This document shows, one piece after another, positions 1 through 64,000 of a stretch of DNA of 64,000 bases; within the stretch, counting starts at the first letter, position 1, and each line of letters starts with the position of its first letter. The DNA is from a bacterium (lineage in GTDB: Bacteria > Patescibacteriota > Minisyncoccia > Phycocordibacterales > UBA2100). The stretch lies in contig JAUSHX010000028.1 of NCBI GenBank assembly GCA_030648265.1, forward strand, positions 249 through 64,248. Direction: 5' to 3'. The notes beneath the pieces are model-generated. The model worked only from the letters and a program-made list of their open reading frames with translations. It was not told where the DNA came from and did no database searches. Both the position numbers and the translations under genes were made by a program.

Positions 1-68
1 GGGGGAATTCAGAACAGACGGCACTTCGTGCCGACCATATTTTTGCTTCCGAACCCGATTTCGTTTTT

Positions 69-159
69 TGGCGGAGGGGGTGGGATTTGAACCCACGGGG
101 CCTTTTAAAGGGCCCACGGCTTAGCAAGCCGCTCGTTTGAACCGCTCACGCACCCCTCC
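69..159 (-). tRNA. tRNA-Ser (anticodon GCT), class II long variable arm, CCA encoded
   Basis: Reverse complement reads GGAGGGGTG...GCGGC-TTGCTAA-GCCGT...GGGTTCAAATCCCACCCCCTCCGCCA. It has a 7-bp acceptor stem, GCT in a 7-nt loop, a canonical T-loop and a long extra arm. Confidence 0.85.
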
Positions 160-209
160 AACTGGTGCATCGTATCTTATGCTCGGTATCTTTCCAAATG
201 TTTTGATTG

Positions 210-875
210 CTATGCTCGCGCGAGGGCAAGCGCGGAGACTTCCGCCCCCGCTTTCTGAAGCGGCCTCGCGGCTTCCGCAAGCGTGGCGCCCGTGGTGGTA
301 ACGTCGTCTATAAGAAAAACGTGCGTGCCCTGCACCGCCTGAACATCCGGAACGGAAAACGCCCCCTTCACATTTTTCAGCCGTTCGGCGCGCGCGAGCC
401 GCGTTTGTTGTTTTGTTTCGCGCGAACGAATTAGTGCGTGCGGTGCGAATGTTGCAAACGTCCCGTCCAAGAATTCCTCCGGTAATCTTTTGAGCACGAT
501 TTCTATCTGATTAAATCCGCGCTCGCGTTCGCGGGTTTTGAAAAGGGGAACGGGCACGAGCAAAACCGGGCGCGGTGAAAAACTTTTGACTTGCGAAATT
601 TCCTCGCGAAGGTAATCCGCGAGTGTCTCGGAAAGCAGTTCCGCCGAACGGGAAGAGCCGTCGTACTTGAGCGCGCGGATGCAATCTTCAACCGCCGCGT
701 TTCTGTAATCCAAAATTGTTGTGAAGCGCATACCGCACGCCTCGTGTGTGTTTGGAGAAACCGCGAGGTCGTCAATCGCCCAATGCTCCGCGCGCATCGT
801 GCGTTCTTTGCGGGGAAGAATGATATCCAACGCAGAAATAAACAGTTCACGAATCTTTACGATGTTCACACGCAT
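210..875 (-). CDS. comFC: ComF-family phosphoribosyltransferase
   Basis: C-terminal PRTase motif VFLIDDVTTTGATL. Start set at MRVNIV (875) so that it does not overlap the divergent gene starting at 905. Confidence 0.7.
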   Translation of the reverse strand: MRVNIVKIRELFISALDIILPRKERTMRAEHWAIDDLAVSPNTHEACGMRFTTILDYRNAAVEDCIRALKYDGSSRSAELLSETLADYLREEISQVKSFSPRPVLLVPVPLFKTRERERGFNQIEIVLKRLPEEFLDGTFATFAPHALIRSRETKQQTRLARAERLKNVKGAFSVPDVQAVQGTHVFLIDDVTTTGATLAEAARPLQKAGAEVSALALARA

Positions 876-904
876 ACTATAGCGCAAGATGATATAATCC
901 AGGC

Positions 905-1232
905 CATGACCCTTGCCGACAAACACTGCGTTCCCTGCGAAGGAGGCGCGAAGCCGCTGACTGTCCAACAGGCAAAAGAATTATTGCGTCAGGTCGGCGG
1001 TTGGGCGCCCGGCGAGGACGGGAAATGGATTGTGAAGCAATTCAAGTTTGGTGATTTCGTAGAGGCAATGAATTTTGCAAACAAAATAACTCCCGTTGCC
1101 GAAAGGGAAGGCCATCACCCGGATGTGCATATCTCGTATGGCAAGGTAGTCGTGGAACTTTCCACGCACGCCATCAAAGGGCTTTCAGAAAACGATTTTA
1201 TTCTCGCATCCAAAATAGACGCATTGAATTAG
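905..1232 (+). CDS. phhB: pterin-4-alpha-carbinolamine dehydratase (PCD/DCoH)
   Basis: EREGHHPDVHISYGKV motif and about 109 aa. The longer ORF-track version (from 591) is antisense to comF. Confidence 0.75.
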
Positions 1233-1363
1233 CGAGGTTTCGAGGTCTATTTTTGGGTTATCCACTTTCACTGGAAGTTCACCGCGCGTTAGTGTATAAT
1301 TGTGTTTCTAACCCCACTGCCCCTGTAGCAATGCAAGGGCAGTTTTGGTTGTATACTTGTCCG

Positions 1364-1894
1364 ATGGCGGAGAAAGTGACTATCTTTATTGATGGCGGGA
1401 ATCTATATCGGAGATTAAAGGAGTGCGGGGTCTTTCCCGGAAAGAGGTTTGACTACACGAAACTCATTGACGTTCTGCTTCGCGGCCGTTCCTTGTCGTC
1501 AAAGCGATACTACATTGGAACAGTTCGCAATTATGACCAGACCAAAAGGAGTCAAGATATGGTTGAGGCTCAACAGAAATTTCTTAGCACGCTTGAGCTT
1601 CAAGGATTTCTTATCGAACGGGGAAGAATTGTATATGACCACAAAATCAGAGAAAAGGGCGTAGACGTTAAAATTGCCATCGACTTGGTTATAGGGGCGG
1701 TTGAAAATGAATATGATACAGCTGTAATAGTCAGTTCTGACACAGATTTAATTCCAGCAATAAAATACGTCATAAGCAGGGGAAAGAAAGTTGAGTATGC
1801 AGGTTTTGCGGAGCGGCCATCGCTTGGTTTAGCGCGCGAAAGTTCTTTAAGCGTTCTTTTGTTGCCGGATGATATACGCAAGATGGCAAGCTAA
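1364..1894 (+). CDS. NYN/LabA-like (DUF88) domain protein
   Basis: IFIDGGNLY ... VSSDTDLIPAIKY pattern. ATG at 1364 (MAEKV). Confidence 0.65.
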   Translation: MAEKVTIFIDGGNLYRRLKECGVFPGKRFDYTKLIDVLLRGRSLSSKRYYIGTVRNYDQTKRSQDMVEAQQKFLSTLELQGFLIERGRIVYDHKIREKGVDVKIAIDLVIGAVENEYDTAVIVSSDTDLIPAIKYVISRGKKVEYAGFAERPSLGLARESSLSVLLLPDDIRKMAS

Positions 1895-1925
1895 TCGGTG
1901 AAATATCTCGCAATGCGAAAACAAG

Positions 1926-1952
1926 AATGAAAGCAGTCTGACTGCCTTCATT
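1926..1952. repeat. AGCAGTCTGACTGC palindrome copy (terminator-like hairpin after the NYN gene)
   Basis: AATGAAAGCAGTC-T-GACTGCCTTCATT. The same core occurs at 13088-13126 and 47110-47131. Confidence 0.7.
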
Positions 1953-2048
1953 TCCGGTGTGAGATTGAGGATTGAGTTATCCCACAAGTTGTCTGACAGG
2001 AAGAGGAAGGGGGCTATTCTTGGCGCATATTCGTAATCAATTTATCCT

Positions 2049-2630
2049 GTGGCTGAAGAACTTAAATCGAATCACAAACCAGTGGATGAGGATAAATATC
2101 AAGGGTTGAGAAACAGACATCTCTCATCCAAGGCTGAGGATCTTGGGCTAAAAATGTCTGCAGGTGAACTTCAAGAAAGTGCAAATAAGGGAGATAAGAG
2201 GATTTTGGAGCCGATGCACGAAGACGCGCTTCTTTATGATGCCCGGAGAAAAGCAATAAAAGGTGCACCTGAACCCATACCCATATCAAATGAAAACTTG
2301 CAGAGGATATTGAGCCTGCGACTCGACACAGCAGGAGACCTTGTTCTAGATACAATTGACAGCACGATGACGATAGTGCCGTTGGTACCAATAAGAAAAC
2401 CGGAAGACGTTTTGAAGGAGGATATTTCTGTGAGAAATGTGATTAAGCTTCGTTCTAAAGTTGATAATGAGCGCCTACGTCTACGTCCAGGCGAGCAAAT
2501 CGAAATGGACACACCCATGAAGGATGAGTTCCTTAAACAATTTCCCGTGGGCGAGCTGTACAGAGCTTTTCGAGCCGCCGATGAAGAGTTGAAACAGTCC
2601 GGAATCAAGAAAATCGTCAGCGAACTTTGA
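2049..2630 (+). CDS. hypothetical protein (GTG start)
   Basis: 193-aa ORF with no motif that I recognise. Confidence 0.4.
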   Translation: MAEELKSNHKPVDEDKYQGLRNRHLSSKAEDLGLKMSAGELQESANKGDKRILEPMHEDALLYDARRKAIKGAPEPIPISNENLQRILSLRLDTAGDLVLDTIDSTMTIVPLVPIRKPEDVLKEDISVRNVIKLRSKVDNERLRLRPGEQIEMDTPMKDEFLKQFPVGELYRAFRAADEELKQSGIKKIVSEL

Positions 2631-2719
2631 TGAGTTAATACTGTCAACATTTTCCCCGCGCCATCGTATGTGGCCATTCTGCGTGTTTTTCCATGCTACA
2701 ATTTAAGCATGCTGTATTT

Positions 2720-2747
2720 CTCTACGTTCTACGTTCTACGTTCTACG
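2720..2747. repeat. tandem heptamer TTCTACG x4 just upstream of pilM
   Basis: tctacgttctacgttctacgttctacg ends 12 nt before the pilM ATG. Confidence 0.8.
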
Positions 2748-2759
2748 CACTAGTCCCCT

Positions 2760-3911
2760 ATGTCTTTCTCCCTCGGCGGTATTTCAAAATTCTTCAAGTC
2801 CTCATTCGGAGGAAGTTCCGAGGGGAGCATTATCGGCATTGACATCGGTGCGTCGTCCGCGAAAATTGTCCAGTTGCGCGCGTCCCGCGGGACGGCGATT
2901 CTTGAAACGTACGGAGAAATCGCTCTCGGGCCCTACGGAGGCCAGGCAATCGGCAAAGCGGTGAAACTGACTCCGGAAAAAATTGCCGAGGCGCTCAGCG
3001 ATCTCATGCGCGAGGCAAATGTGACCGCCCGTACTGGCGGGCTCTCCATACCCTTTTCTGCGAGTCTCGTGTCGGTGCTTGAAATGCCGAAAGTGGACAA
3101 AGATTCTCTAAAGAGAATGGTTCCGATAGAGGCGCGCAAATATATTCCGCTTCCCGTATCGGAAGTCACTCTTGATTGGTTCGTCATACCGCATGAGGAG
3201 CAGGGGGAGAGCGCGTTTGACCAGGTGGAGGCGCCCAAACCCGTTCACGCGAGAATGCAGGAAATCCTCCTCGTCGCCATACATAATGAAATCCTCCGGG
3301 ACTATCAGAAGATATCAGAGGCAACCGGGCTCAACGTGAGTTTCTACGAGATTGAGATTTTCAGCGCGACTCGTTCCTCAATGGGGCATGGCGCGGCGCC
3401 TGTCTTGGTTGTTGATTTGGGCGCGGCGACGACGAAGATGTATATTGTGGAGCGCGGGATTGTGCGCCTTACCCACCTGCTCACATCCGGCGGACAAAAC
3501 ATGACGGATACGCTGGCGCGCTCGCTCTCATGGGAATTTGAAAAAGCGGAGCGCGTGAAGAGGGAAATCGGACTTGTCAGTTCAACCGCGTACAGCACGG
3601 ATGAGAACGACCGGATAAAGACGGCATTGTTATCAACACTCTCCCGTGTGTTTTCTGAGATAGACCGAGTATTATTAAGCTACGGGCAGCGATATAACAA
3701 AAACGTGTCGAATGTCCTCTTGACTGGAGGAGGGGCATCGCTACCCGGCCTTGCGGAACATGCCAAGGGGTCGTTGCACGCGGAAGTTCTGATTGCGGAT
3801 CCTTTTTCGCGCTCGGAGGCGCCCGCATTTCTCCGAGATGTTCTGCGGCAGATTGGTCCGGGGTTTTCCGTTGCGGTGGGTCTTGCGTTGCGGAATTTGA
3901 AGCAAGGATAA
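2760..3911 (+). CDS. pilM: type IV pilus assembly protein PilM (actin-like ATPase fold)
   Basis: IGIDIGASSAKIVQL N-terminus, 383 aa, first gene of the pilus operon. Confidence 0.8.
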   Translation: MSFSLGGISKFFKSSFGGSSEGSIIGIDIGASSAKIVQLRASRGTAILETYGEIALGPYGGQAIGKAVKLTPEKIAEALSDLMREANVTARTGGLSIPFSASLVSVLEMPKVDKDSLKRMVPIEARKYIPLPVSEVTLDWFVIPHEEQGESAFDQVEAPKPVHARMQEILLVAIHNEILRDYQKISEATGLNVSFYEIEIFSATRSSMGHGAAPVLVVDLGAATTKMYIVERGIVRLTHLLTSGGQNMTDTLARSLSWEFEKAERVKREIGLVSSTAYSTDENDRIKTALLSTLSRVFSEIDRVLLSYGQRYNKNVSNVLLTGGGASLPGLAEHAKGSLHAEVLIADPFSRSEAPAFLRDVLRQIGPGFSVAVGLALRNLKQG

Positions 3912-4022
3912 ATATGTTCCAATCTACGAATCATCCGAATACTACAAATATCTACAAATTCAGGCATTTTTTATTCGTAGACATTCGTTGATTGGCATTC
4001 ATTTGCAGATTGGTACACACAT

Positions 4023-4733
4023 ATGGAAACGGGAATACAAAATACTTTTATACCGCACGATGTCTCGCAACCTGCGCAACGAGAGCGCGCGCGGGAGGGC
4101 GGTATCATGGATCTCGTGATGCTCGTGTCTATTGTTCTCCTGGTTGCGTCTTTGGCTCTTGCGGCAGGGGTTTTTCTGTACCAGCAATATCTGGATACGA
4201 GCAGTAAAAGCAAAATTAATCAACTCAATATTGCCAAGGCGCAGTTTGACCCGGTGCTCATTCAGGAATTTTCACGCTTAGATGACAGGATGCGGGACGC
4301 GGATTTGATTTTGGGCAACCACATCGCCCCGTCCGTATTCTTCCATATGCTGGAGGCAAATACCCTGACCACGGTATCATTTCGTTCCCTTGATTTTCAG
4401 GCGGGAAGCGATGAGGGTATGTCTATAAAAATGGGAGGAATCGCTAAGAGCGTGAATTCCATAGCGCTGCAGGCCGACTTTTTCAGCAAAGTAGGCATTA
4501 TAACGAGCCCGATTTTTTCCAACATTGACCGTCAACTGGACGGGGTGCATTTCAGTTTTTCTGCGCTCGTAAATCCATCCGCAATACGCTACGCGCAATT
4601 GGCGGCAGCGGGAAATGGAGGAAATGCCGTGCCAACGCTTTCTGTGCCCACAGCGCCTTCGGCGGCCCCAACCCCAACCCCGGCTCCCGAATCAGGATTA
4701 TTTCCTTCGCAGCCGGCGAACCAGCAACAATAA
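4023..4733 (+). CDS. PilN-like bitopic membrane protein with Pro/Ala/Thr-rich C-terminus
   Basis: Single N-terminal TM segment (LVMLVSIVLLVASLALAAGVFLY) and position between pilM and pilO. Alternative start at 4107. Confidence 0.45.
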   Translation: METGIQNTFIPHDVSQPAQRERAREGGIMDLVMLVSIVLLVASLALAAGVFLYQQYLDTSSKSKINQLNIAKAQFDPVLIQEFSRLDDRMRDADLILGNHIAPSVFFHMLEANTLTTVSFRSLDFQAGSDEGMSIKMGGIAKSVNSIALQADFFSKVGIITSPIFSNIDRQLDGVHFSFSALVNPSAIRYAQLAAAGNGGNAVPTLSVPTAPSAAPTPTPAPESGLFPSQPANQQQ

Positions 4734-4753
4734 TAAATGAATAGTACAATCCA

Positions 4754-4949
4754 TCCCAGCCCCACTTTTGCAAAACACATTTAGAAAATTATGACAAAAT
4801 TACGCAAGCAGGCATATATATCGGCAACGCGCTCCGCCCAGCAAGGGGAGTCCTATTCGGACACGCACGTTGCATGTAACGTATCGGCAAAAGTGGAGTG
4901 GGACGTAAGAGTTTCTAAGCTCGCTTCGCTCACTAACAAACTCTAACGT
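4754..4949 (+). repeat. hairpin element copy A (central IR plus right-arm hairpin abutting the pilO ATG)
   Basis: IR TCCCAGCCCCACTTTTGC (4754-4771) pairs with GCAAAAGTGGAGTGGGA (4887-4903). Right arm: CGTAAGAGTTTCTAAGCTCGCTTCGCTCACTAACAAACTCTAACGT-ATG. Confidence 0.8.
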
Positions 4950-5549
4950 ATGATTAAAATAATTATTTCCATAGTCAGTCTTGCGATTGCCGGCGGAGTG
5001 TTTTTCATATACACAGAATCTGCCTACAGCAACACGCAACTTCTCCAAACGAATATTGACCGGCATAACCAGGCGTTAGATAAGGCGGCGGAACTTAAGA
5101 AACTGCAGGAGACATTACTCTCGCGGTTCAATGCTTTCAACAAGGACGAAGTTGATAGGTTGCATAAGCTTCTGCCGGACCACGTGGACAATGTGCGCCT
5201 GATACTTGACCTTGACCATCTGGCAAGCACGTTCGGGATGGCGCTTCAGAATGTTGTCATAAGCAGTCCCGCAAGCGAAAGCGCGGGCACGACCGTCATA
5301 GGGTCTATTGGGGCAGGAAAGGAGAAGTATGATTCGCTGACGCTGAGATTTTCCACGCACGGCACGTATGCAAACTTTGTCGCATTCATGGAGAGTCTGG
5401 AATCAAGCTTGCGCATTGTTGACCTCGTAGCTTTGTCTCTCTCTCCGGAAGCGCCGGGTAGCGCCGCTAAGGGAACGAATACGCCGGCGGCCGCGTCTGA
5501 ATCGTCCTACAAATATGACATCACGGTCAGGACGTACTGGCTCAGATGA
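4950..5549 (+). CDS. pilO: type IV pilus assembly protein PilO-like
   Basis: N-terminal TM segment, a coiled-coil, a C-terminal domain, and operon position. Confidence 0.55.
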   Translation: MIKIIISIVSLAIAGGVFFIYTESAYSNTQLLQTNIDRHNQALDKAAELKKLQETLLSRFNAFNKDEVDRLHKLLPDHVDNVRLILDLDHLASTFGMALQNVVISSPASESAGTTVIGSIGAGKEKYDSLTLRFSTHGTYANFVAFMESLESSLRIVDLVALSLSPEAPGSAAKGTNTPAAASESSYKYDITVRTYWLR

Positions 5550-5562
5550 TTTGTATAATTGT

Positions 5563-5940
5563 ATGATGGACATCTTCTCAAAAAATAAGCTTGTGGCGGC
5601 CGCCGCCGCTCTCATCATTGCCGGCGCTGTATGGTATGGGTTTTCCGGCGGCTCGCCGCCGGCGCTGCTCGGAACCGAAAACGCAAACGGCGTGGTGAAT
5701 TCTGAAGACCAGGACCTTGTCGCGACGCTTCTCAAACTTCGGTCCGTAACGCTGACGGGGACAATATTTCAATCGCAGGTATTTCTCGGATTAAAAGATT
5801 TCAGCACAGAGATTACGCAAGAGCCGGTCGGAAGGGTGGATCCATTTGCTCCGATTCCGGTCGGTGTTTCTCAATCTGCCGCTGTTTCTGGGGCAAATAA
5901 TACAGGCGGCGCCGGCCTTTTTAACAAGCCGCAACCGTAA
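5563..5940 (+). CDS. small membrane-anchored pilus-operon protein (function unknown)
   Basis: MMDIFSKNKLVAAAAALIIAGAVWY TM anchor. Start chosen at 5563 within the 5515 ORF. Confidence 0.4.
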   Translation: MMDIFSKNKLVAAAAALIIAGAVWYGFSGGSPPALLGTENANGVVNSEDQDLVATLLKLRSVTLTGTIFQSQVFLGLKDFSTEITQEPVGRVDPFAPIPVGVSQSAAVSGANNTGGAGLFNKPQP

Positions 5941-6095
5941 ATCTTTGCGGTTTTCGTCGTATGCCCAGACACTAAGTTTGTCGTCGCCTTCTTTATGAAT
6001 CAAATCACTGTGGATAATATTCTAACGACAAGTACAAATCTTGACATGTCTAGAATTGTTTCGGCACGAAATTACGGCAAACTTAGTGTACGGGT

Positions 6096-7811
6096 ATGAT
6101 AGATGTAACACAAGCGGGTAACGCCCCCCCTCTCGCCCCCATCCAAACGGCCGCGCCGAGTCGCGCGCTCGGAGACAAAAAAGTTGCCTACGATGTTTTG
6201 CGGCACATTCCCGAAGAATCGGCCGAACACTACAAGCTTGTGCCTCTCGCGGTGGAGGACGGAGTTTTGGAGGTCGGGATGCTGGACCCCGATAATCTGG
6301 ATGGAATAGACGCGCTTAACTTCATCGCCCGCAACACGGGTATGCCATTCAAGGTTTTCCAGGTGTCCGAAGAAGATTTCGGACGCGTCATGAAGATGTA
6401 TCGCGGACTGGGAGGCGAAGTGGACCGGGCAATTTCCGACCTTGAGAGCGAGCAGAGAACGCACACCTCTCAAAATCAGGCAGAGATGTCCAGTTTGGAT
6501 ATTGAGAACCCATCAATACGTGCCGGGGGGAGCAATTTGGAGTCCCTCAACATTCAGGAGGATGCGCCGACAATAAAGATAGTATCCACGATTCTGCGGT
6601 ACGCGATAGACGGGCATGCGAGCGACGTGCACATAGAACCTTTGCCCGCGGGGGTGCGCGTGCGGTACCGCGTGGATGGCGAACTGCACACGAGCGTAAT
6701 CTTGCCCGCCGCCGCCCAGCGCGCGCTCGTGGCGCGCGTTAAGGTTCTCGCATCTATCCGTTTGGACGAACAGAGAAAACCCCAAGACGGGCGCTTCTCC
6801 GCATCCATTGACGGACGGCAAATCGACTTCCGCGTATCAACTTTTCCCTCGTACTACGGCGAGAAAGTGGTGTTGCGAATCTTAGACCGCGACCAGGGAT
6901 TTATCGCTCTTGATAAAATCGGGTTCACGCCGCGCAATCTTGAGCTCATCCGTAGGGCGATTAAGAAACCGCACGGGCTCGTGCTAATTTCAGGCCCCAC
7001 CGGTTCGGGAAAATCAACCACGCTTTATTCCATGCTCGGAGAAATAGACAGAGAGCATAAGAACGTTCTCTCGCTTGAGGATCCGATAGAATATTTCGTT
7101 GATGGCGTAACACAGTCACAAGTGCGCCCGGAGATTGGTTACACATTCGCAAACGGCCTGCGCACGACTCTCCGTCAGGACCCAGACGTCATCATGGTAG
7201 GCGAGATACGCGATGCCGAAACAGCGAAGCTTGCGTTTCAGGCCGCACTCACCGGCCACCTTGTGCTCTCTACGATACACACGAATGATGCGGTGGGGAC
7301 AATTCCGCGCCTTATAGACATGGGAGTAGAGCCGTATCTCATTCCGCCGGTTCTCGTTCTCTCAATGGCGCAACGTCTTGTGCGCACGCTCTGTTCGGAC
7401 GGCGGGAAAGAATCCGAAATTACGGCGAGCGACAGGAAGAACATAGAAACGCAAATTACCACACTGCCGAAACAGTACCGGTTTAAGGTACCGAACATAG
7501 TGTATGAAGCGACGCGGACCCCGACGTGCCCTACCGGCATGCGCGGGAGAATGGCGGTGTTTGAGGCCCTGGAAATGTCCAGCGATATAGAACGCATCAT
7601 TCTGGATAATCCGGTTGAGTCGCGCCTCTGGGCATCGGCGCGCTCGCAGGGAATGCTCACCATGCGCGAGGATGCTATGATGAAGGCGTTCAACAAGCTC
7701 ATTCCTTTTTCTGAAGTCAACACGCTAAGCTCTCTCTTACTCGCGGGGGATGAAGAAGTGAAACCGGTTCTCCCGAAAGGAGAAACGGAAAAAAGCGCAG
7801 TTGCAGAGTAA
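6096..7811 (+). CDS. pilB: type IV pilus assembly ATPase PilB (GspE family)
   Basis: T2SSE N-terminal domain, Walker A GPTGSGKST, 571 aa. Confidence 0.9.
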   Translation: MIDVTQAGNAPPLAPIQTAAPSRALGDKKVAYDVLRHIPEESAEHYKLVPLAVEDGVLEVGMLDPDNLDGIDALNFIARNTGMPFKVFQVSEEDFGRVMKMYRGLGGEVDRAISDLESEQRTHTSQNQAEMSSLDIENPSIRAGGSNLESLNIQEDAPTIKIVSTILRYAIDGHASDVHIEPLPAGVRVRYRVDGELHTSVILPAAAQRALVARVKVLASIRLDEQRKPQDGRFSASIDGRQIDFRVSTFPSYYGEKVVLRILDRDQGFIALDKIGFTPRNLELIRRAIKKPHGLVLISGPTGSGKSTTLYSMLGEIDREHKNVLSLEDPIEYFVDGVTQSQVRPEIGYTFANGLRTTLRQDPDVIMVGEIRDAETAKLAFQAALTGHLVLSTIHTNDAVGTIPRLIDMGVEPYLIPPVLVLSMAQRLVRTLCSDGGKESEITASDRKNIETQITTLPKQYRFKVPNIVYEATRTPTCPTGMRGRMAVFEALEMSSDIERIILDNPVESRLWASARSQGMLTMREDAMMKAFNKLIPFSEVNTLSSLLLAGDEEVKPVLPKGETEKSAVAE

Positions 7812-7813
7812 AT

Positions 7814-8218
7814 ATGTCAGATAACAGCGAAAAACTAAGCATTCTACTGGTAGACGATGACAAGTTCCTCGTGGATATGTACAGCATGAAATTCACGGCT
7901 AAGGGCTACAATGTGAATGCATGCTTGTCGGCCGCGGATGCGCTTCAAGTGCTTCGCGACGGCTTTCTGCCGCAGGCAATAGTTTTTGATTTGGTTATGC
8001 CGGAGCACGACGGATTTTACTTTTTAAAAGCTCTCATTACCGAAAATCTAAAGCGCGGCGCATCGCTCATAGCGTTAACGAACGAGAGCAATGATGATAC
8101 AAAAGCAAAGATTACCGAACTTGGAGCGGACAGGGTCATTGTCAAGGCGACCATGATTCCGTCGGAAGTTGTGGGCACCGTGGAGGAGGAGATTGTCAAG
8201 AAGAAAAAGGAGCGCTAG
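7814..8218 (+). CDS. single-domain response regulator (REC, CheY/PilH-like)
   Basis: ILLVDDDKF ... FDLVMPEHDG receiver motifs. Confidence 0.75.
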   Translation: MSDNSEKLSILLVDDDKFLVDMYSMKFTAKGYNVNACLSAADALQVLRDGFLPQAIVFDLVMPEHDGFYFLKALITENLKRGASLIALTNESNDDTKAKITELGADRVIVKATMIPSEVVGTVEEEIVKKKKER

Positions 8219-8374
8219 CGACTATTTTCGCTTGACCCAGCACCTTTGGCTGGGTGTTGAAAAGTAAGCGTGTATGGGAATGCATAGGGTATACTTATAA
8301 ACGATATGTCGTATGTTGAACAAAAGGTGCTGGGCATAAGAATTTCTAACTCGCTCCGCTCATAACAAATTCTT
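8201..8374 (+). repeat. triple-hairpin intergenic element copy B
   Basis: The left arm overlaps the stop codon. Central IR ACCCAGCACCTTT (8235-8247) pairs with AAAGGTGCTGGG (8323-8334). The right arm, with AGAATTT/AAATTCT stem, ends at the pilT ATG. Confidence 0.8.
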
Positions 8375-9436
8375 ATGGACTATAGCGCCCAACTAAAAAA
8401 GTACATCAACGTGTTAGTGCACGAAGGCGCCTCGGACGCTCATTTCTCCGTCGGCGTGCACCCGACTATCCGCGTTGCGGGGAATCTCTCTCCCATGCTC
8501 AAAGAGCCGGTGTTGACAAAGGAAGACACTCTCGGTTTCTTGACTGCACTCACCACGCCACTGAATCAAAAGCGGTTTTTTTCAGAGCAGGAAATTGATT
8601 TTGCATACGAAACAGAGGACAAAGTCCGTTTTCGCGGGAATGCATTTTACCAGCGCGGCTCGGTGAGCATTGCACTCCGCCTAATCCCCCGAAAAATCAG
8701 CACTATCGCTGAATTGAACCTGCCGGAGATTCTTACGACTTTCGCCCGAAAGTCGCAAGGATTTTTTATCGTTGTCGGACCAGTTGGCCAAGGGAAAACG
8801 ACGACTCTGGCCTCTATGATAGAGCTCATCAACACCGAAAGAATGGAGCACATCGTCACCATTGAAGACCCGATAGAGTATGTTTTTGAGCCGAAGCTGT
8901 CGCTCGTGGAACAGCGCGAAGTACGCATAGACACGAAAGATTTTCCTTCCGCACTTGCCAGCGCGTTCCGCGAGGATATTGATGTGCTCATGGTTGGCGA
9001 GATGAGGGGGCCGGAGACCATGGCAGCCGCTGTCACAGCCGCCGAAACAGGGCACCTGGTTTTCTCTACGCTCCATACGAATGATGCCGCACAAACGATT
9101 GACCGCATTATTGATACATTTCCGGCTTCCCAGCAGGACCAGATACGGCTCCAGCTCGCGTCCTCCATGGCCGGTATTTTTTCGCAACGTCTAATCCCGC
9201 GCATTTCCGGGGGTCTTATTCCTGCGTTTGAACTTCTCATCAACAACAAAGCGGTATCAAACCTGATCCGCGAGAAGCGCACGCATGAATTAAATACGGT
9301 GATAGAGACCAACTCCGAAGAGGGAATGATTGATATGAACCGCTCGCTTGCGGAATTGGTGGCGCGCGGCGAAATCACGGTTGAGAGCGCATACCAGTAT
9401 TCTCTCAATCCGAATATGCTCCAAAAATTGTTATGA
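8375..9436 (+). CDS. pilT: twitching-motility retraction ATPase PilT
   Basis: 353 aa, Walker A GPVGQGKTTT, PilT-type C-terminus. Confidence 0.9.
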   Translation: MDYSAQLKKYINVLVHEGASDAHFSVGVHPTIRVAGNLSPMLKEPVLTKEDTLGFLTALTTPLNQKRFFSEQEIDFAYETEDKVRFRGNAFYQRGSVSIALRLIPRKISTIAELNLPEILTTFARKSQGFFIVVGPVGQGKTTTLASMIELINTERMEHIVTIEDPIEYVFEPKLSLVEQREVRIDTKDFPSALASAFREDIDVLMVGEMRGPETMAAAVTAAETGHLVFSTLHTNDAAQTIDRIIDTFPASQQDQIRLQLASSMAGIFSQRLIPRISGGLIPAFELLINNKAVSNLIREKRTHELNTVIETNSEEGMIDMNRSLAELVARGEITVESAYQYSLNPNMLQKLL

Positions 9437-9627
9437 AAAATAAGGAGCAGAGCGACTATATTTTTCTAACCCCCCACCACTTTAGTATCCCACAACCTTA
9501 TCTTAGATTTGATACTATGTTGAGACGGTCTCGACGAAATCACAAGATTAGAATATGAGAACGGATACTAAAGTGGTGGGGGGTGTAAGATTTTCTAAGC
9601 TCGCTCCGCTCGCTAACAAAATCTAAC
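9437..9627 (+). repeat. triple-hairpin intergenic element copy C
   Basis: Left-arm hairpin AAAAATA..GAGCAGAGCGA..TATTTTT. Central IR CCCCCCACCACTTTAGTATCC (9470-9490) pairs with GGATACTAAAGTGGTGGGGGG (9563-9583). Right arm: TGTAAGATTTTCTAAGCTCGCTCCGCTCGCTAACAAAATCTAAC-ATG. Confidence 0.85.
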
Positions 9628-10839
9628 ATGTCCGTCTTCACCTACACAGCAATGGATGCCGAGGGAAACGAAAGAGCCGGCACCATTGATGCGGTAAACC
9701 TGGATCTTGCCATTATTGCGATACAGCGGCGCGGGCTCGTCATATCCAACATTGAAAGCGCCGATAAACCAGCGTCTAAATTCGGGGGGCGCATTGCATT
9801 TTTTGACCGCGTAAAGAACAGCGATATTGTTATTCTTTCCCGCCAGATTACGACTCTTTTTGAAGCGCAAGTTTCAGCGCTCCGCGCTTTTCAGCTTTTG
9901 GCGTCTGAAGCGCGCACGCCAAAGCTTGCGGAGAAATTAAGCGCTATCGCAAGCGACATACAGAGCGGCAGTACGATATCCACCGCGCTCTCGCATCACC
10001 CGGATGTGTTCACGCCGTTTTACGTGAACATGGTGCGGGCGGGCGAAGAATCGGGGAAACTGGATGAGACGTTTTCCTTTCTTGCCGATTACATGGACAG
10101 AAATTATGAAATCACCCAAAAGGCGAAGAACGCGCTTATCTATCCGGCGTTCGTAATGTCCACATTTATTATCGTGATGATGCTCATGATGACTCTCGTA
10201 GTCCCGAACTTGGCAAGCATGCTTGCCGATGTCGGGCAGAGCGTCCCGATCTACACCAAGGTTGTCATCGCCATGAGTTCATTTGTGTCCAGATACATCC
10301 TGCTTATCATTATTTTGCTCGTTTTTCTGGTTGTATTTTTGGTGCGTTACTCGCAGACCGAGGCCGGGGAGAGGGCGTTATCAAAAGCGCGGATGCAGAT
10401 TCCCTACATCGGGTCCGTGTATCAGAAACTTTTTCTTTCGCGCCTTGCCGACAACCTCTCCACGATGCTCCGTAGCGGTATCCAGATTTTGCGCGGCATT
10501 GAAATAACCGGAACGGTGGTGGGCGACCACGTCTATGAAGATATTCTCAAAGCAGTTTCGTCCGATGTGAAAGGCGGCATGCCGGTTTCGGAAGCATTCA
10601 GGCGGCATCCGGAAATTCCGGGAATCGTCGTCGCAATGATAAAAATCGGCGAGGAGACGGGAAACATGGGAAGCATTCTTGATACAATGGCGAAGTTTTA
10701 CAGACGGGAGGTGAACAGCTCAATTGATACACTCGTCAGTTTGATAGAGCCGTTTATGATAGTCATGCTTGCGGTCGGCGTTGGCGTGCTCCTGTCCGCG
10801 GTTCTTATTCCTATATACAATATAGCTTCTAGCTTCTAA
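9628..10839 (+). CDS. pilC: type IV pilus platform protein PilC (GspF family)
   Basis: 403 aa with two T2SSF repeats and three TM regions. Confidence 0.9.
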   Translation: MSVFTYTAMDAEGNERAGTIDAVNLDLAIIAIQRRGLVISNIESADKPASKFGGRIAFFDRVKNSDIVILSRQITTLFEAQVSALRAFQLLASEARTPKLAEKLSAIASDIQSGSTISTALSHHPDVFTPFYVNMVRAGEESGKLDETFSFLADYMDRNYEITQKAKNALIYPAFVMSTFIIVMMLMMTLVVPNLASMLADVGQSVPIYTKVVIAMSSFVSRYILLIIILLVFLVVFLVRYSQTEAGERALSKARMQIPYIGSVYQKLFLSRLADNLSTMLRSGIQILRGIEITGTVVGDHVYEDILKAVSSDVKGGMPVSEAFRRHPEIPGIVVAMIKIGEETGNMGSILDTMAKFYRREVNSSIDTLVSLIEPFMIVMLAVGVGVLLSAVLIPIYNIASSF

Positions 10840-10953
10840 CCCCTTACCACTTTGATATCCCTCAACACTCTTCAGAACCGATACTTAGTTGAAACGGTCT
10901 CTGCGATGTATTGGATTTGATGTTTCAGGAACGGATGTCAAAGTGGTAAGGGG
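10840..10953 (+). repeat. central-hairpin element copy D (no conserved right arm)
   Basis: CCCCTTACCACTTTGATATCC (10840-10860) pairs with GGATGTCAAAGTGGTAAGGGG (10933-10953). The loop is homologous to the loop of copy C. Confidence 0.8.
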
Positions 10954-11045
10954 TTGTCCACACCCTCTCGTTGAGATGCCGGAAAGAGGTATACAATTGA
11001 GCCACGCGCTTCAAAGTGCCGATTAAAGGTTAATAACGATTAAAC

Positions 11046-11540
11046 ATGAAAGCACGCAGGATGCCCGCTTTGATGGCAGTCAGACTAAAAGGATTCACGC
11101 TCATAGAGCTCTTGGTGGTCATTGCCATCATCGGTATCTTGTCGTCAGTGGTTCTCGCATCACTGAATACTGCGCGGCAGAAGGGCCGCGACTCTCGGCG
11201 CGTTTCCGATTTGAGGCAAATGTCCAACGCAGTCGCACTCCTCGGAGAGACGACCGCGTTTGTCGGTTGTACAACAAGCGGTGTTCTCGCTAGCACATGC
11301 ACCACCCCGGATATTTCGGGGTATACCGATCCATCTTCCTCCACTGTATGCGGGACAGGCGCGCTTTCCGCGGTCTGTAACTATCGCGTGGCCAAAAGAA
11401 GCGCGAGCGGTGCGCCGGCCGCGAACGACTGGCAGGTCTGCGCTTATCTGGAAGTTGGCGCCGGCACGCTTACCTCCGGGGCGGTTCACGTCGGTAGTGA
11501 CACAAGTTATGCGGTAGCGCAAGGCCCTTGCACTTTCTAG
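11046..11540 (+). CDS. type IV pilin (prepilin with class III signal)
   Basis: [36 protein letters not shown]-terminus. Alternative start at 11073 gives a 7-aa leader. Confidence 0.85.
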
Positions 11541-11581
11541 CTGTGTGATATTATTAGGTATTAATTAATAATAATTTAGTT

Positions 11582-12064
11582 ATGAATATGATTAGAATGA
11601 AGAACAAAGGATTCACGCTCATAGAGCTCTTGGTGGTCATTGCCATCATCGGGATTTTGTCGTCAGTGGTTCTCGCATCACTGAATACTGCACGGCAGAA
11701 GGGTCGTGATGCGCGCCGGATTTCCGACGTGAAGCAGATTCAGCTTGCTCTTGAGCTTTATTACGATTCCAACCAGTTCTATCCTCTCACAATAGGAACC
11801 ACGGCAAGCAGTGTCCTGATAACGGGCAGTTACATTTCCAGTATTCCCGTAGACCCGGTGTCTAACGTTACCTATTCATATGCGCCTCTGGCGACGGCTG
11901 GCGCTACCACCGCGGCTACGGCATGTTCCTCATCGTCTGTATGTGCGAGTTACGTTCTACTTGCGACTCTTGAGAATACCACTAACACGGTTCTTAGCTC
12001 TGACGTTGATACCGGTCTCGGGGCTCTTACCTGTACTGACCCCGCATACTGCGTAACTCCGTAG
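11582..12064 (+). CDS. type IV pilin paralog 2
   Basis: [19 protein letters not shown]. The 5' ~130 nt are nearly identical to the neighbouring pilin genes. Confidence 0.85.
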   Translation: MNMIRMKNKGFTLIELLVVIAIIGILSSVVLASLNTARQKGRDARRISDVKQIQLALELYYDSNQFYPLTIGTTASSVLITGSYISSIPVDPVSNVTYSYAPLATAGATTAATACSSSSVCASYVLLATLENTTNTVLSSDVDTGLGALTCTDPAYCVTP

Positions 12065-12110
12065 ATCGGGATTTTATCAGGCATTAATTAGTAATAATTT
12101 AATCATTAGT

Positions 12111-12590
12111 ATGATTCGAATGAAAAGTAAGGGCTTTACGCTCATAGAGCTTTTGGTGGTCATTGCCATCATCGGAATCTTGTCGTCAGTCGTTCTCGCG
12201 TCTCTCAACACCGCCAGGCAAAAGGGCCGTGATGCGCGCCGGATTTCGGATATCAAGCAAATACGAACTGCCATGGACTTGTATTACGATTCTGCGCAGA
12301 CATATCCGCTATCAATCGGCACCGCTTCCAGCAGCGTTCTGGTAACCGGCGGTTACATATCAACGATCCCTACGGACCCTACATCGCTCGCTTCATATTC
12401 GTACGCACCGCTTGAAACTGCCGGAGATGCCCTCGCATCCTCCGCATGTGATTCAACGACTCCGTGCGCAAGTTATGTCATTGCTGCGACCTTGGAAAAT
12501 ACCAGTAACACAGTTCTTTCCTCCGACTCTGACGCAAATACGATTGGGGGACTAAATTGTACGGACCCATTGTACTGTGTGACCCAGTAG
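12111..12590 (+). CDS. type IV pilin paralog 3
   Basis: [17 protein letters not shown]. The C-terminal CTDP-YCVT motif is shared with paralog 2. Confidence 0.85.
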   Translation: MIRMKSKGFTLIELLVVIAIIGILSSVVLASLNTARQKGRDARRISDIKQIRTAMDLYYDSAQTYPLSIGTASSSVLVTGGYISTIPTDPTSLASYSYAPLETAGDALASSACDSTTPCASYVIAATLENTSNTVLSSDSDANTIGGLNCTDPLYCVTQ

Positions 12591-12611
12591 GAAGAGTGAA
12601 TAATCGCACAA

Positions 12612-12659
12612 CCCACCCCACCACTTTTGCCTCTTTAGCGTGGCAAAAGTGGTGGGGGG
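12612..12659 (+). repeat. central-hairpin element copy E (short loop, terminator-like)
   Basis: CCCACCCCACCACTTTTGCC ... GGCAAAAGTGGTGGGGGG. Confidence 0.75.
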
Positions 12660-12676
12660 TGCGATAATACACGCAC

Positions 12677-13501
12677 ATGCTTGCTGTAATGTACGGTTTG
12701 TTCGGTCTTATAATCGGCAGTTTCGTAAATGTTGTTGTATTGCGCTCCGGAGTGCTTTCACTTTCCGGCAAAAGCGGATGTATGTCGTGCGGCGCAAAAA
12801 TCAAATGGTATGACCTTATTCCGGTTCTTTCTTGGCTTGCACTCCGCGGAAGATGCCGCGCGTGCGGAAGCCGCATTTCCGTGCAATATCCAGCGGTGGA
12901 ACTTGGAACGGGGGTTTCTTTCGCGCTTATCGGCGGGGCCTCTTTGCCGCCTCTCGCGACACTCCTCGGGTTGCTTATATGCTCGGTTCTTATCGCAATT
13001 GCAGTCTATGACCTCCGGCATACCATTATTCCGGATGCGTGGGTGTGGAGCTTCAATGCACTAGCTCTTATCTCTATCTTTCTTCCTGAAAGCAGTCTGA
13101 CTGCCTTTAGCAGTCAGACTGCTTTCGATACCATCGCAGGTCCCATTGTCGCCGCTCCGCTTTTCGTTCTATGGCTCGTGTCACGCGGAAAATGGATTGG
13201 ATTGGGTGATTCCAAACTCGCTCTGGGGATCGGCTGGCTTCTAGGTTCGCTTGCAGGCATTAAAGCGGTACTCTTGGCTTTCATTCTCGGAGCGATAATC
13301 GGGCTTGCGCTGATTTTCTTTTCATCTGCCTTGTGGAATAGGATTGTGAAGCAATTTATCCAGCACCACTCATGGCACATGAGTGGTGCTGGGATTACAA
13401 TGAAGAGTGAAATTCCATTCGGACCGTTTTTAATCGCGGCTTGTCTGTTCGTATGGATATCACAGATATATCACATCCCGATTCCTTTTTTATGGCAGTA
13501 A
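12677..13501 (+). CDS. pilD: prepilin peptidase / N-methyltransferase PilD (A24 family)
   Basis: N-terminal CxxC..CxxC domain (CMSCGAKI ... CRACGSRI). Catalytic Asp motifs AVYDL and GLGDSKL. Confidence 0.85.
   Translation: MLAVMYGLFGLIIGSFVNVVVLRSGVLSLSGKSGCMSCGAKIKWYDLIPVLSWLALRGRCRACGSRISVQYPAVELGTGVSFALIGGASLPPLATLLGLLICSVLIAIAVYDLRHTIIPDAWVWSFNALALISIFLPESSLTAFSSQTAFDTIAGPIVAAPLFVLWLVSRGKWIGLGDSKLALGIGWLLGSLAGIKAVLLAFILGAIIGLALIFFSSALWNRIVKQFIQHHSWHMSGAGITMKSEIPFGPFLIAACLFVWISQIYHIPIPFLWQ
13088..13126. repeat. 39-nt perfect inverted repeat inside the pilD CDS, in frame
   Basis: GAAAGCAGTCTGACTGC-CTTTA-GCAGTCAGACTGCTTTC encodes ESSLTAFSSQTAF in a loop between TM segments. Confidence 0.85.
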
Positions 13502-14343
13502 CCCCTTACCACTTTTCCTATGTCTACATTCTGAACAGTATGCGGTTTCCACGACGAATATATATTGGTTTTACAAACAATCTTAGAAAACGCTTCGGTC
13601 AACACAACGACGGGGAAGTAATCTCGACAAAGCAATATGCACCATGGGAATTACTTTATTATGAAGCGTTTTCTAAGGAGCGATTCGCGCGCCAACGTGA
13701 GTTGCATCTCAAGAATAATGGCAACCCTATGCGCGAGTTGAAAAAACGTATCGGCTTTGATTCCGTTAGGAAAAGTGGTAAGGGGGGCTTCACCCTCATG
13801 GAGCTTATTGTTGTCACTGGTATCATTGTTGTCATCACATCCGTTGTCCTTGCAAACAATAACAGATACGGCGGGTCGGTTCTTCTGCAAAACCTGGCGT
13901 ATGACATCGCACTTTCAATACGGCAGGCGCAAGTATACGGAATATCGGTGCGCGGTCTCGGTGCGAGCAATTTCAGCATTGGATACGGAATGCATTTTGC
14001 AATGAACGACTCTACGCACTATGAGCTTTTTTCGGATGCGGACAACAACGGATTATTCAGTGATGCTTCCGAAAATGTCTCTCCATCGCCGTATGTAATC
14101 GGTCGCAATTATTACATCGCGAAGCTTTGCGCGCCCGCCGGCACAAAATTATCTGACAATTCCTATGAATGTACTTCCGTCACCCAGCTTGATGTGCTGT
14201 ACAAACGCCCCGAACCGGATGCAGCCATTCGCATTCCCGGGACATCATCCTTGCAGGACAGCGCACGCATTATAGTTGAATCCCCGCGCGGGGATATTTT
14301 GAGCATCGTCGTTGATGCAACAGGGCAGATATCGGTACAGTAG
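13492..14343 (+). CDS. continuous ORF: GIY-YIG nuclease domain fused in frame to a minor (pseudo)pilin
   Basis: MAVTPYHFSYVYILNS..RIYIGFTNNLRKRFGQH..LLYYEAF (GIY, YIG, R and E all present) runs without a stop into RKSGKGG-FTLMELIVV. An internal ATG at 13729 would give an ordinary 20-aa prepilin leader. The ATG at 13492 overlaps the pilD stop. Confidence 0.7.
   Translation: MAVTPYHFSYVYILNSMRFPRRIYIGFTNNLRKRFGQHNDGEVISTKQYAPWELLYYEAFSKERFARQRELHLKNNGNPMRELKKRIGFDSVRKSGKGGFTLMELIVVTGIIVVITSVVLANNNRYGGSVLLQNLAYDIALSIRQAQVYGISVRGLGASNFSIGYGMHFAMNDSTHYELFSDADNNGLFSDASENVSPSPYVIGRNYYIAKLCAPAGTKLSDNSYECTSVTQLDVLYKRPEPDAAIRIPGTSSLQDSARIIVESPRGDILSIVVDATGQISVQ
13501..13787 (+). mobile_element. hairpin-bounded GIY-YIG module (full-length copy F)
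   Basis: IR ACCCCTTACCACTTTT (13501-13516) pairs with AAAAGTGGTAAGGGG (13771-13787) around the GIY-YIG coding region. The IR core is the same as in copy D. Confidence 0.6.
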
Positions 14344-14345
14344 TT

Positions 14346-15020
14346 ATGACCCCTTACCACTTTTTTCATGAACGTGAGCTGAATCTCAAAAACAGCGCTA
14401 ACCTCGTGCAAAAGTCGCAAAGACGCAGTAGTCACGATTCCGTTAGGAAAAGTGGTAAGGGGGGCTTCACCCTCGTTGAATTGATTGTCTCGGTTGGGCT
14501 TTTTGCTATCGTCATGCTTATTTCGGTCGGCGCTCTCCTGGCTCTTACGGGAGCCAATCGTAAAGCGCAGGCGCTCCAATCTGTTATGAACAATCTGAAT
14601 ATCGCTTTAGACGGCATGGTGCGTTCTATCCGCATGGGAAGCAATTTTCATTGCGGGTCGGGCGTATTTAACGGCACAAACAATCTTGACGACTGTCCGA
14701 ACGGCAATACGGTGCTCGTATTTAAACCGTTCGGAGGGAATCTGAATCAGCGGGGTTATCTGTTTGATACCGGCGGTACATACTGCGGCCAAAATCGGAT
14801 TTGCAAATCTGCAGATGGCGGGGCGCATTATGTCGCTCTCACGTCTCCGGAGGTGACGATAGACAGCATGAAATTTTATGTACAAGGGAGTACGCCGGGC
14901 GATACGGAACAACCGAAGGTCGTCATTACCGTAGAGGGCACGGCGGGTGCGGCAAATATGAAAACAAAGACGACGTTCAGCATTCAGGCGACGGCCGTAC
15001 AACGGCTCTTAGACCTATGA
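14346..15020 (+). CDS. minor (pseudo)pilin with 40-aa element-derived leader
   Basis: MTPYHFFHERELNLKN...RKSGKGG-FTLVELIV. Alternative GTG start at 14406. Confidence 0.75.
   Translation: MTPYHFFHERELNLKNSANLVQKSQRRSSHDSVRKSGKGGFTLVELIVSVGLFAIVMLISVGALLALTGANRKAQALQSVMNNLNIALDGMVRSIRMGSNFHCGSGVFNGTNNLDDCPNGNTVLVFKPFGGNLNQRGYLFDTGGTYCGQNRICKSADGGAHYVALTSPEVTIDSMKFYVQGSTPGDTEQPKVVITVEGTAGAANMKTKTTFSIQATAVQRLLDL
14349..14464 (+). mobile_element. internally deleted GIY-YIG module (copy G)
   Basis: Same IRs (14349-14364 and 14448-14464). It retains only the PYHF and ERELNLKN ends of the GIY-YIG ORF. Confidence 0.6.
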
Positions 15021-15658
15021 CCCCTTACCACTTTTTCCATGAACGTGAGCTGAATCTCAAAAACGGTGCTAATCTCATGCAAAAGTCGCAAAGATGCAGT
15101 AGTCACGATTCCATTAGAAAAAGTGGTAAGGGGGGCTTTACTCTTGTGGAAACGCTGGTAGCGATTTCGTTGCTCACAATCGCGATTGTTGCTCCGATGA
15201 CTCTTACGACACAAAGTCTTGGAAGCGCCTATTATGCCCGCGACCAAATAACGGCTTTCCACATCGCGCAGGAGGCGATTGAGTCCGTACGGCATGCGAG
15301 AGACCGTAACGTCCTGAAAAATGCGCTCGGTACAACAGTGAATCTGCTTGATGGTTTTCCCGCTTTGAACGGCGACCCATTTACGGTTGATACGACCAAC
15401 GGTGACGCCATGGAACTGTGCTCCGGTACGTGTCAAGCTTTGAGAAAAAGCAACGAAGGGCTGTATGGCTATAATCCCGCATGGAATAAGACTTATTTTA
15501 CTCGTACCGTCAACGCAACATTCGTACCCGAAAGCAATAATGATGAGGTTAATGTTTCCGTAACAGTTTCCTGGCAGACAGGAAGTTTCAACAGCCGCTC
15601 TTTCACGATTTCGGACAATCTTTTCAGGTGGGTGAACGACGGAAGCGCGTCGCAATAA
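15017..15658 (+). CDS. minor (pseudo)pilin with 40-aa element-derived leader
   Basis: ATGA overlap with the previous gene. MTPYHFFHERELNLKN...RKSGKGG-FTLVETLVA. Alternative ATG at 15077. Confidence 0.75.
   Translation: MTPYHFFHERELNLKNGANLMQKSQRCSSHDSIRKSGKGGFTLVETLVAISLLTIAIVAPMTLTTQSLGSAYYARDQITAFHIAQEAIESVRHARDRNVLKNALGTTVNLLDGFPALNGDPFTVDTTNGDAMELCSGTCQALRKSNEGLYGYNPAWNKTYFTRTVNATFVPESNNDEVNVSVTVSWQTGSFNSRSFTISDNLFRWVNDGSASQ
15020..15135 (+). mobile_element. internally deleted GIY-YIG module (copy H)
   Basis: About 93 percent identical to copy G over 122 nt by manual alignment. Identity collapses right after GGGGGGCTT. Confidence 0.6.
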
Positions 15659-15665
15659 AAATACT

Positions 15666-16240
15666 ATGAAAAAGTTTACAGTTTACAGTTTACAGTTTAC
15701 GGAATGGACGCGGCGAGTATTCCGCTGTCAACTGTCAACTGTCAACTGTCAACCGCGCGAGCGCGGTTTTACCCTTCTCCTTGCCGCGCTTGTTTCTTCC
15801 GTCGTCCTTGCCCTTGGCGTTTCAATATTTGAAATTGCTCTAAAACAAGTTAGTCTTTCGTCCATGGGGCGCGAATCGCAGTTCGCTTTTTATGCCGCCG
15901 ACACCGGCGCAGAATGCGCTCTCTATTGGGATGTTCGATGGAATTATTTTGCTACGACGACGCCGTCAAGCGTTGTGCCGCCGCAACCGAAATGCGCCAC
16001 GCAATCACTCAATGCGCTCGGACGCCCGACATCCCCCACGGACCCGTATACGATGACTTTCCAGTTTGACCCGAGCAACAAGTGCGCGCAAGTCAGTATT
16101 AAGAAATGCGCTGCCGTTGGTCTCTGCGATCCGGAGAACCCGCAAATTCATACGGTCATTCATGCCGACGGCTTCAATACATCCTGTGCGACTATAAGCA
16201 CGAGCGCACGTGCGCTTCAGCGTTCTGTGGAAATACAATA

Positions 16241-16244
<4 letters not shown>
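15666..16244 (+). CDS. minor (pseudo)pilin with heptamer-repeat-encoded leader
   Basis: ...CQPRERG-FTLLLAALVSSVVLAL. There is no in-frame ATG, GTG or TTG between the repeat and GFTLL. Confidence 0.65.
15674..15753 (+). repeat. heptamer-array inverted repeat (GTTTACA)n / (CTGTCAA)n
   Basis: Left arm 15674-15702 and right arm 15722-15753. Each 7-nt register has 6 complementary positions and 1 mismatch. Confidence 0.8.
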
Positions 16245-18700
<2,456 letters not shown>

Positions 18701-18719
18701 GGTATAGCCATTAGAATAT

Positions 18720-20144
18720 ATGGATTTAAAATCATTGACAATTAAAGAGGCGCGCAAATCGCTTGATGCAAAAGAGTATTCCGCGCTTGAACTTACTGAT
18801 GCATATTTGAAAGCGATTCACGAGCGCGATGGGGAAATACACGCCTATCTGGAAGTGTGGGAAAAAACAGCGCGAGAGGAAGCAAAAGAAGCCGACGAAA
18901 TGATTGCACGCGGAGAATCGCAATCTCTCACTGGCATTCCGATTGCGGTCAAGGATAATATTTTGATTGATGGCCGCATTGCGAGCGCCGGTTCAAAAAT
19001 GCTTGAGAACTACACGGCTTCATACGACGCGACTGTCATAACAAAACTGAAGAGCCAAGGCGCGGTTTTTCTCGGACGCACGAACATGGATGAATTCGCG
19101 ATGGGAAGTTCCACCGAGAATTCTGCATTTGGCCCGAGTAAGAATCCCATAGATATTAAACGTGTTCCCGGGGGGTCATCCGGCGGGTCTGCCGCAGCTG
19201 TCGCCGGTGACTTGGCCCTCGCCGCTTTGGGCAGTGATACCGGCGGCTCTATCCGACAGCCGGCGTCTTTAACAGGCCTTGTTGGGCTTAAGCCGACATA
19301 TGGTGCAGTCTCCCGATACGGCTTGATTGCGATGGGCTCATCATTGGATCAAATTGGCCCGCTTACGAAGACCATTGACGATGCAAGAATTATCTTTGAC
19401 GCCATATGTGGCAACGACAAAAATGACAGCACATCATTGCCAAATTCTCCAAGGTCCGACCTTGGGAATTCAAAAGGTCGGACCTTGAAAATCGGAGTTC
19501 CGCGCGTCTTTCTAGCAAGTGGAGTGAATTCTGACGTCTTGGCAAATTTCGAGAAGACACTTTCGCGTTTAGAAAAGAATGGGCACAAGATTAAAGATGT
19601 TGATTTGCCAAGCCTTCCATCTGCGCTTGCTGTCTACTACATAGTTATGCCCGCAGAAAGTTCTACCAATCTCGCGCGATTTGATGGAATTCGTTACGGC
19701 CTTTCAGTTCCTGCTCTTAATATTCAAGAAGTGTATGCAAAAACGCGCGGACAAGGGTTTGGCCCTGAAGTACGGCGCAGAATTCTTCTCGGCACCTTTG
19801 TGCTTTCATCCGGCTACGCAGATGCATACTATCGTAAAGCTCTCGCAGTGCGGGAGATAATTCGGGCGGACTTTGCACGCGTCCTTGGTTCAGTTGATGC
19901 GATAGTCACGCCCACAACGCCGGGGCCTGCATTTAAATTTGGAGAGAAGTCCGACCCGCTTGCGATGTATCTTGAAGATATTTTTACTGTTCCCGTGAAT
20001 CTTGCAGGCGTGCCGGCGCTGTCCGTTCCTATGGGCACTGTCGCGCGCGAAGGGAAAGATTTGCCGGTAGGATTCCAGATAATCGGTCCACACGGCAATG
20101 AAGAAATGTTGTTCCAAATAGGTAACGATATTGAGAGGGAATAG
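18720..20144 (+). CDS. gatA: Asp/Glu-tRNA amidotransferase subunit A (amidase)
   Basis: Amidase signature GGSSGGSAAAVA, 474 aa. Confidence 0.9.
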   Translation: MDLKSLTIKEARKSLDAKEYSALELTDAYLKAIHERDGEIHAYLEVWEKTAREEAKEADEMIARGESQSLTGIPIAVKDNILIDGRIASAGSKMLENYTASYDATVITKLKSQGAVFLGRTNMDEFAMGSSTENSAFGPSKNPIDIKRVPGGSSGGSAAAVAGDLALAALGSDTGGSIRQPASLTGLVGLKPTYGAVSRYGLIAMGSSLDQIGPLTKTIDDARIIFDAICGNDKNDSTSLPNSPRSDLGNSKGRTLKIGVPRVFLASGVNSDVLANFEKTLSRLEKNGHKIKDVDLPSLPSALAVYYIVMPAESSTNLARFDGIRYGLSVPALNIQEVYAKTRGQGFGPEVRRRILLGTFVLSSGYADAYYRKALAVREIIRADFARVLGSVDAIVTPTTPGPAFKFGEKSDPLAMYLEDIFTVPVNLAGVPALSVPMGTVAREGKDLPVGFQIIGPHGNEEMLFQIGNDIERE

Positions 20145-20271
20145 CAAGCCCCGAGATGACAGGACCATTTTTCGGGCCCCGCCTCCAAGATAAATCCTAA
20201 ACAAGTCTATTTACGGGGCGAGCCCCGTGGAGAACCGATGCGCGGTTCTCTTTACGGGGTATAATCTCCCC

Positions 20272-20979
20272 ATGGACGGAGGAGCTTCATTCAGCACGGT
20301 ATTTTCAAATATATTCTGGTTTATCGGCGAGGTCGCGTTCAAACTCGTGCCGGCTACTGTCGCCACGATTACCGGGGCTGAAAGTTCAGGCACTGGTCCG
20401 ATTTCGGCGGGATTTACTCCCATCACACAACCAGTGACCGCTGGCAGCATAGTTTCTTTTTTGGAGCAGATATCTTCACCGGAGGAATTCAGCTCTTTTG
20501 TTCACCGGTGGGATGTATTCGTCGCGATTTCAATGACCATCTGCCTCATTCTGGCAACGGGCATCATCTACTGTGTCATCCGCATCAGGCAGGTTAGGCA
20601 TCTTGAGCGCATGAAATTCCAGGCCGCGGAACATTCTGTCACTGCAGAAGATGTGCCGCGCACGCAATTGCGCTGGAGCAAAGTTCTTGAGCAGGTGAAT
20701 TCCGATTCCGAACAACACTGGCGTCTCGCCATCCTTGAAGCGGATATCATGCTGAATGAATTACTGGATCTTAGAGGCTACAAGGGAGACACCATGGCTG
20801 ATAAAATGAAACAAGTTGAGCGGGCGGATTTCAACTCAATTGATGAGGCGTGGGAGGCGCATAAAGTTCGTAATCTAATTGCGCACGAAGGTGCATCCTA
20901 CCAAATCAACAATCGCGAAGCCCGCCGGATTATCAGTTTGTACGAAAAAGTATTCAGGGAGTGCAAAGTCATTGAATAA
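20272..20979 (+). CDS. hypothetical membrane protein
   Basis: One central TM segment. The C-terminal domain ends ..AWEAHKVRNLIAHEG. The ORF track opens at GTG 20227. Confidence 0.45.
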   Translation: MDGGASFSTVFSNIFWFIGEVAFKLVPATVATITGAESSGTGPISAGFTPITQPVTAGSIVSFLEQISSPEEFSSFVHRWDVFVAISMTICLILATGIIYCVIRIRQVRHLERMKFQAAEHSVTAEDVPRTQLRWSKVLEQVNSDSEQHWRLAILEADIMLNELLDLRGYKGDTMADKMKQVERADFNSIDEAWEAHKVRNLIAHEGASYQINNREARRIISLYEKVFRECKVIE

Positions 20980-21104
20980 TCTGCCTTGAGATTTTATCGC
21001 GTCGTTTTTCCCGCGCATAGCCACGTGACAAAATGACGCCAACGCAAGCGCTACTTTGTTTTTACGTGGTTGCGAGAGTTGGAAATTTGCAGTATATTCA
21101 CGCG

Positions 21105-21179
21105 AGCGGGGTGGAGCAGTAGTAGCTCGCAAGGCTCATAACCTTGAGGTCGCAGGTGCAATTCCTGTCCCCGCAACCA
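21105..21179 (+). tRNA. initiator tRNA-Met (CAT), CCA encoded
   Basis: AGCGGGGTGGAGCAG...GGCTCATAACC...CCCCGCAACCA. There is a 1:72 mismatch and three G-C pairs in the anticodon stem, as in bacterial tRNA-fMet. Confidence 0.85.
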
Positions 21180-21188
21180 CGTAAAACG

Positions 21189-21213
21189 AAAACCCCGCCA
21201 TTGGCGGGGTTTT
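21189..21213 (+). terminator. rho-independent terminator after tRNA-fMet
   Basis: AAAACCCCGCC-ATTG-GCGGGGTTTT. Confidence 0.7.
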
Positions 21214-21327
21214 CGTCACGTGGCTTGCGCCAGCAGGACATGTGTGAGCGAAGCGATTTACGTGGTTGAGCCGCGTGGTGAACGGAGTGAGCTTTACGCG
21301 GCAACTTATTCACGTAAGAATGTGTAC

Positions 21328-21591
21328 ATGTACCATGTTTACCTTTTAGAAAACCAAGACGACAAAAGTTGGTATATCGGCTACAGCGCCAATCTCAAAC
21401 AACGAATCGAGCGGCATCAAAAGGGTGATGGCGCTCGCACAACAAGTAGAAAGGAAAACTGGGATTTGATTTACTATGAAGCCTACAAAAACGAACAAGA
21501 TGCAAAAGGACGCGAGCGCTTCCTTAAAAGCGGGTCTGGCAGAAAGTTCCTAAAAAAACAGCTCGCACACTATTTGGTTAGTGAATTGTGA
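21328..21591 (+). CDS. stand-alone GIY-YIG nuclease (YhbQ/UPF0213-like)
   Basis: MYHVYLLEN..SWYIGYSANLKQRIERH..LIYYEAY..RERFLKSGSG. Confidence 0.75.
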   Translation: MYHVYLLENQDDKSWYIGYSANLKQRIERHQKGDGARTTSRKENWDLIYYEAYKNEQDAKGRERFLKSGSGRKFLKKQLAHYLVSEL

Positions 21592-21843
21592 CGCCATTTC
21601 CTGCCCCTGCAACACGGTTGTGACGCCAGGGAACCACATTCCCACAGGCGTCGAAAGTGCAAGAAGTCGGTACGGTACCGACTCCCATGGTCGGCTATAA
21701 AAGCGCATGAAACCACGCGAGTGGTTTTTGCGCATGCAATGTTCTCAACGTATTTTTGGTGCAATTCCAATTCTCGTGCAAATCAGTGATGTGTGTTGAA
21801 ATCGTGAAAATAGGCGTATTTCCTAAGTAATTCACGATTATGC

Positions 21844-21871
21844 TTGACTAAATCGTGAAAATCAATATACT
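21844..21871 (+). promoter_or_regulatory. sigma70-like promoter of fic with repeated AAATCGTGAAAAT boxes
   Basis: TTGACT-16 nt-TATACT. The box lies in the spacer (21850-21862), again at 21799-21811, and inverted at 21829-21840. Confidence 0.45.
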
Positions 21872-21898
21872 TTAGCGGACACAGAGAACAAATCGTAT

Positions 21899-22771
21899 AT
21901 GACAAAGACTCCTCAAACACTCAGCCAGATTAAATTGCTCCGCGAGCGCTACTATAAGGCGCTGCCGGGCAAAGAGTTGCTCATCAAGATTATCAATGAG
22001 TCGGAAATTCCCGAGCACGTTTATAATTCAAACGCTATAGAAAATAGCACGCTCACCCTAGAGGAGACCGAAAAAATTCTCCTCCAGATTGATCTTGGCC
22101 GATATGTAAACGAGCGGGAAATTTTTGAAGCGAGGAATCTCGCGCGCGTTGTTGAATATATAGAAACGAAAGCAAAAGAAGCCGAGCTCTCTTTGTCCGG
22201 CATATGCCTGCTTCATAAAATGCTTATTGCCAATATCCGCGACGATGTCGCCGGCAGGTTCCGTCAGACTGGCGAGTGGGTGCGCGTCGGCGCACACATG
22301 GGAGCAGACCCGAAAGACATTGAGCATCTTCTGACAAAAATGCTCACGACATACCACGCAAGCTCGCACGAGCATATTGTGAAGCGCATTGCCTGTCTTC
22401 ATCTCGCCATTGAACACATTCATCCATTTGTTGACGGCAACGGGCGAATCGGCCGCGTCATTAACAACTATGCACTCATTAGGGAGGGGTACGTGCCGAT
22501 TAATATCGCGTTCGTGAATCGCGCCCGCTATTATGATGCGTTCAAAGAGTCTGATGCGAGCGGCGCAACCTCGATTATGGAAGAGGTCGTTGGCCGTGCG
22601 CTTGCCACGAGCTACCACAAGCGCTTGGCATATCTTGAAGGCAAACACATCATCACTCTTGCCGAGTATGGCAAACAAAAAAAACTTTCTCACTCAAATC
22701 TCATTAACAAAGCTCACCGCCAGACCATCCCTGCCTTTCTTGAGAAAGGTGTATGGAAAATCGGAGTGTAG
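21899..22771 (+). CDS. Fic/DOC family protein
   Basis: Fic motif HPFVDGNGRIGR. Confidence 0.85.
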   Translation: MTKTPQTLSQIKLLRERYYKALPGKELLIKIINESEIPEHVYNSNAIENSTLTLEETEKILLQIDLGRYVNEREIFEARNLARVVEYIETKAKEAELSLSGICLLHKMLIANIRDDVAGRFRQTGEWVRVGAHMGADPKDIEHLLTKMLTTYHASSHEHIVKRIACLHLAIEHIHPFVDGNGRIGRVINNYALIREGYVPINIAFVNRARYYDAFKESDASGATSIMEEVVGRALATSYHKRLAYLEGKHIITLAEYGKQKKLSHSNLINKAHRQTIPAFLEKGVWKIGV

Positions 22772-23014
22772 TATTCGTGTAGTAAATACCCTCATAAACC
22801 CTTGCGTTCATCATATAAGCTTGTAGTTAGCTGTTAATCTACAAGCACAAGGAATGACGCAACCCCCGCTGTGAGCCCCGAGGCGAGCAGAGCGAGCTTT
22901 TCGGGGTGAGTCCAGACCTGTTCCGACGCCCCTAGTTGATAAGAAAATCCTTTAAAATAGAGCACGTAATATCGGCAGTATCAAAAAATTAAGATTTGTG
23001 GGATGATTTGATTG

Positions 23015-23677
23015 ATGAAGATTAAAGCACTTCCTGCGCACGAGAGGCCGCGAGAAAAACTCATGGAGAAAGGTGCGGAGAATCTGACCGATGTTGAGTT
23101 ACTCGCAATTCTTTTGCGCACTGGTCGCGCAGGAAAGAGCGCGCTTGATATTGCGGAAAGTATTCTCACAAAGTACTCAAAGAAAAGAATATTAGATATT
23201 ACGTTAGCCGACCTTAGAGCGATCAAAGGCATTGATGCGGGCAAGGCATGCACCTTGCTTGCGGCATTTGAGTTCACAAAACGTGCGACGGGCGCGCATA
23301 AAAATGGAAGGCCAATTATACAAAGCACTGAAGACGCACTGGCACAACTGCATGATGTTCGCTCGCATAAAAAAGAGCATTTCGTTGCGCTTTACTTAAA
23401 TGCTCGCAACGAGCTTGTGCATCGCGAAGATATTTCAGTTGGAACAGTAAACGCAAGCATCGTACATCCGCGCGATGTATTTGCCCCTGCGCTTGAGCAT
23501 AATGCTACGGTCGTCATAGTCGCTCACAATCACCCCTCCGGCAGTCCTGACCCATCGCCAGAAGATTACGATGTTACTGCTCGCCTTAAAGACGCGGGGA
23601 AGCTTATCGGGGTCCAGCTTCTCTACCACCTTATCCTCACCAAAGACGGTCATGCGACGATTCATCAGAACCCGTAA
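23015..23677 (+). CDS. radC: RadC-like JAB/MPN domain protein
   Basis: HNHPSGSPDPSPED JAMM motif and an N-terminal HhH region. Confidence 0.8.
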   Translation: MKIKALPAHERPREKLMEKGAENLTDVELLAILLRTGRAGKSALDIAESILTKYSKKRILDITLADLRAIKGIDAGKACTLLAAFEFTKRATGAHKNGRPIIQSTEDALAQLHDVRSHKKEHFVALYLNARNELVHREDISVGTVNASIVHPRDVFAPALEHNATVVIVAHNHPSGSPDPSPEDYDVTARLKDAGKLIGVQLLYHLILTKDGHATIHQNP

Positions 23678-23880
23678 TGCTAACTTTGTTTAGTTTCACT
23701 CCTCGAATGTGAAAAAACTAGGCTAGTTTGTTTAATGAGAAGCCCGCAATTATCACCCACTCAATTACTTAAGAATTGGTTAAATATCACTTAAGTTTAA
23801 GTAATCTGCATATTTGGGCTAGGAATTTCCACATGCAGTATTGACAAGTATTTCACATATGATACACTATTGTCATAGTT

Positions 23881-24501
23881 ATGAAAAGCGCTAAGAATCT
23901 ACTCGAGCAGCTCAAATCCTTGCCTTATTTCACCAAGGAGTCTGTTTTGCAGCTTAGCAGACCGTACGGCCTTGCAAAAACAACGGTTGACACATACATC
24001 AGCCGCTCCATGAAGCGCAAAGACATCCTTTCGCTAAGGAGGGGGCTATATGTATCTGCCGACTTTTACAACAAGAACAAGAGTGACACCTCGTATCTTT
24101 TCTTCCTTGCAAATGTTATCCGCAAGCCTTCCTATGTAAGTTCGTGGGCGGCGTTGCAGTACTATGGTCTTGCGACGGAAGCAATCCACACCATTACGTC
24201 CGTTACTTCCAAGGTGACGCGTACATACGTTACAAAGGCAGGCAACTTTGTCTACTCGTCGATAAAGGACGAACTATTTTCTGATTCAGTCTTGATAAAA
24301 GGAAAGTTCGACTTCTTTATCGCCACTCCGGCAAAGGCTTTGTTTGACCTGTTGTATGCTAAGACTCGTCAGTTTCAGGGAGTTGCGTTCGAGCATATTC
24401 CAAGACTCGTCGAAGAGCTACGCATCGATATTGATGAAATGGACAAATCAGAAAGAGAGAAATTTTATATGATGGTAAAGAAATATACGCACCATGGATA
24501 A
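23881..24501 (+). CDS. AbiEi-like antitoxin / transcriptional regulator
   Basis: wHTH-type N-terminus, SYVSSWAALQYYGL motif, 8-nt overlap with the downstream NTase gene. Confidence 0.5.
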   Translation: MKSAKNLLEQLKSLPYFTKESVLQLSRPYGLAKTTVDTYISRSMKRKDILSLRRGLYVSADFYNKNKSDTSYLFFLANVIRKPSYVSSWAALQYYGLATEAIHTITSVTSKVTRTYVTKAGNFVYSSIKDELFSDSVLIKGKFDFFIATPAKALFDLLYAKTRQFQGVAFEHIPRLVEELRIDIDEMDKSEREKFYMMVKKYTHHG

Positions 24502-25780
24502 TCAGATTCTCAGCGTGCTTAAGCAGAGACTCCAGGAAGTTGTCGCGTTGGGCGTTGCCGATGCCGAAACACAGCGCAATGCACTGAAAGAGGAGCTTCA
24601 GTACTATGTACTCGATTTTATCTATCACCACCAGGAATACAAAAGATGGGTGATGTACGGCGGTTCCGCGTTGCGTATTTGTCACGGCTTGGACCGAATG
24701 TCTGTCGACCTTGACTTCGAGGTTGAACATCCCATTACTGATGCATTTCTCACAGACCTACAGAATGAAATCGGAGAGCATTTTTCAAGCGCTTACAATG
24801 TTGGTTCGGAATCGTTGACGGTAAAAACCAATCATGGCCGTGGACTAACGCTCCGCTTTATCATCGGCGACGAACTGGGGTTTGGCCACACATCCAATCA
24901 GGTACATGTGAAGATAGACCTCAATAATTTCATGGCCCCCAAGACGGTTATCGAGCGCCGGCCAATCAACCACAACCAGCTTTCATTCGTTATCGTGACC
25001 TACAATATGTCAGCGCTCATGGCGAGCAAGATTGCCGCCATATTCTTGTGCGGTCGGCGGGGTATCGGAGAAGCGGTGTATGAAGAGAAAGGCAGAGACA
25101 TCTACGATTTACTCTGGTACATGGGCAAGAAGACTGTGCCTGACCTTGATTATCTGAACGCAAAGAAAGTTGAAGAAGCTAAAGACATCCGCACGCTTTT
25201 CACTAAGCTCACGATACAGATGAACAAAGTGAACAATGAAAATCTGAAGCAGGATCTCACGCCGCTTTTCACCAACCAGGGATTCATCACTCACTGGCTT
25301 GAAAACTGGCGCGAGAGTTTTTTCCACTTCATGGATGCTTATAAGATTCGTACCGTAACAAAGCTTGAAGGTGTGCGGGTGTTTGAGGATTTCAACTCCG
25401 ACGTATTTTCATTTGTGTACGCATACTCCACGGCAGAGGGAGATTCGGTGCGGGTTGCGTACCTCATCAGTGACTACTGGATGGACTTCAAGGACGGCGA
25501 TATCCCGACGGTCATAGATAACTTTGTAGACGAGCATATCGAATTTGCCGCAAATGGCGTATCAAGTCGACCCGCATCACAGAAAAAGCTCAAACAGTAC
25601 GCAACTATGTTTTATGCTAAAACCGAAGCGTATTTCAAAAAGACCGGACGCATCATGATAGGCGATACTATCGCGACAAAGCTCATCCGCATGACTGCCG
25701 ATAAACTGAACCAGAAAGAGCAGATTGTGCTCAACAAATCCGCCTTGTTGTCATGCGAGCTTGACGACCTGCTAAGATAG
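24494..25780 (+). CDS. AbiEii/AbiGii-family nucleotidyltransferase toxin with long C-terminal extension
   Basis: GGSALRICHGLDRMSVDLDFEV NTase motif. At 428 aa it is longer than the size I recall as typical for this family. Confidence 0.6.
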   Translation: MDNQILSVLKQRLQEVVALGVADAETQRNALKEELQYYVLDFIYHHQEYKRWVMYGGSALRICHGLDRMSVDLDFEVEHPITDAFLTDLQNEIGEHFSSAYNVGSESLTVKTNHGRGLTLRFIIGDELGFGHTSNQVHVKIDLNNFMAPKTVIERRPINHNQLSFVIVTYNMSALMASKIAAIFLCGRRGIGEAVYEEKGRDIYDLLWYMGKKTVPDLDYLNAKKVEEAKDIRTLFTKLTIQMNKVNNENLKQDLTPLFTNQGFITHWLENWRESFFHFMDAYKIRTVTKLEGVRVFEDFNSDVFSFVYAYSTAEGDSVRVAYLISDYWMDFKDGDIPTVIDNFVDEHIEFAANGVSSRPASQKKLKQYATMFYAKTEAYFKKTGRIMIGDTIATKLIRMTADKLNQKEQIVLNKSALLSCELDDLLR

Positions 25781-25785
25781 AAGGT

Positions 25786-25887
25786 ATGCGCTACACACTT
25801 TTTGAACAACTGAAGAAGGTCTTGGAAAAGGACGAGCGATTGGTGGCCGAGGGGGAATTAAATCGAGCGACATTCTCACATTCTTGA
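25786..25887 (+). pseudogene. 33-codon ORF stub truncated by the first palindrome
   Basis: MRYTLFEQLKKVLEKDERLVAEGELNR.. then a stop inside hairpin 1. The resemblance to N-termini of some RM-type proteins comes from memory only. Confidence 0.25.
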
Positions 25888-26006
25888 GAATGTGAGAATG
25901 TCGTGGGAGGGGGAGAATCTATTCTAGTATTTTGCAAAATACTAGAATAGATTGGGAAGGGCGACGGGGCGGGTCATTTCAATGTTTTGCAAAACATTAG
26001 AATGAC
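25869..26006. repeat. array of three AT-rich palindromes separated by G-tracts
   Basis: Hairpin 1 at 25869-25902 (15-bp stem), hairpin 2 at 25916-25953 (perfect 38-nt palindrome), hairpin 3 at 25973-26006 (2 mismatches). The linkers include GGGAAGGGCGACGGGGCGGG. Confidence 0.85.
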
Positions 26007-26057
26007 GGGGGATAGAAAATAACGGGGGGGAGGGATAGGGAAAAAGGAACATTATTA

Positions 26058-26421
26058 CGCTTAATAATCGTTTGACACCTGTTTCTGTGCCTGTTGCCCG
26101 ACTACGCTGGAGCTCCGCTGGACCGTCTACAGGTGCCTATCATGACCGATAGGCCTGCGATTTGTATCCACGCTACGCGCGGACAAATCGGGAGCCTGAC
26201 ACCTGGTGTTTGTTTACGTCGAAACGGTACCGTCTACAGGCGAATTAACAAATTCGTGGCTCGGCCATAAACTTTGCTGACCGATAGACTCCATTTCGAC
26301 GCGATCTTTACTGGCGACGTAGAGCGAGTGTGATGCGGAAGCGCAGCTTCCGCATCACCGAGCCGAGGAGTCAGAAACCGTCAGCCGGTTTTCGCTTAAT
26401 AATCGCCTACCACCTGCTTCT
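26058..26421 (+). repeat. non-coding segment bounded by 29-nt imperfect direct repeats with internal repeated boxes
   Basis: CGCTTAATAATCG..ACCTG.TTCT occurs at 26058-26086 and 26393-26421. Inside, TGACACCTG, CCGTCTACAGG and TGACCGATAG each occur twice. Confidence 0.6.
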
Positions 26422-26478
26422 TTTGAGGAGTACAATGAGCCCTAACGTTTTTGAGTACTGAATTTATAAACGCAGAAT

Positions 26479-27072
26479 ATGAATCAAATTGTCTACATCT
26501 TAATAAATGAGTCTATGCCTGAATTTGTGAAGATAGGCTTTACTCATGGTGATGTAAACGAAAGAATCAGGCAGTTAGATCGGACAGGCGTACCTCTTCC
26601 GTTTGAAGTTTACTACGCTGCAACAGTGGAAGACGCAGAAAAAGAAGAAAAATGGTTGCATTCTATTTTTGCTGATCGTCGGGCACGGGATAGCCGAGAA
26701 TTTTTCAAGATGAATCCTGAATATGCGGCGCTTGCATTAAAACGAGTAGAAATTAGAGAAACTAAGATTTATAGCGTACTGACCCCAGAACAGGAAAAGG
26801 AAGTCGATCAAGTAAAAGAAAGACGCTCAAGATTTCATTTCGCACAGTACGGAATTCCAGTCGGATCTAAACTTACTTTTACGAGAGATTCGGATATTGT
26901 TGCCGAAGTAGTAGAAAACGACAAAATAAAGATTGGAGACAAGGTTGATTTTCTATCAAATGTGGCCCGTGATTTATTGGGATACAGGCGAAGACCTCAA
27001 GGCACTTTGTATTTTGAATTTGAGGGCGAGATCTTAGATGATAGACGCAGAAGAATGGAGGAAGAAGATTAG
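26479..27072 (+). CDS. T5orf172 / GIY-YIG-like domain protein
   Basis: VYILINESMPEFVKIGFT...ERIRQL...PLPFEVYY...EKWLHSIF...REFF pattern. Confidence 0.65.
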   Translation: MNQIVYILINESMPEFVKIGFTHGDVNERIRQLDRTGVPLPFEVYYAATVEDAEKEEKWLHSIFADRRARDSREFFKMNPEYAALALKRVEIRETKIYSVLTPEQEKEVDQVKERRSRFHFAQYGIPVGSKLTFTRDSDIVAEVVENDKIKIGDKVDFLSNVARDLLGYRRRPQGTLYFEFEGEILDDRRRRMEEED

Positions 27073-27173
27073 ACAGGAGGCGGCGGCGCGGCAGGTTTCC
27101 CGGAAATGAGGATTTGTGGGATGATGTTCTGGCGATGGTAAACAATGGACTGGATGTTGCAACAAGGATTCAG

Positions 27174-28055
27174 TTATCTGTAATAATTCAGTAGGACTTC
27201 GAGGGTCAGGTCTACGCCTCTTGTGCGGAGTTCTTTAATTACTTTTCCAGTGTAAAGCTTTTTAAGCATTTCACTTTTTGACGCATCTTCCGCATTGTGT
27301 ATTTTTCTGTGACAATTTGGACATAAAGGCACAATGTTTACTGGAACATCAATACTGTGCGGGAAGTCTTCCTGATTAGAGATGGGTATTATATGATGCA
27401 TTTCAACGTATTGCCCCTCGAGTGTGGGGCTAAAAAAGGTCTTGTGCGATGGATCATAAGTACAGAGGTTGCCAGATAAAATAAGTGCGAGTTTAGCTAT
27501 CCTTGGGTTGCCCCGATACCCAGTAGATGAATTTTTTGTCTGTTTTCTAGGCTTTGCGATTGGTCCCTCCGGCAATGGTTCAATCGGATCCGCGATGCGC
27601 ACTGCAGTCTGGAACATCTCATCAGTTGTGTCTATGACGGACTCCCCCCTTTCTATTGCGGAGATGATTCGCTGAGCCTCCTCAATGGTGACTGTGTCTG
27701 ACGCTGCAAGACCGGAGAGGTCTTTCAGCCTGTATTCGTGACCAGTGCCGTTAGGAGATTCGAATACACGATGTGCCAATCTGCCATCCCCCTGGTTAAG
27801 CTCACTCCGATATTGCGCTGTCCAGTTACTGCCGTGATGAAACTCGTGCCTCCAAAGTTCTGAAAAGGGGTTGGATCTGAAATTCTCGATAGGTAAGTAT
27901 TTCCCAGGTTTTGCGATGGACAATGCCGAAAGAATTATTGCAAATGAGAGGCGGGTGCTATCTTTATATTGGAAAACCTCGGCTAACTCACTGGCGGTCA
28001 TTTCAGAAATCATAGCTGTATAGTTATACACATCCGAAAATAAGTAAAGCACCAA
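27174..28055 (-). CDS. HNH endonuclease (candidate restriction nuclease)
   Basis: C-terminal YVEMHHIIPIS...NIVPLCPNCHRKIHN. Divergently transcribed from the methyltransferase fusion. Confidence 0.7.
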   Translation of the reverse strand: MVLYLFSDVYNYTAMISEMTASELAEVFQYKDSTRLSFAIILSALSIAKPGKYLPIENFRSNPFSELWRHEFHHGSNWTAQYRSELNQGDGRLAHRVFESPNGTGHEYRLKDLSGLAASDTVTIEEAQRIISAIERGESVIDTTDEMFQTAVRIADPIEPLPEGPIAKPRKQTKNSSTGYRGNPRIAKLALILSGNLCTYDPSHKTFFSPTLEGQYVEMHHIIPISNQEDFPHSIDVPVNIVPLCPNCHRKIHNAEDASKSEMLKKLYTGKVIKELRTRGVDLTLEVLLNYYR

Positions 28056-28130
28056 TCTTAGTGCATAATATGCATGTTACTGCTCGTATTGGTTGATTAA
28101 TTTACCACCTACACTCAATTGGTCGAATTC

Positions 28131-31031
28131 ATGGTCTATATATCAACGAAAAAAGCCTCAGATATTTTGGGAGTATCTCCAACAACCATGAGACGATATG
28201 CGGATGCTGGGAGTTTGCCCGTTGTTCGCTTGTCGCAATCGAGGCACCGCCGTTTTGCCGTATCTGACGTTAGTAAGTTGTTGACGGACCTTTCAGTAAG
28301 AGGCGATGAGAATGGGTTCCACAAGAAGAATAGTCCATCTTTCGCCAAACCGCATCCTTCTCACTATCTATTACATAAATATTGGGGCAGAAAGGCCCAT
28401 AATATTGTCGAGAACTATGTTAAGCGATACACCCGAAAAGGAGATGTGGTACTTGATCCGTTCATGGGGAGTGGCGTTGTATTAATTGAATCGGCGAAAG
28501 CACATCGTAAGGCTATTGGAATCGACATTAACCCTTTGTCGAAGTTCATTGTTGACGGTACTACGCAGAAAGTTAACCCCGAGGAACTCGCCGAGGTCTT
28601 TGGAAACATTCTGTCTCAGTTGGAGGCAGCATTTGAATACTACAATATGACAAAATGTTTGCACTGTAGACTCGATTCAACCATAGAAACTACGGTATGG
28701 AATGAGACGGAGCCAGCAGTCATCAGATTCCGCTGCCCCGTTCACGGCGTCGGTGTTAAAGTCCCGTCCCAAAGTGATAAGAGGGTTATTAGAGAGGCAC
28801 GCACTCTGTTTGAAGATCTTGAGGCGGCACACGAATTACAATACCCCAAGGATGAGATTTTAAAATATGTAAAAAGAAGTGGAGTATCGACTATAGATGC
28901 GCTCTTTACATCCCGGGCGTTAGTGCAGTTGTCCCACCTGCTTATCCTAATAGAAAAAGTGGAAGTCCAGTCTGTCCGCGACACTTTAAAATTAATATTT
29001 AGTTCAATGTTACCGAACGTCTCGAAGATGATACCTGGCGATATTGAAAAAGGAACGTATAAGTCTGGTTGGGTCATCAGCAAATTTTGGGTTCCCAAAA
29101 TACATACGGAACGCTCCGTGTTGCATTGCTTGAAACTCCGATTCCAATCTGTTTTCAAAGGGAAAAAAGAGTTAAAAGATTTAGACGAGAGCTTAATTCA
29201 ATCGCACATAGCAGATAGTAAGAAACTGGCTCTCGATGATAATTCAGTCGATTATATTTTTACTGACCCGCCTTATGGAGAGAGTATTGCATACCTCGCC
29301 TTGAGTCATTTTTACAATGCCTGGTTTAAAATGCTACCTGAATATTCTAATGAGATTATTATCGATCCATATAGAAAGATTTCGAAAGAAGATTTTGCAA
29401 GAAATATCCAAAAATGTTTTGGAGAGATGTATAGGGTTCTTAAACCAAATAGGTTTCTATCCTTCACCTTTCACAATAGGAATTTGGATGTGTGGAAGAC
29501 TATCCTAGAGGCATGCCTAAAGTCGGGATTTACACTTAAGGACATTGTCTTTCAGCCACAGGCAGTTTCGTCGGGAACACAGGGTATCAACAGAAAGAAT
29601 ACCTTATACGGGGATTTCATCTATACATTTCAAAAACCTAAGAAAAAGAAGATTCATGAGGGGTTCAAATACTTCGATAACGCCTACGGTTTTCTGGTTA
29701 ATACAATAAATTCTCTATTAGTATCAAAAGGGCAGGTTTCTACGGCTGAATTGTATGAGCATATAATACCTATTATTGTGAAGAATCACGCATATCTGGA
29801 TAAGGATGGGAAAATTATCGATTTGGAGACATTGATCAGTAATAATTTTGAGTATAAGAAGACAGAGAAAGGTGATCGGTGGCGTGCCCTTTCCAGAGTT
29901 GCCAACACATCACGTTTCACGGTCGTGGACTTATTTGCGGGGGCGGGCGGTTTTTCTGAGGGATTTAAACACGCGGGGTTTGACATTGCTGTTGCGGTTG
30001 AAAATGACTCACGTCATAGCGAAACGTATGTGCACAATCACCCAAATACTAGATTGATAGTGGACGGAGTTGAAAACATCTCAACATCAAAGAGGCGGGG
30101 GAGGTTCTCAATTTCAGAGTTTCTAAGGGAGAATCATAAATCTTGCAACATCATCATTGGAGGTCCTCCATGTCAGGGATTCAGCATGGCAGGTTCGCGA
30201 ATTAGAAGAAAAAGAAGATTCTTATCGGATAGACGAAATACCCTGTTTCTTGAATACGTAAATTTGGTTGAAGATTTAAATCCAGAAGTATTTATACTGG
30301 AAAATGTACCGGGAATACTCAACTATGATAACGGAGCCGTAAAAGAAGAGATCATATCGAAATTCGCAGAGCTTGGATATGATGTGCATGCTGAAATCTT
30401 AGACGCAAGTAAGTATGGTATTCCTCAATCTAGAAAGCGGGCTTTTTTCATTGGGAACAGATTGGGCATTCCGTCGAAAACTCTATTTCCGAATTCACAA
30501 TGTGATAACGAAACTGTGTCAGTATGGGATGCGATTAGTGACCTTCCTCAAATTATGAGCGGTGAAGGAGGTCAGGTTATAAAAAACAATATGATGGTAC
30601 CTCAGTCACATTATCAGCAAATAATGCGATTGGAAAACGAGGACTGTATTTTCAATCATGAAGCGCCAACGCATAGTCAGGCCACTCTAGATGTTATGAA
30701 ACTCATAAAACCAGGTAAGGGATTGAAGGATCTACCTAAGGAATTTCACACAAGATCGGTTCATAGTGGTGCATATGGTCGAATGGAAAAGGATAGGCCA
30801 GCGTTCACCTTAACGACTCGTCTAAACACTCCATCGGTTGGAAGAATTACGCACCCAGTACTGCATAGAACGATCACGCCTCGAGAGGCTGCCAGGTTAC
30901 AGAGTTTCTCTGATTCGTATCGATTCTTCGGTGACGTGACAACTCAGGGAATTCAAATTGGCAACGCAGTACCTCCACTCCTGGCTGAATTAATTGCCAA
31001 AGAGATTATGAAAAAAGCTTTTGATCGGTAG
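28131..31031 (+). CDS. fusion protein: excisionase-type HTH + N4/N6 DNA methyltransferase + C5 cytosine methyltransferase
   Basis: HTH: ASDILGVSPTTMRRYA. N4/N6 domain: motif I VLDPFMGSGV, then about 270 aa later motif IV FTDPPYG. C5 domain: DLFAGAGGFSEGF, GGPPCQGFS, ENVPG, QSRKR, GNAVPP. Confidence 0.8.
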   Translation: MVYISTKKASDILGVSPTTMRRYADAGSLPVVRLSQSRHRRFAVSDVSKLLTDLSVRGDENGFHKKNSPSFAKPHPSHYLLHKYWGRKAHNIVENYVKRYTRKGDVVLDPFMGSGVVLIESAKAHRKAIGIDINPLSKFIVDGTTQKVNPEELAEVFGNILSQLEAAFEYYNMTKCLHCRLDSTIETTVWNETEPAVIRFRCPVHGVGVKVPSQSDKRVIREARTLFEDLEAAHELQYPKDEILKYVKRSGVSTIDALFTSRALVQLSHLLILIEKVEVQSVRDTLKLIFSSMLPNVSKMIPGDIEKGTYKSGWVISKFWVPKIHTERSVLHCLKLRFQSVFKGKKELKDLDESLIQSHIADSKKLALDDNSVDYIFTDPPYGESIAYLALSHFYNAWFKMLPEYSNEIIIDPYRKISKEDFARNIQKCFGEMYRVLKPNRFLSFTFHNRNLDVWKTILEACLKSGFTLKDIVFQPQAVSSGTQGINRKNTLYGDFIYTFQKPKKKKIHEGFKYFDNAYGFLVNTINSLLVSKGQVSTAELYEHIIPIIVKNHAYLDKDGKIIDLETLISNNFEYKKTEKGDRWRALSRVANTSRFTVVDLFAGAGGFSEGFKHAGFDIAVAVENDSRHSETYVHNHPNTRLIVDGVENISTSKRRGRFSISEFLRENHKSCNIIIGGPPCQGFSMAGSRIRRKRRFLSDRRNTLFLEYVNLVEDLNPEVFILENVPGILNYDNGAVKEEIISKFAELGYDVHAEILDASKYGIPQSRKRAFFIGNRLGIPSKTLFPNSQCDNETVSVWDAISDLPQIMSGEGGQVIKNNMMVPQSHYQQIMRLENEDCIFNHEAPTHSQATLDVMKLIKPGKGLKDLPKEFHTRSVHSGAYGRMEKDRPAFTLTTRLNTPSVGRITHPVLHRTITPREAARLQSFSDSYRFFGDVTTQGIQIGNAVPPLLAELIAKEIMKKAFDR

Positions 31032-31078
31032 TATGGGGAATAGGGTGTCAGGTGCCATTTTTGCGTTAGAATTGGAAC

Positions 31079-31405
31079 ATGCCCGACGAAACCCAGGCCC
31101 CTGCGACCGAGCCAGAAACACTGAATGAGCCAGTGGCTAGTAGCCAGCAGCCCGTAGCAATACCAGAAACAGACGTATCAAGTCCTGCGGGCGATATTTC
31201 AAGCACCGAAACCCCGCCTGCGCCCCAAAACGGCCCTGGGGACATCGCGACCCCGGTTCCTGTTAAAGATGCAAATTCGGAGCCGAATTTGGCTGAGAGC
31301 AGTGGCGAAAATACGGAAAAACAGCCTGAAATCGGAGCCGCGGGAGCGGCCGCTACTGCGGTTGCTCCCGCGGCTTCATCCCCCTCGTTTATCGGCGATT
31401 TTTGA
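31079..31405 (+). CDS. low-complexity Pro/Ala/Glu-rich ORF (doubtful)
   Basis: 108 aa with no fold-like segment. Its stop overlaps the TTG of the next ORF. Confidence 0.25.
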   Translation: MPDETQAPATEPETLNEPVASSQQPVAIPETDVSSPAGDISSTETPPAPQNGPGDIATPVPVKDANSEPNLAESSGENTEKQPEIGAAGAAATAVAPAASSPSFIGDF

Positions 31406-32310
31406 AAGATAACGGTCTCGCTGTTGGCCAACCAGGAAGATTTGAATTAACAAAAGCGGGCGTGTTGTTGTTTGGTAAAAATCCTTCCATTGCACTTAAA
31501 AATAAGTGTGGAATTAAAATCTCTCATTATTATGGAACAAAACCGAGCCATACCGGAAAACCAAATTTCGTTACTCGTCCGTTTACGGTTGAAGGGCCTT
31601 TGTTGAAGCAGATTGAGCAGGCAATTGAGTACTTCAGGAATATTGTAAAGAATTCGCCACCAAAACTTAGCGGTGCGTCTTTTAACCCTACTTTTTTGGT
31701 TCCGGAATGGGCATTCCAAGAAGCCATAACAAATGCGGTTATCCACAGAAACTATTTTGTCCAAGACGATATACAAGTCAGGTTTTTTGACGATCGCGTT
31801 GAAATCGAAAGCCCCGGAACATATCCAGGCCATATTACTGTTGAAAATATCAGGACCGAACGGTTTGCGAGAAATCCGCTGATTTTGCGAACTCTCAATC
31901 GTTTTCAAATTGCCCCTAACTTGGATATTGGCGAGGGCGTAGATCGCATGTTTAAAGTTATGAAAGAGCAAAACCTGTATGAACCACTTTTCTTTCCGCC
32001 CACGATACGTCCCAATTCTGTTTTATTGTTTTTGCTTAATATTCAGAAAGTTGAGTATTGGGACACTGTCGGTAAGTATTTAGATAAAAATTATCGCATC
32101 TCTAACAAAAGAGCGCGCGAGATAACCAGTGTGCAAGATATTTTGAAAATGTCTCGACTGTTACATAATTGGGTTGAAAAAGGATTATTGGAGAAAATGG
32201 GCAAAGCCAAGAAGGACTGCTATTACCGTAAACCAGGACAGGAAATCCCCAAGGGTTTATTTTCAATGGGGGGTGATAATAAAACCGGCAAAGGGAATTT
32301 ACACCCTTAA
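31402..32310 (+). pseudogene. 5'-truncated AlbA_2/HATPase_c_4-type putative DNA-binding protein
   Basis: It begins near the end of the AlbA_2 domain (LTKAGVLLFGKNP), then QEAITNAVIHRNY ... IESPGTYPG ... RNPLI ... IGEGVDRMF. It opens with TTG and lacks the N-terminal ~100 aa. Confidence 0.5.
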
Positions 32311-32364
32311 AATAGGCATATTTTGGTAGGCCTTATTCTCACAGACACATTAAAGGAAGAAATT

Positions 32365-34158
32365 ATGTCAACGCCGCAATCTGAAAATTCATATATTGCC
32401 AATGAAATCTTGCCTCTCTTGGCAAGTGGTTTTGGCTATCCGATTCACGATTCTGTCAGGGTAAAAATCAACGATGTCCCGATTTTCCGGCCGAGTGGTG
32501 GTCGAGCAGGCACTATGGATATTGTCTACTATCACAATGGTGAGCCAGTACTACTCGTAGAAGCTAAGAGAAAACACAAATCGCATGATGCGGCATTGCA
32601 AGAGGCCCTTAAATATTTACTTAATTTTCCCGTTAAACGTGAAGAGTTCGCTCCATCCGGCATACCCCCGAAATTTTTGGCAACAACTGTCGGCAAAGAA
32701 ATAAAGTTTTATAAATGGTCGTACGATTATTCTCATCAGATACCGGATTTTTTGACAGAAGAAGTTGAGATTCTGTCGTTTAATAGACTTCTTGAGTATT
32801 ACGGTTTAAACGAAAAGTATCAGGCACGTATTTTGGATGTGAGAGGATTTAAGACAGATTTTTTTGACGAATTAGTAGCAATTTTTAAAACAGATGCGAA
32901 GGAGGAAAGAATCACCGCAGATATTATCAAGAAGGTTTCACTGCAGATTCTTAATTTTTTGGCTTATGGAGATAAGTTTGCCGGTCAGCTGCCCTATACC
33001 GGTTTGTCTATACAGGGACAAAAGGCAGTGCGTGACTTGTTTGACCGCTTTAATCTAACATCCTCGCTTGGACCGGAAGCCGCCAGAGAGTTCCGCAGAG
33101 CAATTCTACGCTCCTTTCAGGGTGGCGGATTTAACCAGTATCTTACAGAACAGTGCGTGATTGCTTTCATGGTCGGTCTAGTAGGGGGTTTTAGACCGGA
33201 AACCACGGTGCTTGATTTCGAGTGCGGAAGCGGTGGATTCTTAGCAGCCGCTGTTGAGCTTGGCGTCGGTTTGGAAAATATACGCGGCATAGATATCGAG
33301 GAATTACCTTGTATTGTTGCCAAGACCTATTTAGCTCTATATTTCAAGAAAACGGGTGAATGGATTGATGCTCTACCAGTGAAAAAAGATAACGGCCTGC
33401 TCGACCAAGGGAGTAATTGGGATGTTGTAATCGGCAATCCAGCTGGTGGGAATAAATACGAGCACGGAGGTTTAGTAAAAATTGGAAGTCACCTTGACCG
33501 AGACTTGGATAGAAACGGTCGGCTGGACGACAATCTTTCCGAGTATAACCTTTCCATTCAGCAGGCCGTGATGAGTACAAAGATTGGCGGAAAAATCTGC
33601 CTGATTTTGCCGGAAGGATTTTTTTCGAACTCACAGGATGAGTTTCTGCGCAAATTTGTGGCCAAGCATTGTAAAGTGTTGGCGATTGTTAGTCTGCCGC
33701 GCGGTGTCTTCAAGAAAGGGACCTCAACGCGTCGACTAAGGGGTGGTGCGCAAACCGCCTCTATGAAAATGTCTATTTTTTGTGCAGAGAAAGTGAAAGA
33801 GATTGATAAGGAAGATCTGATTGGCACCGACGATTCTTCTACCGTGAGTTATCCAGTATTTCTTGTGAGCGTAAACGAACCAACATCAACAAGCGGGTCG
33901 GTTTGTGACTGGCTTGAACCGCGCCTCGTTGCCGTATTAGAGCAGTGGGAAGTATGGCGCAGCAGCGAGCATCTTGAAGCAAAGCCGATTACCAAAATCG
34001 CCGCATTAGTAAGTGAAAAGAGAAAGAAACATTTGCCCGCCGTGCCGTTACCTTTCGCACAAAGTCCAGATGCCGATACCAAGTCGGCGCGCAAACGAGC
34101 ACAGCCGAAGACGCAGACCAAGGTCAACAAAGATTTGGACGATATTTTCTCGCAATAA
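32365..34158 (+). CDS. PD-(D/E)xK nuclease-like N-terminus fused to an N6-adenine-MTase-like domain with atypical motif IV
   Basis: MDIVYYHNGEPVLLVEAK (D...EAK), motif I LDFECGSGGFL, and VIGNPAGG where NPP[FYW] is expected. SD AAGGAAG lies upstream of the ATG. Confidence 0.6.
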   Translation: MSTPQSENSYIANEILPLLASGFGYPIHDSVRVKINDVPIFRPSGGRAGTMDIVYYHNGEPVLLVEAKRKHKSHDAALQEALKYLLNFPVKREEFAPSGIPPKFLATTVGKEIKFYKWSYDYSHQIPDFLTEEVEILSFNRLLEYYGLNEKYQARILDVRGFKTDFFDELVAIFKTDAKEERITADIIKKVSLQILNFLAYGDKFAGQLPYTGLSIQGQKAVRDLFDRFNLTSSLGPEAAREFRRAILRSFQGGGFNQYLTEQCVIAFMVGLVGGFRPETTVLDFECGSGGFLAAAVELGVGLENIRGIDIEELPCIVAKTYLALYFKKTGEWIDALPVKKDNGLLDQGSNWDVVIGNPAGGNKYEHGGLVKIGSHLDRDLDRNGRLDDNLSEYNLSIQQAVMSTKIGGKICLILPEGFFSNSQDEFLRKFVAKHCKVLAIVSLPRGVFKKGTSTRRLRGGAQTASMKMSIFCAEKVKEIDKEDLIGTDDSSTVSYPVFLVSVNEPTSTSGSVCDWLEPRLVAVLEQWEVWRSSEHLEAKPITKIAALVSEKRKKHLPAVPLPFAQSPDADTKSARKRAQPKTQTKVNKDLDDIFSQ

Positions 34159-34173
34159 ATTGCAGGTACTGTC

Positions 34174-34305
34174 ATGGACGAGGAACTCTTCGAACTCGCA
34201 AAAGATAACGACCTAACGCTTGATGAGGCCCAGGAGGTTCAGGATTTGGCTGATGAGACGGGTCTGGATCTCAACGAAGCATTGGAAATTTGGCAGGCAC
34301 AATAA
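34174..34305 (+). CDS. 43-aa highly acidic small ORF
   Basis: MDEELFELAKDNDLTLDEAQEVQDLADETGLDLNEALEIWQAQ. It is absent from the ORF track because it is shorter than 60 aa. Confidence 0.3.
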   Translation: MDEELFELAKDNDLTLDEAQEVQDLADETGLDLNEALEIWQAQ

Positions 34306-34672
34306 TAGCAGCCCTGAAACCAGCTGTTGGTAACTCGCTTCGCAACTCGCTAATACTAAGCTAGGGTGCTCAACGATAGCCAAAAGTGCTATCATGTTCT
34401 GTACACCACCAATATCGGCTCGAAAGAGCGTCGACCTAAACTATTCGCAAGAGTGGCATGGTCGAGAAGACCCAATCACGATACTGAACCCGCCTGTTTG
34501 GGCTGTCCCCACTTCTTGCGAATTTCATCTTGACCATGTATACTGCTACGCATAAACACCTTGTCGTAGCTTCGGTTACGGTAAGTCAACGAAAGGGGGC
34601 TTAGGCCCCCTTTTGTTATGTATGGTATTCTTGAATCCATGGTATTCTGAACTTCAGATTCACACTTTCTAT

Positions 34673-35173
34673 ATGGCAACGAAAATAAACCAAGCAAAGT
34701 ATCGCAACGCCATCCTGTTTTTTGCGAGTAGGATTCAAAATGGCACGCTCGGCAAGTTGAAGCTAATGAAGCTTCTCTACTATTTCGATTTCGATTTCTT
34801 CGAGAAATATGGGCGCTCGGTTACAGGTGATAAATACCTACGTTTCGAGAATGGTCCCGTGCCACGTATGGCAGAGAAGATTATAAAGCAGATGGATGGC
34901 AAAGAAATCAAGATTTCGAGGCGAAAGGTAGCTGATGGCTATAAAGACCAGATGCATATAGAAGCTCTTGTGGCCTTTGATATTAGTGTTTTCGAAAAAG
35001 AAGAAATCCTTCTTCTCGAGGAACTTGCGTCCAAATGGGAACGCTTTAGCGGTGCCGAAATGAAAAGTGCGACTCATGGTGAAGCACCATGGATTGCCAC
35101 CGAAGCGAATGGCGTCATCGATTACAATCTCGCCTATTATCGAGACACATACGGCGAAATGGCAAAGGTCTAG
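34673..35173 (+). CDS. DUF4065 (Panacea/SocA-like) antitoxin-type protein
   Basis: LGKLKLMKLLYYFDFDFFEKYGRSVTGDKYLRFENGPVP pattern. Confidence 0.65.
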   Translation: MATKINQAKYRNAILFFASRIQNGTLGKLKLMKLLYYFDFDFFEKYGRSVTGDKYLRFENGPVPRMAEKIIKQMDGKEIKISRRKVADGYKDQMHIEALVAFDISVFEKEEILLLEELASKWERFSGAEMKSATHGEAPWIATEANGVIDYNLAYYRDTYGEMAKV

Positions 35174-35184
35174 CGGAGAACCTC

Positions 35185-35523
35185 ATGGATCTTTGTCGTC
35201 ACGAAGATATCGAGAAAGATTTTCATGCGCTGAAACGCTTTGCTGCGCCACAAGCTTCACTTGAAGCGTGGGAGCGACTCTTTTCACTCAAAGGTCTCAA
35301 AGAAACACCGGGAATTGATGCGTTTCCTGGTTTTGGGGGTGCGAAGATATATAAAGGTCGCGTGGTTCCTCTCAAAGAGAATGTTGGTAAGTCAAAGGGT
35401 TACCGGGTGATTTTTGAATTGCAGGAAGAACAGCGCTATCGCATCGTAGTTTTCTCACGACATGGGATTTATCATGACGAACAAGATTTGATAAATCTTG
35501 TCAGGATCAGACTCAAGCGTTGA
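35185..35523 (+). CDS. RelE/ParE-superfamily-like toxin
   Basis: KIYKGRV...GKSKGYRVIFEL...YRIVVFSRH pattern, 112 aa, 11 nt after the DUF4065 gene. Confidence 0.5.
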   Translation: MDLCRHEDIEKDFHALKRFAAPQASLEAWERLFSLKGLKETPGIDAFPGFGGAKIYKGRVVPLKENVGKSKGYRVIFELQEEQRYRIVVFSRHGIYHDEQDLINLVRIRLKR

Positions 35524-35599
35524 TTTCCGGTACGGTACCGCTCGGCCTCTTCGGCCTTCGAAATGCGCCGAAAGTCGTCGAATACTCTTTGAACTGACC

Positions 35600-35721
35600 C
35601 ATACCGACAGGCATCGCTCGGGCGTACTATAGAGAGGTGAAAGAACCTTTGGTTTGCTTACTGGGTGGGGTAGGGTACCGCCAAGGGCAACAGAAAAACC
35701 GCCCGTATGGCGGTTTTTCTG
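35600..35721 (+). promoter_or_regulatory. possible T-box-like leader plus terminator upstream of ilvD
   Basis: AGAGAGGTGAAAG (35631-35643) and CTGGGTGGGGTAGGGTACCGCC (35661-35682, compare the T-box GGGTGGTACCGCG). The terminator CAGAAAAACCGCC-CGTAT-GGCGGTTTTTCTG (35691-35721) has a 3' strand that can alternatively pair with ACCGCC of the box. Confidence 0.3.
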
Positions 35722-35772
35722 TTGGAGGATTGAACTTATTATCCAACGCGGGTATACTTCCACCACGTATAT

Positions 35773-37467
35773 ATGGCCAAGTCTGTTAATCTAAAGCCCC
35801 GCAGTTCGGTGATGACGGAAGGTGATGGGCGCGCTCCAAATCGTGCCATGCTTCGCGCGACCGGATTTACCGATGCGGATTTCAAGAAGCCGATAATCGG
35901 CATAGCGAGCACGTGGAGCGAGGTGACGCCGTGCAACATGCATATCAACAAGCTTGCCGAGCACGTGCACGCGGGTTGCCGCACGGCCGGCCTCGTCCCA
36001 CAGACATTCGGCACAATCACCGTAAGCGACGGCATCTCAATGGGACATGAGGGCATGAAATATTCTCTGGTGAGCAGGGAAGTCATCGCCGACTCCATAG
36101 AAGTTGTCGCCGGAGCGGAGAGATTTGACGGCCTTATAACAATCGGCGGGTGCGATAAGAATATGCCCGGCTGTATGATGGCGATTTCGCGCGTGAACAC
36201 GCCGAGTATTTTTATCTACGGCGGCACAATTATGCCAGGCAAGTTGCACGGCAAAAACATTGACATCGTGAGTATTTTTGAAGCGGTGGGGCAATTTCAG
36301 GCAAACAAAATTAGTGCGAAAGAACTGAAGGCAGTTGAGTGCAATGCGTGTCCGGGTCCCGGTTCATGCGGTGGCATGTACACGGCCAACACAATGTCTG
36401 CCGCGATAGAAGCGATTGGAATGTCACTCCCGTATGGCGCGACGACTCCGGCAATCAGCAAGCAAAAAGCCGACGAGTGCGAAGTGGCAGGTCGTCAAAT
36501 AAAAAATTTGTTGAAGCTCCGACTGCGCCCGAGCGATATCATGACTCGGAGCGCATTTCTGAATGCGATTACGGTCGTTATGGCTGTGGGCGGCTCCACC
36601 AATGCAGTGCTCCATCTTCTCGCTATGGCAAAGGCGGCGAATGTAAATTTGACGATGAAAGATTTCAACACGATTTCCGACCGCACGCCTTTACTTGTGG
36701 ATATGAAACCGGGCGGTAAATATGTGACGGTGAATTTGCATAACGCGGGAGGAATTCCCGGAGTTATGAAAGAGCTTTTGGATGCCGGGCTTCTGAACGG
36801 CGATTGCATGACAATAACAGGGCGTACTGTCGCGGAGAATTTGAAAGGCGTGAAAAGAAAGAACTCGCTCCATCCTGTCATTCACACGGTTAAATCTCCG
36901 GTGAAGAGTCGCGGGCAAATCGTCATCCTCCATGGAAATCTTGCGCCCGAGGGCGGTGTTGCGAAGATTAAGGGCATCAAATCTCTGAAGCACAAAGGGC
37001 CTGCAAAGGTCTTTGAAGACGAGGAAGAGGTTTTCACCGCGCTCAAAAAAGGTTCAATAGTCGCGGGCGACACTATCGTCATCCGCAACGAAGGCCCCAA
37101 GGGAGGCCCAGGTATGCGGGAAATGCTTTCAGTAACCTCGGCTATCATAGGACAAGGGCTCGGCGATTCCGTGGCACTTATAACGGATGGACGATTTTCA
37201 GGAGGCACATACGGATTGGTTGTGGGACACGTTGCACCGGAGGCGTACGTGGGCGGCCCCATAGCGCTCGTCAAGAATGGCGATATCATTACGCTTGATG
37301 TGGAAAAAAAGACGATGTCTGTTGCTGTTTCGGATGCCGAATTCAAGCGCAGGCGAGGCGTATGGAAACAGCCGAAGCCCAGATACAAGAGCGGGGTGTT
37401 GCGAAAATACATAGAGTTGGTTTCATCGGCGAGCCAAGGCGCAGTAACAGATAATTTTGATTTATGA
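35773..37467 (+). CDS. ilvD: dihydroxy-acid dehydratase
   Basis: 564 aa, IlvD/Edd family motifs ([21 protein letters not shown]). Confidence 0.9.
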
Positions 37468-37787
37468 AACTTGGAATTGTCCTGCAATCAAATGGAGCAG
37501 AACGTGCGTGGAATACACTCCGCCTTGGAATTACTTCGCTTAAGGCGGGTCATAAAGTGGATATCTTTTTAATGAGCGAGGGATCAGAACTTGACGCTAT
37601 TCCCGACAGCGAGAATTTTGATATCTCCGCGAAGGTGAAAGAATTCAAAGGGCTGAACGGAGACATCTATGCGTGCGGCACTTGTCTTAAAGTGCGCGGC
37701 AAGCAGGAAAGCAAGGTATGCCCTGTTTCCACAATGGCAGATTTGCTGAAAATGGTTGAGGGTTCGGATAAATTACTAGTTTTTTGA
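37464..37787 (+). CDS. DsrE/DsrF-like family protein
   Basis: [22 protein letters not shown], 107 aa, 4-nt overlap with ilvD. Confidence 0.55.
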
Positions 37788-37901
37788 TAAAGAAGTTGTT
37801 ATGAGCGAAGCGAATTACAAATTCTTTACCCAGCACCTTTCGCGAAAGGTGCTGGGTGTAAGATTTACTAAACTCATTATCATTCGTTAAGAAAATCTAA
37901 C
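37785..37901 (+). repeat. triple-hairpin intergenic element copy J
   Basis: Left arm ..ATGAGCGAAGCGAATTACAAATTCTTT. Central perfect 30-nt palindrome ACCCAGCACCTTTCGCGAAAGGTGCTGGGT (37828-37857). The right arm ends at the ilvC ATG. Confidence 0.85.
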
Positions 37902-38960
37902 ATGGCAAAAATTAATTTCGGCGGAGTGGTAGAAGATGTGATAACGCGCGAAGAATTCTCGCTAGATAAAGCGCGGGAGGTTTTAAAGAACGAAGTCGTA
38001 GCCGTCTTGGGCTACGGCGTACAGGGTCCTGCACAGTCCTTGAACATGCGCGACAACGGCATCAACGTTATCATCGGCCAGAAATCCGGAAGCTCTTCGT
38101 ACGATAAAGCAGTTAAGGACGGGTGGGTTCCCGGCAAGACGCTTTTCTCGCTTGAGGAAGCCGCGGAGAAGGGCACCATCATCCAGTATCTCGTTTCGGA
38201 TGCGGGACAAATGATGATATGGCCGAAAATAAAACCGCATCTCACGAAGGGCAAAGCACTGTATTTTTCTCACGGTTTTGGAATGGTGTTCAACGACCAG
38301 ACCGGCATTGTGCCGCCGAAAGATATTGACGTGATACTGGTGGCGCCGAAAGGTTCCGGCCGGAGCGTGCGCATCAATTTTCTCAATGGCAGCGGAATCA
38401 ACGCGAGCTACGCTATAGAACAGGATGCGACAGGGCACGCGCGTGAACGCGCAATTGCTCTCGGCATCGCGCTCGGCGCCGGCTACCTTTTCCCCACGAC
38501 ATTCGCCAACGAAGTAAACAGCGACCTCACCGGTGAACGCGGGATTCTCATGGGCGCACTCGCAGGCGTCATGGAAGCGCAATACAACGAACTGCGCAAA
38601 CATGGCCACTCTCCCAGTGAGGCGTTTAACGAAACAGTAGAGGAGCTCACGCAGAGTCTTATCCGCCTTGTCGGCGAAAACGGCATGGATTGGATGTACG
38701 CCAACTGTTCAACGACCGCCCAGCGGGGTGCCTTGGACTGGAAGCCCCGTTTCAGAAAGGCGGTAGAACCTGTTTTCAAAGATTTGTACGAAAGCGTGAA
38801 AACGGGAAATGAGGCGCGCATCACGCTCAAGGCCAACAGCCAGCCGGATTACAAAGAGAAACTTGCGGTGGAACTCGCGGAAATCCACGATTCTGAAATG
38901 TGGCAGACAGGCGCGGCGGTTCGTTCGTTACGACCGGAGAATTGGAAGAGAAATGCCTAA
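37902..38960 (+). CDS. ilvC: ketol-acid reductoisomerase (class I)
   Basis: VLGYGVQGPAQSLNMRDNG Rossmann motif, 352 aa. Confidence 0.9.
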   Translation: MAKINFGGVVEDVITREEFSLDKAREVLKNEVVAVLGYGVQGPAQSLNMRDNGINVIIGQKSGSSSYDKAVKDGWVPGKTLFSLEEAAEKGTIIQYLVSDAGQMMIWPKIKPHLTKGKALYFSHGFGMVFNDQTGIVPPKDIDVILVAPKGSGRSVRINFLNGSGINASYAIEQDATGHARERAIALGIALGAGYLFPTTFANEVNSDLTGERGILMGALAGVMEAQYNELRKHGHSPSEAFNETVEELTQSLIRLVGENGMDWMYANCSTTAQRGALDWKPRFRKAVEPVFKDLYESVKTGNEARITLKANSQPDYKEKLAVELAEIHDSEMWQTGAAVRSLRPENWKRNA

Positions 38961-38962
38961 AC

Positions 38963-40447
38963 GTGCATACGTCAAAGCCATTTATAACCCTTGAAGACGC
39001 AACCGTCCGATTGGACGGACACATTCTATTCAAGAATCTTAACTGGGAAATACGCAACGACCAGCAGTTGGCAGTTATTGGGCCAAATGGCTCGGGGAAA
39101 TCCGCGCTCATGAAAGTGCTGGCTGGCATTTTGCCTGCGGTCGGGGGTCGCATCGCCTATCATTTTTTGGATAAAGGGGAAGTGCCGCATGAACACATCA
39201 CATACGTGTCATTTGAGGAGCAGAGGGAGGCGCTTGGCCCCGAGGCATATCTTCAAGACCGTTGGAATGTGGGATTAAGTGAAGAAGCGCCGACTGTTTC
39301 TGATTTACTTTCGGAAAGTGGCGTAAAACACATGAACCCATTCGTTGTCGCACATGAAAAAGCGGATGCGACATTCTCCGGACGCAGACAAAAAATCATG
39401 CGGCAACTCGGTTTGAAACCGCTCTTGAAACGCACGCTCATGCAACTTTCCAACGGTGAGCGGCGCAAAGTTACTATCGCGCGGGCGCTTCTCAAAAATC
39501 CGTGTCTTCTCATTTTGGACAATCCGTTTGAGGGATTGGACGTGAGCTTCCGCGCGACACTGAAGAAGAATCTTGAAATCCTAATGAAAGGCGATATGCG
39601 CTTGATTATCGTGGGAACCGGCCGCGAAGAAATACCCGCGGGAATTACACACGTTCTGTGCATTAACGAAAATCATGAGGTTGCAACGGGAACGCGGAGA
39701 GAAATGCTGGAAAAGTTAAACATCGAAGGCAAGGAAAATATATCAAAGAAAGGTGCGCTGAAAAACATAAAGAAGAAAACGCGCCCGATATTGGTGCAGA
39801 TGAAAAATGTGAACATTACGTACAATCAAGTGCCAATTCTGCGAAAACTAAACTGGACGATACATGAGGGGGAGAGGTGGGCGCTCTTCGGCCCGAACGG
39901 CGCGGGGAAGACCACGCTTCTCTCTCTCATTCTCGGAGACAATCCGCAGGCATACGCCAACGACATAACGCTCTTCGGCAAGAAACGCGGGAGCGGCGAA
40001 AGCATCTGGGAAATCAAAAGAAAAATCGGTTGGGTTTCACCGGAGTTGCAATTGTATTATCCACCGGACGCGACATGTTTTGATGTGGTGTGCTCCGGAT
40101 TCTTTGACACAATCGGATTGTATAAAAGATGCACATCATCGCAACAAAAAACTGCGCGCTCGTGGCTCAAAGAACTTGTCCTCGGCGAGCTCGAAAAGAT
40201 TCCGTTCAAAGATATCTCGGAGGGAGAGGAACGGCTCGTGCTTCTCGCGCGCGCACTTGTAAAGAATCCCGCGCTTCTCGTCTTGGATGAACCGTGTCAG
40301 GGGCTTGATGCTGGAAACCGCGACCGCGTTCTTACGGCGGTTGATTTGGCGTGCAAAGATGTAACGGCGACGATGATTTATGTAACGCACCGCACCGACG
40401 AACTCCCGAAAGGCATCACCAACAAACTAGTCTTAAAGAAACGGTGA
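38963..40447 (+). CDS. ABC transporter ATP-binding protein with two NBDs (ModF-like)
   Basis: Two Walker A motifs (GPNGSGKS, GPNGAGKT) and two signature motifs (LSNGERRK, ISEGEERL). GTG 38963 is chosen to avoid overlap with ilvC. The ORF track opens at 38900. Confidence 0.75.
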   Translation: MHTSKPFITLEDATVRLDGHILFKNLNWEIRNDQQLAVIGPNGSGKSALMKVLAGILPAVGGRIAYHFLDKGEVPHEHITYVSFEEQREALGPEAYLQDRWNVGLSEEAPTVSDLLSESGVKHMNPFVVAHEKADATFSGRRQKIMRQLGLKPLLKRTLMQLSNGERRKVTIARALLKNPCLLILDNPFEGLDVSFRATLKKNLEILMKGDMRLIIVGTGREEIPAGITHVLCINENHEVATGTRREMLEKLNIEGKENISKKGALKNIKKKTRPILVQMKNVNITYNQVPILRKLNWTIHEGERWALFGPNGAGKTTLLSLILGDNPQAYANDITLFGKKRGSGESIWEIKRKIGWVSPELQLYYPPDATCFDVVCSGFFDTIGLYKRCTSSQQKTARSWLKELVLGELEKIPFKDISEGEERLVLLARALVKNPALLVLDEPCQGLDAGNRDRVLTAVDLACKDVTATMIYVTHRTDELPKGITNKLVLKKR

Positions 40448-40568
40448 AAAACCGCGAAAGCAAACAGGAAAGCGCAATCTCACGTCCCAAAATTAGTGCC
40501 CCATCATGCAATTAAGTATACCACCATGGATTGCGTGCCGCTAAAGAACGGTGTGTATATCTCGATAG

Positions 40569-40658
40569 CTATCCCATTACGACCTGTAACGTCTATGACG
40601 CTAGCTTATGCGGCCGCACTAGCTAGCGTTATATGTTGAATAGATAATGATGGGATAG
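40569..40658. repeat. 90-nt nested palindrome upstream of the ATP-grasp gene
   Basis: Outer stem CTATCCCAT/ATGGGATAG. Inner stem ACGCTAGCTTATGCGGCCGCACTAGCTAGCGT. Confidence 0.7.
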
Positions 40659-40703
40659 GTCTACACATCTCTCTATATGGTGTAGCATTAAGCGCACTTC
40701 ATC

Positions 40704-41888
40704 ATGAAAAAACAATGCCCGCACTGCGGCAACAACCCTGTTTCGCACTTTGCCGCTTGGGTGAACAACTCTTTCAGTGTTCCGGCGAACCGTTTCTACC
40801 TTGCTGTGTTCGGAAAGCTAGAACAGAAATTTGCCGGTTACCTGGTCAAACATGCATTTAATATATTCATCGCCACATTCCGCTTTTTCGGATTGATTAA
40901 GACTTACGACGACCCCCTCAAAGCTGGCACGACCCGCGGGAGAGTTTTGTGGGAAGAAGCACGGCGCCGCGGCATAGACATGAGAGGCCTCCTTTTCTTA
41001 GGACATCAAACCGATTCGTACATCGCGCGGGTGGCGGGACGAAAAATTTATTTTTCCGGCCTTCCGCGACCTGTTTACACGCGCTCCGGTTCCGATTGGT
41101 GGTTGGACGACAAAGCGATGCTGAAGGAGAAACTCGCGAGTGCTGGCATACCGGTGCCGGCAGGCGGAAGTTACTCGAGATACGATGCGCTCACTGCTAA
41201 ATTTGACGAGCTGAAAAAGCCGGTCGTCGTAAAACCGCAGCTCGGTTCTCGCGGAAGGCACACAACAACGCACATCTATACCAAAGAACAGTTGCGCACG
41301 ACATTCAATATTGCCAAGCAAATTTGTTTCTGGGTCGTCACGGAAGAGCATTTAGGAGGGAGCGTGTATCGGGCGACAATGATAGGAGGAAAACTCATCG
41401 GCGTGTTGCGCGGCGACCCGCCGCGCGTGAGAGGGGACGGCGTCCGCACCATCTCTCAGCTGGTGGAGGAGAAGAATAAAATACGGCATGAGAAAGTCTC
41501 TGAAATCGTTTTAGACGAGCGGCATCAGGATTTTCTCGCCCGTACCGGGCGCGACATTACAACGGTCCCTGCTTCCGGCGAAATCGTTGACCTTCTTGCA
41601 TCCATCGGCGTCGGCTATGGCGGACATAGCGCGGAAGTGACAGCAAAGACCAACGCCGAAACGAAAAAGATCTTGGAAATGGCGGCGGATGTCGTAGTGG
41701 ACCCGATGATCGGGTTTGATTTTATTATTCCCGATATTCAGGGTTCGCCCTCGGGGCAGCGCTGGGGAATCATTGAATGCAATTCAACGCCGTTCATCAA
41801 CCTGCATCACGACCCGGTAGAAGGGGAGCCAATCAACATCGCCAAGTATGTGTGGGATTATGTGGAAGGGAATCTTGATCGATATTAG
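40704..41888 (+). CDS. ATP-grasp enzyme (cyanophycin-synthetase/RimK-like) with N-terminal CxxC and hydrophobic region
   Basis: CPHCGNNP N-terminus. The VVVKPQLGSRGRHTT ATP-grasp pattern runs through to a C-terminal IECNSTP. Confidence 0.55.
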   Translation: MKKQCPHCGNNPVSHFAAWVNNSFSVPANRFYLAVFGKLEQKFAGYLVKHAFNIFIATFRFFGLIKTYDDPLKAGTTRGRVLWEEARRRGIDMRGLLFLGHQTDSYIARVAGRKIYFSGLPRPVYTRSGSDWWLDDKAMLKEKLASAGIPVPAGGSYSRYDALTAKFDELKKPVVVKPQLGSRGRHTTTHIYTKEQLRTTFNIAKQICFWVVTEEHLGGSVYRATMIGGKLIGVLRGDPPRVRGDGVRTISQLVEEKNKIRHEKVSEIVLDERHQDFLARTGRDITTVPASGEIVDLLASIGVGYGGHSAEVTAKTNAETKKILEMAADVVVDPMIGFDFIIPDIQGSPSGQRWGIIECNSTPFINLHHDPVEGEPINIAKYVWDYVEGNLDRY

Positions 41889-41922
41889 GATTCGGAGATT
41901 GTTTCGGTGGTATAGTAATTCC

Positions 41923-42927
41923 ATGGCGTTACGCACAGTGGGGCTCATTCCGGTTGTGTCGGCGATTGTCGGCAACGCTTTAGTCACGTTCATAAAAACG
42001 GGCGCAGCTCTCGTCAGTGGTTCAAGCGTCATGTTTTCCGAGGCGATACACAGTCTTGCCGACACGCTTAACCAGCTTTTTCTTCTTATTGGAGTCAAAC
42101 GTTCGTATAAAAAGTCTGATGATGCCTTTGGATACGGATATGGGCAAGAACGTTTTTTCTGGTCGCTTCTCTCGGCGTGCGGTATTTTTTTCGTTGGTGC
42201 TGGCGTCACTCTCTACAGCGGAATCGCTTCACTTATTCATCCTGAACCGATTGAAATACACCCGCTGGTTTTTTTTGTGCTTGCCGCATCGTTTGTAATT
42301 GAATCTTTGACGTTATGGATAGCGGCGCGCGGGCTGAAGAATTCGTACCCAAATGCAGCTTGGCGCGAACGGCTCGTACTTGCCGACCCCTCAACGCTCG
42401 CGGTTTATCTTGAAGATGGAGTCGCTCTCTTGGGTGTCGGCGTCGCGGCTTTGAGCATCGGCGCGTCCTACTATACGGGCAATGTTTTTTGGGATGGACT
42501 CGGTTCTATTCTCATCGGCATTCTTCTGGCCGCAACCGCAGTTATACTTATAAGGAAAAATCGCTCGTATATTCTAGGCCGTTCAATTCCCGAAGAGGAT
42601 CGCGAAGAAATAATCGCGGCGCTTGTAGCGGAGCCGTCTATAGAACGCGTACTTGATTTCAAATCAACAGTGCTCGGCATCGGCGTGTACCGCATTAAGT
42701 GCGAAGTAGAATTTAACGGCCCCGCACTCTTCAAAGAGGCATACCAGCGCAAATATCTGAAAGAGCAGTACGAAGAGGTGAAAAATGATTACGAAGCGTT
42801 CAAGCGCTTTTGCGTTGATTATGCCGACCGGATTCCGCGTCTCATGGGAAAGAAAATAGATGAGATTGAAATAATGCTCAAGAAACGTTTTCCTTCAGTA
42901 CGCCACATAGACATTGAGATTAATTGA
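41923..42927 (+). CDS. cation diffusion facilitator (CDF) transporter
   Basis: SSVMFSEAIHSLADTLNQ motif, six TM segments, and a C-terminal cytoplasmic domain. Confidence 0.75.
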   Translation: MALRTVGLIPVVSAIVGNALVTFIKTGAALVSGSSVMFSEAIHSLADTLNQLFLLIGVKRSYKKSDDAFGYGYGQERFFWSLLSACGIFFVGAGVTLYSGIASLIHPEPIEIHPLVFFVLAASFVIESLTLWIAARGLKNSYPNAAWRERLVLADPSTLAVYLEDGVALLGVGVAALSIGASYYTGNVFWDGLGSILIGILLAATAVILIRKNRSYILGRSIPEEDREEIIAALVAEPSIERVLDFKSTVLGIGVYRIKCEVEFNGPALFKEAYQRKYLKEQYEEVKNDYEAFKRFCVDYADRIPRLMGKKIDEIEIMLKKRFPSVRHIDIEIN

Positions 42928-42947
42928 AGTAGAATTTTCATATCCAC

Positions 42948-43352
42948 ATGTTCATCTTAAATCTTTTGACAATTCTTTTTGCGGGAATAATTTCCGCCCT
43001 CATAGGTTTTGTGTGGTATCACCCGCGTGTTTTCGGAGGTGCTTGGATGCGGTTGTCCAGTCTGACGCCGGAAGTGGTTGAGCGGGGGAAGCGTCGTATG
43101 CACGCGGATGAAATTCTGGCGCTGCTCGCTAGTATTCTTGCTGCGTTTGTATTGTTTTCGCTTGAGACAAAGCTCGGCATATACGATGCGAGAGGTGCCG
43201 TACAGCTCGGATTATTGGCGTGGGCCGGATTTGTTGTCCCGGCTCTTTCAGGGACGGTCTTATGGGAGCAAAGACCGATATCACTGTACATCATCAATGT
43301 TGGCTATTGGCTTGTTGCGTTCGTAACTATGGCTGTTATTGTAATCCTATAG
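42948..43352 (+). CDS. DUF1761-like membrane protein
   Basis: FVWYHPRVFGGAWMRL pattern, four TM segments. Confidence 0.55.
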   Translation: MFILNLLTILFAGIISALIGFVWYHPRVFGGAWMRLSSLTPEVVERGKRRMHADEILALLASILAAFVLFSLETKLGIYDARGAVQLGLLAWAGFVVPALSGTVLWEQRPISLYIINVGYWLVAFVTMAVIVIL

Positions 43353-43419
43353 AGATAGAGATGAAAATTGCAAATTTACCCTACTCCGCTAAAGCTACAG
43401 AAGGGCACGGTGCAGAATC

Positions 43420-43887
43420 ATGAATTGGAAACATACATTTCAGACGGTTCTCGTCCTCGCGGCGGCTGTAGTCATTATCGCGTCCATTTCACCGCACAAC
43501 GTCATTCCGGTTCCCGTGCCATCCGCAGAAACCGGCGCACGGATCATAAGGCTCGCGGGACAAGACGTTCGCGTATCGGTGGTTTCAACTCCTGAAGCGA
43601 GAACAAAGGGTCTTAGCGGACGAACGGGACTTGCAAGAGGCGAAGGAATGCTATTCATATTTAACTTGGACGCGAAATACGGGTTCTGGATGAAGGACAT
43701 GCTCTTCCCAATAGACATTCTATGGCTTTCCTCTGAAGGAAGGGTCGTGGATATGAGAGAGAGCGTCTCTCCGGCGACATATCCGGCTGTTTTCACCCCA
43801 AACTTGGGCGCGCGTTATGTTTTGGAGCTTTTTGCAGGGTTCGCCAGTGCTCATAATGTAAAAATAGGTGATTTTGTAGACCTATAA
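43420..43887 (+). CDS. DUF192-like secreted protein
   Basis: RTKGLSGR..GMLFIF...FWMKDMLFPIDILWL pattern with a signal anchor. Confidence 0.6.
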   Translation: MNWKHTFQTVLVLAAAVVIIASISPHNVIPVPVPSAETGARIIRLAGQDVRVSVVSTPEARTKGLSGRTGLARGEGMLFIFNLDAKYGFWMKDMLFPIDILWLSSEGRVVDMRESVSPATYPAVFTPNLGARYVLELFAGFASAHNVKIGDFVDL

Positions 43888-44009
43888 TCGCATACGGGAT
43901 CACCTTTTGGGTTTCTTGGTTGTGAGTCAGGAGTTGTCCACAGTTGTTGCTGGAAACATGGCCGCGGGATGCGCGATACAATTAACTTCTCTAACAAAAC
44001 GGATTCATT

Positions 44010-46391
44010 ATGCGCATGACGAATCAAAAAACGACAGTAAGAGTTGCAAGAAATGCGACTCGGGTTTCTATTTCTGCGAAAGCGGGAGCGGGCGGAGGAG
44101 CGGCTCTTCGCGTGTATAAAAAATATCTTCCTAACGTTCAAAAAAGAGACGGCCGTATCGTGCCGTTTGAATTTGACAAGGTGGTAAATGCTATTTACAA
44201 GGCGATGCTTGCGACGAATGAGGGCTCGGAAGACGAAGCAGTAGTGGTGGCGCACAAAGTTGCGGGCGAAATGATGCGGATTGCCAAAACGTATAAGAAC
44301 TTCCTGCCTACGGTTGAAGGATGCCAAGACGAAGTTGAACGCCAGCTCATTCTTGCCGACTACGCCGCCGCGGCGAAAGCATATATTCTCTATCGCGCGG
44401 AGAGAGCCAAGGTTCGCAAAGAGCAGGGAGCGGTGCCGGAGCATGTCCGTGCGCTCGCTGCAGAAAGCAAAAAGTATTTCAAGAATAATCCGCTCGGAGA
44501 ATTCGTGTATCTGCGTACGTACGCTCGTTGGATTGAAAGCGAGCAGAGGCGCGAGACGTGGATAGAGACAGTGGACAGATACGTCGGATTCATGAAAGAA
44601 AATCTCGGCGATAAACTCACGAAAAAAGAATATGCGGAAATCCGCGAGGCGATATTGAAACAGGAAGTCATGCCGTCAATGCGCGCGATGCAATTCGCCG
44701 GCGCTCCGGCGAAGAAGTGCAACACGTGTTTCTATAATTGTTCCTTCACTGCCCCTGTGAAATTGGAAGATTTCTCAGAAATAATGTATCTCTCAATGCA
44801 GGGATGTGGCGTGGGCTATGCAGTGGAAAGCCAGAATATTCAGCAGCTTCCGCAGATAGAAAAACAGACCGGAGAGAAGCTTGCGACCCACATTGTCGCC
44901 GACAACAAAGAGGGCTGGTGCGACTCGCTCACGCTCGGGCTCCGCACATGGTATTCGGGAAAGGACGTTGATTTTGATTTCTCTGTGATCCGTCCTGCGG
45001 GCTCGCGCCTGAAGACAATGGGCGGGAAAGCTTCCGGTCCGGAGCCGCTTCGCTCGTTGCTCGCATTTGCGCGCGAGCGGATATTAAGACGCCAAGGGCG
45101 ACGGCTTCGCAACATAGATGCGCACGACATCATTTGCAAAATCGGAGAGTGCGTAGTTGCCGGGGGCGTACGCAGAACCGCCATGATTTCTCTGTCGGAT
45201 TTGGATGACGTGGAGATTCGAGACGCTAAAAAAGGCCAGTTTTTCCTCACGGATCCGTACCGTTCAGTCGCCAACAACTCCGCCGTCTATGAGGTGAAGC
45301 CATCAAATGCGGAGCTCATGGATGAATGGGTGGCTCTGATGAAGAGCGGGACGGGAGAGCGCGGGATTTTCAATCGCGGCTCGCTTGAGAAAACGATGCC
45401 GGAACGCCGACAGAAGTTATTGCACAAAAAATACGGGAAACGTGGGAATTCTATCGGACAAGTCGGTACGAATCCTTGCGGAGAAATAATTCTGCAGTCC
45501 AAACAGTTCTGCAATCTATCGGAAGTTATTGCCCGCGCTGACGACACGGAAAAGACGCTTCTTCGCAAGGCGCGCCTCGCTACACTTCTCGGAACCTATC
45601 AGTCAACGCTCACAAATTTCAATTACATTTCCAAAGATTGGCAGAACAATTGTGAGGCGGAAAGGCTTCTCGGCGTATCAATCACGGGCCAGTGGGATTC
45701 TCCGGTGGTTCGCGATGCAAAAGTAATGCGCAAGATGCGTGCAGTTTCAATTAGGACGAATGCAACATACGCGAAGCGCTTCGGTATCAATGCTTCAACG
45801 TCTATCACGTGCGTGAAGCCTTCGGGTACTGTCTCGCAGACATTTAACTGCTCGTCGGGCATTCATCCGCGACACTCGCAGTACTACATTCGCCGTGTCC
45901 GCATCTCGGCGACCGATTCGCTCTACAAGATGATGCGTGACCAGGGCGTGCAAGCTTTCCCTGAAGTAGGGCAGAATGCGAATGAAGCGACGACGTTTGT
46001 TTTGGAATTTCCGGTTAAAGCCCCCAACGGTTCTCTCTACAAGAACGACCTAACGGCGATGGAACAGTTGGAGTATTGGAAAATGGTGAAATTGAATTTT
46101 ACCGAGCACAATCCCTCGGCAACGATTTCAGTAGGGGACGAGGAATGGGTTGCGGTCGTCGCGTGGATTTCCGACAACTGGGACATCATCGGCGGACTCT
46201 CATTCCTACCGCGCGAGAATCACGTGTATCGCCTCGCTCCGTACGAAACGATTGACAAGAAAACCTACGAAGCGCTCGCATCGAAATTCCCCGTCATTGA
46301 TTATTCAAAATTGATTATCTACGAGCGGACAGACGAGACCGAACAGGCGAAGGAATTGGCATGTGCCGGAGGGACGTGCGAGATTGTTTAG
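44010..46391 (+). CDS. nrdJ: adenosylcobalamin-dependent (class II) ribonucleotide reductase with ATP-cone
   Basis: ATP-cone VQKRDGRIVPFEFDKV, catalytic TNPCGEI, 793 aa. Confidence 0.8.
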   Translation: MRMTNQKTTVRVARNATRVSISAKAGAGGGAALRVYKKYLPNVQKRDGRIVPFEFDKVVNAIYKAMLATNEGSEDEAVVVAHKVAGEMMRIAKTYKNFLPTVEGCQDEVERQLILADYAAAAKAYILYRAERAKVRKEQGAVPEHVRALAAESKKYFKNNPLGEFVYLRTYARWIESEQRRETWIETVDRYVGFMKENLGDKLTKKEYAEIREAILKQEVMPSMRAMQFAGAPAKKCNTCFYNCSFTAPVKLEDFSEIMYLSMQGCGVGYAVESQNIQQLPQIEKQTGEKLATHIVADNKEGWCDSLTLGLRTWYSGKDVDFDFSVIRPAGSRLKTMGGKASGPEPLRSLLAFARERILRRQGRRLRNIDAHDIICKIGECVVAGGVRRTAMISLSDLDDVEIRDAKKGQFFLTDPYRSVANNSAVYEVKPSNAELMDEWVALMKSGTGERGIFNRGSLEKTMPERRQKLLHKKYGKRGNSIGQVGTNPCGEIILQSKQFCNLSEVIARADDTEKTLLRKARLATLLGTYQSTLTNFNYISKDWQNNCEAERLLGVSITGQWDSPVVRDAKVMRKMRAVSIRTNATYAKRFGINASTSITCVKPSGTVSQTFNCSSGIHPRHSQYYIRRVRISATDSLYKMMRDQGVQAFPEVGQNANEATTFVLEFPVKAPNGSLYKNDLTAMEQLEYWKMVKLNFTEHNPSATISVGDEEWVAVVAWISDNWDIIGGLSFLPRENHVYRLAPYETIDKKTYEALASKFPVIDYSKLIIYERTDETEQAKELACAGGTCEIV

Positions 46392-46586
46392 CATTTGCCC
46401 GCGCGTAAGCGCGGATGCAAATACTTAACCCGTTCACCATTTTCAGCGTGCGAACAGATTCAGAACGCCCACTGCCGATTGCGGTTTCTTAGACCAATAT
46501 TTATCAGCAAGATAGAAAGTGAGGAAATGGTGTCGGGTTTAAACAGGTTGTGGGGAATAGCTTCTAGCTGCTAGGAGGAAATACGA

Positions 46587-46634
46587 AAAGAGAAAGCCCG
46601 GTGAACCGAGTCTTTTTTCTCTCGATTCCTCCCG
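46587..46634. terminator. cassette terminator repeat, copy 1
   Basis: AAAGAGAAAGCCCGGTGAACCGAGTCTTTTTTCTCTCG. It is about 96 percent identical to 47165-47214. It lies directly 3' of the minus-strand ORF at 46640-46924. Confidence 0.6.
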
Positions 46635-46639
46635 GGCAG

Positions 46640-46924
46640 TCAGGGTAGAAGGTGCGAATAACCACCAACCCACCATGATGATCCGCGCATTGAATGTTCG
46701 CCGTCATCGATAATCAACAGAGTGTCACGACTCCGCAGTTTGCGGCCGCCGTCTTTTTCGCGGTCCATACGAGTACCATTCACGAATACCCGCAATGCCC
46801 TCGTCAAGCCAGTCCCCTTCTTTTTGAGGATCTCGTTAACCACTTTTCCCAATGTCCATGGAGCTTTCCGCTGGAAGCTGATGCTACCACCTTCTTGCGG
46901 CACGAACGTTGTGTTCTCTCTCAT
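46640..46924 (-). CDS. cassette ORF A, 94 aa, unknown function
   Basis: SD GGAGA lies 8 nt upstream of the ATG. It is flanked by the shared promoter/5'UTR and the shared terminator. Its tail ...SSWWVGG-YSHLLP is noted. Confidence 0.45.
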   Translation of the reverse strand: MRENTTFVPQEGGSISFQRKAPWTLGKVVNEILKKKGTGLTRALRVFVNGTRMDREKDGGRKLRSRDTLLIIDDGEHSMRGSSWWVGGYSHLLP

Positions 46925-46981
46925 GATTTTTATCTCCTGTGCGAAATAGCTCGACTAACCAGATGGTCTAGCCGTGTCGGC

Positions 46982-47010
46982 GCTATCTCAAAACGCAGAG
47001 AGAAAGTCAA
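46982..47010 (-). promoter_or_regulatory. cassette promoter A (TTGACT-17-GATAGC)
   Basis: The promoter plus ~60-nt 5'UTR is about 75 percent identical to the 47440-47468 region. Confidence 0.5.
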
Positions 47011-47104
47011 TCAAAAGAAAAAAGAGCCCTTTGGGGGCTCTTTTTTCATGTTCTGCGCAATAAGCCGGATTCTGTCGGGGACAGTCATTTATCTGGGATG
47101 ATTG
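47010..47104 (-). repeat. inverted duplicate of the rnpB 3' end (47061-47104) plus its terminator (47010-47057)
   Basis: Reverse complement CAATCATCCCAGATAAATGACTGTCCCCGACAGAATCCGGCTTA matches 47876-47919 with 1 mismatch. GCGCAGAACATGAAAAAAGAGCCCCCAAAGGGCTCTTTTTTCTTTT matches 48024-48069. Confidence 0.85.
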
Positions 47105-47109
47105 TAAAT

Positions 47110-47131
47110 TCTAGCAGTCTGACTGCTAAGA
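47110..47131. repeat. AGCAGTCTGACTGC palindrome copy
   Basis: TCTAGCAGTC-T-GACTGCTAAGA. Confidence 0.7.
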
Positions 47132-47164
47132 TTCCATTGTATCAAACCTTAGAAAGAAAAGGGA

Positions 47165-47214
47165 AAAAGAGAAAGCCCGGTGAACCGAGTCTTTTTTCTC
47201 TCGTTTCCTTCCGG
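47165..47214. terminator. cassette terminator repeat, copy 2
   Basis: See 46587-46634. It lies directly 3' of the minus-strand ORF at 47229-47390. Confidence 0.6.
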
Positions 47215-47228
47215 ACTTTTTTGCACCG

Positions 47229-47390
47229 TCATTTTTTCTTCGCAGGCGGACGCCGCCGCCGCGAAAAGATGCGGGACATCTCCCTCACCGTCTCGATTGA
47301 GGGGGGTGGAAGCGCTTTTGCATCTCGCATGGCCTCTTCCAGATCAACAGCATCAACGGCGGGTAACCGCCTTGGTTTGTTACGCTTCAT
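47229..47390 (-). CDS. cassette ORF B, 53 aa basic protein, unknown function
   Basis: MKRNKPRRLPAVDAVDLEEAMRDAK...RRRRPPAKKK. SD GAGGAG lies upstream. The ORF-track version (to 47468) runs into the promoter. Confidence 0.4.
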   Translation of the reverse strand: MKRNKPRRLPAVDAVDLEEAMRDAKALPPPSIETVREMSRIFSRRRRPPAKKK

Positions 47391-47439
47391 CGCAATCTCC
47401 TCAAATAACTCGACCAACCGATTGATTGACCGTGTCGGC

Positions 47440-47468
47440 AGTATCGCAAGTTGCAGAGAGAGAGTCAA
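47440..47468 (-). promoter_or_regulatory. cassette promoter B (TTGACT-17-GATACT)
   Basis: Paralogous to 46982-47010. Confidence 0.5.
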
Positions 47469-47538
47469 TCAAATGAAAAAGTACCGCAGCAGAACCCACG
47501 AGGTTTCACCTCGTGGGTTCTCAGACATCCAGACACAC

Positions 47539-47567
47539 TTGATATATTTGTCAACCTTTGATACACT
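47539..47567 (+). promoter_or_regulatory. candidate rnpB promoter (TTGATA-17-TACACT)
   Basis: The -10 hexamer ends 6 nt before the predicted P1 5' strand. Confidence 0.45.
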
Positions 47568-47573
47568 ACATAC

Positions 47574-47928
47574 CTGCGTTAGGCAGTCGCTGGTCCGCAA
47601 GGGCTAGAGGAAAGTCCGGACACGCCCACGTTTCGTAAGATATGTGGAGCACGGTAGCGGGTAACGCCCGCCGGGGTAATCCTAGGGATGCGAACAGAGA
47701 CGGTTTTTTGCGAGAGCAAAAAACCGCCCCGTGAAATCGCGAAAGCATATTTCACTGGGGCGAGATTGAGCAGTTAAAGGCTCAAGGTGCAACGGCAAAA
47801 ATCCTACCTGCGTGCAAGGTCGTATCAAATCGTGCCATCGGTACGGTTAGAAGAACCGCTTGAGGTGATTGGCAACAATCATCCCAGATAAATGACTGTC
47901 CTCGACAGAATCCGGCTTACAAATGCAG
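47574..47928 (+). ncRNA. rnpB: RNase P RNA (bacterial type A)
   Basis: GAGGAAAGTCCGGAC (P4 5' strand), GGTAACGCC, ACAGAATCCGGCTTA (P4 3' strand), P2 GGCAGTC/GACTGTC, P1 CTGCGTT/AAATGCAG. Ends accurate to within about 5 nt. Confidence 0.85.
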
Positions 47929-48035
47929 CGAAATGAGCGGAGCGAAAAAGCTTCGCTTTTTCGTTTCCGAATGAGAAAATTTGCACGAAGTTGGGCGCAG
48001 TGCAGCCGAGCGCAGCGAGTACTGCACAGAACATG

Positions 48036-48069
48036 AAAAAAGAGCCCCAAAAGAGCTCTTTTTTCTTTT
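48036..48069 (+). terminator. terminator downstream of rnpB
   Basis: AAAAAAGAGC-CCCAAAAGA-GCTCTTTTTT followed by CTTTT. Confidence 0.65.
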
Positions 48070-48160
48070 CTTCAATACCCCCAAATCCACACCCATCCCT
48101 TGCGGTACTTGCGCACTTCGTATGCTACACTTCCAACATATTAGTCAGATAAATATTATT

Positions 48161-50524
48161 ATGGAAAACAGCATATCAAAGCTAGATCGGATTGCACAGT
48201 GGTGCATGGTGCTTCTCATCGGACTTCTTCCGATTTTCTTCATACCTATACTATGGATAACAACCGTACAAGTTAAAGCATTTCTTGTCGCGGTTCTTCT
48301 TATAATCGCGACGGTGACGTGGGCCATCGCGCGGTTCAAAGAGGGCAGCATAAGAGTGCCCAATAATTTAATTCTTGCGGCGGGACTCCTCATGCCGCTT
48401 GTGTACGCAATTTCGGTTGCGATATCAGGCTTGAGCCAGGTCTCTCTGGTCGGTACCGGAGTTGAACAGGACACCCTTGCGTTCACATGTATCTTGTATG
48501 CGGCCCTCGTTCTATCCGCTCTTATATTCTCCGGCCCGCCTGCGGAGGCCCCCGCCTACGCCGAAGCTTCGGCGGGCAGGTCGGCGCAAGCAGGCGCATC
48601 ACGCAAAAGCATTACGGCAATACGGGGTCTTTTTGTCGGCGGCTTTGCGCTCATCTTTCTTGAGATTGTTCATTTTGTGTTTCCAGGTTTGAGTTTGGGC
48701 GGCGTTCTTGCCGGACAAACAGGAAATGCGTTTGGCAACTGGAATGAATTTGCGATTTTGCTGGGACTTTTCGTTGTTCTTGGAATTGCCCTTAGGCATA
48801 CCGAGGTAGCCCAAGGAAAGTGGAAATACCTTCTTGACGCGGTAGCTCTGATATCCGCACTTCTTTTGATTATCGCGAATTTCTTTGATGTGTGGACGGC
48901 GGTAGGAATTGCAGGCCTTATCGCGCTTCTCGTGCAACATTTCGCATCGCGAGCGCAATCAGGAGATTCCGCCCCTCAACTGGGCACAAAACGTGTTTGG
49001 ATAACCCTTGTTATCATCGCACTTTTCTTTATGCTCTTTGGCGCTTTGGTAAACAACGTACTGTCTGCGCGAATACGTGTGGCGAATATAGAAGCGCGTC
49101 CCTCGCTCCAGGGAACGATTGCAATCGGGCAACAGGCTCTCACACAGCCGGCGTCTCTCTTCTTCGGCGTTGGTCCGAATACGTTCAGTCATGAGTGGGG
49201 ACTCTATAAACCAACGACCATAAATCAATCCGCCTATTGGAATACAGACTTTACCTCCGGAGTCGGAACCATTCCGACGTCGTTCGTAACGACCGGAATT
49301 TTCGGCATCATTGCATGGATTTTGTTCGCCATCGCGCTCGTATTGACTGTTATACGCGCGCTTGTGCGATATGGAAAAGGGGAACAGGGGAATCTCTATG
49401 CCTCCTCTTTTGGCATCGCTTCGGTTTTCTTGCTCTCATTCTACTTGCTCTATGTTCCAGGGCCCGCGCTAAGTACACTTGTATTTCTCTGTATAGGATT
49501 GCTCGTGGCGTTTTCTGCACAGGCGGGGTTCACCGGCACGCATAACGTTATTTTACGCGGGAACGGATGGAAGGGCATGGCTTCAGTAGCCGGGCTGGTG
49601 TTCTTTGCAGTTGTGACGGTGGTATCTTCCATAGGCATATCGCGCGTACTTTTGGCAGAAATGATTTTAAACCGTGGAGTTGTCACGTATAATAATACGC
49701 AGGACATAGGAGCCGCCACTGGTTATATCTCGTCCTCGCTCGCCGTATATCCATCAAATGCCAGAGCGCATCGTGTTGGAATTCAGCTCGGTCTTGCCCA
49801 GTTACAACAGTTGATAGCCAAAGCTGACCCGAAGGATGAAAAAGCACGCGCGGAATTGCAGGATGTTTTGAAACAGACCATCCAGCACGGCCTAGATGCG
49901 GTCGCAATAAACGGGACTGATTATCAGAATTGGCTTGAACTGGCCGGGCTTTATCAGCAACTTGCCGGTGTGAAGGTGGCTGGTGCGTTTGAAAATGCAC
50001 GCGCCGCCTACGAGCGTGCTCGCAAGGAAAATCCATTGAGTCCTCTGCCGCTCCTGCAATTGGCACAGCTTGAGGTTATTCAGGGCAACACCGATGTTGC
50101 ACTGCAGGATCTTGCTGCCGCAGTTCAGCTGAAACCCGACCTTGCCGCCGCCTATTACATGGCGTCGCAGATTTACGCCTCCAAGAAGGACTTTAAAAAT
50201 GCGATTCCCGCAGCCACGCAGGCGGCACAATATGGGCAGAATGATCCTTTGGGTTGGTACAACCTTGGGGCGATTTCCTATGCCGGAACTGATTACACAA
50301 CTGCCGCCGCTGCGGAAGAGCGGGCACTCACACTGAATTCGCAGTACGCCAACGCAATGTATATTCTTGGTCTCTCGTACTATGAACTTAAGCGTCCGGA
50401 CGATTCGTTAAAAGTATTTAACGCGCTTAACCAGCTTTCTCCCGGTCAGCAAGTGGTCGCGGATATTCTCGCGAACCTGAACGCAGGTAAACCGCCGCTC
50501 TCAACGACATCTGCGGGCAGATAG
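48161..50524 (+). CDS. polytopic membrane protein (O-antigen ligase/Wzy-like) with C-terminal TPR repeats
   Basis: More than 10 predicted TM segments, then TPR-like repeats (AAYYMASQIYASKKDFKNAI..., AMYILGLSYYELKRPDDSL). ATG at 48161 (MENSISK). Confidence 0.5.
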   Translation: MENSISKLDRIAQWCMVLLIGLLPIFFIPILWITTVQVKAFLVAVLLIIATVTWAIARFKEGSIRVPNNLILAAGLLMPLVYAISVAISGLSQVSLVGTGVEQDTLAFTCILYAALVLSALIFSGPPAEAPAYAEASAGRSAQAGASRKSITAIRGLFVGGFALIFLEIVHFVFPGLSLGGVLAGQTGNAFGNWNEFAILLGLFVVLGIALRHTEVAQGKWKYLLDAVALISALLLIIANFFDVWTAVGIAGLIALLVQHFASRAQSGDSAPQLGTKRVWITLVIIALFFMLFGALVNNVLSARIRVANIEARPSLQGTIAIGQQALTQPASLFFGVGPNTFSHEWGLYKPTTINQSAYWNTDFTSGVGTIPTSFVTTGIFGIIAWILFAIALVLTVIRALVRYGKGEQGNLYASSFGIASVFLLSFYLLYVPGPALSTLVFLCIGLLVAFSAQAGFTGTHNVILRGNGWKGMASVAGLVFFAVVTVVSSIGISRVLLAEMILNRGVVTYNNTQDIGAATGYISSSLAVYPSNARAHRVGIQLGLAQLQQLIAKADPKDEKARAELQDVLKQTIQHGLDAVAINGTDYQNWLELAGLYQQLAGVKVAGAFENARAAYERARKENPLSPLPLLQLAQLEVIQGNTDVALQDLAAAVQLKPDLAAAYYMASQIYASKKDFKNAIPAATQAAQYGQNDPLGWYNLGAISYAGTDYTTAAAAEERALTLNSQYANAMYILGLSYYELKRPDDSLKVFNALNQLSPGQQVVADILANLNAGKPPLSTTSAGR

Positions 50525-50533
50525 TGTGCGGGT

Positions 50534-52237
50534 ATGATGAATCGCGTACTACGACGGCTCCTCTCTTTTGAGGTGCGCGGAATTCAATCTGCCGTGTACG
50601 TGCTGGCCGCGTTTGCATTATTGTCCTCTCTTCTTGCGCTTTTTCGCGACCGGCTCTTGGCGGGTGAATTTGGAGCGGGTACCGAACTGGACCTCTATTA
50701 TGCGGCGTTTCGAATACCCGACTTCGTCTTTGTGGCATTGGGAGCACTTGTCTCGGTGTATGTTCTTATTCCGGAGCTTGCGCGCCGCGACACAAGTGCA
50801 CAAAGAAATTACATAGACACCGTGGTTTTAGGATTCTCGGCTCTCGCGATTTGCGCAGGCTCTGTCACGGCGCTTTTTGCACCGCGATTGCTGTCATATC
50901 TTTTTCCACAATTTGTTGAAGCAGGATTTCTGCCTGTCCTTGTTTCACTGACCCGCATAATGCTGCTTCAGCCCATTTTGCTTGGATTCTCCAACATCTT
51001 TGCCGCAATTACGCAGACAAAATACAGATACATGCTCTACGCGTCATCACCATTATTCTATAACTTCGGAATAATTCTTGGAATTGTTGTTTTATATCCC
51101 ATATGGGGCATGCCCGGCCTTGCATGGGGAGTTGTTATAGGTGCCTCACTTCATGCCGGCATACAAATTCCCTCAATTATAAGTGACGGATTTTTCAGGA
51201 AATTACCGCGCCTTGGAGATATCCGTGTGCTGTTTCGTACGGCGGCAGTGTCCGTGCCGCGCGCCCTCGCCTTGTCTATGAATCAGGTGACGTTCATCGG
51301 CCTTACCGCACTCGCAGGCACGCTCGCAGTCGGTTCAATATCCGTATTCATGTTTGCTTTTAATCTCTACAGCGTGCCTCTCGCTATAATCGGCGCATCG
51401 TACTCCGTCGCAGCGTTTCCGGTACTCGCACTTTCCCTGGCAAAAGGCAGGCAATCGGAATTTATAGAAAATATTGCAAATGCCGCACGGCACATATTTT
51501 TCTGGTCATTGCCGGCCACTGCTCTCATTATAGTATTGCGCGCGCATATCGTCCGGGTTGTTTTGGGAAGCGGCTCTTTTGACTGGACAGACACGCGCCT
51601 TACGGCCGCATCGCTCGCGGTGCTCTCGCTTGCGCTCGTCGGGCAGGGTCTCATGCTGCTCTTGGTGCGCGGATATTACGCCGCAGGGCGGACTTTTACG
51701 CCGTTTCTTGTGTCATGCGGCATTGCTTTGGGCACAATCGGATTGGGCGCAATTCTCATCCGCATTATGGAGAATGCGGCGACCCTTTCCTTCATTCAGG
51801 TGCTGTTGCGCGTGGAAGATATACAGGGAAGCAACATGCTCGCGCTTGCAATCGCCTACGCTCTCTCAACGCTTATAGGCACGGCGTTTCTGGCGGTTTA
51901 TTTTGAACTCCGTTTCAGGGGCTTTTTTACACGCATCGGAAGGTCTTTTGCAGAAGGAACGGTGGCGGCATTCACCGGAGGGGTATCTGCATACGCGACG
52001 CTTGCAATAATAGGCCCGCTTACGCTCTCCTCCACGTTAGCGTCCGTTTTAATCAAAGGATTTGTAGCGGGTGCGGCGGGAATTATAGTTGCGGGGCTCG
52101 TATATGCGTTTCTGGGAAACCGCGAATTTTTAGAGACAGTTGCGGAAATTCGCGGGAGGTTGTGGCGCGGCTTTATAAAGGAAGAGGGCGGTACGGAGAT
52201 TGTTGTGTCGGCGGAGGAAGCGGCGGAACTTAAGTAG
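50534..52237 (+). CDS. murJ: lipid II flippase MurJ (MviN family)
   Basis: FRDRLLAGEFGAGTELDLYYAAFRIPDF N-terminal pattern, 14 TM-type profile, 567 aa. Confidence 0.8.
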   Translation: MMNRVLRRLLSFEVRGIQSAVYVLAAFALLSSLLALFRDRLLAGEFGAGTELDLYYAAFRIPDFVFVALGALVSVYVLIPELARRDTSAQRNYIDTVVLGFSALAICAGSVTALFAPRLLSYLFPQFVEAGFLPVLVSLTRIMLLQPILLGFSNIFAAITQTKYRYMLYASSPLFYNFGIILGIVVLYPIWGMPGLAWGVVIGASLHAGIQIPSIISDGFFRKLPRLGDIRVLFRTAAVSVPRALALSMNQVTFIGLTALAGTLAVGSISVFMFAFNLYSVPLAIIGASYSVAAFPVLALSLAKGRQSEFIENIANAARHIFFWSLPATALIIVLRAHIVRVVLGSGSFDWTDTRLTAASLAVLSLALVGQGLMLLLVRGYYAAGRTFTPFLVSCGIALGTIGLGAILIRIMENAATLSFIQVLLRVEDIQGSNMLALAIAYALSTLIGTAFLAVYFELRFRGFFTRIGRSFAEGTVAAFTGGVSAYATLAIIGPLTLSSTLASVLIKGFVAGAAGIIVAGLVYAFLGNREFLETVAEIRGRLWRGFIKEEGGTEIVVSAEEAAELK

Positions 52238-52250
52238 GGGGGAACGGTTC

Positions 52251-52339
52251 ACAGTCTACAGTTTACAGTGCACAGAAAGTCGTTAGAAATTTCGGTTTGT
52301 GATTTTCTCTGTCAACTGTAAACTGTCCACTGTCTACTA
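52251..52339. repeat. heptamer-array inverted repeat, intergenic copy (murJ-lepA)
   Basis: CACAGTCTACAGTTTACAGTGCACAG ... CTGTCAACTGTAAACTGTCCACTGTCTACT. Same ACAGT/ACTGT register as 15674-15753. Confidence 0.8.
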
Positions 52340-52357
52340 ACGGCACCATTGACCACT

Positions 52358-54142
52358 ATGTCCTCCAACATACGAAACTTCAGTATCATTGCCCACATAG
52401 ACCATGGCAAGAGTACCTTGGCGGACCGTATGCTTGAGATGACGGGTACCATAGAGGCGCGGGATATGCAGGAGCAGGTTCTAGACAGAATGGACCTGGA
52501 ACGCGAACGCGGAATCACCATAAAAATGGCCCCCGTCCGCATGAACTACACGCTAAACGCTACTCGCTATACGCTCAATCTAATTGACACTCCCGGCCAC
52601 GTAGATTTTGCCTATGAAGTATCGCGCGCGCTATCCGCCGTGGAGGGAGTCATTCTTCTTGTAGATTCCACGCAGGGCGTAGAGGCGCAGACACTTTCGG
52701 TTCTCGGAGTTGCAAAGAGTCTTGGGCTCGTCATCATTCCCGTAGTTTCCAAGATAGATTCGCCGAACGCGAGAATCGCGGACATTACAAGCGAACTTGC
52801 CCTATTGCTCGGGTGCCCCGAGTCGGATGTTCTTCCTGCTTCCGGGAAAACGGGAGATGGCGTGAAAGAGATATTGAATGCTGTCGTTGCAAGGATCCCG
52901 GCTCCGAAAGCTTCCGGCGGTAATCTGCAGGCGCTTGTGTTTGATTTCGGATATTCCGACCACCGCGGCGTCATCGTGTACGCGCGTATATTCGGCGGAC
53001 ACATCGCAAAGGGTGACAACCTGCGTCTGGTCGCCGCTCACGCCGATTTTATTGCTCTTGAGGTGGGAGTGATGAAGCCTGGCGAAACCCCGGTGGATAC
53101 CCTGAACGAAGGGGAAATCGGCTACATTGTTACAGGCATCAAGAAGCCCGGGCTGGCGTCTGTCGGCGATACCGTGACGACAGTACGCAATCCGGCACCC
53201 GCGCTACACGGGTATCGCTCACCCGCGCCGGTTATTTGGGCGAGCGTATATCCGGAGAATCAGGACAACTTGGTGCTTCTCCGTCAATCGCTTGCGCGCC
53301 TGCATCTGTCGGATTCATCGCTCTCGTATGAGGAAGAATCGTCCGGTGTTATGGGGAAAGGCTTCCGGTGCGGATTCCTTGGCATGCTTCACTTGGAGAT
53401 TATTATTGAGCGCCTGCGGCGCGAATTTGCGCTTAATCTTGTGGTGACGATGCCGACGACGGTGTATGAAGTAACGTACCAAAACGGAAAAGTTGAAGAG
53501 ATTTATGCGCCCGCCCGACTGCCCGACGATGGCACCGCAAAGCGCCTGCGCGAGCAGTGGTCGGAAGTTTCCGTCATATCTCCGCCGGAGTACCTCGGCG
53601 TCATTTCACAGTTGCTCTATGATCACGAAGCGATAATAGGGGATACGGAAACATTGCCCGACGGCAAGGCAAAACTCTCTTCGCAGATGCCTCTGCGCGA
53701 ACTCATGCGGGGGTTCTTTGATAAGTTGAAGAGCGTCTCATCGGGTTTTGCGTCGCTCTCCTATGAAATAATCGGCCTGCGCGATGCGGATGTGGTGCGT
53801 CTTGATGTGCTCGTCGCGGAGGAAATTATGCCGGCATTTTCTAGAATTGTCAGCCGCAGGCGCGTGCGGACTGAAGCTGAAGCGATTGTAGAAAAATTGG
53901 AAAAGATTTTACCCCGCCAGCAGTTCGTTTTAAAAATTCAGGCAAAAGCGATGGGAAATATCATAGCAGCTCGCCGTGTCTCTGCCCTGCGCAAAGATGT
54001 AACTGGCTATCTCTACGGCGGAGACATCACCCGAAAAATGAAACTATTGGAGAAACAGAAGAGGGGAAAGAAGAAAATGCTCGCGCGCGGGAAAGTTGAT
54101 ATCCCGCACGATGTTTTCTTGAAGGTCATTCGTGATAGCTAG
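52358..54142 (+). CDS. lepA: translation elongation factor 4
   Basis: IRNFSIIAHIDHGKSTLADR G1 motif, DTPGHVDF, LepA C-terminal domain. The ORF track opens at TTG 52349. Confidence 0.9.
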   Translation: MSSNIRNFSIIAHIDHGKSTLADRMLEMTGTIEARDMQEQVLDRMDLERERGITIKMAPVRMNYTLNATRYTLNLIDTPGHVDFAYEVSRALSAVEGVILLVDSTQGVEAQTLSVLGVAKSLGLVIIPVVSKIDSPNARIADITSELALLLGCPESDVLPASGKTGDGVKEILNAVVARIPAPKASGGNLQALVFDFGYSDHRGVIVYARIFGGHIAKGDNLRLVAAHADFIALEVGVMKPGETPVDTLNEGEIGYIVTGIKKPGLASVGDTVTTVRNPAPALHGYRSPAPVIWASVYPENQDNLVLLRQSLARLHLSDSSLSYEEESSGVMGKGFRCGFLGMLHLEIIIERLRREFALNLVVTMPTTVYEVTYQNGKVEEIYAPARLPDDGTAKRLREQWSEVSVISPPEYLGVISQLLYDHEAIIGDTETLPDGKAKLSSQMPLRELMRGFFDKLKSVSSGFASLSYEIIGLRDADVVRLDVLVAEEIMPAFSRIVSRRRVRTEAEAIVEKLEKILPRQQFVLKIQAKAMGNIIAARRVSALRKDVTGYLYGGDITRKMKLLEKQKRGKKKMLARGKVDIPHDVFLKVIRDS

Positions 54143-54251
54143 AAATCACCTGTATTTGAGCCATTTATCAAAGTTTGACATAGATTGCAACGCCATGAGC
54201 AGGAAGCAAATGTTCCTGTCTGGGTGGCGTTGTTCTTAACAGGAGACGAAG

Positions 54252-54437
54252 ATGGCCCACAAGCCTGAGCTAGAGAGAAAAATGTCCGAATTCATCCGCA
54301 GAGTGGATGACAGGGCAGTGATTTTTTCTCGGCAAATTGATGATGCTGCGAGAGCCCTCGGGATTGAATCCGTTGAACTCAAGCGAATCGTCAAACCGTT
54401 GCTGCAAGCACTGTTGGATAAACACCTCGGTGAATAA
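54252..54437 (+). CDS. hypothetical 61-aa protein
   Basis: SD AGGAGA lies 7 nt upstream. Hairpin terminators lie downstream. Confidence 0.4.
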   Translation: MAHKPELERKMSEFIRRVDDRAVIFSRQIDDAARALGIESVELKRIVKPLLQALLDKHLGE

Positions 54438-54623
54438 CAGCAGGCAATCGTAGAGACCTGGCAGGGTCTAAATCTTCCCGACTGTTTATGGTTCCGTCGT
54501 TAATTGAACCTGTCTTTTTCCAATCACACTATTGGAAAAACAAGTTTTCATTTCTAAAACTCAATTTTAGAAATGAGAACTAACCGGTAGCGCCTATGCG
54601 TTGCCGGTTTTCTCTTTTTAATT

Positions 54624-54758
54624 TTAATAGTTTCCCGAAAGCATGGCAACAAGCCCCGGTGCGAAGAACAGCACCATACTGATGATAACGAGGACGGCCA
54701 CGACGCCCCAAAAATACTTGAGGGCTTTTTTCGTGTTGCGGTGGAAAAGGAAAGACAT
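54624..54758 (-). CDS. 44-aa small membrane protein (not in ORF track)
   Basis: MSFLFHRNTKKALKYFWGVVAVLVIISMVLFFAPGLVAMLSGNY. Its ATG is directly preceded by a right-arm hairpin of the element family. Confidence 0.45.
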   Translation of the reverse strand: MSFLFHRNTKKALKYFWGVVAVLVIISMVLFFAPGLVAMLSGNY

Positions 54759-54893
54759 GTTAGATTTTGTTAGAGAATGAAATGAGCTTAGAAAATCTTA
54801 CACCCTGTTAAATGCGACTCCGTCGCCCCGCCTACGGCGGGATTTAACAGGGTCAAGAATCTGTAATTCGCTGCGCTCATAACAATATTCTAG
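54759..54893 (-). repeat. triple-hairpin intergenic element copy K (minus orientation)
   Basis: Reverse complement: left arm TTGTTATGAGCGCAGCGAATTACAGATTCTT, central ACCCTGTTAAAT...ATTTAACAGGGT with two inner hairpins, right arm GTAAGATTTTCTAAGCTCATTTCATTCTCTAACAAAATCTAAC-ATG. Confidence 0.8.
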
Positions 54894-54911
54894 ATGCTAA
54901 GATTATAGCGT

Positions 54912-55286
54912 ATGAGTACATTTGAGCAACGTCGGGACCCCCTGCACCTGTTCGGCAAACGTCTGTTTCTCGCCTTACTCGTCCTGCTTATTGCCGTGGC
55001 GATATCGGGGGTGTGGAAAGCCTATCGCAAAGAGCAGGAGTCCCTCTCACTCCGCCGGGAGGCGGAAGTTCAGCTTGCAGACCTCGCAAAGAGGAAAGCC
55101 CAACTGGAAACCGATATCTCAAAATTGAACACTCCACGCGGAATGGAAGACGCTCTGCGCGAGCAGTATCTTCTTGCAAGAAGTGGAGAGAATCTCATAA
55201 TAATTGTAGATTCTCCGACTCCAACGCCCATAGAAGCGACCTCATCAATGATGCAATGGTTCCAAAAGACGTTTTGGAGCTGGTAG
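54912..55286 (+). CDS. ftsB: septum formation initiator (FtsB/DivIC family)
   Basis: N-terminal TM segment plus coiled-coil ..LADLAKRKAQLETDISKLNTPRGMEDALREQY. Confidence 0.7.
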   Translation: MSTFEQRRDPLHLFGKRLFLALLVLLIAVAISGVWKAYRKEQESLSLRREAEVQLADLAKRKAQLETDISKLNTPRGMEDALREQYLLARSGENLIIIVDSPTPTPIEATSSMMQWFQKTFWSW

Positions 55287-55410
55287 TCACTACTGATGTA
55301 TTCAAGATGGCCCGAGTCAAGGAGCTCCTAGCGTTTCCTTATAGGCTAATTCGCACGAATTGGCCTATAAGGATTTGTTGAGATAGTGAAATAATTACAA
55401 AACCTTTGTT

Positions 55411-55484
55411 GGTGCGGATACGGAGAATCGAACTCCGATCTAATGCTTGGGAAGCACTCGTTTTACCACTAAACTATATCCGCA
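55411..55484 (-). tRNA. tRNA-Gly (CCC), CCA encoded
   Basis: Reverse complement GCGGATATAGTTTAGTGGTAAAACGAGTGCTTCCCAAGCATTAGATCGGAGTTCGATTCTCCGTATCCGCACCA. Confidence 0.85.
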
Positions 55485-55532
55485 GGTATGGCATGAGAAT
55501 ACCCTATATTTTCCGATATAACAAAAACCGTT

Positions 55533-55886
55533 TCAGAGATATTTCTTTCCGTAAGCGCGCATTGCGTTGATTACTCCCCGCAGGGCGGCGCCTTTTTTGG
55601 TCAATGTATATTCCACACGCGGGGGCTCGCTCAATTCTTTTCGCCGTACCAACATCTCACCCTCAAGCAGTTTCAGTTTATTGGAAAGGGTGCGCGTGCT
55701 GATGCCCGAAAGGGAGTTCTGCAGGTCGCAAAATCGCCGCGGCTTCAGAAGCAGGTCGCGCAGAACAAGAAGGGAGCAGGAATCACCCAAAAGGTCCGCC
55801 ACGCGGGCGACGGGGCAGGAACTGCAGAGAGTTTTTCGCTGTTGCGCTGTCCGTAGCATCATGGTGTACAGTGTAGCATCCCGCAA
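55533..55886 (-). CDS. HxlR-family transcriptional regulator
   Basis: CPVARVADLLGDSCSLLVLRDL...FCDLQNSLSGISTRTLSNKLKLLE. Confidence 0.8.
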   Translation of the reverse strand: MRDATLYTMMLRTAQQRKTLCSSCPVARVADLLGDSCSLLVLRDLLLKPRRFCDLQNSLSGISTRTLSNKLKLLEGEMLVRRKELSEPPRVEYTLTKKGAALRGVINAMRAYGKKYL

Positions 55887-55918
55887 AACACTTTACAATG
55901 TAAAGCATCGGCTCTATA

Positions 55919-56545
55919 ATGAACACATTAAAAATAACTATAAAACACATGACTGATGCAAATGTTCTGAAGGTCAAAATTATTCTGGGAAGCACGCGCC
56001 CAACTCGTTTTAGCGAATATGCGGGAGGTTGGATATTAGAACAAGCAAAGAAAATTACAGGGATTGAGCCCGAAATATTGGACTTGCGGGATTACGTGAT
56101 GCCGTTTTTCAACGAGCCGGTGAGTCCGTCGTACAAGCAAGAGCCGTATAAAAATGAAGCGGTCGCGCGCTTTACTTCAAAAATCGCGGAAGGGGACGCC
56201 TTTATCATTATTACGCCGGAGTACAATCACGCGACATCCGGAGTGCTCAAAAACGCGCTGGATTGGGTTTATCAGGAATGGAACAACAGGCCTGTTGGCT
56301 TTGTCGCATACGGCAGTGTTGGAGGAGCTCGCGCGGTTGAACAATTACGATTAGTAGCTGTTGAACTTCGAATGGTGCCCGTCAGAAATGCGGTTCATAT
56401 TAACTCGCACTGGATGCTTCTTGATGAGAAAGGCGTTCTCAAAACCGGTGCGCTTGATTCCTACCAAGGCGCAGCCGAGGGGTTACTGACCCAGTTGGTA
56501 TGGTGGGCAAAGGCGCTCCAAGCGGCACGCAGTACACAGGCCTAG
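55919..56545 (+). CDS. NAD(P)H-dependent FMN reductase
   Basis: ILGSTRPTR ... FIIITPEYNHATSGVLKNALDW. Divergent from the hxlR-family gene. Alternative start at 55949. Confidence 0.75.
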   Translation: MNTLKITIKHMTDANVLKVKIILGSTRPTRFSEYAGGWILEQAKKITGIEPEILDLRDYVMPFFNEPVSPSYKQEPYKNEAVARFTSKIAEGDAFIIITPEYNHATSGVLKNALDWVYQEWNNRPVGFVAYGSVGGARAVEQLRLVAVELRMVPVRNAVHINSHWMLLDEKGVLKTGALDSYQGAAEGLLTQLVWWAKALQAARSTQA

Positions 56546-56600
56546 ATTGATTATGGTATACTCTCAAAAATAATTATAAAGAAATAATTGATAGTACTGT

Positions 56601-56843
56601 ATGGCTGCACAAGCAAAGGTAACAATTTACTCAACGCCGACCTGTCATTTTTGCCACGCGGCAAAGGATTTCTTCACGGCAAATAATGTAAAGTTCACCG
56701 ATTACAATGTAGCAACAGACCTAGCCAAAAGGAAGGAAATGATTGAGAAAAGCGGGCAGATGGGCGTTCCTGTAATATACGTCGGCGATGAAGTGATAGT
56801 CGGCTTTGACGAGGCGCAGCTACGCACTCTACTGAAGGTTTAG
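56601..56843 (+). CDS. glutaredoxin-like protein (NrdH/YruB type)
   Basis: VTIYSTPTCHFCHAAKDFF CxxC motif, 80 aa. Confidence 0.75.
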   Translation: MAAQAKVTIYSTPTCHFCHAAKDFFTANNVKFTDYNVATDLAKRKEMIEKSGQMGVPVIYVGDEVIVGFDEAQLRTLLKV

Positions 56844-56955
56844 GTACCGGCGTTTTTTCCGCCAAGGGGCGCATATGCTAAAGTGCATATGCGCCCCCGT
56901 AGTTTCCTCCCAAGGAGGATCCGCCTTGGGCGGACAATGGGCACTGTACTTTTAA

Positions 56956-57027
56956 GCTCTCGTAGTTCAACGGATAGAACTTCGCACTCCTAACGCGAGA
57001 ATCCAAGTCCGACTCTTGGCGAGGGCA
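56956..57027 (+). tRNA. tRNA-Arg (CCT), no encoded CCA, atypical T-loop
   Basis: GCTCTCG-TA-GTTC..GAAC-T-TCGCA-CTCCTAA-CGCGA..CCAAG-TCCGACT-CTTGG-CGAGGGC-A. There is one A-C mismatch closing the anticodon stem and C at T-loop position 55. Confidence 0.55.
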
Positions 57028-57180
57028 CATAGTGAATGCAATGAACGGCGTGCCCTCGCCAGGGGAAGGGGCCGGGAAACGGGAGTTTCCCGCGGAGGAA
57101 GGAATGGGAAAACCGTGGGTTTCCCAGGCGGCGAAGGGCACAGATGGTATAATGCGTTTGTGATAGAAGCAGACCGCCAA

Positions 57181-57471
57181 ATGCAGGAAGAAATCCTTCG
57201 CCTTGAAAAGGATAATAATCGCATGCTTCATAGCATGCGTCGCACCGCATTCTGGGGCGGCGTATTTAAGCTCATCCTATGGGCTGGCCTTATTGCGGCG
57301 CCAATCTGGCTCTATGCAACATACCTCGCGCCAATCGTTCAAAGTGTTCAGCAGACGGTGAATCAGGTTCAGAACACAGGCACAAATGCGCAGGCACAGG
57401 TGAACGGTTTTGGGGACGCGCTCCAGCAATTTGAAACAAAATTTATGTCCATGTTCCAGGGGAAGAAGTGA
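57181..57471 (+). CDS. hypothetical small membrane protein
   Basis: MQEEILRLEKDNN.. plus one TM segment. The upstream part of the ORF-track entry (57016) overlaps tRNA-Arg. Confidence 0.4.
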   Translation: MQEEILRLEKDNNRMLHSMRRTAFWGGVFKLILWAGLIAAPIWLYATYLAPIVQSVQQTVNQVQNTGTNAQAQVNGFGDALQQFETKFMSMFQGKK

Positions 57472-57505
57472 AAAATTAGTTCTAATATGGTAGATTGTCC
57501 AGACT

Positions 57506-57581
57506 GCTTGGGTAGCTCAGTTGGTAGAGCGCGGCCCTGAAGAGGCTGAGGTCCCCGGTTCGATCCCGGGCCCAAGCACCA
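57506..57581 (+). tRNA. tRNA-Phe (GAA), CCA encoded
   Basis: GCTTGGGTAGCTCAGTTGGTAGAGCGCGGCCCTGAAGAGGCTGAGGTCCCCGGTTCGATCCCGGGCCCAAGCACCA. Confidence 0.9.
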
Positions 57582-57586
57582 AAATT

Positions 57587-58168
57587 TCAGAACCCAAGCG
57601 TGTAGGTGAGAGCGCTTCCGTTTCCTTTTAGCCACTTTGAAGTGTCTAACTTTACTTCGCGCACTTTGCCCAGTTCGCTGTACCTTACGTGTCCGTTCGC
57701 CAGCGCGTAATCAAATAATTCTCGCGTAATCTCCACATCCTTCAGACAGTATTTCCGGACTTTATCAACTTCGCCTGCCCGCCACCATTTAAGCGATTGC
57801 GCGCCGTCTGCAGACTTCTTCTTTCCCAAAGTTCCGTCAGCAATCGCATCCAGCCGCAGACGGCGTCCCACGACGTCCTGAACTTCTTTCATGATGTCCA
57901 GGCTCCGTATGCGGGTCAAATCGCCCGGATAATATTTGTTGAGGAGGGGAATGTCAAAATGGTCGGAATTATAACCCACAAGAAGGTCGGTACGCTCCAG
58001 TATTTTCCACAGCTGCGGCAATTCCGGCTCAAGAAAGCTTTTGTACTCGCCGGTTTCGGAATCGTGAATACACACGAGTGCAATGGTGAGGTCCGCGGGT
58101 TGGGAGGTACCGACATCCGACATCCAGTTCGCCGTTTCAATGTCAAAAGTAATGATGCGCATGCTCAA
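57587..58168 (-). CDS. DEDD-type 3'-5' exonuclease (RNase H-like fold)
   Basis: IITFDIET ... GYNSDHFDIPLL ... YCLKDVEIT. Confidence 0.65.
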   Translation of the reverse strand: MSMRIITFDIETANWMSDVGTSQPADLTIALVCIHDSETGEYKSFLEPELPQLWKILERTDLLVGYNSDHFDIPLLNKYYPGDLTRIRSLDIMKEVQDVVGRRLRLDAIADGTLGKKKSADGAQSLKWWRAGEVDKVRKYCLKDVEITRELFDYALANGHVRYSELGKVREVKLDTSKWLKGNGSALTYTLGF

Positions 58169-58238
58169 GGTGACAGGTGTCAGGTGATAGGTTATAGAAG
58201 ATCCTTATAATTTGCGTTGTGCCTGGCACCTGAAACCT

Positions 58239-59549
58239 CTAACCTAATGAGCTGAACAAATGTTCTGCAATTCTGTCAGATGGCAGGGTGAGCTCGTTGC
58301 CGGTGGCGAGATTCTTTATCGTGTAGCGCCCGGATTCTCTCTCTTGCGCTCCAATAGCGATAACGAACGGCACCTTCATTTTATCGGCTTGGCGTATCTG
58401 GTCGCCGATGCGTTTTCCGGAGAAGTTCACGGCGACATTTACATCTTCTCTCCGCAGTTCTTGGGCGAGGCGCATAGCGTGCGGGAGGGCCGCGGTATCT
58501 ACAACGCACAACATGAGTTCTGTCGCCGGAGCATACACGGGTAACAGGTTATGCGCCTCAAGGAAATCGCGCGCGGTGACATCGCCCATTCCAAAACCGA
58601 CGGCCGGAATAGAAGAGCCACCTCCGCCAGAGGCGGATCCTCCTCCGGAGGAGAAGAGCGAAAGCAGGTTGTCGTATCGCCCTCCGCCGAAAATTGACCT
58701 CCTGTTATTTTCGTCGGTGTCATAAACCTCAAACACCATGCCCGTGTAGTAGTCAAATCCGCGCGTTATTTTCGTGTCTACAACCATGTTGTGCACGCCC
58801 ATCGATTCAAGCTGCGTGCGCAATTCTTCCAGATATGCCGTGCTCGTCGTGCGCTCCAAAAGTTCCAATAGTTGTTCTGCTTTCTTGTTGCCCACCAGTG
58901 CCGGAAGTTTCTTATTAAAATCGGGACTTTTCCCGCGCGTGTCCAGGAGCCGCGTCAGTTGAGCACGAATCTCCGCATCAATCTCCACAGAATCATAAAT
59001 TGAATCAATAATCCGGCGGTCGGAAACGCGTATCTCAAAATTCCGCTCATCGGCTCCGAGCGAACGCATAACGCTGTGCGCGAGCGTGATGATTTCCGCA
59101 TCCGCTTCAACGCCGGAGGCACCCACTATATCGGCGTTCAACTGCCAGTGTTCGCGCAGGCGCCCGCGCTGCGGCCGTTCATAGCGGAACATGTTTGCGA
59201 TTGAGTACCACCGGGCTGGAAGTGATATTTCCCGCGCCTTGCTTGCCACCATGCGTGCGAATGTCGGAGTCATTTCAGGCCTCAGGGTTACCTCGCGGTC
59301 GCCGCGGTCTTTAAATGTATACGTCTGGTCATTGACTATTTCCTCGGAAGTCTTGCCACGATAGAGCTCACTCGGTTCCAATACGGAAGCGCTGTACTCC
59401 TCATAGCCAAAAAGCTCGCAGACGCGCTCCATGTGTTCAAAGAGGTAGCGTAAAACAAATTGGTCTTCGGGGTAAAAATCGCGGACGCCCTTGTATGGTT
59501 CAGAAGAAAGTTTCTCACCTCGTTTAGCCATTGGCATATTATGCACCAA
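58239..59549 (-). CDS. hisS: histidyl-tRNA synthetase (with Gly/Ser-rich insertion)
   Basis: GVRDFYPED, class II aaRS motifs, RYERPQRGR, a GGGSASGGGGSS insert and a C-terminal anticodon-binding domain. Confidence 0.9.
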   Translation of the reverse strand: MVHNMPMAKRGEKLSSEPYKGVRDFYPEDQFVLRYLFEHMERVCELFGYEEYSASVLEPSELYRGKTSEEIVNDQTYTFKDRGDREVTLRPEMTPTFARMVASKAREISLPARWYSIANMFRYERPQRGRLREHWQLNADIVGASGVEADAEIITLAHSVMRSLGADERNFEIRVSDRRIIDSIYDSVEIDAEIRAQLTRLLDTRGKSPDFNKKLPALVGNKKAEQLLELLERTTSTAYLEELRTQLESMGVHNMVVDTKITRGFDYYTGMVFEVYDTDENNRRSIFGGGRYDNLLSLFSSGGGSASGGGGSSIPAVGFGMGDVTARDFLEAHNLLPVYAPATELMLCVVDTAALPHAMRLAQELRREDVNVAVNFSGKRIGDQIRQADKMKVPFVIAIGAQERESGRYTIKNLATGNELTLPSDRIAEHLFSSLG

Positions 59550-59701
59550 AAATGCGTACGGGGAAGTGTAATGGACAATAGCAATTTGTTTTCGTCGAAA
59601 ATCTCCTGATTTTCGACGCGATTTTTGCTCCTTGGATTACCAAGGAAAAAATCGTTTGCAAAATGGCTTTAATACGATATAGTCTTGGGCACAAACCAGA
59701 T

Positions 59702-59809
59702 ATGTCGCAGGATCAACTTTTTAAACTCGCGTGTGCAAAGTGCGGCTGTATTAATGCCGACGTTACAGTCGGCACCCCGACCGCAGAGCGCGTCGGGGCT
59801 ATTGGCTAA
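59702..59809 (+). pseudogene. duplicated 5' fragment of rpmG (first 18 codons) followed by two hairpins
   Basis: MSQDQLFKLACAKCGCIN.. against the genuine MSQDQLFKLACTKCGRIN. Then GCCGAC-GTTACA-GTCGGC and CCCCGAC-N10-GTCGGGG. Confidence 0.55.
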
Positions 59810-59819
59810 CTTTTATCGT

Positions 59820-59978
59820 ATGTCTCAAGATCAACTTTTCAAATTAGCCTGCACAAAGTGTGGAAGAATAAATTATTGGTCGCGCAAAAACCGCAAGCTT
59901 GTCACGCGCAAAATTGAACTGAAGAAGTACTGCAAATGGTGTCGCGCTCATATTAAGCACAAGGAGGCGAAAAAGTAG
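59820..59978 (+). CDS. rpmG: 50S ribosomal protein L33 (Zn-ribbon form)
   Basis: 52 aa, CTKCG...CKWC. Confidence 0.85.
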   Translation: MSQDQLFKLACTKCGRINYWSRKNRKLVTRKIELKKYCKWCRAHIKHKEAKK

Positions 59979-60115
59979 CTTCTAGCGACTAGGGGCTAGG
60001 TGATAGGAGAAAGAAGGTATGTTCCTTGGTTTGCCCAAAAAGGTAACCCGGTTGTGGACAACTGACCGTGTTAGTCCAACGATAAGGTATAATGTAACCG
60101 TAGATGTAGGTTCGT

Positions 60116-60784
60116 ATGCTCGCCAAAACATCGGAGAAGGAAAAAGCCATAAAGTTGCGGTCACGGGGTCATTCTTTGAATGAGATTTCTGATTTGCTCA
60201 AAATCTCGAAATCATCGGCCTCACTTTGGTTACGCGACGTACCTTTGTCCGAACAAGCAAGGAAAATAATCTTCCAGAAGCGCGAGCACGCTCGACTCAA
60301 ATCTGCACTAACGCACCACGCCCAGTTGCGGAAGCGACTTGATGAAGCTGAAGCATTTGCAGACGAGACTGTATCAACAATAAAGTTGGACAAGGCAATG
60401 TCTCGGGTAATGTGTTCGATATTGTATTGGTGCGAGGGCGAAAAAACCAACACGGACAAAACTCTAACATTTGCCAACTCTGACCCTAAACTTATTGCAA
60501 CATTCCTGGCTATGTTAAGGAAAGGTTTCGAGATTAACGAGAAAAAGCTTAGGGTGTGCCTGCATCTCCATGATTATCATGACGAAAAGCGGCAAATCGC
60601 ATTCTGGTCACGGATAACTGGTATACCGGCTACTCAATTCTCGAAAACGTATAACAAGCCACATACGGGCAAACGTACAAAGGAAGGATATGCAGGATGT
60701 GCAAGTATACGGTATTATGACACTCGAATCGCTCGGCAGGTGCAAGCCACGGCGCGAGCGTTTCTAAGGAAAACGGGCCTATAG
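60116..60784 (+). CDS. HTH protein with possible LAGLIDADG-like homing-endonuclease core
   Basis: N-terminal HTH (GHSLNEISDLLKISKSSASLWLRD), then ILYWCEGEK ... FANSDPKLIATFLAMLRKGF ... IAFWSRITGIP. The family assignment is from memory and unverified. Confidence 0.35.
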   Translation: MLAKTSEKEKAIKLRSRGHSLNEISDLLKISKSSASLWLRDVPLSEQARKIIFQKREHARLKSALTHHAQLRKRLDEAEAFADETVSTIKLDKAMSRVMCSILYWCEGEKTNTDKTLTFANSDPKLIATFLAMLRKGFEINEKKLRVCLHLHDYHDEKRQIAFWSRITGIPATQFSKTYNKPHTGKRTKEGYAGCASIRYYDTRIARQVQATARAFLRKTGL

Positions 60785-60846
60785 TTCAATGGCTAGAATT
60801 TCTCTCTCCAAAAGAGAAGATCAAGGTTCGAATCCTTGTGGGCCCG
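60775..60846 (+). tRNA. tRNA-Trp (CCA anticodon), no encoded CCA tail
   Basis: GGGCCTATAGTTCAATGGCTAGAATTTCTCTCTCCAAAAGAGAAGATCAAGGTTCGAATCCTTGTGGGCCCG. The first 10 nt overlap the end of the preceding CDS. Confidence 0.8.
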
Positions 60847-60850
60847 CAAT

Positions 60851-61453
60851 ATGAATGAAAAAGAATATTGGAAAAATCGCTGGGTTACAGGTGAGAGGAA
60901 TCCCCCTAATCCTTTTGCGAAAAAGGCTTATGCCCTAATAAGAAAAAGGAATTATATAACCTTGCTTGATATTGGCTGTGGTGATGGCAGAGATTCACTA
61001 TATTTTGCGGAAAAAGGTCTAAGGGTTAGCGCGCTCGATTTCTCGAAAAACGGCGTTACAAACCTCAAGTCACTGAATTCGAATATCAAAACGTATGTTG
61101 GCGATATCAGAAAAATGCCATTCGGGCAAAACTCATTCGATATTGTTTATGCACATCTGAGTTTGCATTATTTCGATGACAAGGAGACTGATAAAATATT
61201 TGAGAATCTTTATCGTATTCTGAAGAAGGGCGGATTGATTTTTGTGAAATGCAAATCTACGGACGATGCGCTGTATGGTAAGGGAGAGAAACGCGGTCCC
61301 GACATGTATCGCGATGGACATTTGCGGCATTTTTTCTCAAAAGAGTACATGGCCAGTAAGATGAAGAAGTTCAAGATACTTAAACTCCGTAAGACATCGT
61401 CTGTTTACGACCTTTATAAGTCGTCCTTTATTGAGGCGATTGCTACAAAGTAA
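60851..61453 (+). CDS. class I SAM-dependent methyltransferase
   Basis: LLDIGCGDGRDSLYFAEKGLRVSALDFS motif I/II. Confidence 0.75.
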   Translation: MNEKEYWKNRWVTGERNPPNPFAKKAYALIRKRNYITLLDIGCGDGRDSLYFAEKGLRVSALDFSKNGVTNLKSLNSNIKTYVGDIRKMPFGQNSFDIVYAHLSLHYFDDKETDKIFENLYRILKKGGLIFVKCKSTDDALYGKGEKRGPDMYRDGHLRHFFSKEYMASKMKKFKILKLRKTSSVYDLYKSSFIEAIATK

Positions 61454-61508
61454 CATTTCAACGTCATAGCATCCAACTTGCTAGACTTATACCTTATAAT
61501 GCAAGGCG

Positions 61509-61832
61509 ATGCTTCACCTTCATTTACGCAAACGACTGATGGGTGCTATTGAGCCGTACCCCGCGCGTACTTTCGGGAAAAGGTTTCTTGATATCGCAGT
61601 ATATGTTGCCGGCATATTGGGTCCGGTCATGTCCCTGCCGCAAGTTATCCTCGTGTATGTCGGTCAGGATGTGGCGGGTATTTCAGTCATTTCCTGGCTT
61701 GGGTGGGCAATGCTTGATGTCCCATTCATTATCTACGGCTTTGCACATAAGGAGCGCCCGATAATAATTACGTATACGCTCTGGATGCTGATTAATTTCT
61801 CCGTGGCAATCGGGGCTGTTATTTACGGATAA
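61509..61832 (+). CDS. three-TM PQ-loop (SemiSWEET-like) membrane protein
   Basis: About 100 aa, LPQ motif in TM1 (GPVMSLPQVILVY). Confidence 0.4.
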   Translation: MLHLHLRKRLMGAIEPYPARTFGKRFLDIAVYVAGILGPVMSLPQVILVYVGQDVAGISVISWLGWAMLDVPFIIYGFAHKERPIIITYTLWMLINFSVAIGAVIYG

Positions 61833-61866
61833 ATATCTGCAGCCTTAAACCTACCGAAAACATTCT

Positions 61867-61904
61867 CATATTCTTAAGAATATGAGAATGTTTTTAGACC
61901 AAAT
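61867..61904. repeat. perfect 38-nt palindrome related to hairpin 1 of the 25.9-kb array
   Basis: AAAACATTCTCATATTCTT/AAGAATATGAGAATGTTTT compared with GACATTCTCACATTC..GAATGTGAGAATGTC. Confidence 0.85.
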
Positions 61905-61936
61905 GCGCAATTCAATGGAGGGCGTATAATGTTTGG

Positions 61937-62653
61937 ATGAAGCGGGTACTGGTTGTCGGCGGGTCTGAAGAGTATTCGGGGGCTGTATTCCTTGTTGGAA
62001 TTGCCGCCCTACGCTCGGGCGCCGAATCGGTGGTTGTGATGGCGCCGAAAAAAGTCGCCTGGGCACTGAACGCACTTTCGCCGGATTTGGTAACCCGGAA
62101 ATTGAAGGGGGAATATCTTTCGCTTTCGCACAAAATGCAGATTCTTCGCCAGCTCAAAACAGCAGATGTGCTCGTGATAGGGAACGGTACTACGACTCGG
62201 CCGGCTACAGCCGCTTTGATGCGCGCTCTGTGCGCGTGGCCCGGGAAGAAGGTGATTGACGCGGATGCGCTCAAAGTGCTTCGCGGAAACAAGACTTCAA
62301 ATGCGATTCTTACGCCCAATGCGGGCGAATGGAAATTACTGGAGAAGAACCGTGATATCAAGAAACTTCTCGCACAGAACATTGTCATTATAAAAAAGGG
62401 AATGCCGACGAAGATTATTTCCAAAACACAAACGTTTCGGCAGAAGCAAACGAACCGTGGATTGGATAAGGCCGGCACCGGCGACGTGCTTGCCGGCCTG
62501 TGCGCCGGATATCTGGCGCTGGGGCTTTCCTTATGGGATGCAGCAAAGCAGGCTTGCGAGACAGGAAATACGATTGCAGAACTTCTTACAAAGAAAAAGA
62601 AAGGGTACTATTTCCTCGCTAGCGATATTGTGCAGGAATTAAAGAAGAGTTAA
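61937..62653 (+). CDS. nnrD: ADP-dependent NAD(P)H-hydrate dehydratase (YjeF C-terminal type)
   Basis: VLVVGGSEEYSGAVFL ... GTGDVLAGL. Confidence 0.75.
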   Translation: MKRVLVVGGSEEYSGAVFLVGIAALRSGAESVVVMAPKKVAWALNALSPDLVTRKLKGEYLSLSHKMQILRQLKTADVLVIGNGTTTRPATAALMRALCAWPGKKVIDADALKVLRGNKTSNAILTPNAGEWKLLEKNRDIKKLLAQNIVIIKKGMPTKIISKTQTFRQKQTNRGLDKAGTGDVLAGLCAGYLALGLSLWDAAKQACETGNTIAELLTKKKKGYYFLASDIVQELKKS

Positions 62654-62670
62654 ACGTTCTCCCAATTTCT

Positions 62671-62712
62671 AATATTCCATATCCTACGCCATGGCGTAGG
62701 ATATGGAATATT
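62671..62712. terminator. 42-nt perfect palindrome, bidirectional terminator between convergent genes
   Basis: AATATTCCATATCCTACGCCA/TGGCGTAGGATATGGAATATT. Confidence 0.7.
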
Positions 62713-63613
62713 ATTTTTGTAGCCAATTGATTACTCGGCCAGAAATTCTATTCGTTTCCTTCGGATTTAACCATTTAATTGCTTTATTACGTCGCCAGTA
62801 AGTAATTTGCCTCTTTGCATAACGCATGCTCTCGCGCACCAACATTTCGTCAAATTCTTTGCGCGAGATTTTCTTCTGCAAAAGGAGGGCTAGAAATTTG
62901 TAATCAAGACCTAGAGATTCCATTTTTTTGTACGACAGACCTTTTTTGTGCAGAGACCTTGCCTCCGCTATCATACCTAGTCTAATTCGCGCGAATAAGC
63001 GAATAGTGATTCTCTCTTCCAATTTTTTCATAGGTAGCGCGATACCTATCCACAGCACATCATACCAAGGACCGTCCTTGGTATTGGATACATGGATATA
63101 GCCCAAAGCGGAGGCAATTTCAAGAGCACGGACAAGACGCCGTTTGTTGTGCCTGTCTATTTCTTTGGCTCGCCGGGGGTCGCGTTTTTTCAGGAGCGCG
63201 AATAATTTCTCCGCAGTCATTTTCTCAAGCTGTTCCCGAAGCTTGATGTTCATGGGTACATTTGGCAGAGCAATCCGGCCAAGCAAGGCGTCAATATAGA
63301 ATCCCGTGCCTCCGGCAACTATGGGTAATTTACCCCTACACGCAACTCGGACGGCCGTCCGAGTTGCGTGTGTTACGAAATCATGAGCAGTGAATATCCG
63401 TTTTGGAGAGACAACATCTAACAAGTGATGAGGGACGCCCCTCATTTCTTGTTTTGTTATTTTTCCCGTTCCTAAGTCCAGTCCTTTGTATACTTGCCGC
63501 GAATCTGCGGAAATGATTTCGCCCCCGAATTTGCGAGCGAGCTCAACAGCCAAGGCGCTTTTGCCGGATGCCGTAGGGCCGACAATAACAAGCACCTTTT
63601 GCCTCTTTTGCAT
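62711..63613 (-). CDS. miaA: tRNA dimethylallyltransferase
   Basis: VIVGPTASGKSALAVELA P-loop, 300 aa. Confidence 0.9.
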   Translation of the reverse strand: MQKRQKVLVIVGPTASGKSALAVELARKFGGEIISADSRQVYKGLDLGTGKITKQEMRGVPHHLLDVVSPKRIFTAHDFVTHATRTAVRVACRGKLPIVAGGTGFYIDALLGRIALPNVPMNIKLREQLEKMTAEKLFALLKKRDPRRAKEIDRHNKRRLVRALEIASALGYIHVSNTKDGPWYDVLWIGIALPMKKLEERITIRLFARIRLGMIAEARSLHKKGLSYKKMESLGLDYKFLALLLQKKISRKEFDEMLVRESMRYAKRQITYWRRNKAIKWLNPKETNRISGRVINWLQK

Positions 63614-63731
63614 GGGCTCTACAGTACAGGAACGGACAGATAAGTGCCAATATCCTGCGCAGTTGGTGGCTTGCGTATGGTTAAGCGCACCATATAATTA
63701 GATTTAATCTTAATAATTTAGAAATAACCGC

Positions 63732-64000
63732 ATGGCGTCACCAGAAAGACCAACAAGACGAGATTTTCTCAAGGGTGCTAGCGCTCTTGTGCTTGGGGCA
63801 ATAGTTCCCAAGGGAGCAAAAAGTGCAGAATCTGAACCCAAGCAAACAGAGCATAAAGAAAGTCCAGAACAGTTGAAAGACAGAAATACAACAATTGGAC
63901 TTGAGATAGGCATACTCAATTCGTTTGATGAAACTGACATAGAGCTTCTTATAAAGGAGGGGAAGTTGCCGGTTGACAAGATATTTCAATTTACCAAGGG
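63732..64000 (+). CDS. partial CDS (3' end outside window) with twin-arginine signal peptide
   Basis: MASPERPTRRDFLKGASALVLGAIVP. It is open to the end of the window and is not in the ORF track because it has no stop. Confidence 0.55.
   Translation, partial: MASPERPTRRDFLKGASALVLGAIVPKGAKSAESEPKQTEHKESPEQLKDRNTTIGLEIGILNSFDETDIELLIKEGKLPVDKIFQFTK

Follow-up and report, generated by a model that had tools for sequence, protein, structure and literature searches.

Gene order around rnpB

The window, by which we mean the whole 64-kb stretch of DNA analysed here, belongs to a Candidatus Kaiserbacteria (CPR) genome. An NrdJ-related search of GTDB genomes returned 144 related stretches, of which 80 were kept, by annotation for the most part Kaiserbacteria/Paceibacterota or other Patescibacteria MAGs. 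Individual relatives are referred to below by L numbers. The nearest one is a MAG represented by two contigs with a gap between them, JANLIP010000059 (L001) and JANLIP010000061 (L084), and its NrdJ has 97% identity to that of the window. The gene order nrdJ, rnpB, TPR-membrane gene and murJ is kept across about 90 related loci.

In the window, nrdJ (44010–46391, plus strand) encodes a class II ribonucleotide reductase with the Pfam domains ATP-cone, RNR_Alpha and Ribonuc_red_lgC, and is the conserved left anchor of the locus. The conserved right anchor is the gene of a TPR membrane protein (48161–50524, plus strand), assigned from Pfam TPR families and synteny across loci, with murJ following at 50534–52237. 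This exact TPR protein is on record only in the window's own contig, and exact-sequence look-ups of the window's NrdJ and of p94, a small protein described below, found no record.

Between the anchors, a functional rnpB of the bacterial type A lies on the plus strand at 47571–47935. It is matched at full length by the Rfam model RF00010 with 113.6 bits (E = 5.7e-34), the gathering score being 100. RNase P RNAs of CPR bacteria are diverged (PMC8172020). A promoter-like site, TTGATA-17-TACACT with TG, stands at 47539–47567 on the same strand. A perfect 14-bp palindromic hairpin (47491–47521) separates it from the divergent promoter of a small-ORF cassette, and an unrelated palindrome is found at the equivalent place in L085.

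A tail element at the 3′ end of rnpB

The conserved 3′ end of the functional copy and its distal terminator (48020–48069, plus strand) are split by about 104 nt (47920–48023, plus strand), close to the 105-nt insert that an earlier note on this DNA had described in this copy only. Within the stretch are a P1 3′ strand of its own, AAATGCAG, a hairpin resembling a terminator (47935–47958) and GAGCGNAGCGA motifs; it stops just short of a second copy of the P1 3′ strand, CTGCACAG. It is an insertion relative to the closest relatives and to the inverted copy described below, as it is missing in that copy, in L081–L085 and in L093. Parallel elements follow rnpB in L089–L092 and in many other lineages, each bracketed by 7–9-nt direct repeats of the P1 3′ strand. 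The motif of the tail hairpin was located solely next to rnpB 3′ ends (95 loci), and the insert is a member of an element family found only there. Such an element may be mobile and duplicate its target, or may be a native extension of the rnpB 3′ end.

Two cassettes with a common frame

Two small-ORF cassettes lie on the minus strand between nrdJ and rnpB. Cassette 1 consists of a promoter (TTGACT-17-GATAGC) with 5′UTR at 46925–47014, a 94-aa ORF (p94; 46640–46924) with an AGGAGA ribosome-binding site, and a terminator, T1, at 46586–46635. Cassette 2 has a promoter (TTGACT-17-GATACT) with 5′UTR at 47391–47472, a 53-aa ORF (p53; 47229–47390) starting at the second ATG of a 79-aa frame, and a terminator, T2, at 47165–47214. 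The promoter of cassette 2 was called by prediction, and that of cassette 1 was read off the sequence. That the cassettes have their expression signals but not their proteins in common, as previously proposed, is borne out: T1 and T2 are a 96% identical direct repeat, promoter and 5′UTR start (46972–47022 and 47430–47480) form another at 84%, and the two frames have no similarity to each other.

Of the terminator pattern and of the promoter pattern, the 64 kb contain exactly two instances each and 100 shuffles none, and no further copy of the cassette frame exists elsewhere in the 64 kb. When metagenomes were scanned for the frame, four contigs were found. The three that reach nrdJ (L085, L087 and L088) carry it at the same locus, while the fourth, L086, has the terminator alone in common with the window. 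Matches to T1 amount to 90–98% in L085, L086, L087 and L088, and L003, L081 and L002 have a related sequence downstream of nrdJ, which in L003 is near-identical. The promoter of cassette 1 aligns with those of L081 and L085. L085 has a single cassette, located ahead of a plus-strand rnpB, and cassette 2 in its entirety matches it at 82% identity over 318 nt. No copy turned up when viral contigs were scanned for the cassette terminator. The two cassettes are instances of a lineage-specific frame of promoter, ribosome-binding site and terminator, in which the small genes differ between genomes.

Two other views of the cassettes were rejected. A structured leader is not indicated, as in two of three cases the shared 5′UTR is no more stably folded than its shuffled versions (z = −2.4, −0.07 and +0.15 for the three). 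Integron-type cassettes are not indicated either, for there is no integrase and, by inspection, each cassette has its own promoter.

The small proteins

For p94, a single homologue was identified, at the orthologous position in L082 (26% identity, pairwise E = 5e-9). There was no match in Pfam or PHROGs, no homologue among 5.8 billion proteins, and one marginal match (E = 9e-4) among 1.84 billion representatives. A phage origin was also considered and rejected, with no PHROG match and no relative in viral contigs. The earlier note had raised, as speculation, a resemblance of the p94 tail to Gly-Gly tails of beta-grasp proteins. The fold half of this idea finds some echo, since the top matches of the single-sequence AF2 model (pLDDT 60.5) in a Foldseek search of the PDB are all beta-grasp proteins (ThiS, ubiquitin and SUMO), at non-significant E values of at least 0.16 and TM scores of 0.44–0.65; the model is weakly beta-grasp-like. 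The tail half falls, because six residues follow the Gly-Gly and the L082 homologue ends in SWRIQAA without it. ThiS, MoaD and ubiquitin-like proteins have a conserved C-terminal Gly-Gly and an E1-like or JAMM partner, whereas no E1-like or JAMM family occurs among the scanned neighbors of p94.

The smaller protein, p53, is basic and has a homologue in L085. Over codons 1–31 the two genes differ at eight synonymous sites and one non-synonymous site, and p53 is under purifying selection. One homologue cluster was found among 5.8 billion proteins. The AF2 model of p53 (pLDDT 82) has two helices, for which a structure search returned no fold match.

An orphan copy of the rnpB 3′ end

Upstream of cassette 1, an inverted block (47013–47105) duplicates the end of rnpB. 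All repeats that had been described before were recovered, with coordinates shifted by only a few bases, and they are far beyond chance. First, 45 nt at 47061–47105 are complementary at 44 of 45 positions to 47875–47919. Second, 50 nt at 47013–47062 are 92% complementary to the distal terminator at 48020–48069. The block is a genuine rnpB 3′ end followed by its terminator on the minus strand, and we call it the orphan.

The rnpB part of the orphan (47061–47105) comprises the P18 3′ strand, J18/2, and the P2 and P4 3′ strands, the break falling at the P18 loop. The P1 3′ strand, TTGCGCAG, comes next at about 47053–47060, inside the terminator part (47013–47060). This terminator is a perfect 13-bp hairpin followed by a T run, it abuts the promoter of cassette 1, and it is colinear with the genuine rnpB terminator of L081; the stem of the distal terminator is slightly degraded in comparison. 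RF00010 gives the orphan a weak match of 17.6 bits, which makes it a fragment and not a gene. A promoter-like site on the minus strand (47129–47101) would, if active, yield an orphan RNA about 80 nt long. About 75 loci carry rnpB wholly or in part, and the conserved ACAGAAnCCGGCTTA block is present a second time beside the gene in the window alone.

By inspection of the sequence, a REP-like palindrome, AGCAGTCTGACTGCT (47113–47127), stands exactly where orphan and cassette 2 meet. The GCAGTCWGACTGC motif occurs four times in the window against 0.07 expected. The palindromes resemble those of REP/RAYT (IS200-like Y1) systems in being both single and paired, and in L002, L003 and L088 the same ones border a RAYT gene at this locus. 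Unlike such systems, the 64-kb window contains no RAYT gene. From the position of the palindrome at the junction, we infer that REP or RAYT may have had a role in the rearrangement.

rnpB strand in related genomes

The strand of rnpB varies widely at this locus: of the genomes scored, 34 have the gene on the minus strand and 32 on the plus strand. Parsimony on an NrdJ tree requires at least eight strand changes, a count that recombination could inflate because the tree is a single-gene NJ tree. Both strands occur among genomes with at least 95% NrdJ identity. The core of the window's plus-strand rnpB is 95% identical to that of minus-strand L082 and 72–76% identical to those of L081, L083 and L084; strand is not tied to sequence type.

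When the neighborhoods were compared, the orphan was found where the real minus-strand rnpB ends in sister genomes. The window's promoter, terminator and rnpB 3′ end (46972–47105) are colinear with L081 5379–5513 at 87% over 135 nt, and in L081 this stretch runs on into a full minus-strand rnpB. L082, L087, L093 and L002 have the same arrangement. The real 3′ end and terminator of plus-strand rnpB in L085 are 95% identical to the orphan. L088 keeps an rnpB promoter and about 35 nt of the 5′ end with the body deleted, followed by REP, RAYT, REP and the same p53 cassette. It is a second decayed copy and shows that two-copy intermediates decay at this locus. No genome with two complete copies was seen among the related loci.

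Other sister genomes differ by flips that look clean and leave no scar, and these may have taken a different, more precise route. A search of ten relatives, both partners of flipped sister pairs among them, gave no repeat around rnpB that would explain the flips.

The inverted repeats as a possible switch

The earlier note had pointed out that recombination across the repeats would flip the intervening segment and still leave an intact rnpB, as in an invertible-segment configuration. The structural part of this proposal is sound. The segment (47106–47874) is bounded by inverted repeats of 45 nt at 98% and 50 nt at 92%, and the gene would be rebuilt, as the orphan's UUGCGCAG is computed to pair with the P1 5′ strand at −9.9 kcal/mol, compared with −8.4 kcal/mol for the strand now in use. 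A programmed switch is a different matter. The earlier statement that no recombinase is nearby agrees with our scan of proteins within about ±10 kb, which took in all but a few ORFs of at least 130 aa; those scanned have housekeeping roles (IlvD, IlvC, ABC ATPase, cation efflux, NrdJ, MurJ, LepA, HisRS and others). The repeat is not conserved, with no second rnpB 3′ block in the other loci, about 75, that have at least part of rnpB. In addition, the rnpB promoter, the p53 promoter and the p53 terminator are all inside 47106–47874, so flipping would change little and would swap only the 3′ trailer of rnpB. Known invertible switches such as fimS, hin and the shufflons are alike in having inverted repeats around a segment, here of about 770 bp, and a viable inversion product. 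They differ in that the window has no nearby recombinase and no conserved repeats, and its promoters travel inside the segment with their own genes, so that nothing is turned on or off. The repeat would permit at most rare RecA-type flipping that leaves rnpB intact.

Origin of the inverted block

We consider it probable that the block at 47013–47105 is the scar of a strand change of rnpB and not a programmed switch. The orphan is most likely, judging from its place and sequence, a relic of an ancestral minus-strand rnpB whose final 45 nt and terminator have not moved, because a genuine rnpB 3′ end, its terminator and a small-ORF promoter occupy the same place in the minus-strand relatives. Gene-fragment relics and inverted duplications remain at the breakpoints of inversions or replacements. 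The orphan is like them, being a short dead gene piece in ancestral place and orientation that forms an inverted repeat with the relocated working copy. It is unlike them in that the gene is that of the essential RNase P RNA, in that this is one of many strand changes in a conserved gene order, and in that the relic retains a perfect terminator abutting a live promoter.

The following course would account for the window. The ancestral order would have been nrdJ, a minus-strand small-ORF cassette, terminator, minus-strand rnpB and the TPR gene, as found in L081, L082, L087 and L093. A plus-strand rnpB unit would then have arrived beside the old copy, together with a REP-bounded p53 cassette of the kind that has counterparts in L085 and L088. 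Two copies would have coexisted for a time, until the old one was deleted down to its 3′ end. The remnant may have survived because its hairpin terminator insulates the p94 promoter. In a separate event, the working rnpB would have gained the tail element specific to rnpB 3′ ends. The ancestral arrangement, the colinearity of the orphan, the repeated strand changes and the decayed copy in L088 are seen directly in the relatives; the order of events, the joining of the DNA and the persistence of the orphan are what we infer. The scarless flips of other sister genomes and the failure to find any locus with two complete copies count against this course.

A one-step inversion in place would leave a scar as well, and takes a smaller though appreciable share of the probability that we give to a scar. 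Here staggered breaks or a template switch at the 3′ end and terminator would have duplicated the 93-nt block in inverted form, with REP and the p53 cassette inserted later and never a second full copy. The two arms indeed resemble each other more closely (44/45 and 46/50) than the orphan resembles minus-strand relatives (87%), which would fit recent duplication or gene conversion within the genome better than a relic plus imported DNA. This similarity is not decisive, because the orphan matches the real 3′ end and terminator of L085 at 95% identity too. On its inner side the repeat ends in the P18 hairpin loop, which speaks for such an event, although chance alone could plausibly put a boundary in one of some ten such loops. 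In sister genomes, promoter, gene and terminator have been cleanly inverted in place next to an unchanged right flank, CACAAATCCACA, which also speaks for inversion in place. On the other hand, the other breakpoint has no inverted duplication, cassette 2 requires an extra insertion event, and L088 shows that a second copy does decay here. We therefore rate the two-copy route somewhat above the one-step inversion.

Rather unlikely is that the segment 47106–47874 would be flipping at present between its 45-nt and 50-nt repeats, by RecA or an unlinked recombinase. Such a standing polymorphism would explain why the strand has changed so often in the family, at least eight times. The repeats are long enough for homologous recombination, rnpB has a terminator in either orientation, and three contigs end at or beside the cassette terminator, suggesting strain heterogeneity. 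These contig ends are, however, equally well explained by variation in cassette content. Moreover, the arms have already diverged by five mismatches and the insert of about 104 nt, the repeat is confined to one locus in about 75, and both the absence of a recombinase among the proteins scanned within ±10 kb and the inclusion of both promoters, with no obvious regulatory consequence, speak against ongoing flipping.

We give very little weight to an assembly chimera, in which a minus-type strain (nrdJ, p94 cassette and the start of minus-strand rnpB) would have been misjoined to a co-occurring plus-type strain (REP, p53 cassette and plus-strand rnpB). One metagenome, Ga0209211, does have three different versions of the locus, and each half of the window has close counterparts, L081 and L082 for the left and L085 and L088 for the right. 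The orphan has mismatches and no tail relative to the working copy, which excludes a fold-back of the same reads. Through the k-mers that its arms have in common, the repeat would be expected to lead an assembler into the body of rnpB and not to REP at 47106, and the actual junction appears from its sequence to have nothing in common that would cause a false join. The contig is 64.9 kb long, with normal synteny on either side.

The 3′ ends of tRNA and tmRNA genes are integration sites of mobile elements, where a duplicated 3′ end restores the gene. By analogy, the two copies here would be left and right attachment sites of an element that integrated at the rnpB 3′ end. A duplicated RNA-gene 3′ end that can complete the gene is the classic signature of integration, and the small elements specific to rnpB 3′ ends are bracketed by duplicated P1 3′ strands in many lineages, the tail of the window included; yet this is the least probable reading, as the long repeats are inverted and not direct, no integrase lies between or near them, the body of rnpB itself lies between the copies, and the rnpB elements are only 70–105 nt long. 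In the literature, we found no published account of an inverted rnpB, of a second rnpB 3′ end, or of integration at rnpB.

Implications for the rnpB locus

The nrdJ–rnpB interval of Kaiserbacteria is a small hypervariable spot, with swappable small genes under common expression signals, REP/RAYT elements and an IS, and it also houses the element that appears to insert only at the rnpB 3′ end. If the one-off repeat in the window is a scar, as we consider probable, it is a dated snapshot of an essential non-coding RNA gene switching strand without being lost. In this group of bacteria, the strand of rnpB is not a stable character, and annotators of CPR genomes should expect rnpB fragments and 3′ extensions.

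It is conceivable, though we think it unlikely, that rnpB in these CPR bacteria is part of an actively recombining module. Possibly, 3′-end repeats are repeatedly created and used for flipping rnpB; or a REP-bounded module with its own rnpB and small-ORF cassettes passes from genome to genome, displacing the resident copy. If so, the gene of an essential ribozyme would be both anchor and target for mobile DNA, which would explain the strand changes as well as the tail elements specific to rnpB 3′ ends.

Inverted copy of the rnpB 3′ end

A full-length gene for type A RNase P RNA (rnpB) lies on the plus strand at 47571-47935 (Rfam, 113.6 bits). A repeat scan found the last 45 nt of its conserved core (47875-47919) inverted at 47061-47105 with one mismatch, and the rnpB terminator (48020-48069) inverted beside it at 47013-47062 (92% identity), both as an earlier note had described. 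This minus-strand piece (47013-47105), here the orphan, is a fragment-level RNase P RNA match in Rfam (17.6 bits). As was also noted, an insert separates the two blocks in the functional copy; this stretch, 47920-48023, is missing from the orphan and from related loci L081-L085 and L093.

The neighboring minus-strand units, cassette 1 (p94 ORF, 46640-46924) and cassette 2 (p53 ORF, 47229-47390), share their terminators (46586-46635 and 47165-47214, 96% identical) and their promoter and leader start (46972-47022 and 47430-47480, 84%), in agreement with the note. Within 64 kb, these patterns are confined to this spot, and none occurred in shuffled sequence. Thus, both the inverted repeat and the paired cassettes are confirmed as real.

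A promoter-like site, TTAGCA-17-TACAAT (47129-47101, minus strand), is formed partly by a remnant of a short repeated palindrome (REP). It would yield an RNA of ~80 nt consisting of the orphan and its terminator, although a match of this quality is expected by chance in the region.

Strand changes of rnpB in a conserved gene order

The comparison set comprised 95 loci (L001-L095), of which 80 were collected via NrdJ, 11 via the TPR protein, and 4 via the cassette terminator in metagenomes. The NrdJ relatives of the window are Candidatus Kaiserbacteria/Paceibacterota MAGs. The flanking genes are nrdJ, for class II ribonucleotide reductase (44010-46391), and a TPR membrane protein gene (48161-50524) with murJ in the same neighborhood. 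The order nrdJ, rnpB, TPR gene, murJ is kept across loci, but the strand of rnpB varies: of the genomes scored, 34 have it on the minus strand and 32 on the plus strand. On a neighbor-joining tree of NrdJ, Fitch parsimony requires at least eight changes of strand relative to nrdJ.

Both strands occur even among genomes with ≥95% NrdJ identity, namely minus in L081 and L082, and plus in L083, L085, and the window. L084 counts as plus too, as inferred from its TPR gene; it lies on a different contig of the MAG that includes L001, where NrdJ identity to the window is 97%. The nearest relative by TPR protein, L093, has minus-strand rnpB and no cassette whatsoever. The rnpB sequence type does not predict strand, as the window core is 95% identical to that of minus-strand L082 and only 72-76% to those of L081, L083, and L084. 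In sister genomes that differ, promoter, gene, and terminator are inverted in place as one unit, while the right flank CACAAATCCACA stays beside the TPR gene.

The TPR protein is only 37% identical to those of L002 and L003 despite NrdJ identity of 88-90%, so the right side of the locus also evolves, or gets exchanged, unusually fast.

Cassettes and their small proteins

The cassette promoter consists of TTGACT, a CT-rich 17-nt spacer, and TGnGATAnT. The note asked whether this framing occurs elsewhere; there are no further copies in the 64 kb, but relatives carry it. By alignment, promoter, leader, and terminator are common to the window, L081, and L085; L003 and L087 share them too, the promoter there having been read from sequence. 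L002 has diverged versions of promoter and terminator, and L088 shares the terminator only, its contig ending within the cassette. Between the window and L081, cassette flanks are 85-87% identical and the ORFs unalignable. L082, L084, and L088 have another type of frame, TTGACA...AAATTAGGCATAAT; L083 has the terminator type of this frame but a different promoter.

p53, with two predicted helices, is a real gene: codons 1-31 differ from those in L085 by eight synonymous changes and one non-synonymous change. p94 has one detectable homologue, in L082 (26% identity, pairwise E 5e-9), and its N-terminal pattern is weakly common to other cassette ORFs. As to the likeness to beta-grasp Gly-Gly tails that the note called speculative, the GG of p94 is not conserved, and the likeness of a low-confidence structure model to ThiS and ubiquitin falls short of significance.

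Three contigs (L001, L086, and L088) end at or just past the cassette terminator, suggesting strain-level variation in cassette content within the source communities.

Origin of the arrangement

In L081, a small-ORF promoter, the rnpB terminator, and the rnpB 3′ end come in this order, the last leading into the rest of a complete minus-strand gene. Window 46972-47105 is colinear with this stretch (87% over 135 nt), which places the orphan where the ancestral gene ended and in the same orientation. Colinearity breaks exactly at the P18 loop, at the start of a REP-like palindrome (47113-47127). The conserved 3′ block is not duplicated in any of the ~75 other loci in which rnpB is wholly or partly present.

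The left half of the arrangement (spacer, cassette 1 terminator, p94, cassette 1 promoter, orphan) resembles minus-type genomes; its spacer is alignable with L082, which has the p94 homologue at the same place. The right half (REP, cassette 2 terminator, p53, cassette 2 promoter, palindrome, plus-strand rnpB) resembles L085, where plus-strand rnpB likewise follows this p53 cassette (82% identity over 318 nt). L088 provides an independent case of a decayed rnpB copy at 690-790, where the promoter and ~35 nt of the 5′ end remain, the body is deleted, and the remnant is fused to the 3′ strand of RNase P helix P1 (TTACGCAG), followed by REP, RAYT (an IS200-like transposase gene), REP, and a p53 cassette. 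These three observations favor a two-copy intermediate, from which the old rnpB copy would subsequently have been lost.

One-step inversion duplicating the breakpoint block must also be taken seriously, given arms that are identical at 44/45 and 46/50 positions. This similarity is not decisive, however, since the orphan shares 95% identity with the real rnpB end of L085 as well. The contig is unlikely to be an assembly chimera, as the orphan differs from the working copy and junction 47105/47106 has no common sequence to mislead an assembler.

The note's proposal of an invertible segment largely gives way to that of a scar which rearrangement left at a hypervariable locus. The repeat is restricted to this genome among the loci compared, and no recombinase family was found among the scanned neighbors, as the note had stated. 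Because the promoters of rnpB and p53 are both within 47106-47874, flipping this segment would alter the rnpB trailer only. It would still give an intact rnpB, as proposed; orphan UUGCGCAG pairs with the 5′ strand of helix P1 (-9.9 vs -8.4 kcal/mol for the strand in use), and the orphan terminator is perfect. The orphan could thus complete rnpB, so RecA-type inversion could occur, if rarely, and would be tolerated. There is no sign that inversion serves a programmed function.

Elements at the rnpB 3′ end and other repeats

The insert belongs to a tail element of 70-105 nt found after rnpB in L089-L092, L013, L015, L017, L024, L026, L028, L033, L038, L039, L042, and L059, in tandem in L028. Every copy has a hairpin of type GAGCGRAGCGAAAAAGCTYCGCTTTTTCG and is flanked by 7-9-nt direct repeats of the helix P1 3′ strand (taggtgcag on both sides in L026; aaatgcag and ctgcacag in the window). 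Across the 95 loci the hairpin motif occurs solely beside rnpB 3′ ends, once in the window. Two readings fit the element: a tiny insertion element with site specificity, or a modular extension of the rnpB 3′ end.

REP-like palindromes of family GCAGTCWGACTGC occur in the window at 1933-1945, 13092-13122, and 47114-47126, including one back-to-back pair. The window has no RAYT gene; relatives carry one beside rnpB, flanked by palindromes of this type, and in ~15 distant-clade loci a RAYT-like gene separates rnpB from the TPR gene. In L085, an insertion sequence (~650-1694) with terminal inverted repeats GGCTTAATGGTA, an 8-bp target duplication TTCATTTG, and an ORF without Pfam match lies between the cassette and rnpB promoters. 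A long conserved hairpin with 30-34-nt arms around ACTCCGAAAAG directly follows nrdJ in several lineages, its arms being 55 nt apart in L024 (3902-4024), L025 (8383-8503), and L028 (8305-8419), and roughly 90 nt in L085 (~2030-2180, read from sequence). Large insertions of repeated modules (e.g., gattttgtccaccgcaggtgg...caaaatcg) within rnpB in L082 (5240-5860) and L002 (10440-10580) extend the gene to as much as ~700 nt.

On the RNase P RNAs of CPR bacteria, Lui et al. 2021 (PMC8172020) describe only that they are diverged. We found no report in the literature of rnpB inversion, duplicated rnpB ends, or rnpB as an integration site. The locus is of interest mainly because rnpB, an essential RNA gene, has changed strand repeatedly and because certain elements occur only at its 3′ end.

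What the first reader, a model, noticed from the sequence alone, without database searches (positions are those of the whole stretch)
59702..59978. Duplicated first 18 codons of rpmG upstream of the real gene, separated by two hairpins
The ORF at 59702-59809 begins MSQDQLFKLACAKCGCIN. The genuine L33 at 59820 begins MSQDQLFKLACTKCGRIN. The two are about 76 percent identical at the nucleotide level, and most differences are synonymous.

Homology stops at codon 18. It is replaced by GCCGAC-GTTACA-GTCGGC and CCCCGAC-N10-GTCGGGG hairpins and a stop.

Together with the tRNA-fMet and rnpB cases, this is a third gene whose terminus is partially duplicated next to hairpin DNA. Such a footprint could be left by an element that regenerates its target's end. 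Alternatively it could be a leader ORF or attenuator for L33.
Basis: seen in the sequence. Interest (0 to 1): 0.5.

Follow-up and report, generated by a model that had tools for sequence, protein, structure and literature searches.

The report
Mobile double hairpin split rpmG's start
A 44-base mobile double-hairpin element, widespread in Parcubacteria-type (CPR) bacteria, sits inside a dead copy of the first 20 codons of the ribosomal protein L33 gene, an intact gene follows 21 bases later, and the same "broken start plus intact copy" layout recurs at L33 and tRNA genes in many related genomes.

Summary
Window 59701-59755 and 59819-59873 are a 55-nt direct repeat, 76% identical; 16 of 18 codons encode the same residue.

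The two hairpins are one copy of a conserved element I call E (59755-59798), made of two abutting hairpins. It has more than 100 relatives in CPR metagenome contigs. It inserts without target duplication, usually after (T)CAR. Inside long ORFs its length is mostly a multiple of three, as with Rickettsia palindromic elements.

The upstream fragment is the native gene start. It adjoins the promoter and 5' UTR that directly precede rpmG in the closest relatives, which lack the insert. After E the fragment continues for six bases (TATTGG, codons 19-20).

rpmG carries E at three sites (after codons 3, 5 and 18) in at least ten lineages, always as fragment, E, 6-10 more gene bases, AT-rich spacer, intact gene. 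tRNA genes show the same layout.

Best reading: E disrupted the gene start and a local tandem duplication restored the gene. E does not carry the gene end. A conserved leader ORF or attenuator is not supported.

One puzzle remains. Between two species the fragment differs at 1 of 54 bases, while the matching part of the working gene is saturated at synonymous sites.

The parts
59656..59684 (+). Predicted sigma-70-type promoter: TTGCAA, 16 nt, TATAGT
   Evidence: It is the only promoter-like site on the + strand in 59400-60200. The -10 box and what follows are conserved with L013, L021 and the R lineage (L201-L210), where the same promoter directly precedes rpmG or the same fragment.
59685..59701 (+). 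Native short 5' UTR of rpmG
   Evidence: CTTGGGCACAAACCAGAT aligns with CTTGGACACAAACTGAAT, which lies directly upstream of the rpmG ATG in L013 and L021. Those are the closest relatives (HisS 90% identical) and have no insert.
59702..59755 (+). Displaced native start of rpmG: codons 1-18, MSQDQLFKLACAKCGCIN, a dead fragment
   Evidence: 76% identical to 59820-59873. It is contiguous with the native promoter and UTR. It keeps the states shared with L013/L021 at codons 2, 3, 11 and 14, where the working copy is derived. It differs at 1 of 54 bases from the fragment in the R lineage.
59755..59798 (.). Element E: two abutting hairpins with 7-bp stems. Hairpin 1 is 59755-59774, with a bulged G after CCGAC. 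Hairpin 2 is 59775-59798, with a bulged C before GTCGG.
   Evidence: Covariance model R1 scores it 57.2 bits on the + strand and 51.4 on the - strand; it is the only copy in the window. It belongs to a family of at least 100 copies. The outer two base pairs of each stem covary: 139 double-sided changes against 35 in shuffles, 0 of 500 shuffles as high. The R lineage has a compensatory GAC/GTC to GAT/ATC change in hairpin 2. Base 59755 (T) is both the last base of codon 18 and the first paired base of hairpin 1.
59800..59805 (+). Continuation of the dead fragment: TATTGG, codons 19-20
   Evidence: Identical to 59874-59879 of the working gene. It is conserved after E in R and in L211/L212. The other rpmG insertion alleles and the tRNA cases likewise resume the gene for 6-19 nt after E.
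59806..59819 (+). AT-rich spacer CTAACTTTTATCGT. It contains the stop (59807-59809) of the accidental upstream ORF 59702-59809.
   Evidence: It has no counterpart in relatives without the insert. It differs at 3 positions in R. No Shine-Dalgarno-like motif is visible (read).
59820..59978 (+). Intact rpmG (L33, 52 aa, zinc-ribbon form). Codons 1-18 are the regenerated copy.
   Evidence: Pfam PF00471, E = 4.5e-17. Codons 19-52 are 88-89% identical to L013/L021 and codons 1-18 only 61-67%. Against R, codons 1-18 are saturated at synonymous sites while codons 19-52 have pS = 0.40.

Best explanation
The two hairpins are one copy of a small mobile palindromic element, E. It consists of two abutting hairpins with the conserved stems CCGAC/GTCGG. 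It resembles a REPIN in build and a Rickettsia palindromic element in behaviour.

E landed in the 5' coding part of rpmG, after the CAA-type site at codons 17-18. L33 is a 52-residue zinc ribbon and the insert is 44 nt, so the insertion destroyed that copy.

The gene survives because its first roughly 20 codons exist twice. The upstream copy is the original start. It is still attached to the native promoter and 5' UTR, is interrupted by E, and ends six bases after E. A 14-nt AT-rich spacer follows, then a complete rpmG.

The second copy arose by a short local tandem duplication of the gene's own start, or by recombination with an uninterrupted allele. It was not brought in by E.

Today the promoter probably transcribes fragment, E, spacer and rpmG as one mRNA, so fragment and E act as a 128-nt structured leader.

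Shown here:
- the identity, structure, spread and insertion habits of E;
- that the fragment is the native start;
- that the layout recurs.

Inferred:
- the order and mechanism of insertion and duplication;
- co-transcription;
- how L33 translation starts at the internal ATG.
For: E is a family:
- 100 copies align cleanly, with strong covariation in stem positions that the search pattern did not fix.
- There is no Rfam match.

Insertion habits:
- No target-site duplication; flank consensus TCAR|E|YTGA.
- Among copies inside long ORFs, 24 of 35 have a length divisible by 3, against 23 of 67 elsewhere (Fisher P = 0.0015). In-frame copies are therefore tolerated in proteins.
- None of the five rpmG copies, measured as (two 7-bp stems plus loops; my count), has a length divisible by 3.

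Empty site:
- L013 and L021 (HisS 90% identical, same hisS-rpmG neighbourhood) have the same promoter and UTR followed directly by rpmG.

Recurrence at rpmG:
- Of 5 E copies in 544 kb around rpmG in 80 species, 4 lie in an rpmG start fragment (P = 5.6e-8).
- Three insertion alleles exist: after codon 3 (L052, L072), after codon 5 (L005, L015, L213, L214) and after codon 18 (window, L201-L210, L211/L212). Each follows a CAA, and each is built fragment, E, 6-10 nt more gene, spacer, intact gene.

Recurrence at tRNAs:
- 14 of 106 E copies lie within 60 nt upstream of a tRNA 5' end, where 0.6 are expected.
- The left flank is repeated downstream in 20 of 122 copies, against 1 in the reverse-complement control for that comparison.
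- Fragments match the adjacent tRNA-Arg, -Thr, -Val, -Ile, -Asp or -Lys. The duplicated DNA is therefore local, not carried by the element.
Against: - A neutral dead fragment should decay, yet the window and R fragments differ at 1 of 54 bases. Their 3' non-coding DNA is unalignable, and rpmG codons 19-52 have pS = 0.40.
- Fragment and working copy are saturated at synonymous sites (pS = 0.90) but similar in protein (pN = 0.09). This looks like two alleles that diverged while functional, rather than a duplicate plus neutral decay.
- A test of whether recoding improved start-site accessibility was inconclusive: opening energy 5.7 kcal/mol against 6.2-7.0 with the fragment's codons, at the 25th percentile of random recodings.
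- No transposase was found for E. The window holds no IS200-like ORF, but it is only part of the genome.
- The step that couples insertion and duplication is unknown. Many tRNA end-fragments in these genomes carry no E, so fragments may predate E.
Confidence: 0.65

Rival explanations
1. Integrase-type footprint. An integrative element carrying its own copy of the rpmG 5' end recombined into the gene. Its copy now completes the gene and the host's original end was displaced. The hairpins would be what remains of the element or of its attachment site.
For: - A complete and a partial copy in direct orientation is the classic signature of integration into tRNA genes (PMC9897764, read).
- The fragment keeps the ancestral codon states and the working copy the derived ones.
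- The differences are almost all synonymous, as expected if the two copies come from different lineages.
- Short recombination tracts from diverged alleles do occur in rpmG: 8 of 13 polymorphic sites in the R population lie within a 73-nt stretch of the gene.
Against: - Only 64 nt separate the repeats and there is no recombinase.
- E lies inside the partial copy, with the gene sequence resuming after it, not between the repeats.
- The same element accompanies fragments of many different genes, each matching its neighbour.
- The regenerated segment does not travel with E. The window and R share E and the fragment at 93-98% identity but differ at 15 of 54 bases in the regenerated segment.
- In L033 the working 3' end shares the lineage-specific AGG codon with its own remnant.
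Confidence: 0.1
2. A functional leader. The fragment and hairpins are kept because they regulate L33, either as a translated upstream ORF coupled to the rpmG start or as a structured RNA that controls mRNA stability, translation or feedback by L33.
For: - Between the window and R, the promoter, fragment and hairpin 1 are 96-98% identical, the same as the tRNA-Trp gene, while coding DNA is 80-89% identical and the rpmG 3' spacer 28-40%.
- One stem change in hairpin 2 is compensatory, and the other leader changes fit a predicted three-hairpin fold. In that fold an 11-bp helix covers the fragment's AUG.
- The upstream ORF stops 10 nt before the rpmG ATG in both lineages.
- In all three rpmG alleles the intact ATG lies 16-23 nt after E (my count).
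Against: - The upstream ORF is not conserved. It is 9 codons in L005, runs out of frame into rpmG in L015, is fused in frame to L33 in L211, and has lost its ATG in L211/L212.
- The changes between the window and R within the upstream ORF are 3 non-synonymous to 1 synonymous (my count).
- There is no terminator-like tail.
- The fold is no more stable than shuffles (z = -1.7).
- E occurs in more than 100 unrelated contexts, including inside proteins. Most rpmG genes in the group (76 of 81 loci) do without it.
Confidence: 0.15
3. A selfish guide-like or homing module. The RNA made of gene fragment plus double hairpin, or the DNA itself, directs a trans-acting enzyme to uninterrupted alleles. This would explain a frozen fragment and a recoded working copy.
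For: - The fragment is frozen (1 of 54 differences), while the homologous 18 codons of the working gene are saturated at synonymous sites in both lineages and the codons beyond the repeat are not.
- Fragments sit directly after strong promoters and directly before a hairpin scaffold.
- A patchily distributed 222-aa HTH gene sits next to rpmG in several lineages.
Against: - tRNA fragments are identical to the adjacent working tRNA, which cannot be recoded.
- Working rpmG copies often keep the CAA target.
- L211 has lost most of the fragment.
- No nuclease has been identified.
- In L005 the acceleration of the working copy is not significant.
Confidence: 0.05
4. Chance similarity, or an assembly artefact.
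For: None beyond the short length of the repeat.
Against: - P is about 1e-11 after allowing for offsets.
- The same architecture is found in 13 independently assembled contigs of a sister lineage and in GTDB genomes of other families.
Confidence: 0.01

Closest known systems
Rickettsia palindromic elements (RPEs)
   Same: Short, non-autonomous palindromic repeats that insert into genes as well as between them. They persist inside protein-coding genes when the reading frame is kept: here 24 of 35 intragenic copies have a length divisible by 3. Their distribution among related genomes is patchy.
   Different: E is two abutting hairpins with fixed CCGAC/GTCGG stems. The hosts are CPR bacteria. The pairing with a regenerated copy of the interrupted gene end is not a described RPE feature, to my knowledge.
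REP / REPIN elements mobilised by RAYT transposases
   Same: E is two short palindromic units in inverted orientation. Loop types of hairpin 1 recur as reverse complements in hairpin 2, and some copies are near-perfect palindromes. Each hairpin has a conserved unpaired base. E is non-autonomous. REPINs are defined as two inverted REPs with a spacer (PMC3337134 abstract).
   Different: REPINs are extragenic and occur in tens to hundreds of copies per genome, with a single RAYT gene. E is rare here, with 1 copy in 64 kb and 5 in 544 kb. It is often intragenic. No RAYT-like gene was seen. No paper in the library links REPINs or RAYTs with Patescibacteria.
IS200/IS605-type insertion and its miniature derivatives (PATEs)
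   Same: Insertion without target duplication next to a short preferred motif ((T)CAR), and ends made of hairpins with an unpaired base. This comparison with IS200/IS605 rests on my own knowledge.
   Different: No Y1 transposase was found. E is symmetric, whereas IS200/IS605 elements have distinct left and right ends. The flank preference is two-sided.
Integrase-mediated integration into tRNA genes with regeneration of the gene end
   Same: [quoted passage not shown]
   Different: In that case 9-23 kb of element with an integrase lies between the copies, and the 3' end is usually the one involved. Here 64 nt lie between them, there is no recombinase, the 5' end is involved, and the small element is inside the partial copy.
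Upstream ORFs and structured leaders of ribosomal-protein operons
   Same: A structured 5' leader with a short ORF ending just before the start of a ribosomal protein gene.
   Different: No conserved peptide, no terminator, no Rfam family. The ORF is a by-product of a gene fragment and varies among lineages.

Membership tests
REPIN / RAYT system | Two REP-like palindromic units in inverted orientation that can fold as hairpins | tested here: met
   Both hairpins share the CCGAC/GTCGG stems. 13 of 59 loop types of hairpin 1 recur as reverse complements among the hairpin 2 loops. The covariance model scores both strands almost equally (57.2 and 51.4 bits).
REPIN / RAYT system | Extragenic location and high copy number within a genome | tested here: not met
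   One copy in the 64-kb window. Five in 544 kb of 80 genomes. 35 of 102 copies lie inside long ORFs.
REPIN / RAYT system | A cognate RAYT (Y1/HUH) transposase gene in the genome | not testable with these tools
   No candidate in the window by motif scan or by Pfam on nearby ORFs. Only about a tenth of a typical CPR genome is held here.
Classical MITE | Terminal inverted repeats flanked by a short target-site duplication | tested here: not met
   Matching flanks occur at chance level: 4 copies with n = 2 (6.2 expected), 4 with n = 3 (1.6 expected), 1 with n = 4 (0.4 expected). The tRNA and codon-5 rpmG sites show exact insertion with no duplicated bases.
RPE-like in-frame palindromic element | Copies inside protein-coding genes preserve the reading frame | tested here: met
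   24 of 35 intragenic copies have a length divisible by 3, against 23 of 67 elsewhere. Fisher P = 0.0015; binomial against one third, P = 2e-5.
Integrative element with regenerated target end (att duplication) | The direct repeats flank an element that encodes, or derives from one that encodes, a site-specific recombinase, and the element carries the replacement end | tested here: not met
   64 nt between the repeats and no ORF. E lies inside the partial copy. The fragments always match the neighbouring gene across at least nine different genes.
Leader-peptide attenuator | A conserved short ORF followed by alternative hairpins and an intrinsic terminator | tested here: not met
   The ORF is not conserved in length, frame or start. 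No terminator-like site follows the hairpins.
Diversity-generating retroelement (template and variable repeat) | The repeats differ only at adenines of the template copy | tested here: not met
   None of the 13 differences falls on an A of the conserved fragment.
Known RNA families (Rfam 15) | A match at or near the gathering score | tested here: not met
   No family covers 59640-59900 apart from a chance hit at E = 4.

The most novel reading that the evidence does not exclude
The fragment-plus-hairpin modules are not inert scars. They would be products of a dedicated process in CPR bacteria that couples insertion of a small structured element into an essential, highly expressed gene (tRNA or rpmG) with regeneration of that gene's end. 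At least some fragments would then be kept by selection as functional nucleic acid, for instance a guide-like or homing RNA or a regulatory leader. That would account for a fragment as conserved as a tRNA gene next to a working copy recoded to saturation.
Probability: 0.15. Interest if true: 0.85.

Novelty: new variant of a known kind. Interest (0 to 1): 0.6.

Why it matters
CPR/Patescibacteria genomes are small, and their mobile DNA is poorly described. I found no paper in the library on palindromic, REPIN-like or miniature elements in this group.

This work defines a new small element with a clear structural signature and a usable covariance model. It also shows how an insertion into an essential gene can persist: the element sits inside a dead end-fragment next to a regenerated intact copy.

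The same layout at tRNA genes affects annotation. Gene callers produce extended or fused L33 proteins of 58-112 aa, and tRNA fragments can be called as genes.

If the strong conservation of the fragment reflects a function, it would point to an unrecognised RNA or DNA mechanism acting at the start of translation-machinery genes.

Tried and rejected
- **Composition as a sign of foreign origin.** The first 18 codons of the working copy are AT-rich at third positions (GC3 = 0.28), but the whole gene is ordinary (0.51). Too few codons to decide.
- **Nearest-neighbour comparison** of the fragment and the working copy with 80 orthologues. Too short to resolve the origin.
- **Recoding to free the start site.** Inconclusive (a first run timed out).
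- **Outer third helix enclosing both hairpins.** Not supported; flank pairing is at shuffle level.
- **Exact-protein look-up of the window's L33.** Not on record.
- **The 222-aa neighbour gene as a homing endonuclease or transposase.** Only a weak HTH match in Pfam, NCBIfam, PHROGs and PDB sequences. Its structure was not predicted.
- **E in phages.** Only 5 matches in 2.9 million viral contigs.
- **Rfam for the 3' inserts** of L005, L033 and four further loci with tRNA remnants. No family.
- **DGR-type mutagenesis, translational bypass and hammerhead-like three-way junction.** Considered and dropped on sequence grounds.
- **Acceleration of the working copy in L005** against outgroups. Trend only, not significant.

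Full report
**1. The observation**

The sequence is as described. The repeat finder gives 59701-59755 against 59819-59873: 55 nt, 76% identity, 118 nt apart.

There are 13 differences in the 18 codons: 10 at third positions, 3 at first, none at second. 16 of 18 residues agree. The match cannot be chance (6e-15 per offset), and the third-position bias has P = 0.0016.

The ORF 59820-59978 is L33 (PF00471, E = 4.5e-17). The only promoter-like site on this strand, TTGCAA-16-TATAGT at 59656-59684, lies upstream of the fragment, not of the intact gene.

**2. The organism and the empty site**

A scan of one genome per species with the L33 protein returned 80 loci, mostly Candidatus Kaiserbacteria and other Parcubacteria/Paceibacterota.

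L013 and L021 are the closest. Their HisS is 90% identical and lies in the same divergent position. In both, the sequence CGATATAGTCTTGGACACAAACTGAAT runs straight into ATGTCGCAG of rpmG. In the window the same promoter and UTR run into the fragment.

The fragment is therefore the original start of the gene. Relative to these genomes, the window carries 118 extra bases.

**3. The hairpins are one element**

Four other rpmG loci (L005, L015, L052, L072) have the same pair of CCGAC...GTCGG hairpins just upstream of rpmG. Each follows a few codons of rpmG that in turn directly follow the promoter.

One hundred copies align well. Each hairpin has a 7-bp stem. The inner five pairs were fixed by my pattern, but the outer two were not, and they covary strongly: 139 double-sided changes against 35 in shuffles, 0 of 500 shuffles as high; 99% of cells paired against 23-56% when the partner is slid.

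Other features of the element:
- Hairpin 1 has an unpaired G after CCGAC. Hairpin 2 has an unpaired C before GTCGG.
- The two hairpins abut without a linker.
- Loop types of hairpin 1 recur as reverse complements in hairpin 2, and the model scores both strands almost equally. The element is close to symmetric.
- Rfam has nothing like it.

I call it E. In the window it is 59755-59798.

**4. How E behaves**

- It inserts exactly, with no duplicated bases. For example, GCTCAG|E|TTGGTAG lies in tRNA D-loops, and GATCAA|E|CTT in rpmG.
- The flanks show a consensus TCAR|E|YTGA.
- 35 of 102 copies lie inside long open frames. Of those, 24 have a length divisible by three, against 23 of 67 elsewhere (P = 0.0015). 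In-frame copies are therefore carried within proteins, as in Rickettsia palindromic elements.
- E is rare in this window (one copy) and around rpmG in general (five in 544 kb).
- It is nearly absent from viral contigs.

**5. The recurring layout**

Four of the five copies near rpmG lie in a start fragment of rpmG (P = 5.6e-8). The fifth lies in a start fragment of tRNA-Arg, 33 nt upstream of the intact tRNA-Arg.

With loci recovered through extended L33 gene calls, rpmG shows three insertion alleles:
- after codon 3: L052, L072;
- after codon 5: L005, L015, L213, L214;
- after codon 18: the window, the sister lineage R (L201-L210), and L211/L212.

Each site follows a CAA. Each allele reads: promoter, gene start, E, 6-10 more bases of the gene, an AT-rich spacer, then the intact gene 16-23 nt after E. 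In the window the bases after E are TATTGG (codons 19-20).

At tRNA genes:
- 14 of 106 E copies lie within 60 nt upstream of a tRNA 5' end, where 0.6 are expected.
- 20 of 122 copies have their left flank repeated downstream, against 1 in the reverse-complement control for that comparison.
- Each fragment matches the adjacent tRNA: Arg, Thr, Val, Ile, Asp or Lys.

Because one element family accompanies fragments of many different genes, the duplicated DNA is local and is not carried by E.

**6. Best explanation**

E inserted into the 5' part of rpmG. An insert of 44 nt in a 52-residue zinc-ribbon protein is destructive.

Only chromosomes that also had a second copy of the gene start survived. 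That copy could have formed in the same event, by unequal exchange with an uninterrupted sister or foreign allele, or beforehand.

The intact copy begins within about 10-50 nt of E at all loci. This hints at a mechanistic link, for example a template switch shortly after the hairpins. That is inference only.

The fragment and E now form the leader of the rpmG mRNA.

**7. What does not fit**

The sister lineage R has about 82% nucleotide identity to the window over 1.2 kb and has the same allele. Comparing the window with R:
- the fragment differs at 1 of 54 bases;
- E differs at 3 of 44, two of them a compensatory pair;
- the spacer differs at 3 of 20 (my count);
- the working codons 1-18 differ at 15 of 54, saturated at synonymous sites;
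- codons 19-52 have pS = 0.40;
- the DNA after the stop codon is unalignable.

The fragment is thus as conserved as the tRNA-Trp gene. Within each genome, fragment and working copy are saturated at synonymous sites but close in protein (pS = 0.90, pN = 0.09).

Three readings remain open:
- The leader is under selection. A predicted 11-bp helix covers the fragment's AUG, and the observed changes fit that fold.
- The leader block was exchanged recently between lineages. Short recombination tracts do occur in rpmG: 8 of 13 polymorphic sites in the R population fall in codons 18-42.
- The working copy was driven to diverge from the fragment.

Two results count against the first and third readings:
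- L211/L212 have lost most of the fragment, which argues against a general need for it.
- The start-site accessibility test was inconclusive.

**8. Rivals**

- *Integrase-type integration with a carried gene end.* This fits the direction of the differences. It fails on the position of E, the size of the insert, the variety of target genes, and the fact that the regenerated segment does not travel with E.
- *Conserved leader peptide or attenuator.* This fails because the upstream ORF varies in start, frame and stop, and because no terminator follows.
- *DGR-type change.* Excluded, because no difference falls on an adenine of the fragment.

**9.

In this window, tRNA-fMet and rnpB do not carry E. 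tRNA-Met is bracketed by inverted copies of its 3' end, which is a different arrangement.

In related genomes, however, end-fragments next to intact genes are common:
- 12 of 168 tRNAs have a copy of their first 10 nt upstream, and 13 of 168 a copy of their last 14 nt downstream. The position-swapped controls give 0 and the reverse-complement controls 2-3.
- Most of these fragments carry other structured inserts rather than E.
- rpmG itself has 3' end-fragments after a different structured insert in L005 and L033.

The general suspicion therefore has merit, even though the specific link within this window does not.

**10. Verdict**

This is a real and reproducible feature. The hairpins belong to a previously undescribed family of small palindromic mobile elements in CPR bacteria: new in sequence and host, known in kind.

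The coupling with regenerated gene ends, and the frozen fragment, are unusual and unexplained.

Noticed in passing
window 60116-60784 (+), overlapping tRNA-Trp 60775-60847 by 10 nt: A 222-aa ORF with only a weak N-terminal HTH match sits between rpmG and tRNA-Trp. Homologues (42-65% identity by tblastn) occupy the same slot right after rpmG in L008, L032, L052, L019 and L047. A weaker partial match (31% over 112 aa) lies about 1 kb further downstream in L010. A 222-aa gene occupies the slot in the R lineage too. L013, L021, L005 and L033 lack it, and there tRNA-Trp follows rpmG directly. The patchy, site-specific distribution suggests a mobile gene.
   Followed up: partly
L005 4160-4325 and L033 4160-4348: rpmG has 3' end duplications as well. 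After the stop codon comes a 120-190-nt structured insert (shared motif GGGGTCGGG-hairpin-CCGTGGAGGAA), then a copy of codons 38-52 with its stop. The copies differ from the working ends almost only at synonymous sites, and the remnant keeps the states seen in relatives. No Rfam match.
   Followed up: partly
L001-L080: for example L009 4279-4450, L001 6481-6595, L002 2003-2140, L042 4285-4430: Many tRNA genes (Trp, Leu, Tyr, Val) are followed by a hairpin and then a 3' remnant. The remnant consists of a stretch complementary to the T-arm, a 60-100-nt insert with the motif GGGGTCG-hairpin-GTGACCGA, then the T-arm 3' part and the acceptor 3' strand. 13 of 168 tRNAs have such a 3' copy and 12 of 168 a 5' copy, against 0 in the position-swapped controls. 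This looks like a second family of inserts in gene-end fragments.
   Followed up: partly
window 21055-21074, 21172-21191, 21254-21268: tRNA-fMet (21105-21179) is bracketed by inverted copies of its own 3' end plus trailer: a 20-nt pair 90% complementary and a 15-nt pair 93% complementary. This could form a long stem enclosing the tRNA. A perfect 15-bp terminator-like hairpin lies at 21186-21216. It is not the E element.
   Followed up: partly
window 21220-21591 (+): A GIY-YIG nuclease-domain ORF (PF01541, E = 2.5e-17) lies directly downstream of tRNA-fMet, followed by a Fic/DOC-family ORF at 21899-22771.
   Followed up: no
window 21678-21694: A single hairpin with the same CCGAC/GTCGG stem (CCGACTCCCATGGTCGG) lies between the GIY-YIG and Fic ORFs. 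The covariance model does not recognise it as E.
   Followed up: no
L201-L210, L201 coordinates 2966-3038: Within one groundwater population, 8 of 13 polymorphic sites in 1.6 kb fall in rpmG codons 18-42. None falls in 669 nt of the neighbouring ORF. This is the signature of a short recombination tract imported from a diverged rpmG allele.
   Followed up: partly
L049 4328-4387 (contig end): An exact inverted copy of the last 20 codons of rpmG lies at the very end of the contig, after tRNA-Trp. This is probably an assembly artefact.
   Followed up: no
P0002-P0047 (for example P0003, P0004, P0016): Gene callers often extend L33 upstream, giving products of 58-112 aa instead of 52. In several of them the extension is the translated E element or the -10 box. 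This is an annotation artefact to be aware of.
   Followed up: partly
window 59593-59618: A perfect 11-bp hairpin followed by CGATTTTTGC on the + strand lies in the hisS-rpmG intergenic region, upstream of the rpmG promoter. No + strand gene ends there.
   Followed up: no
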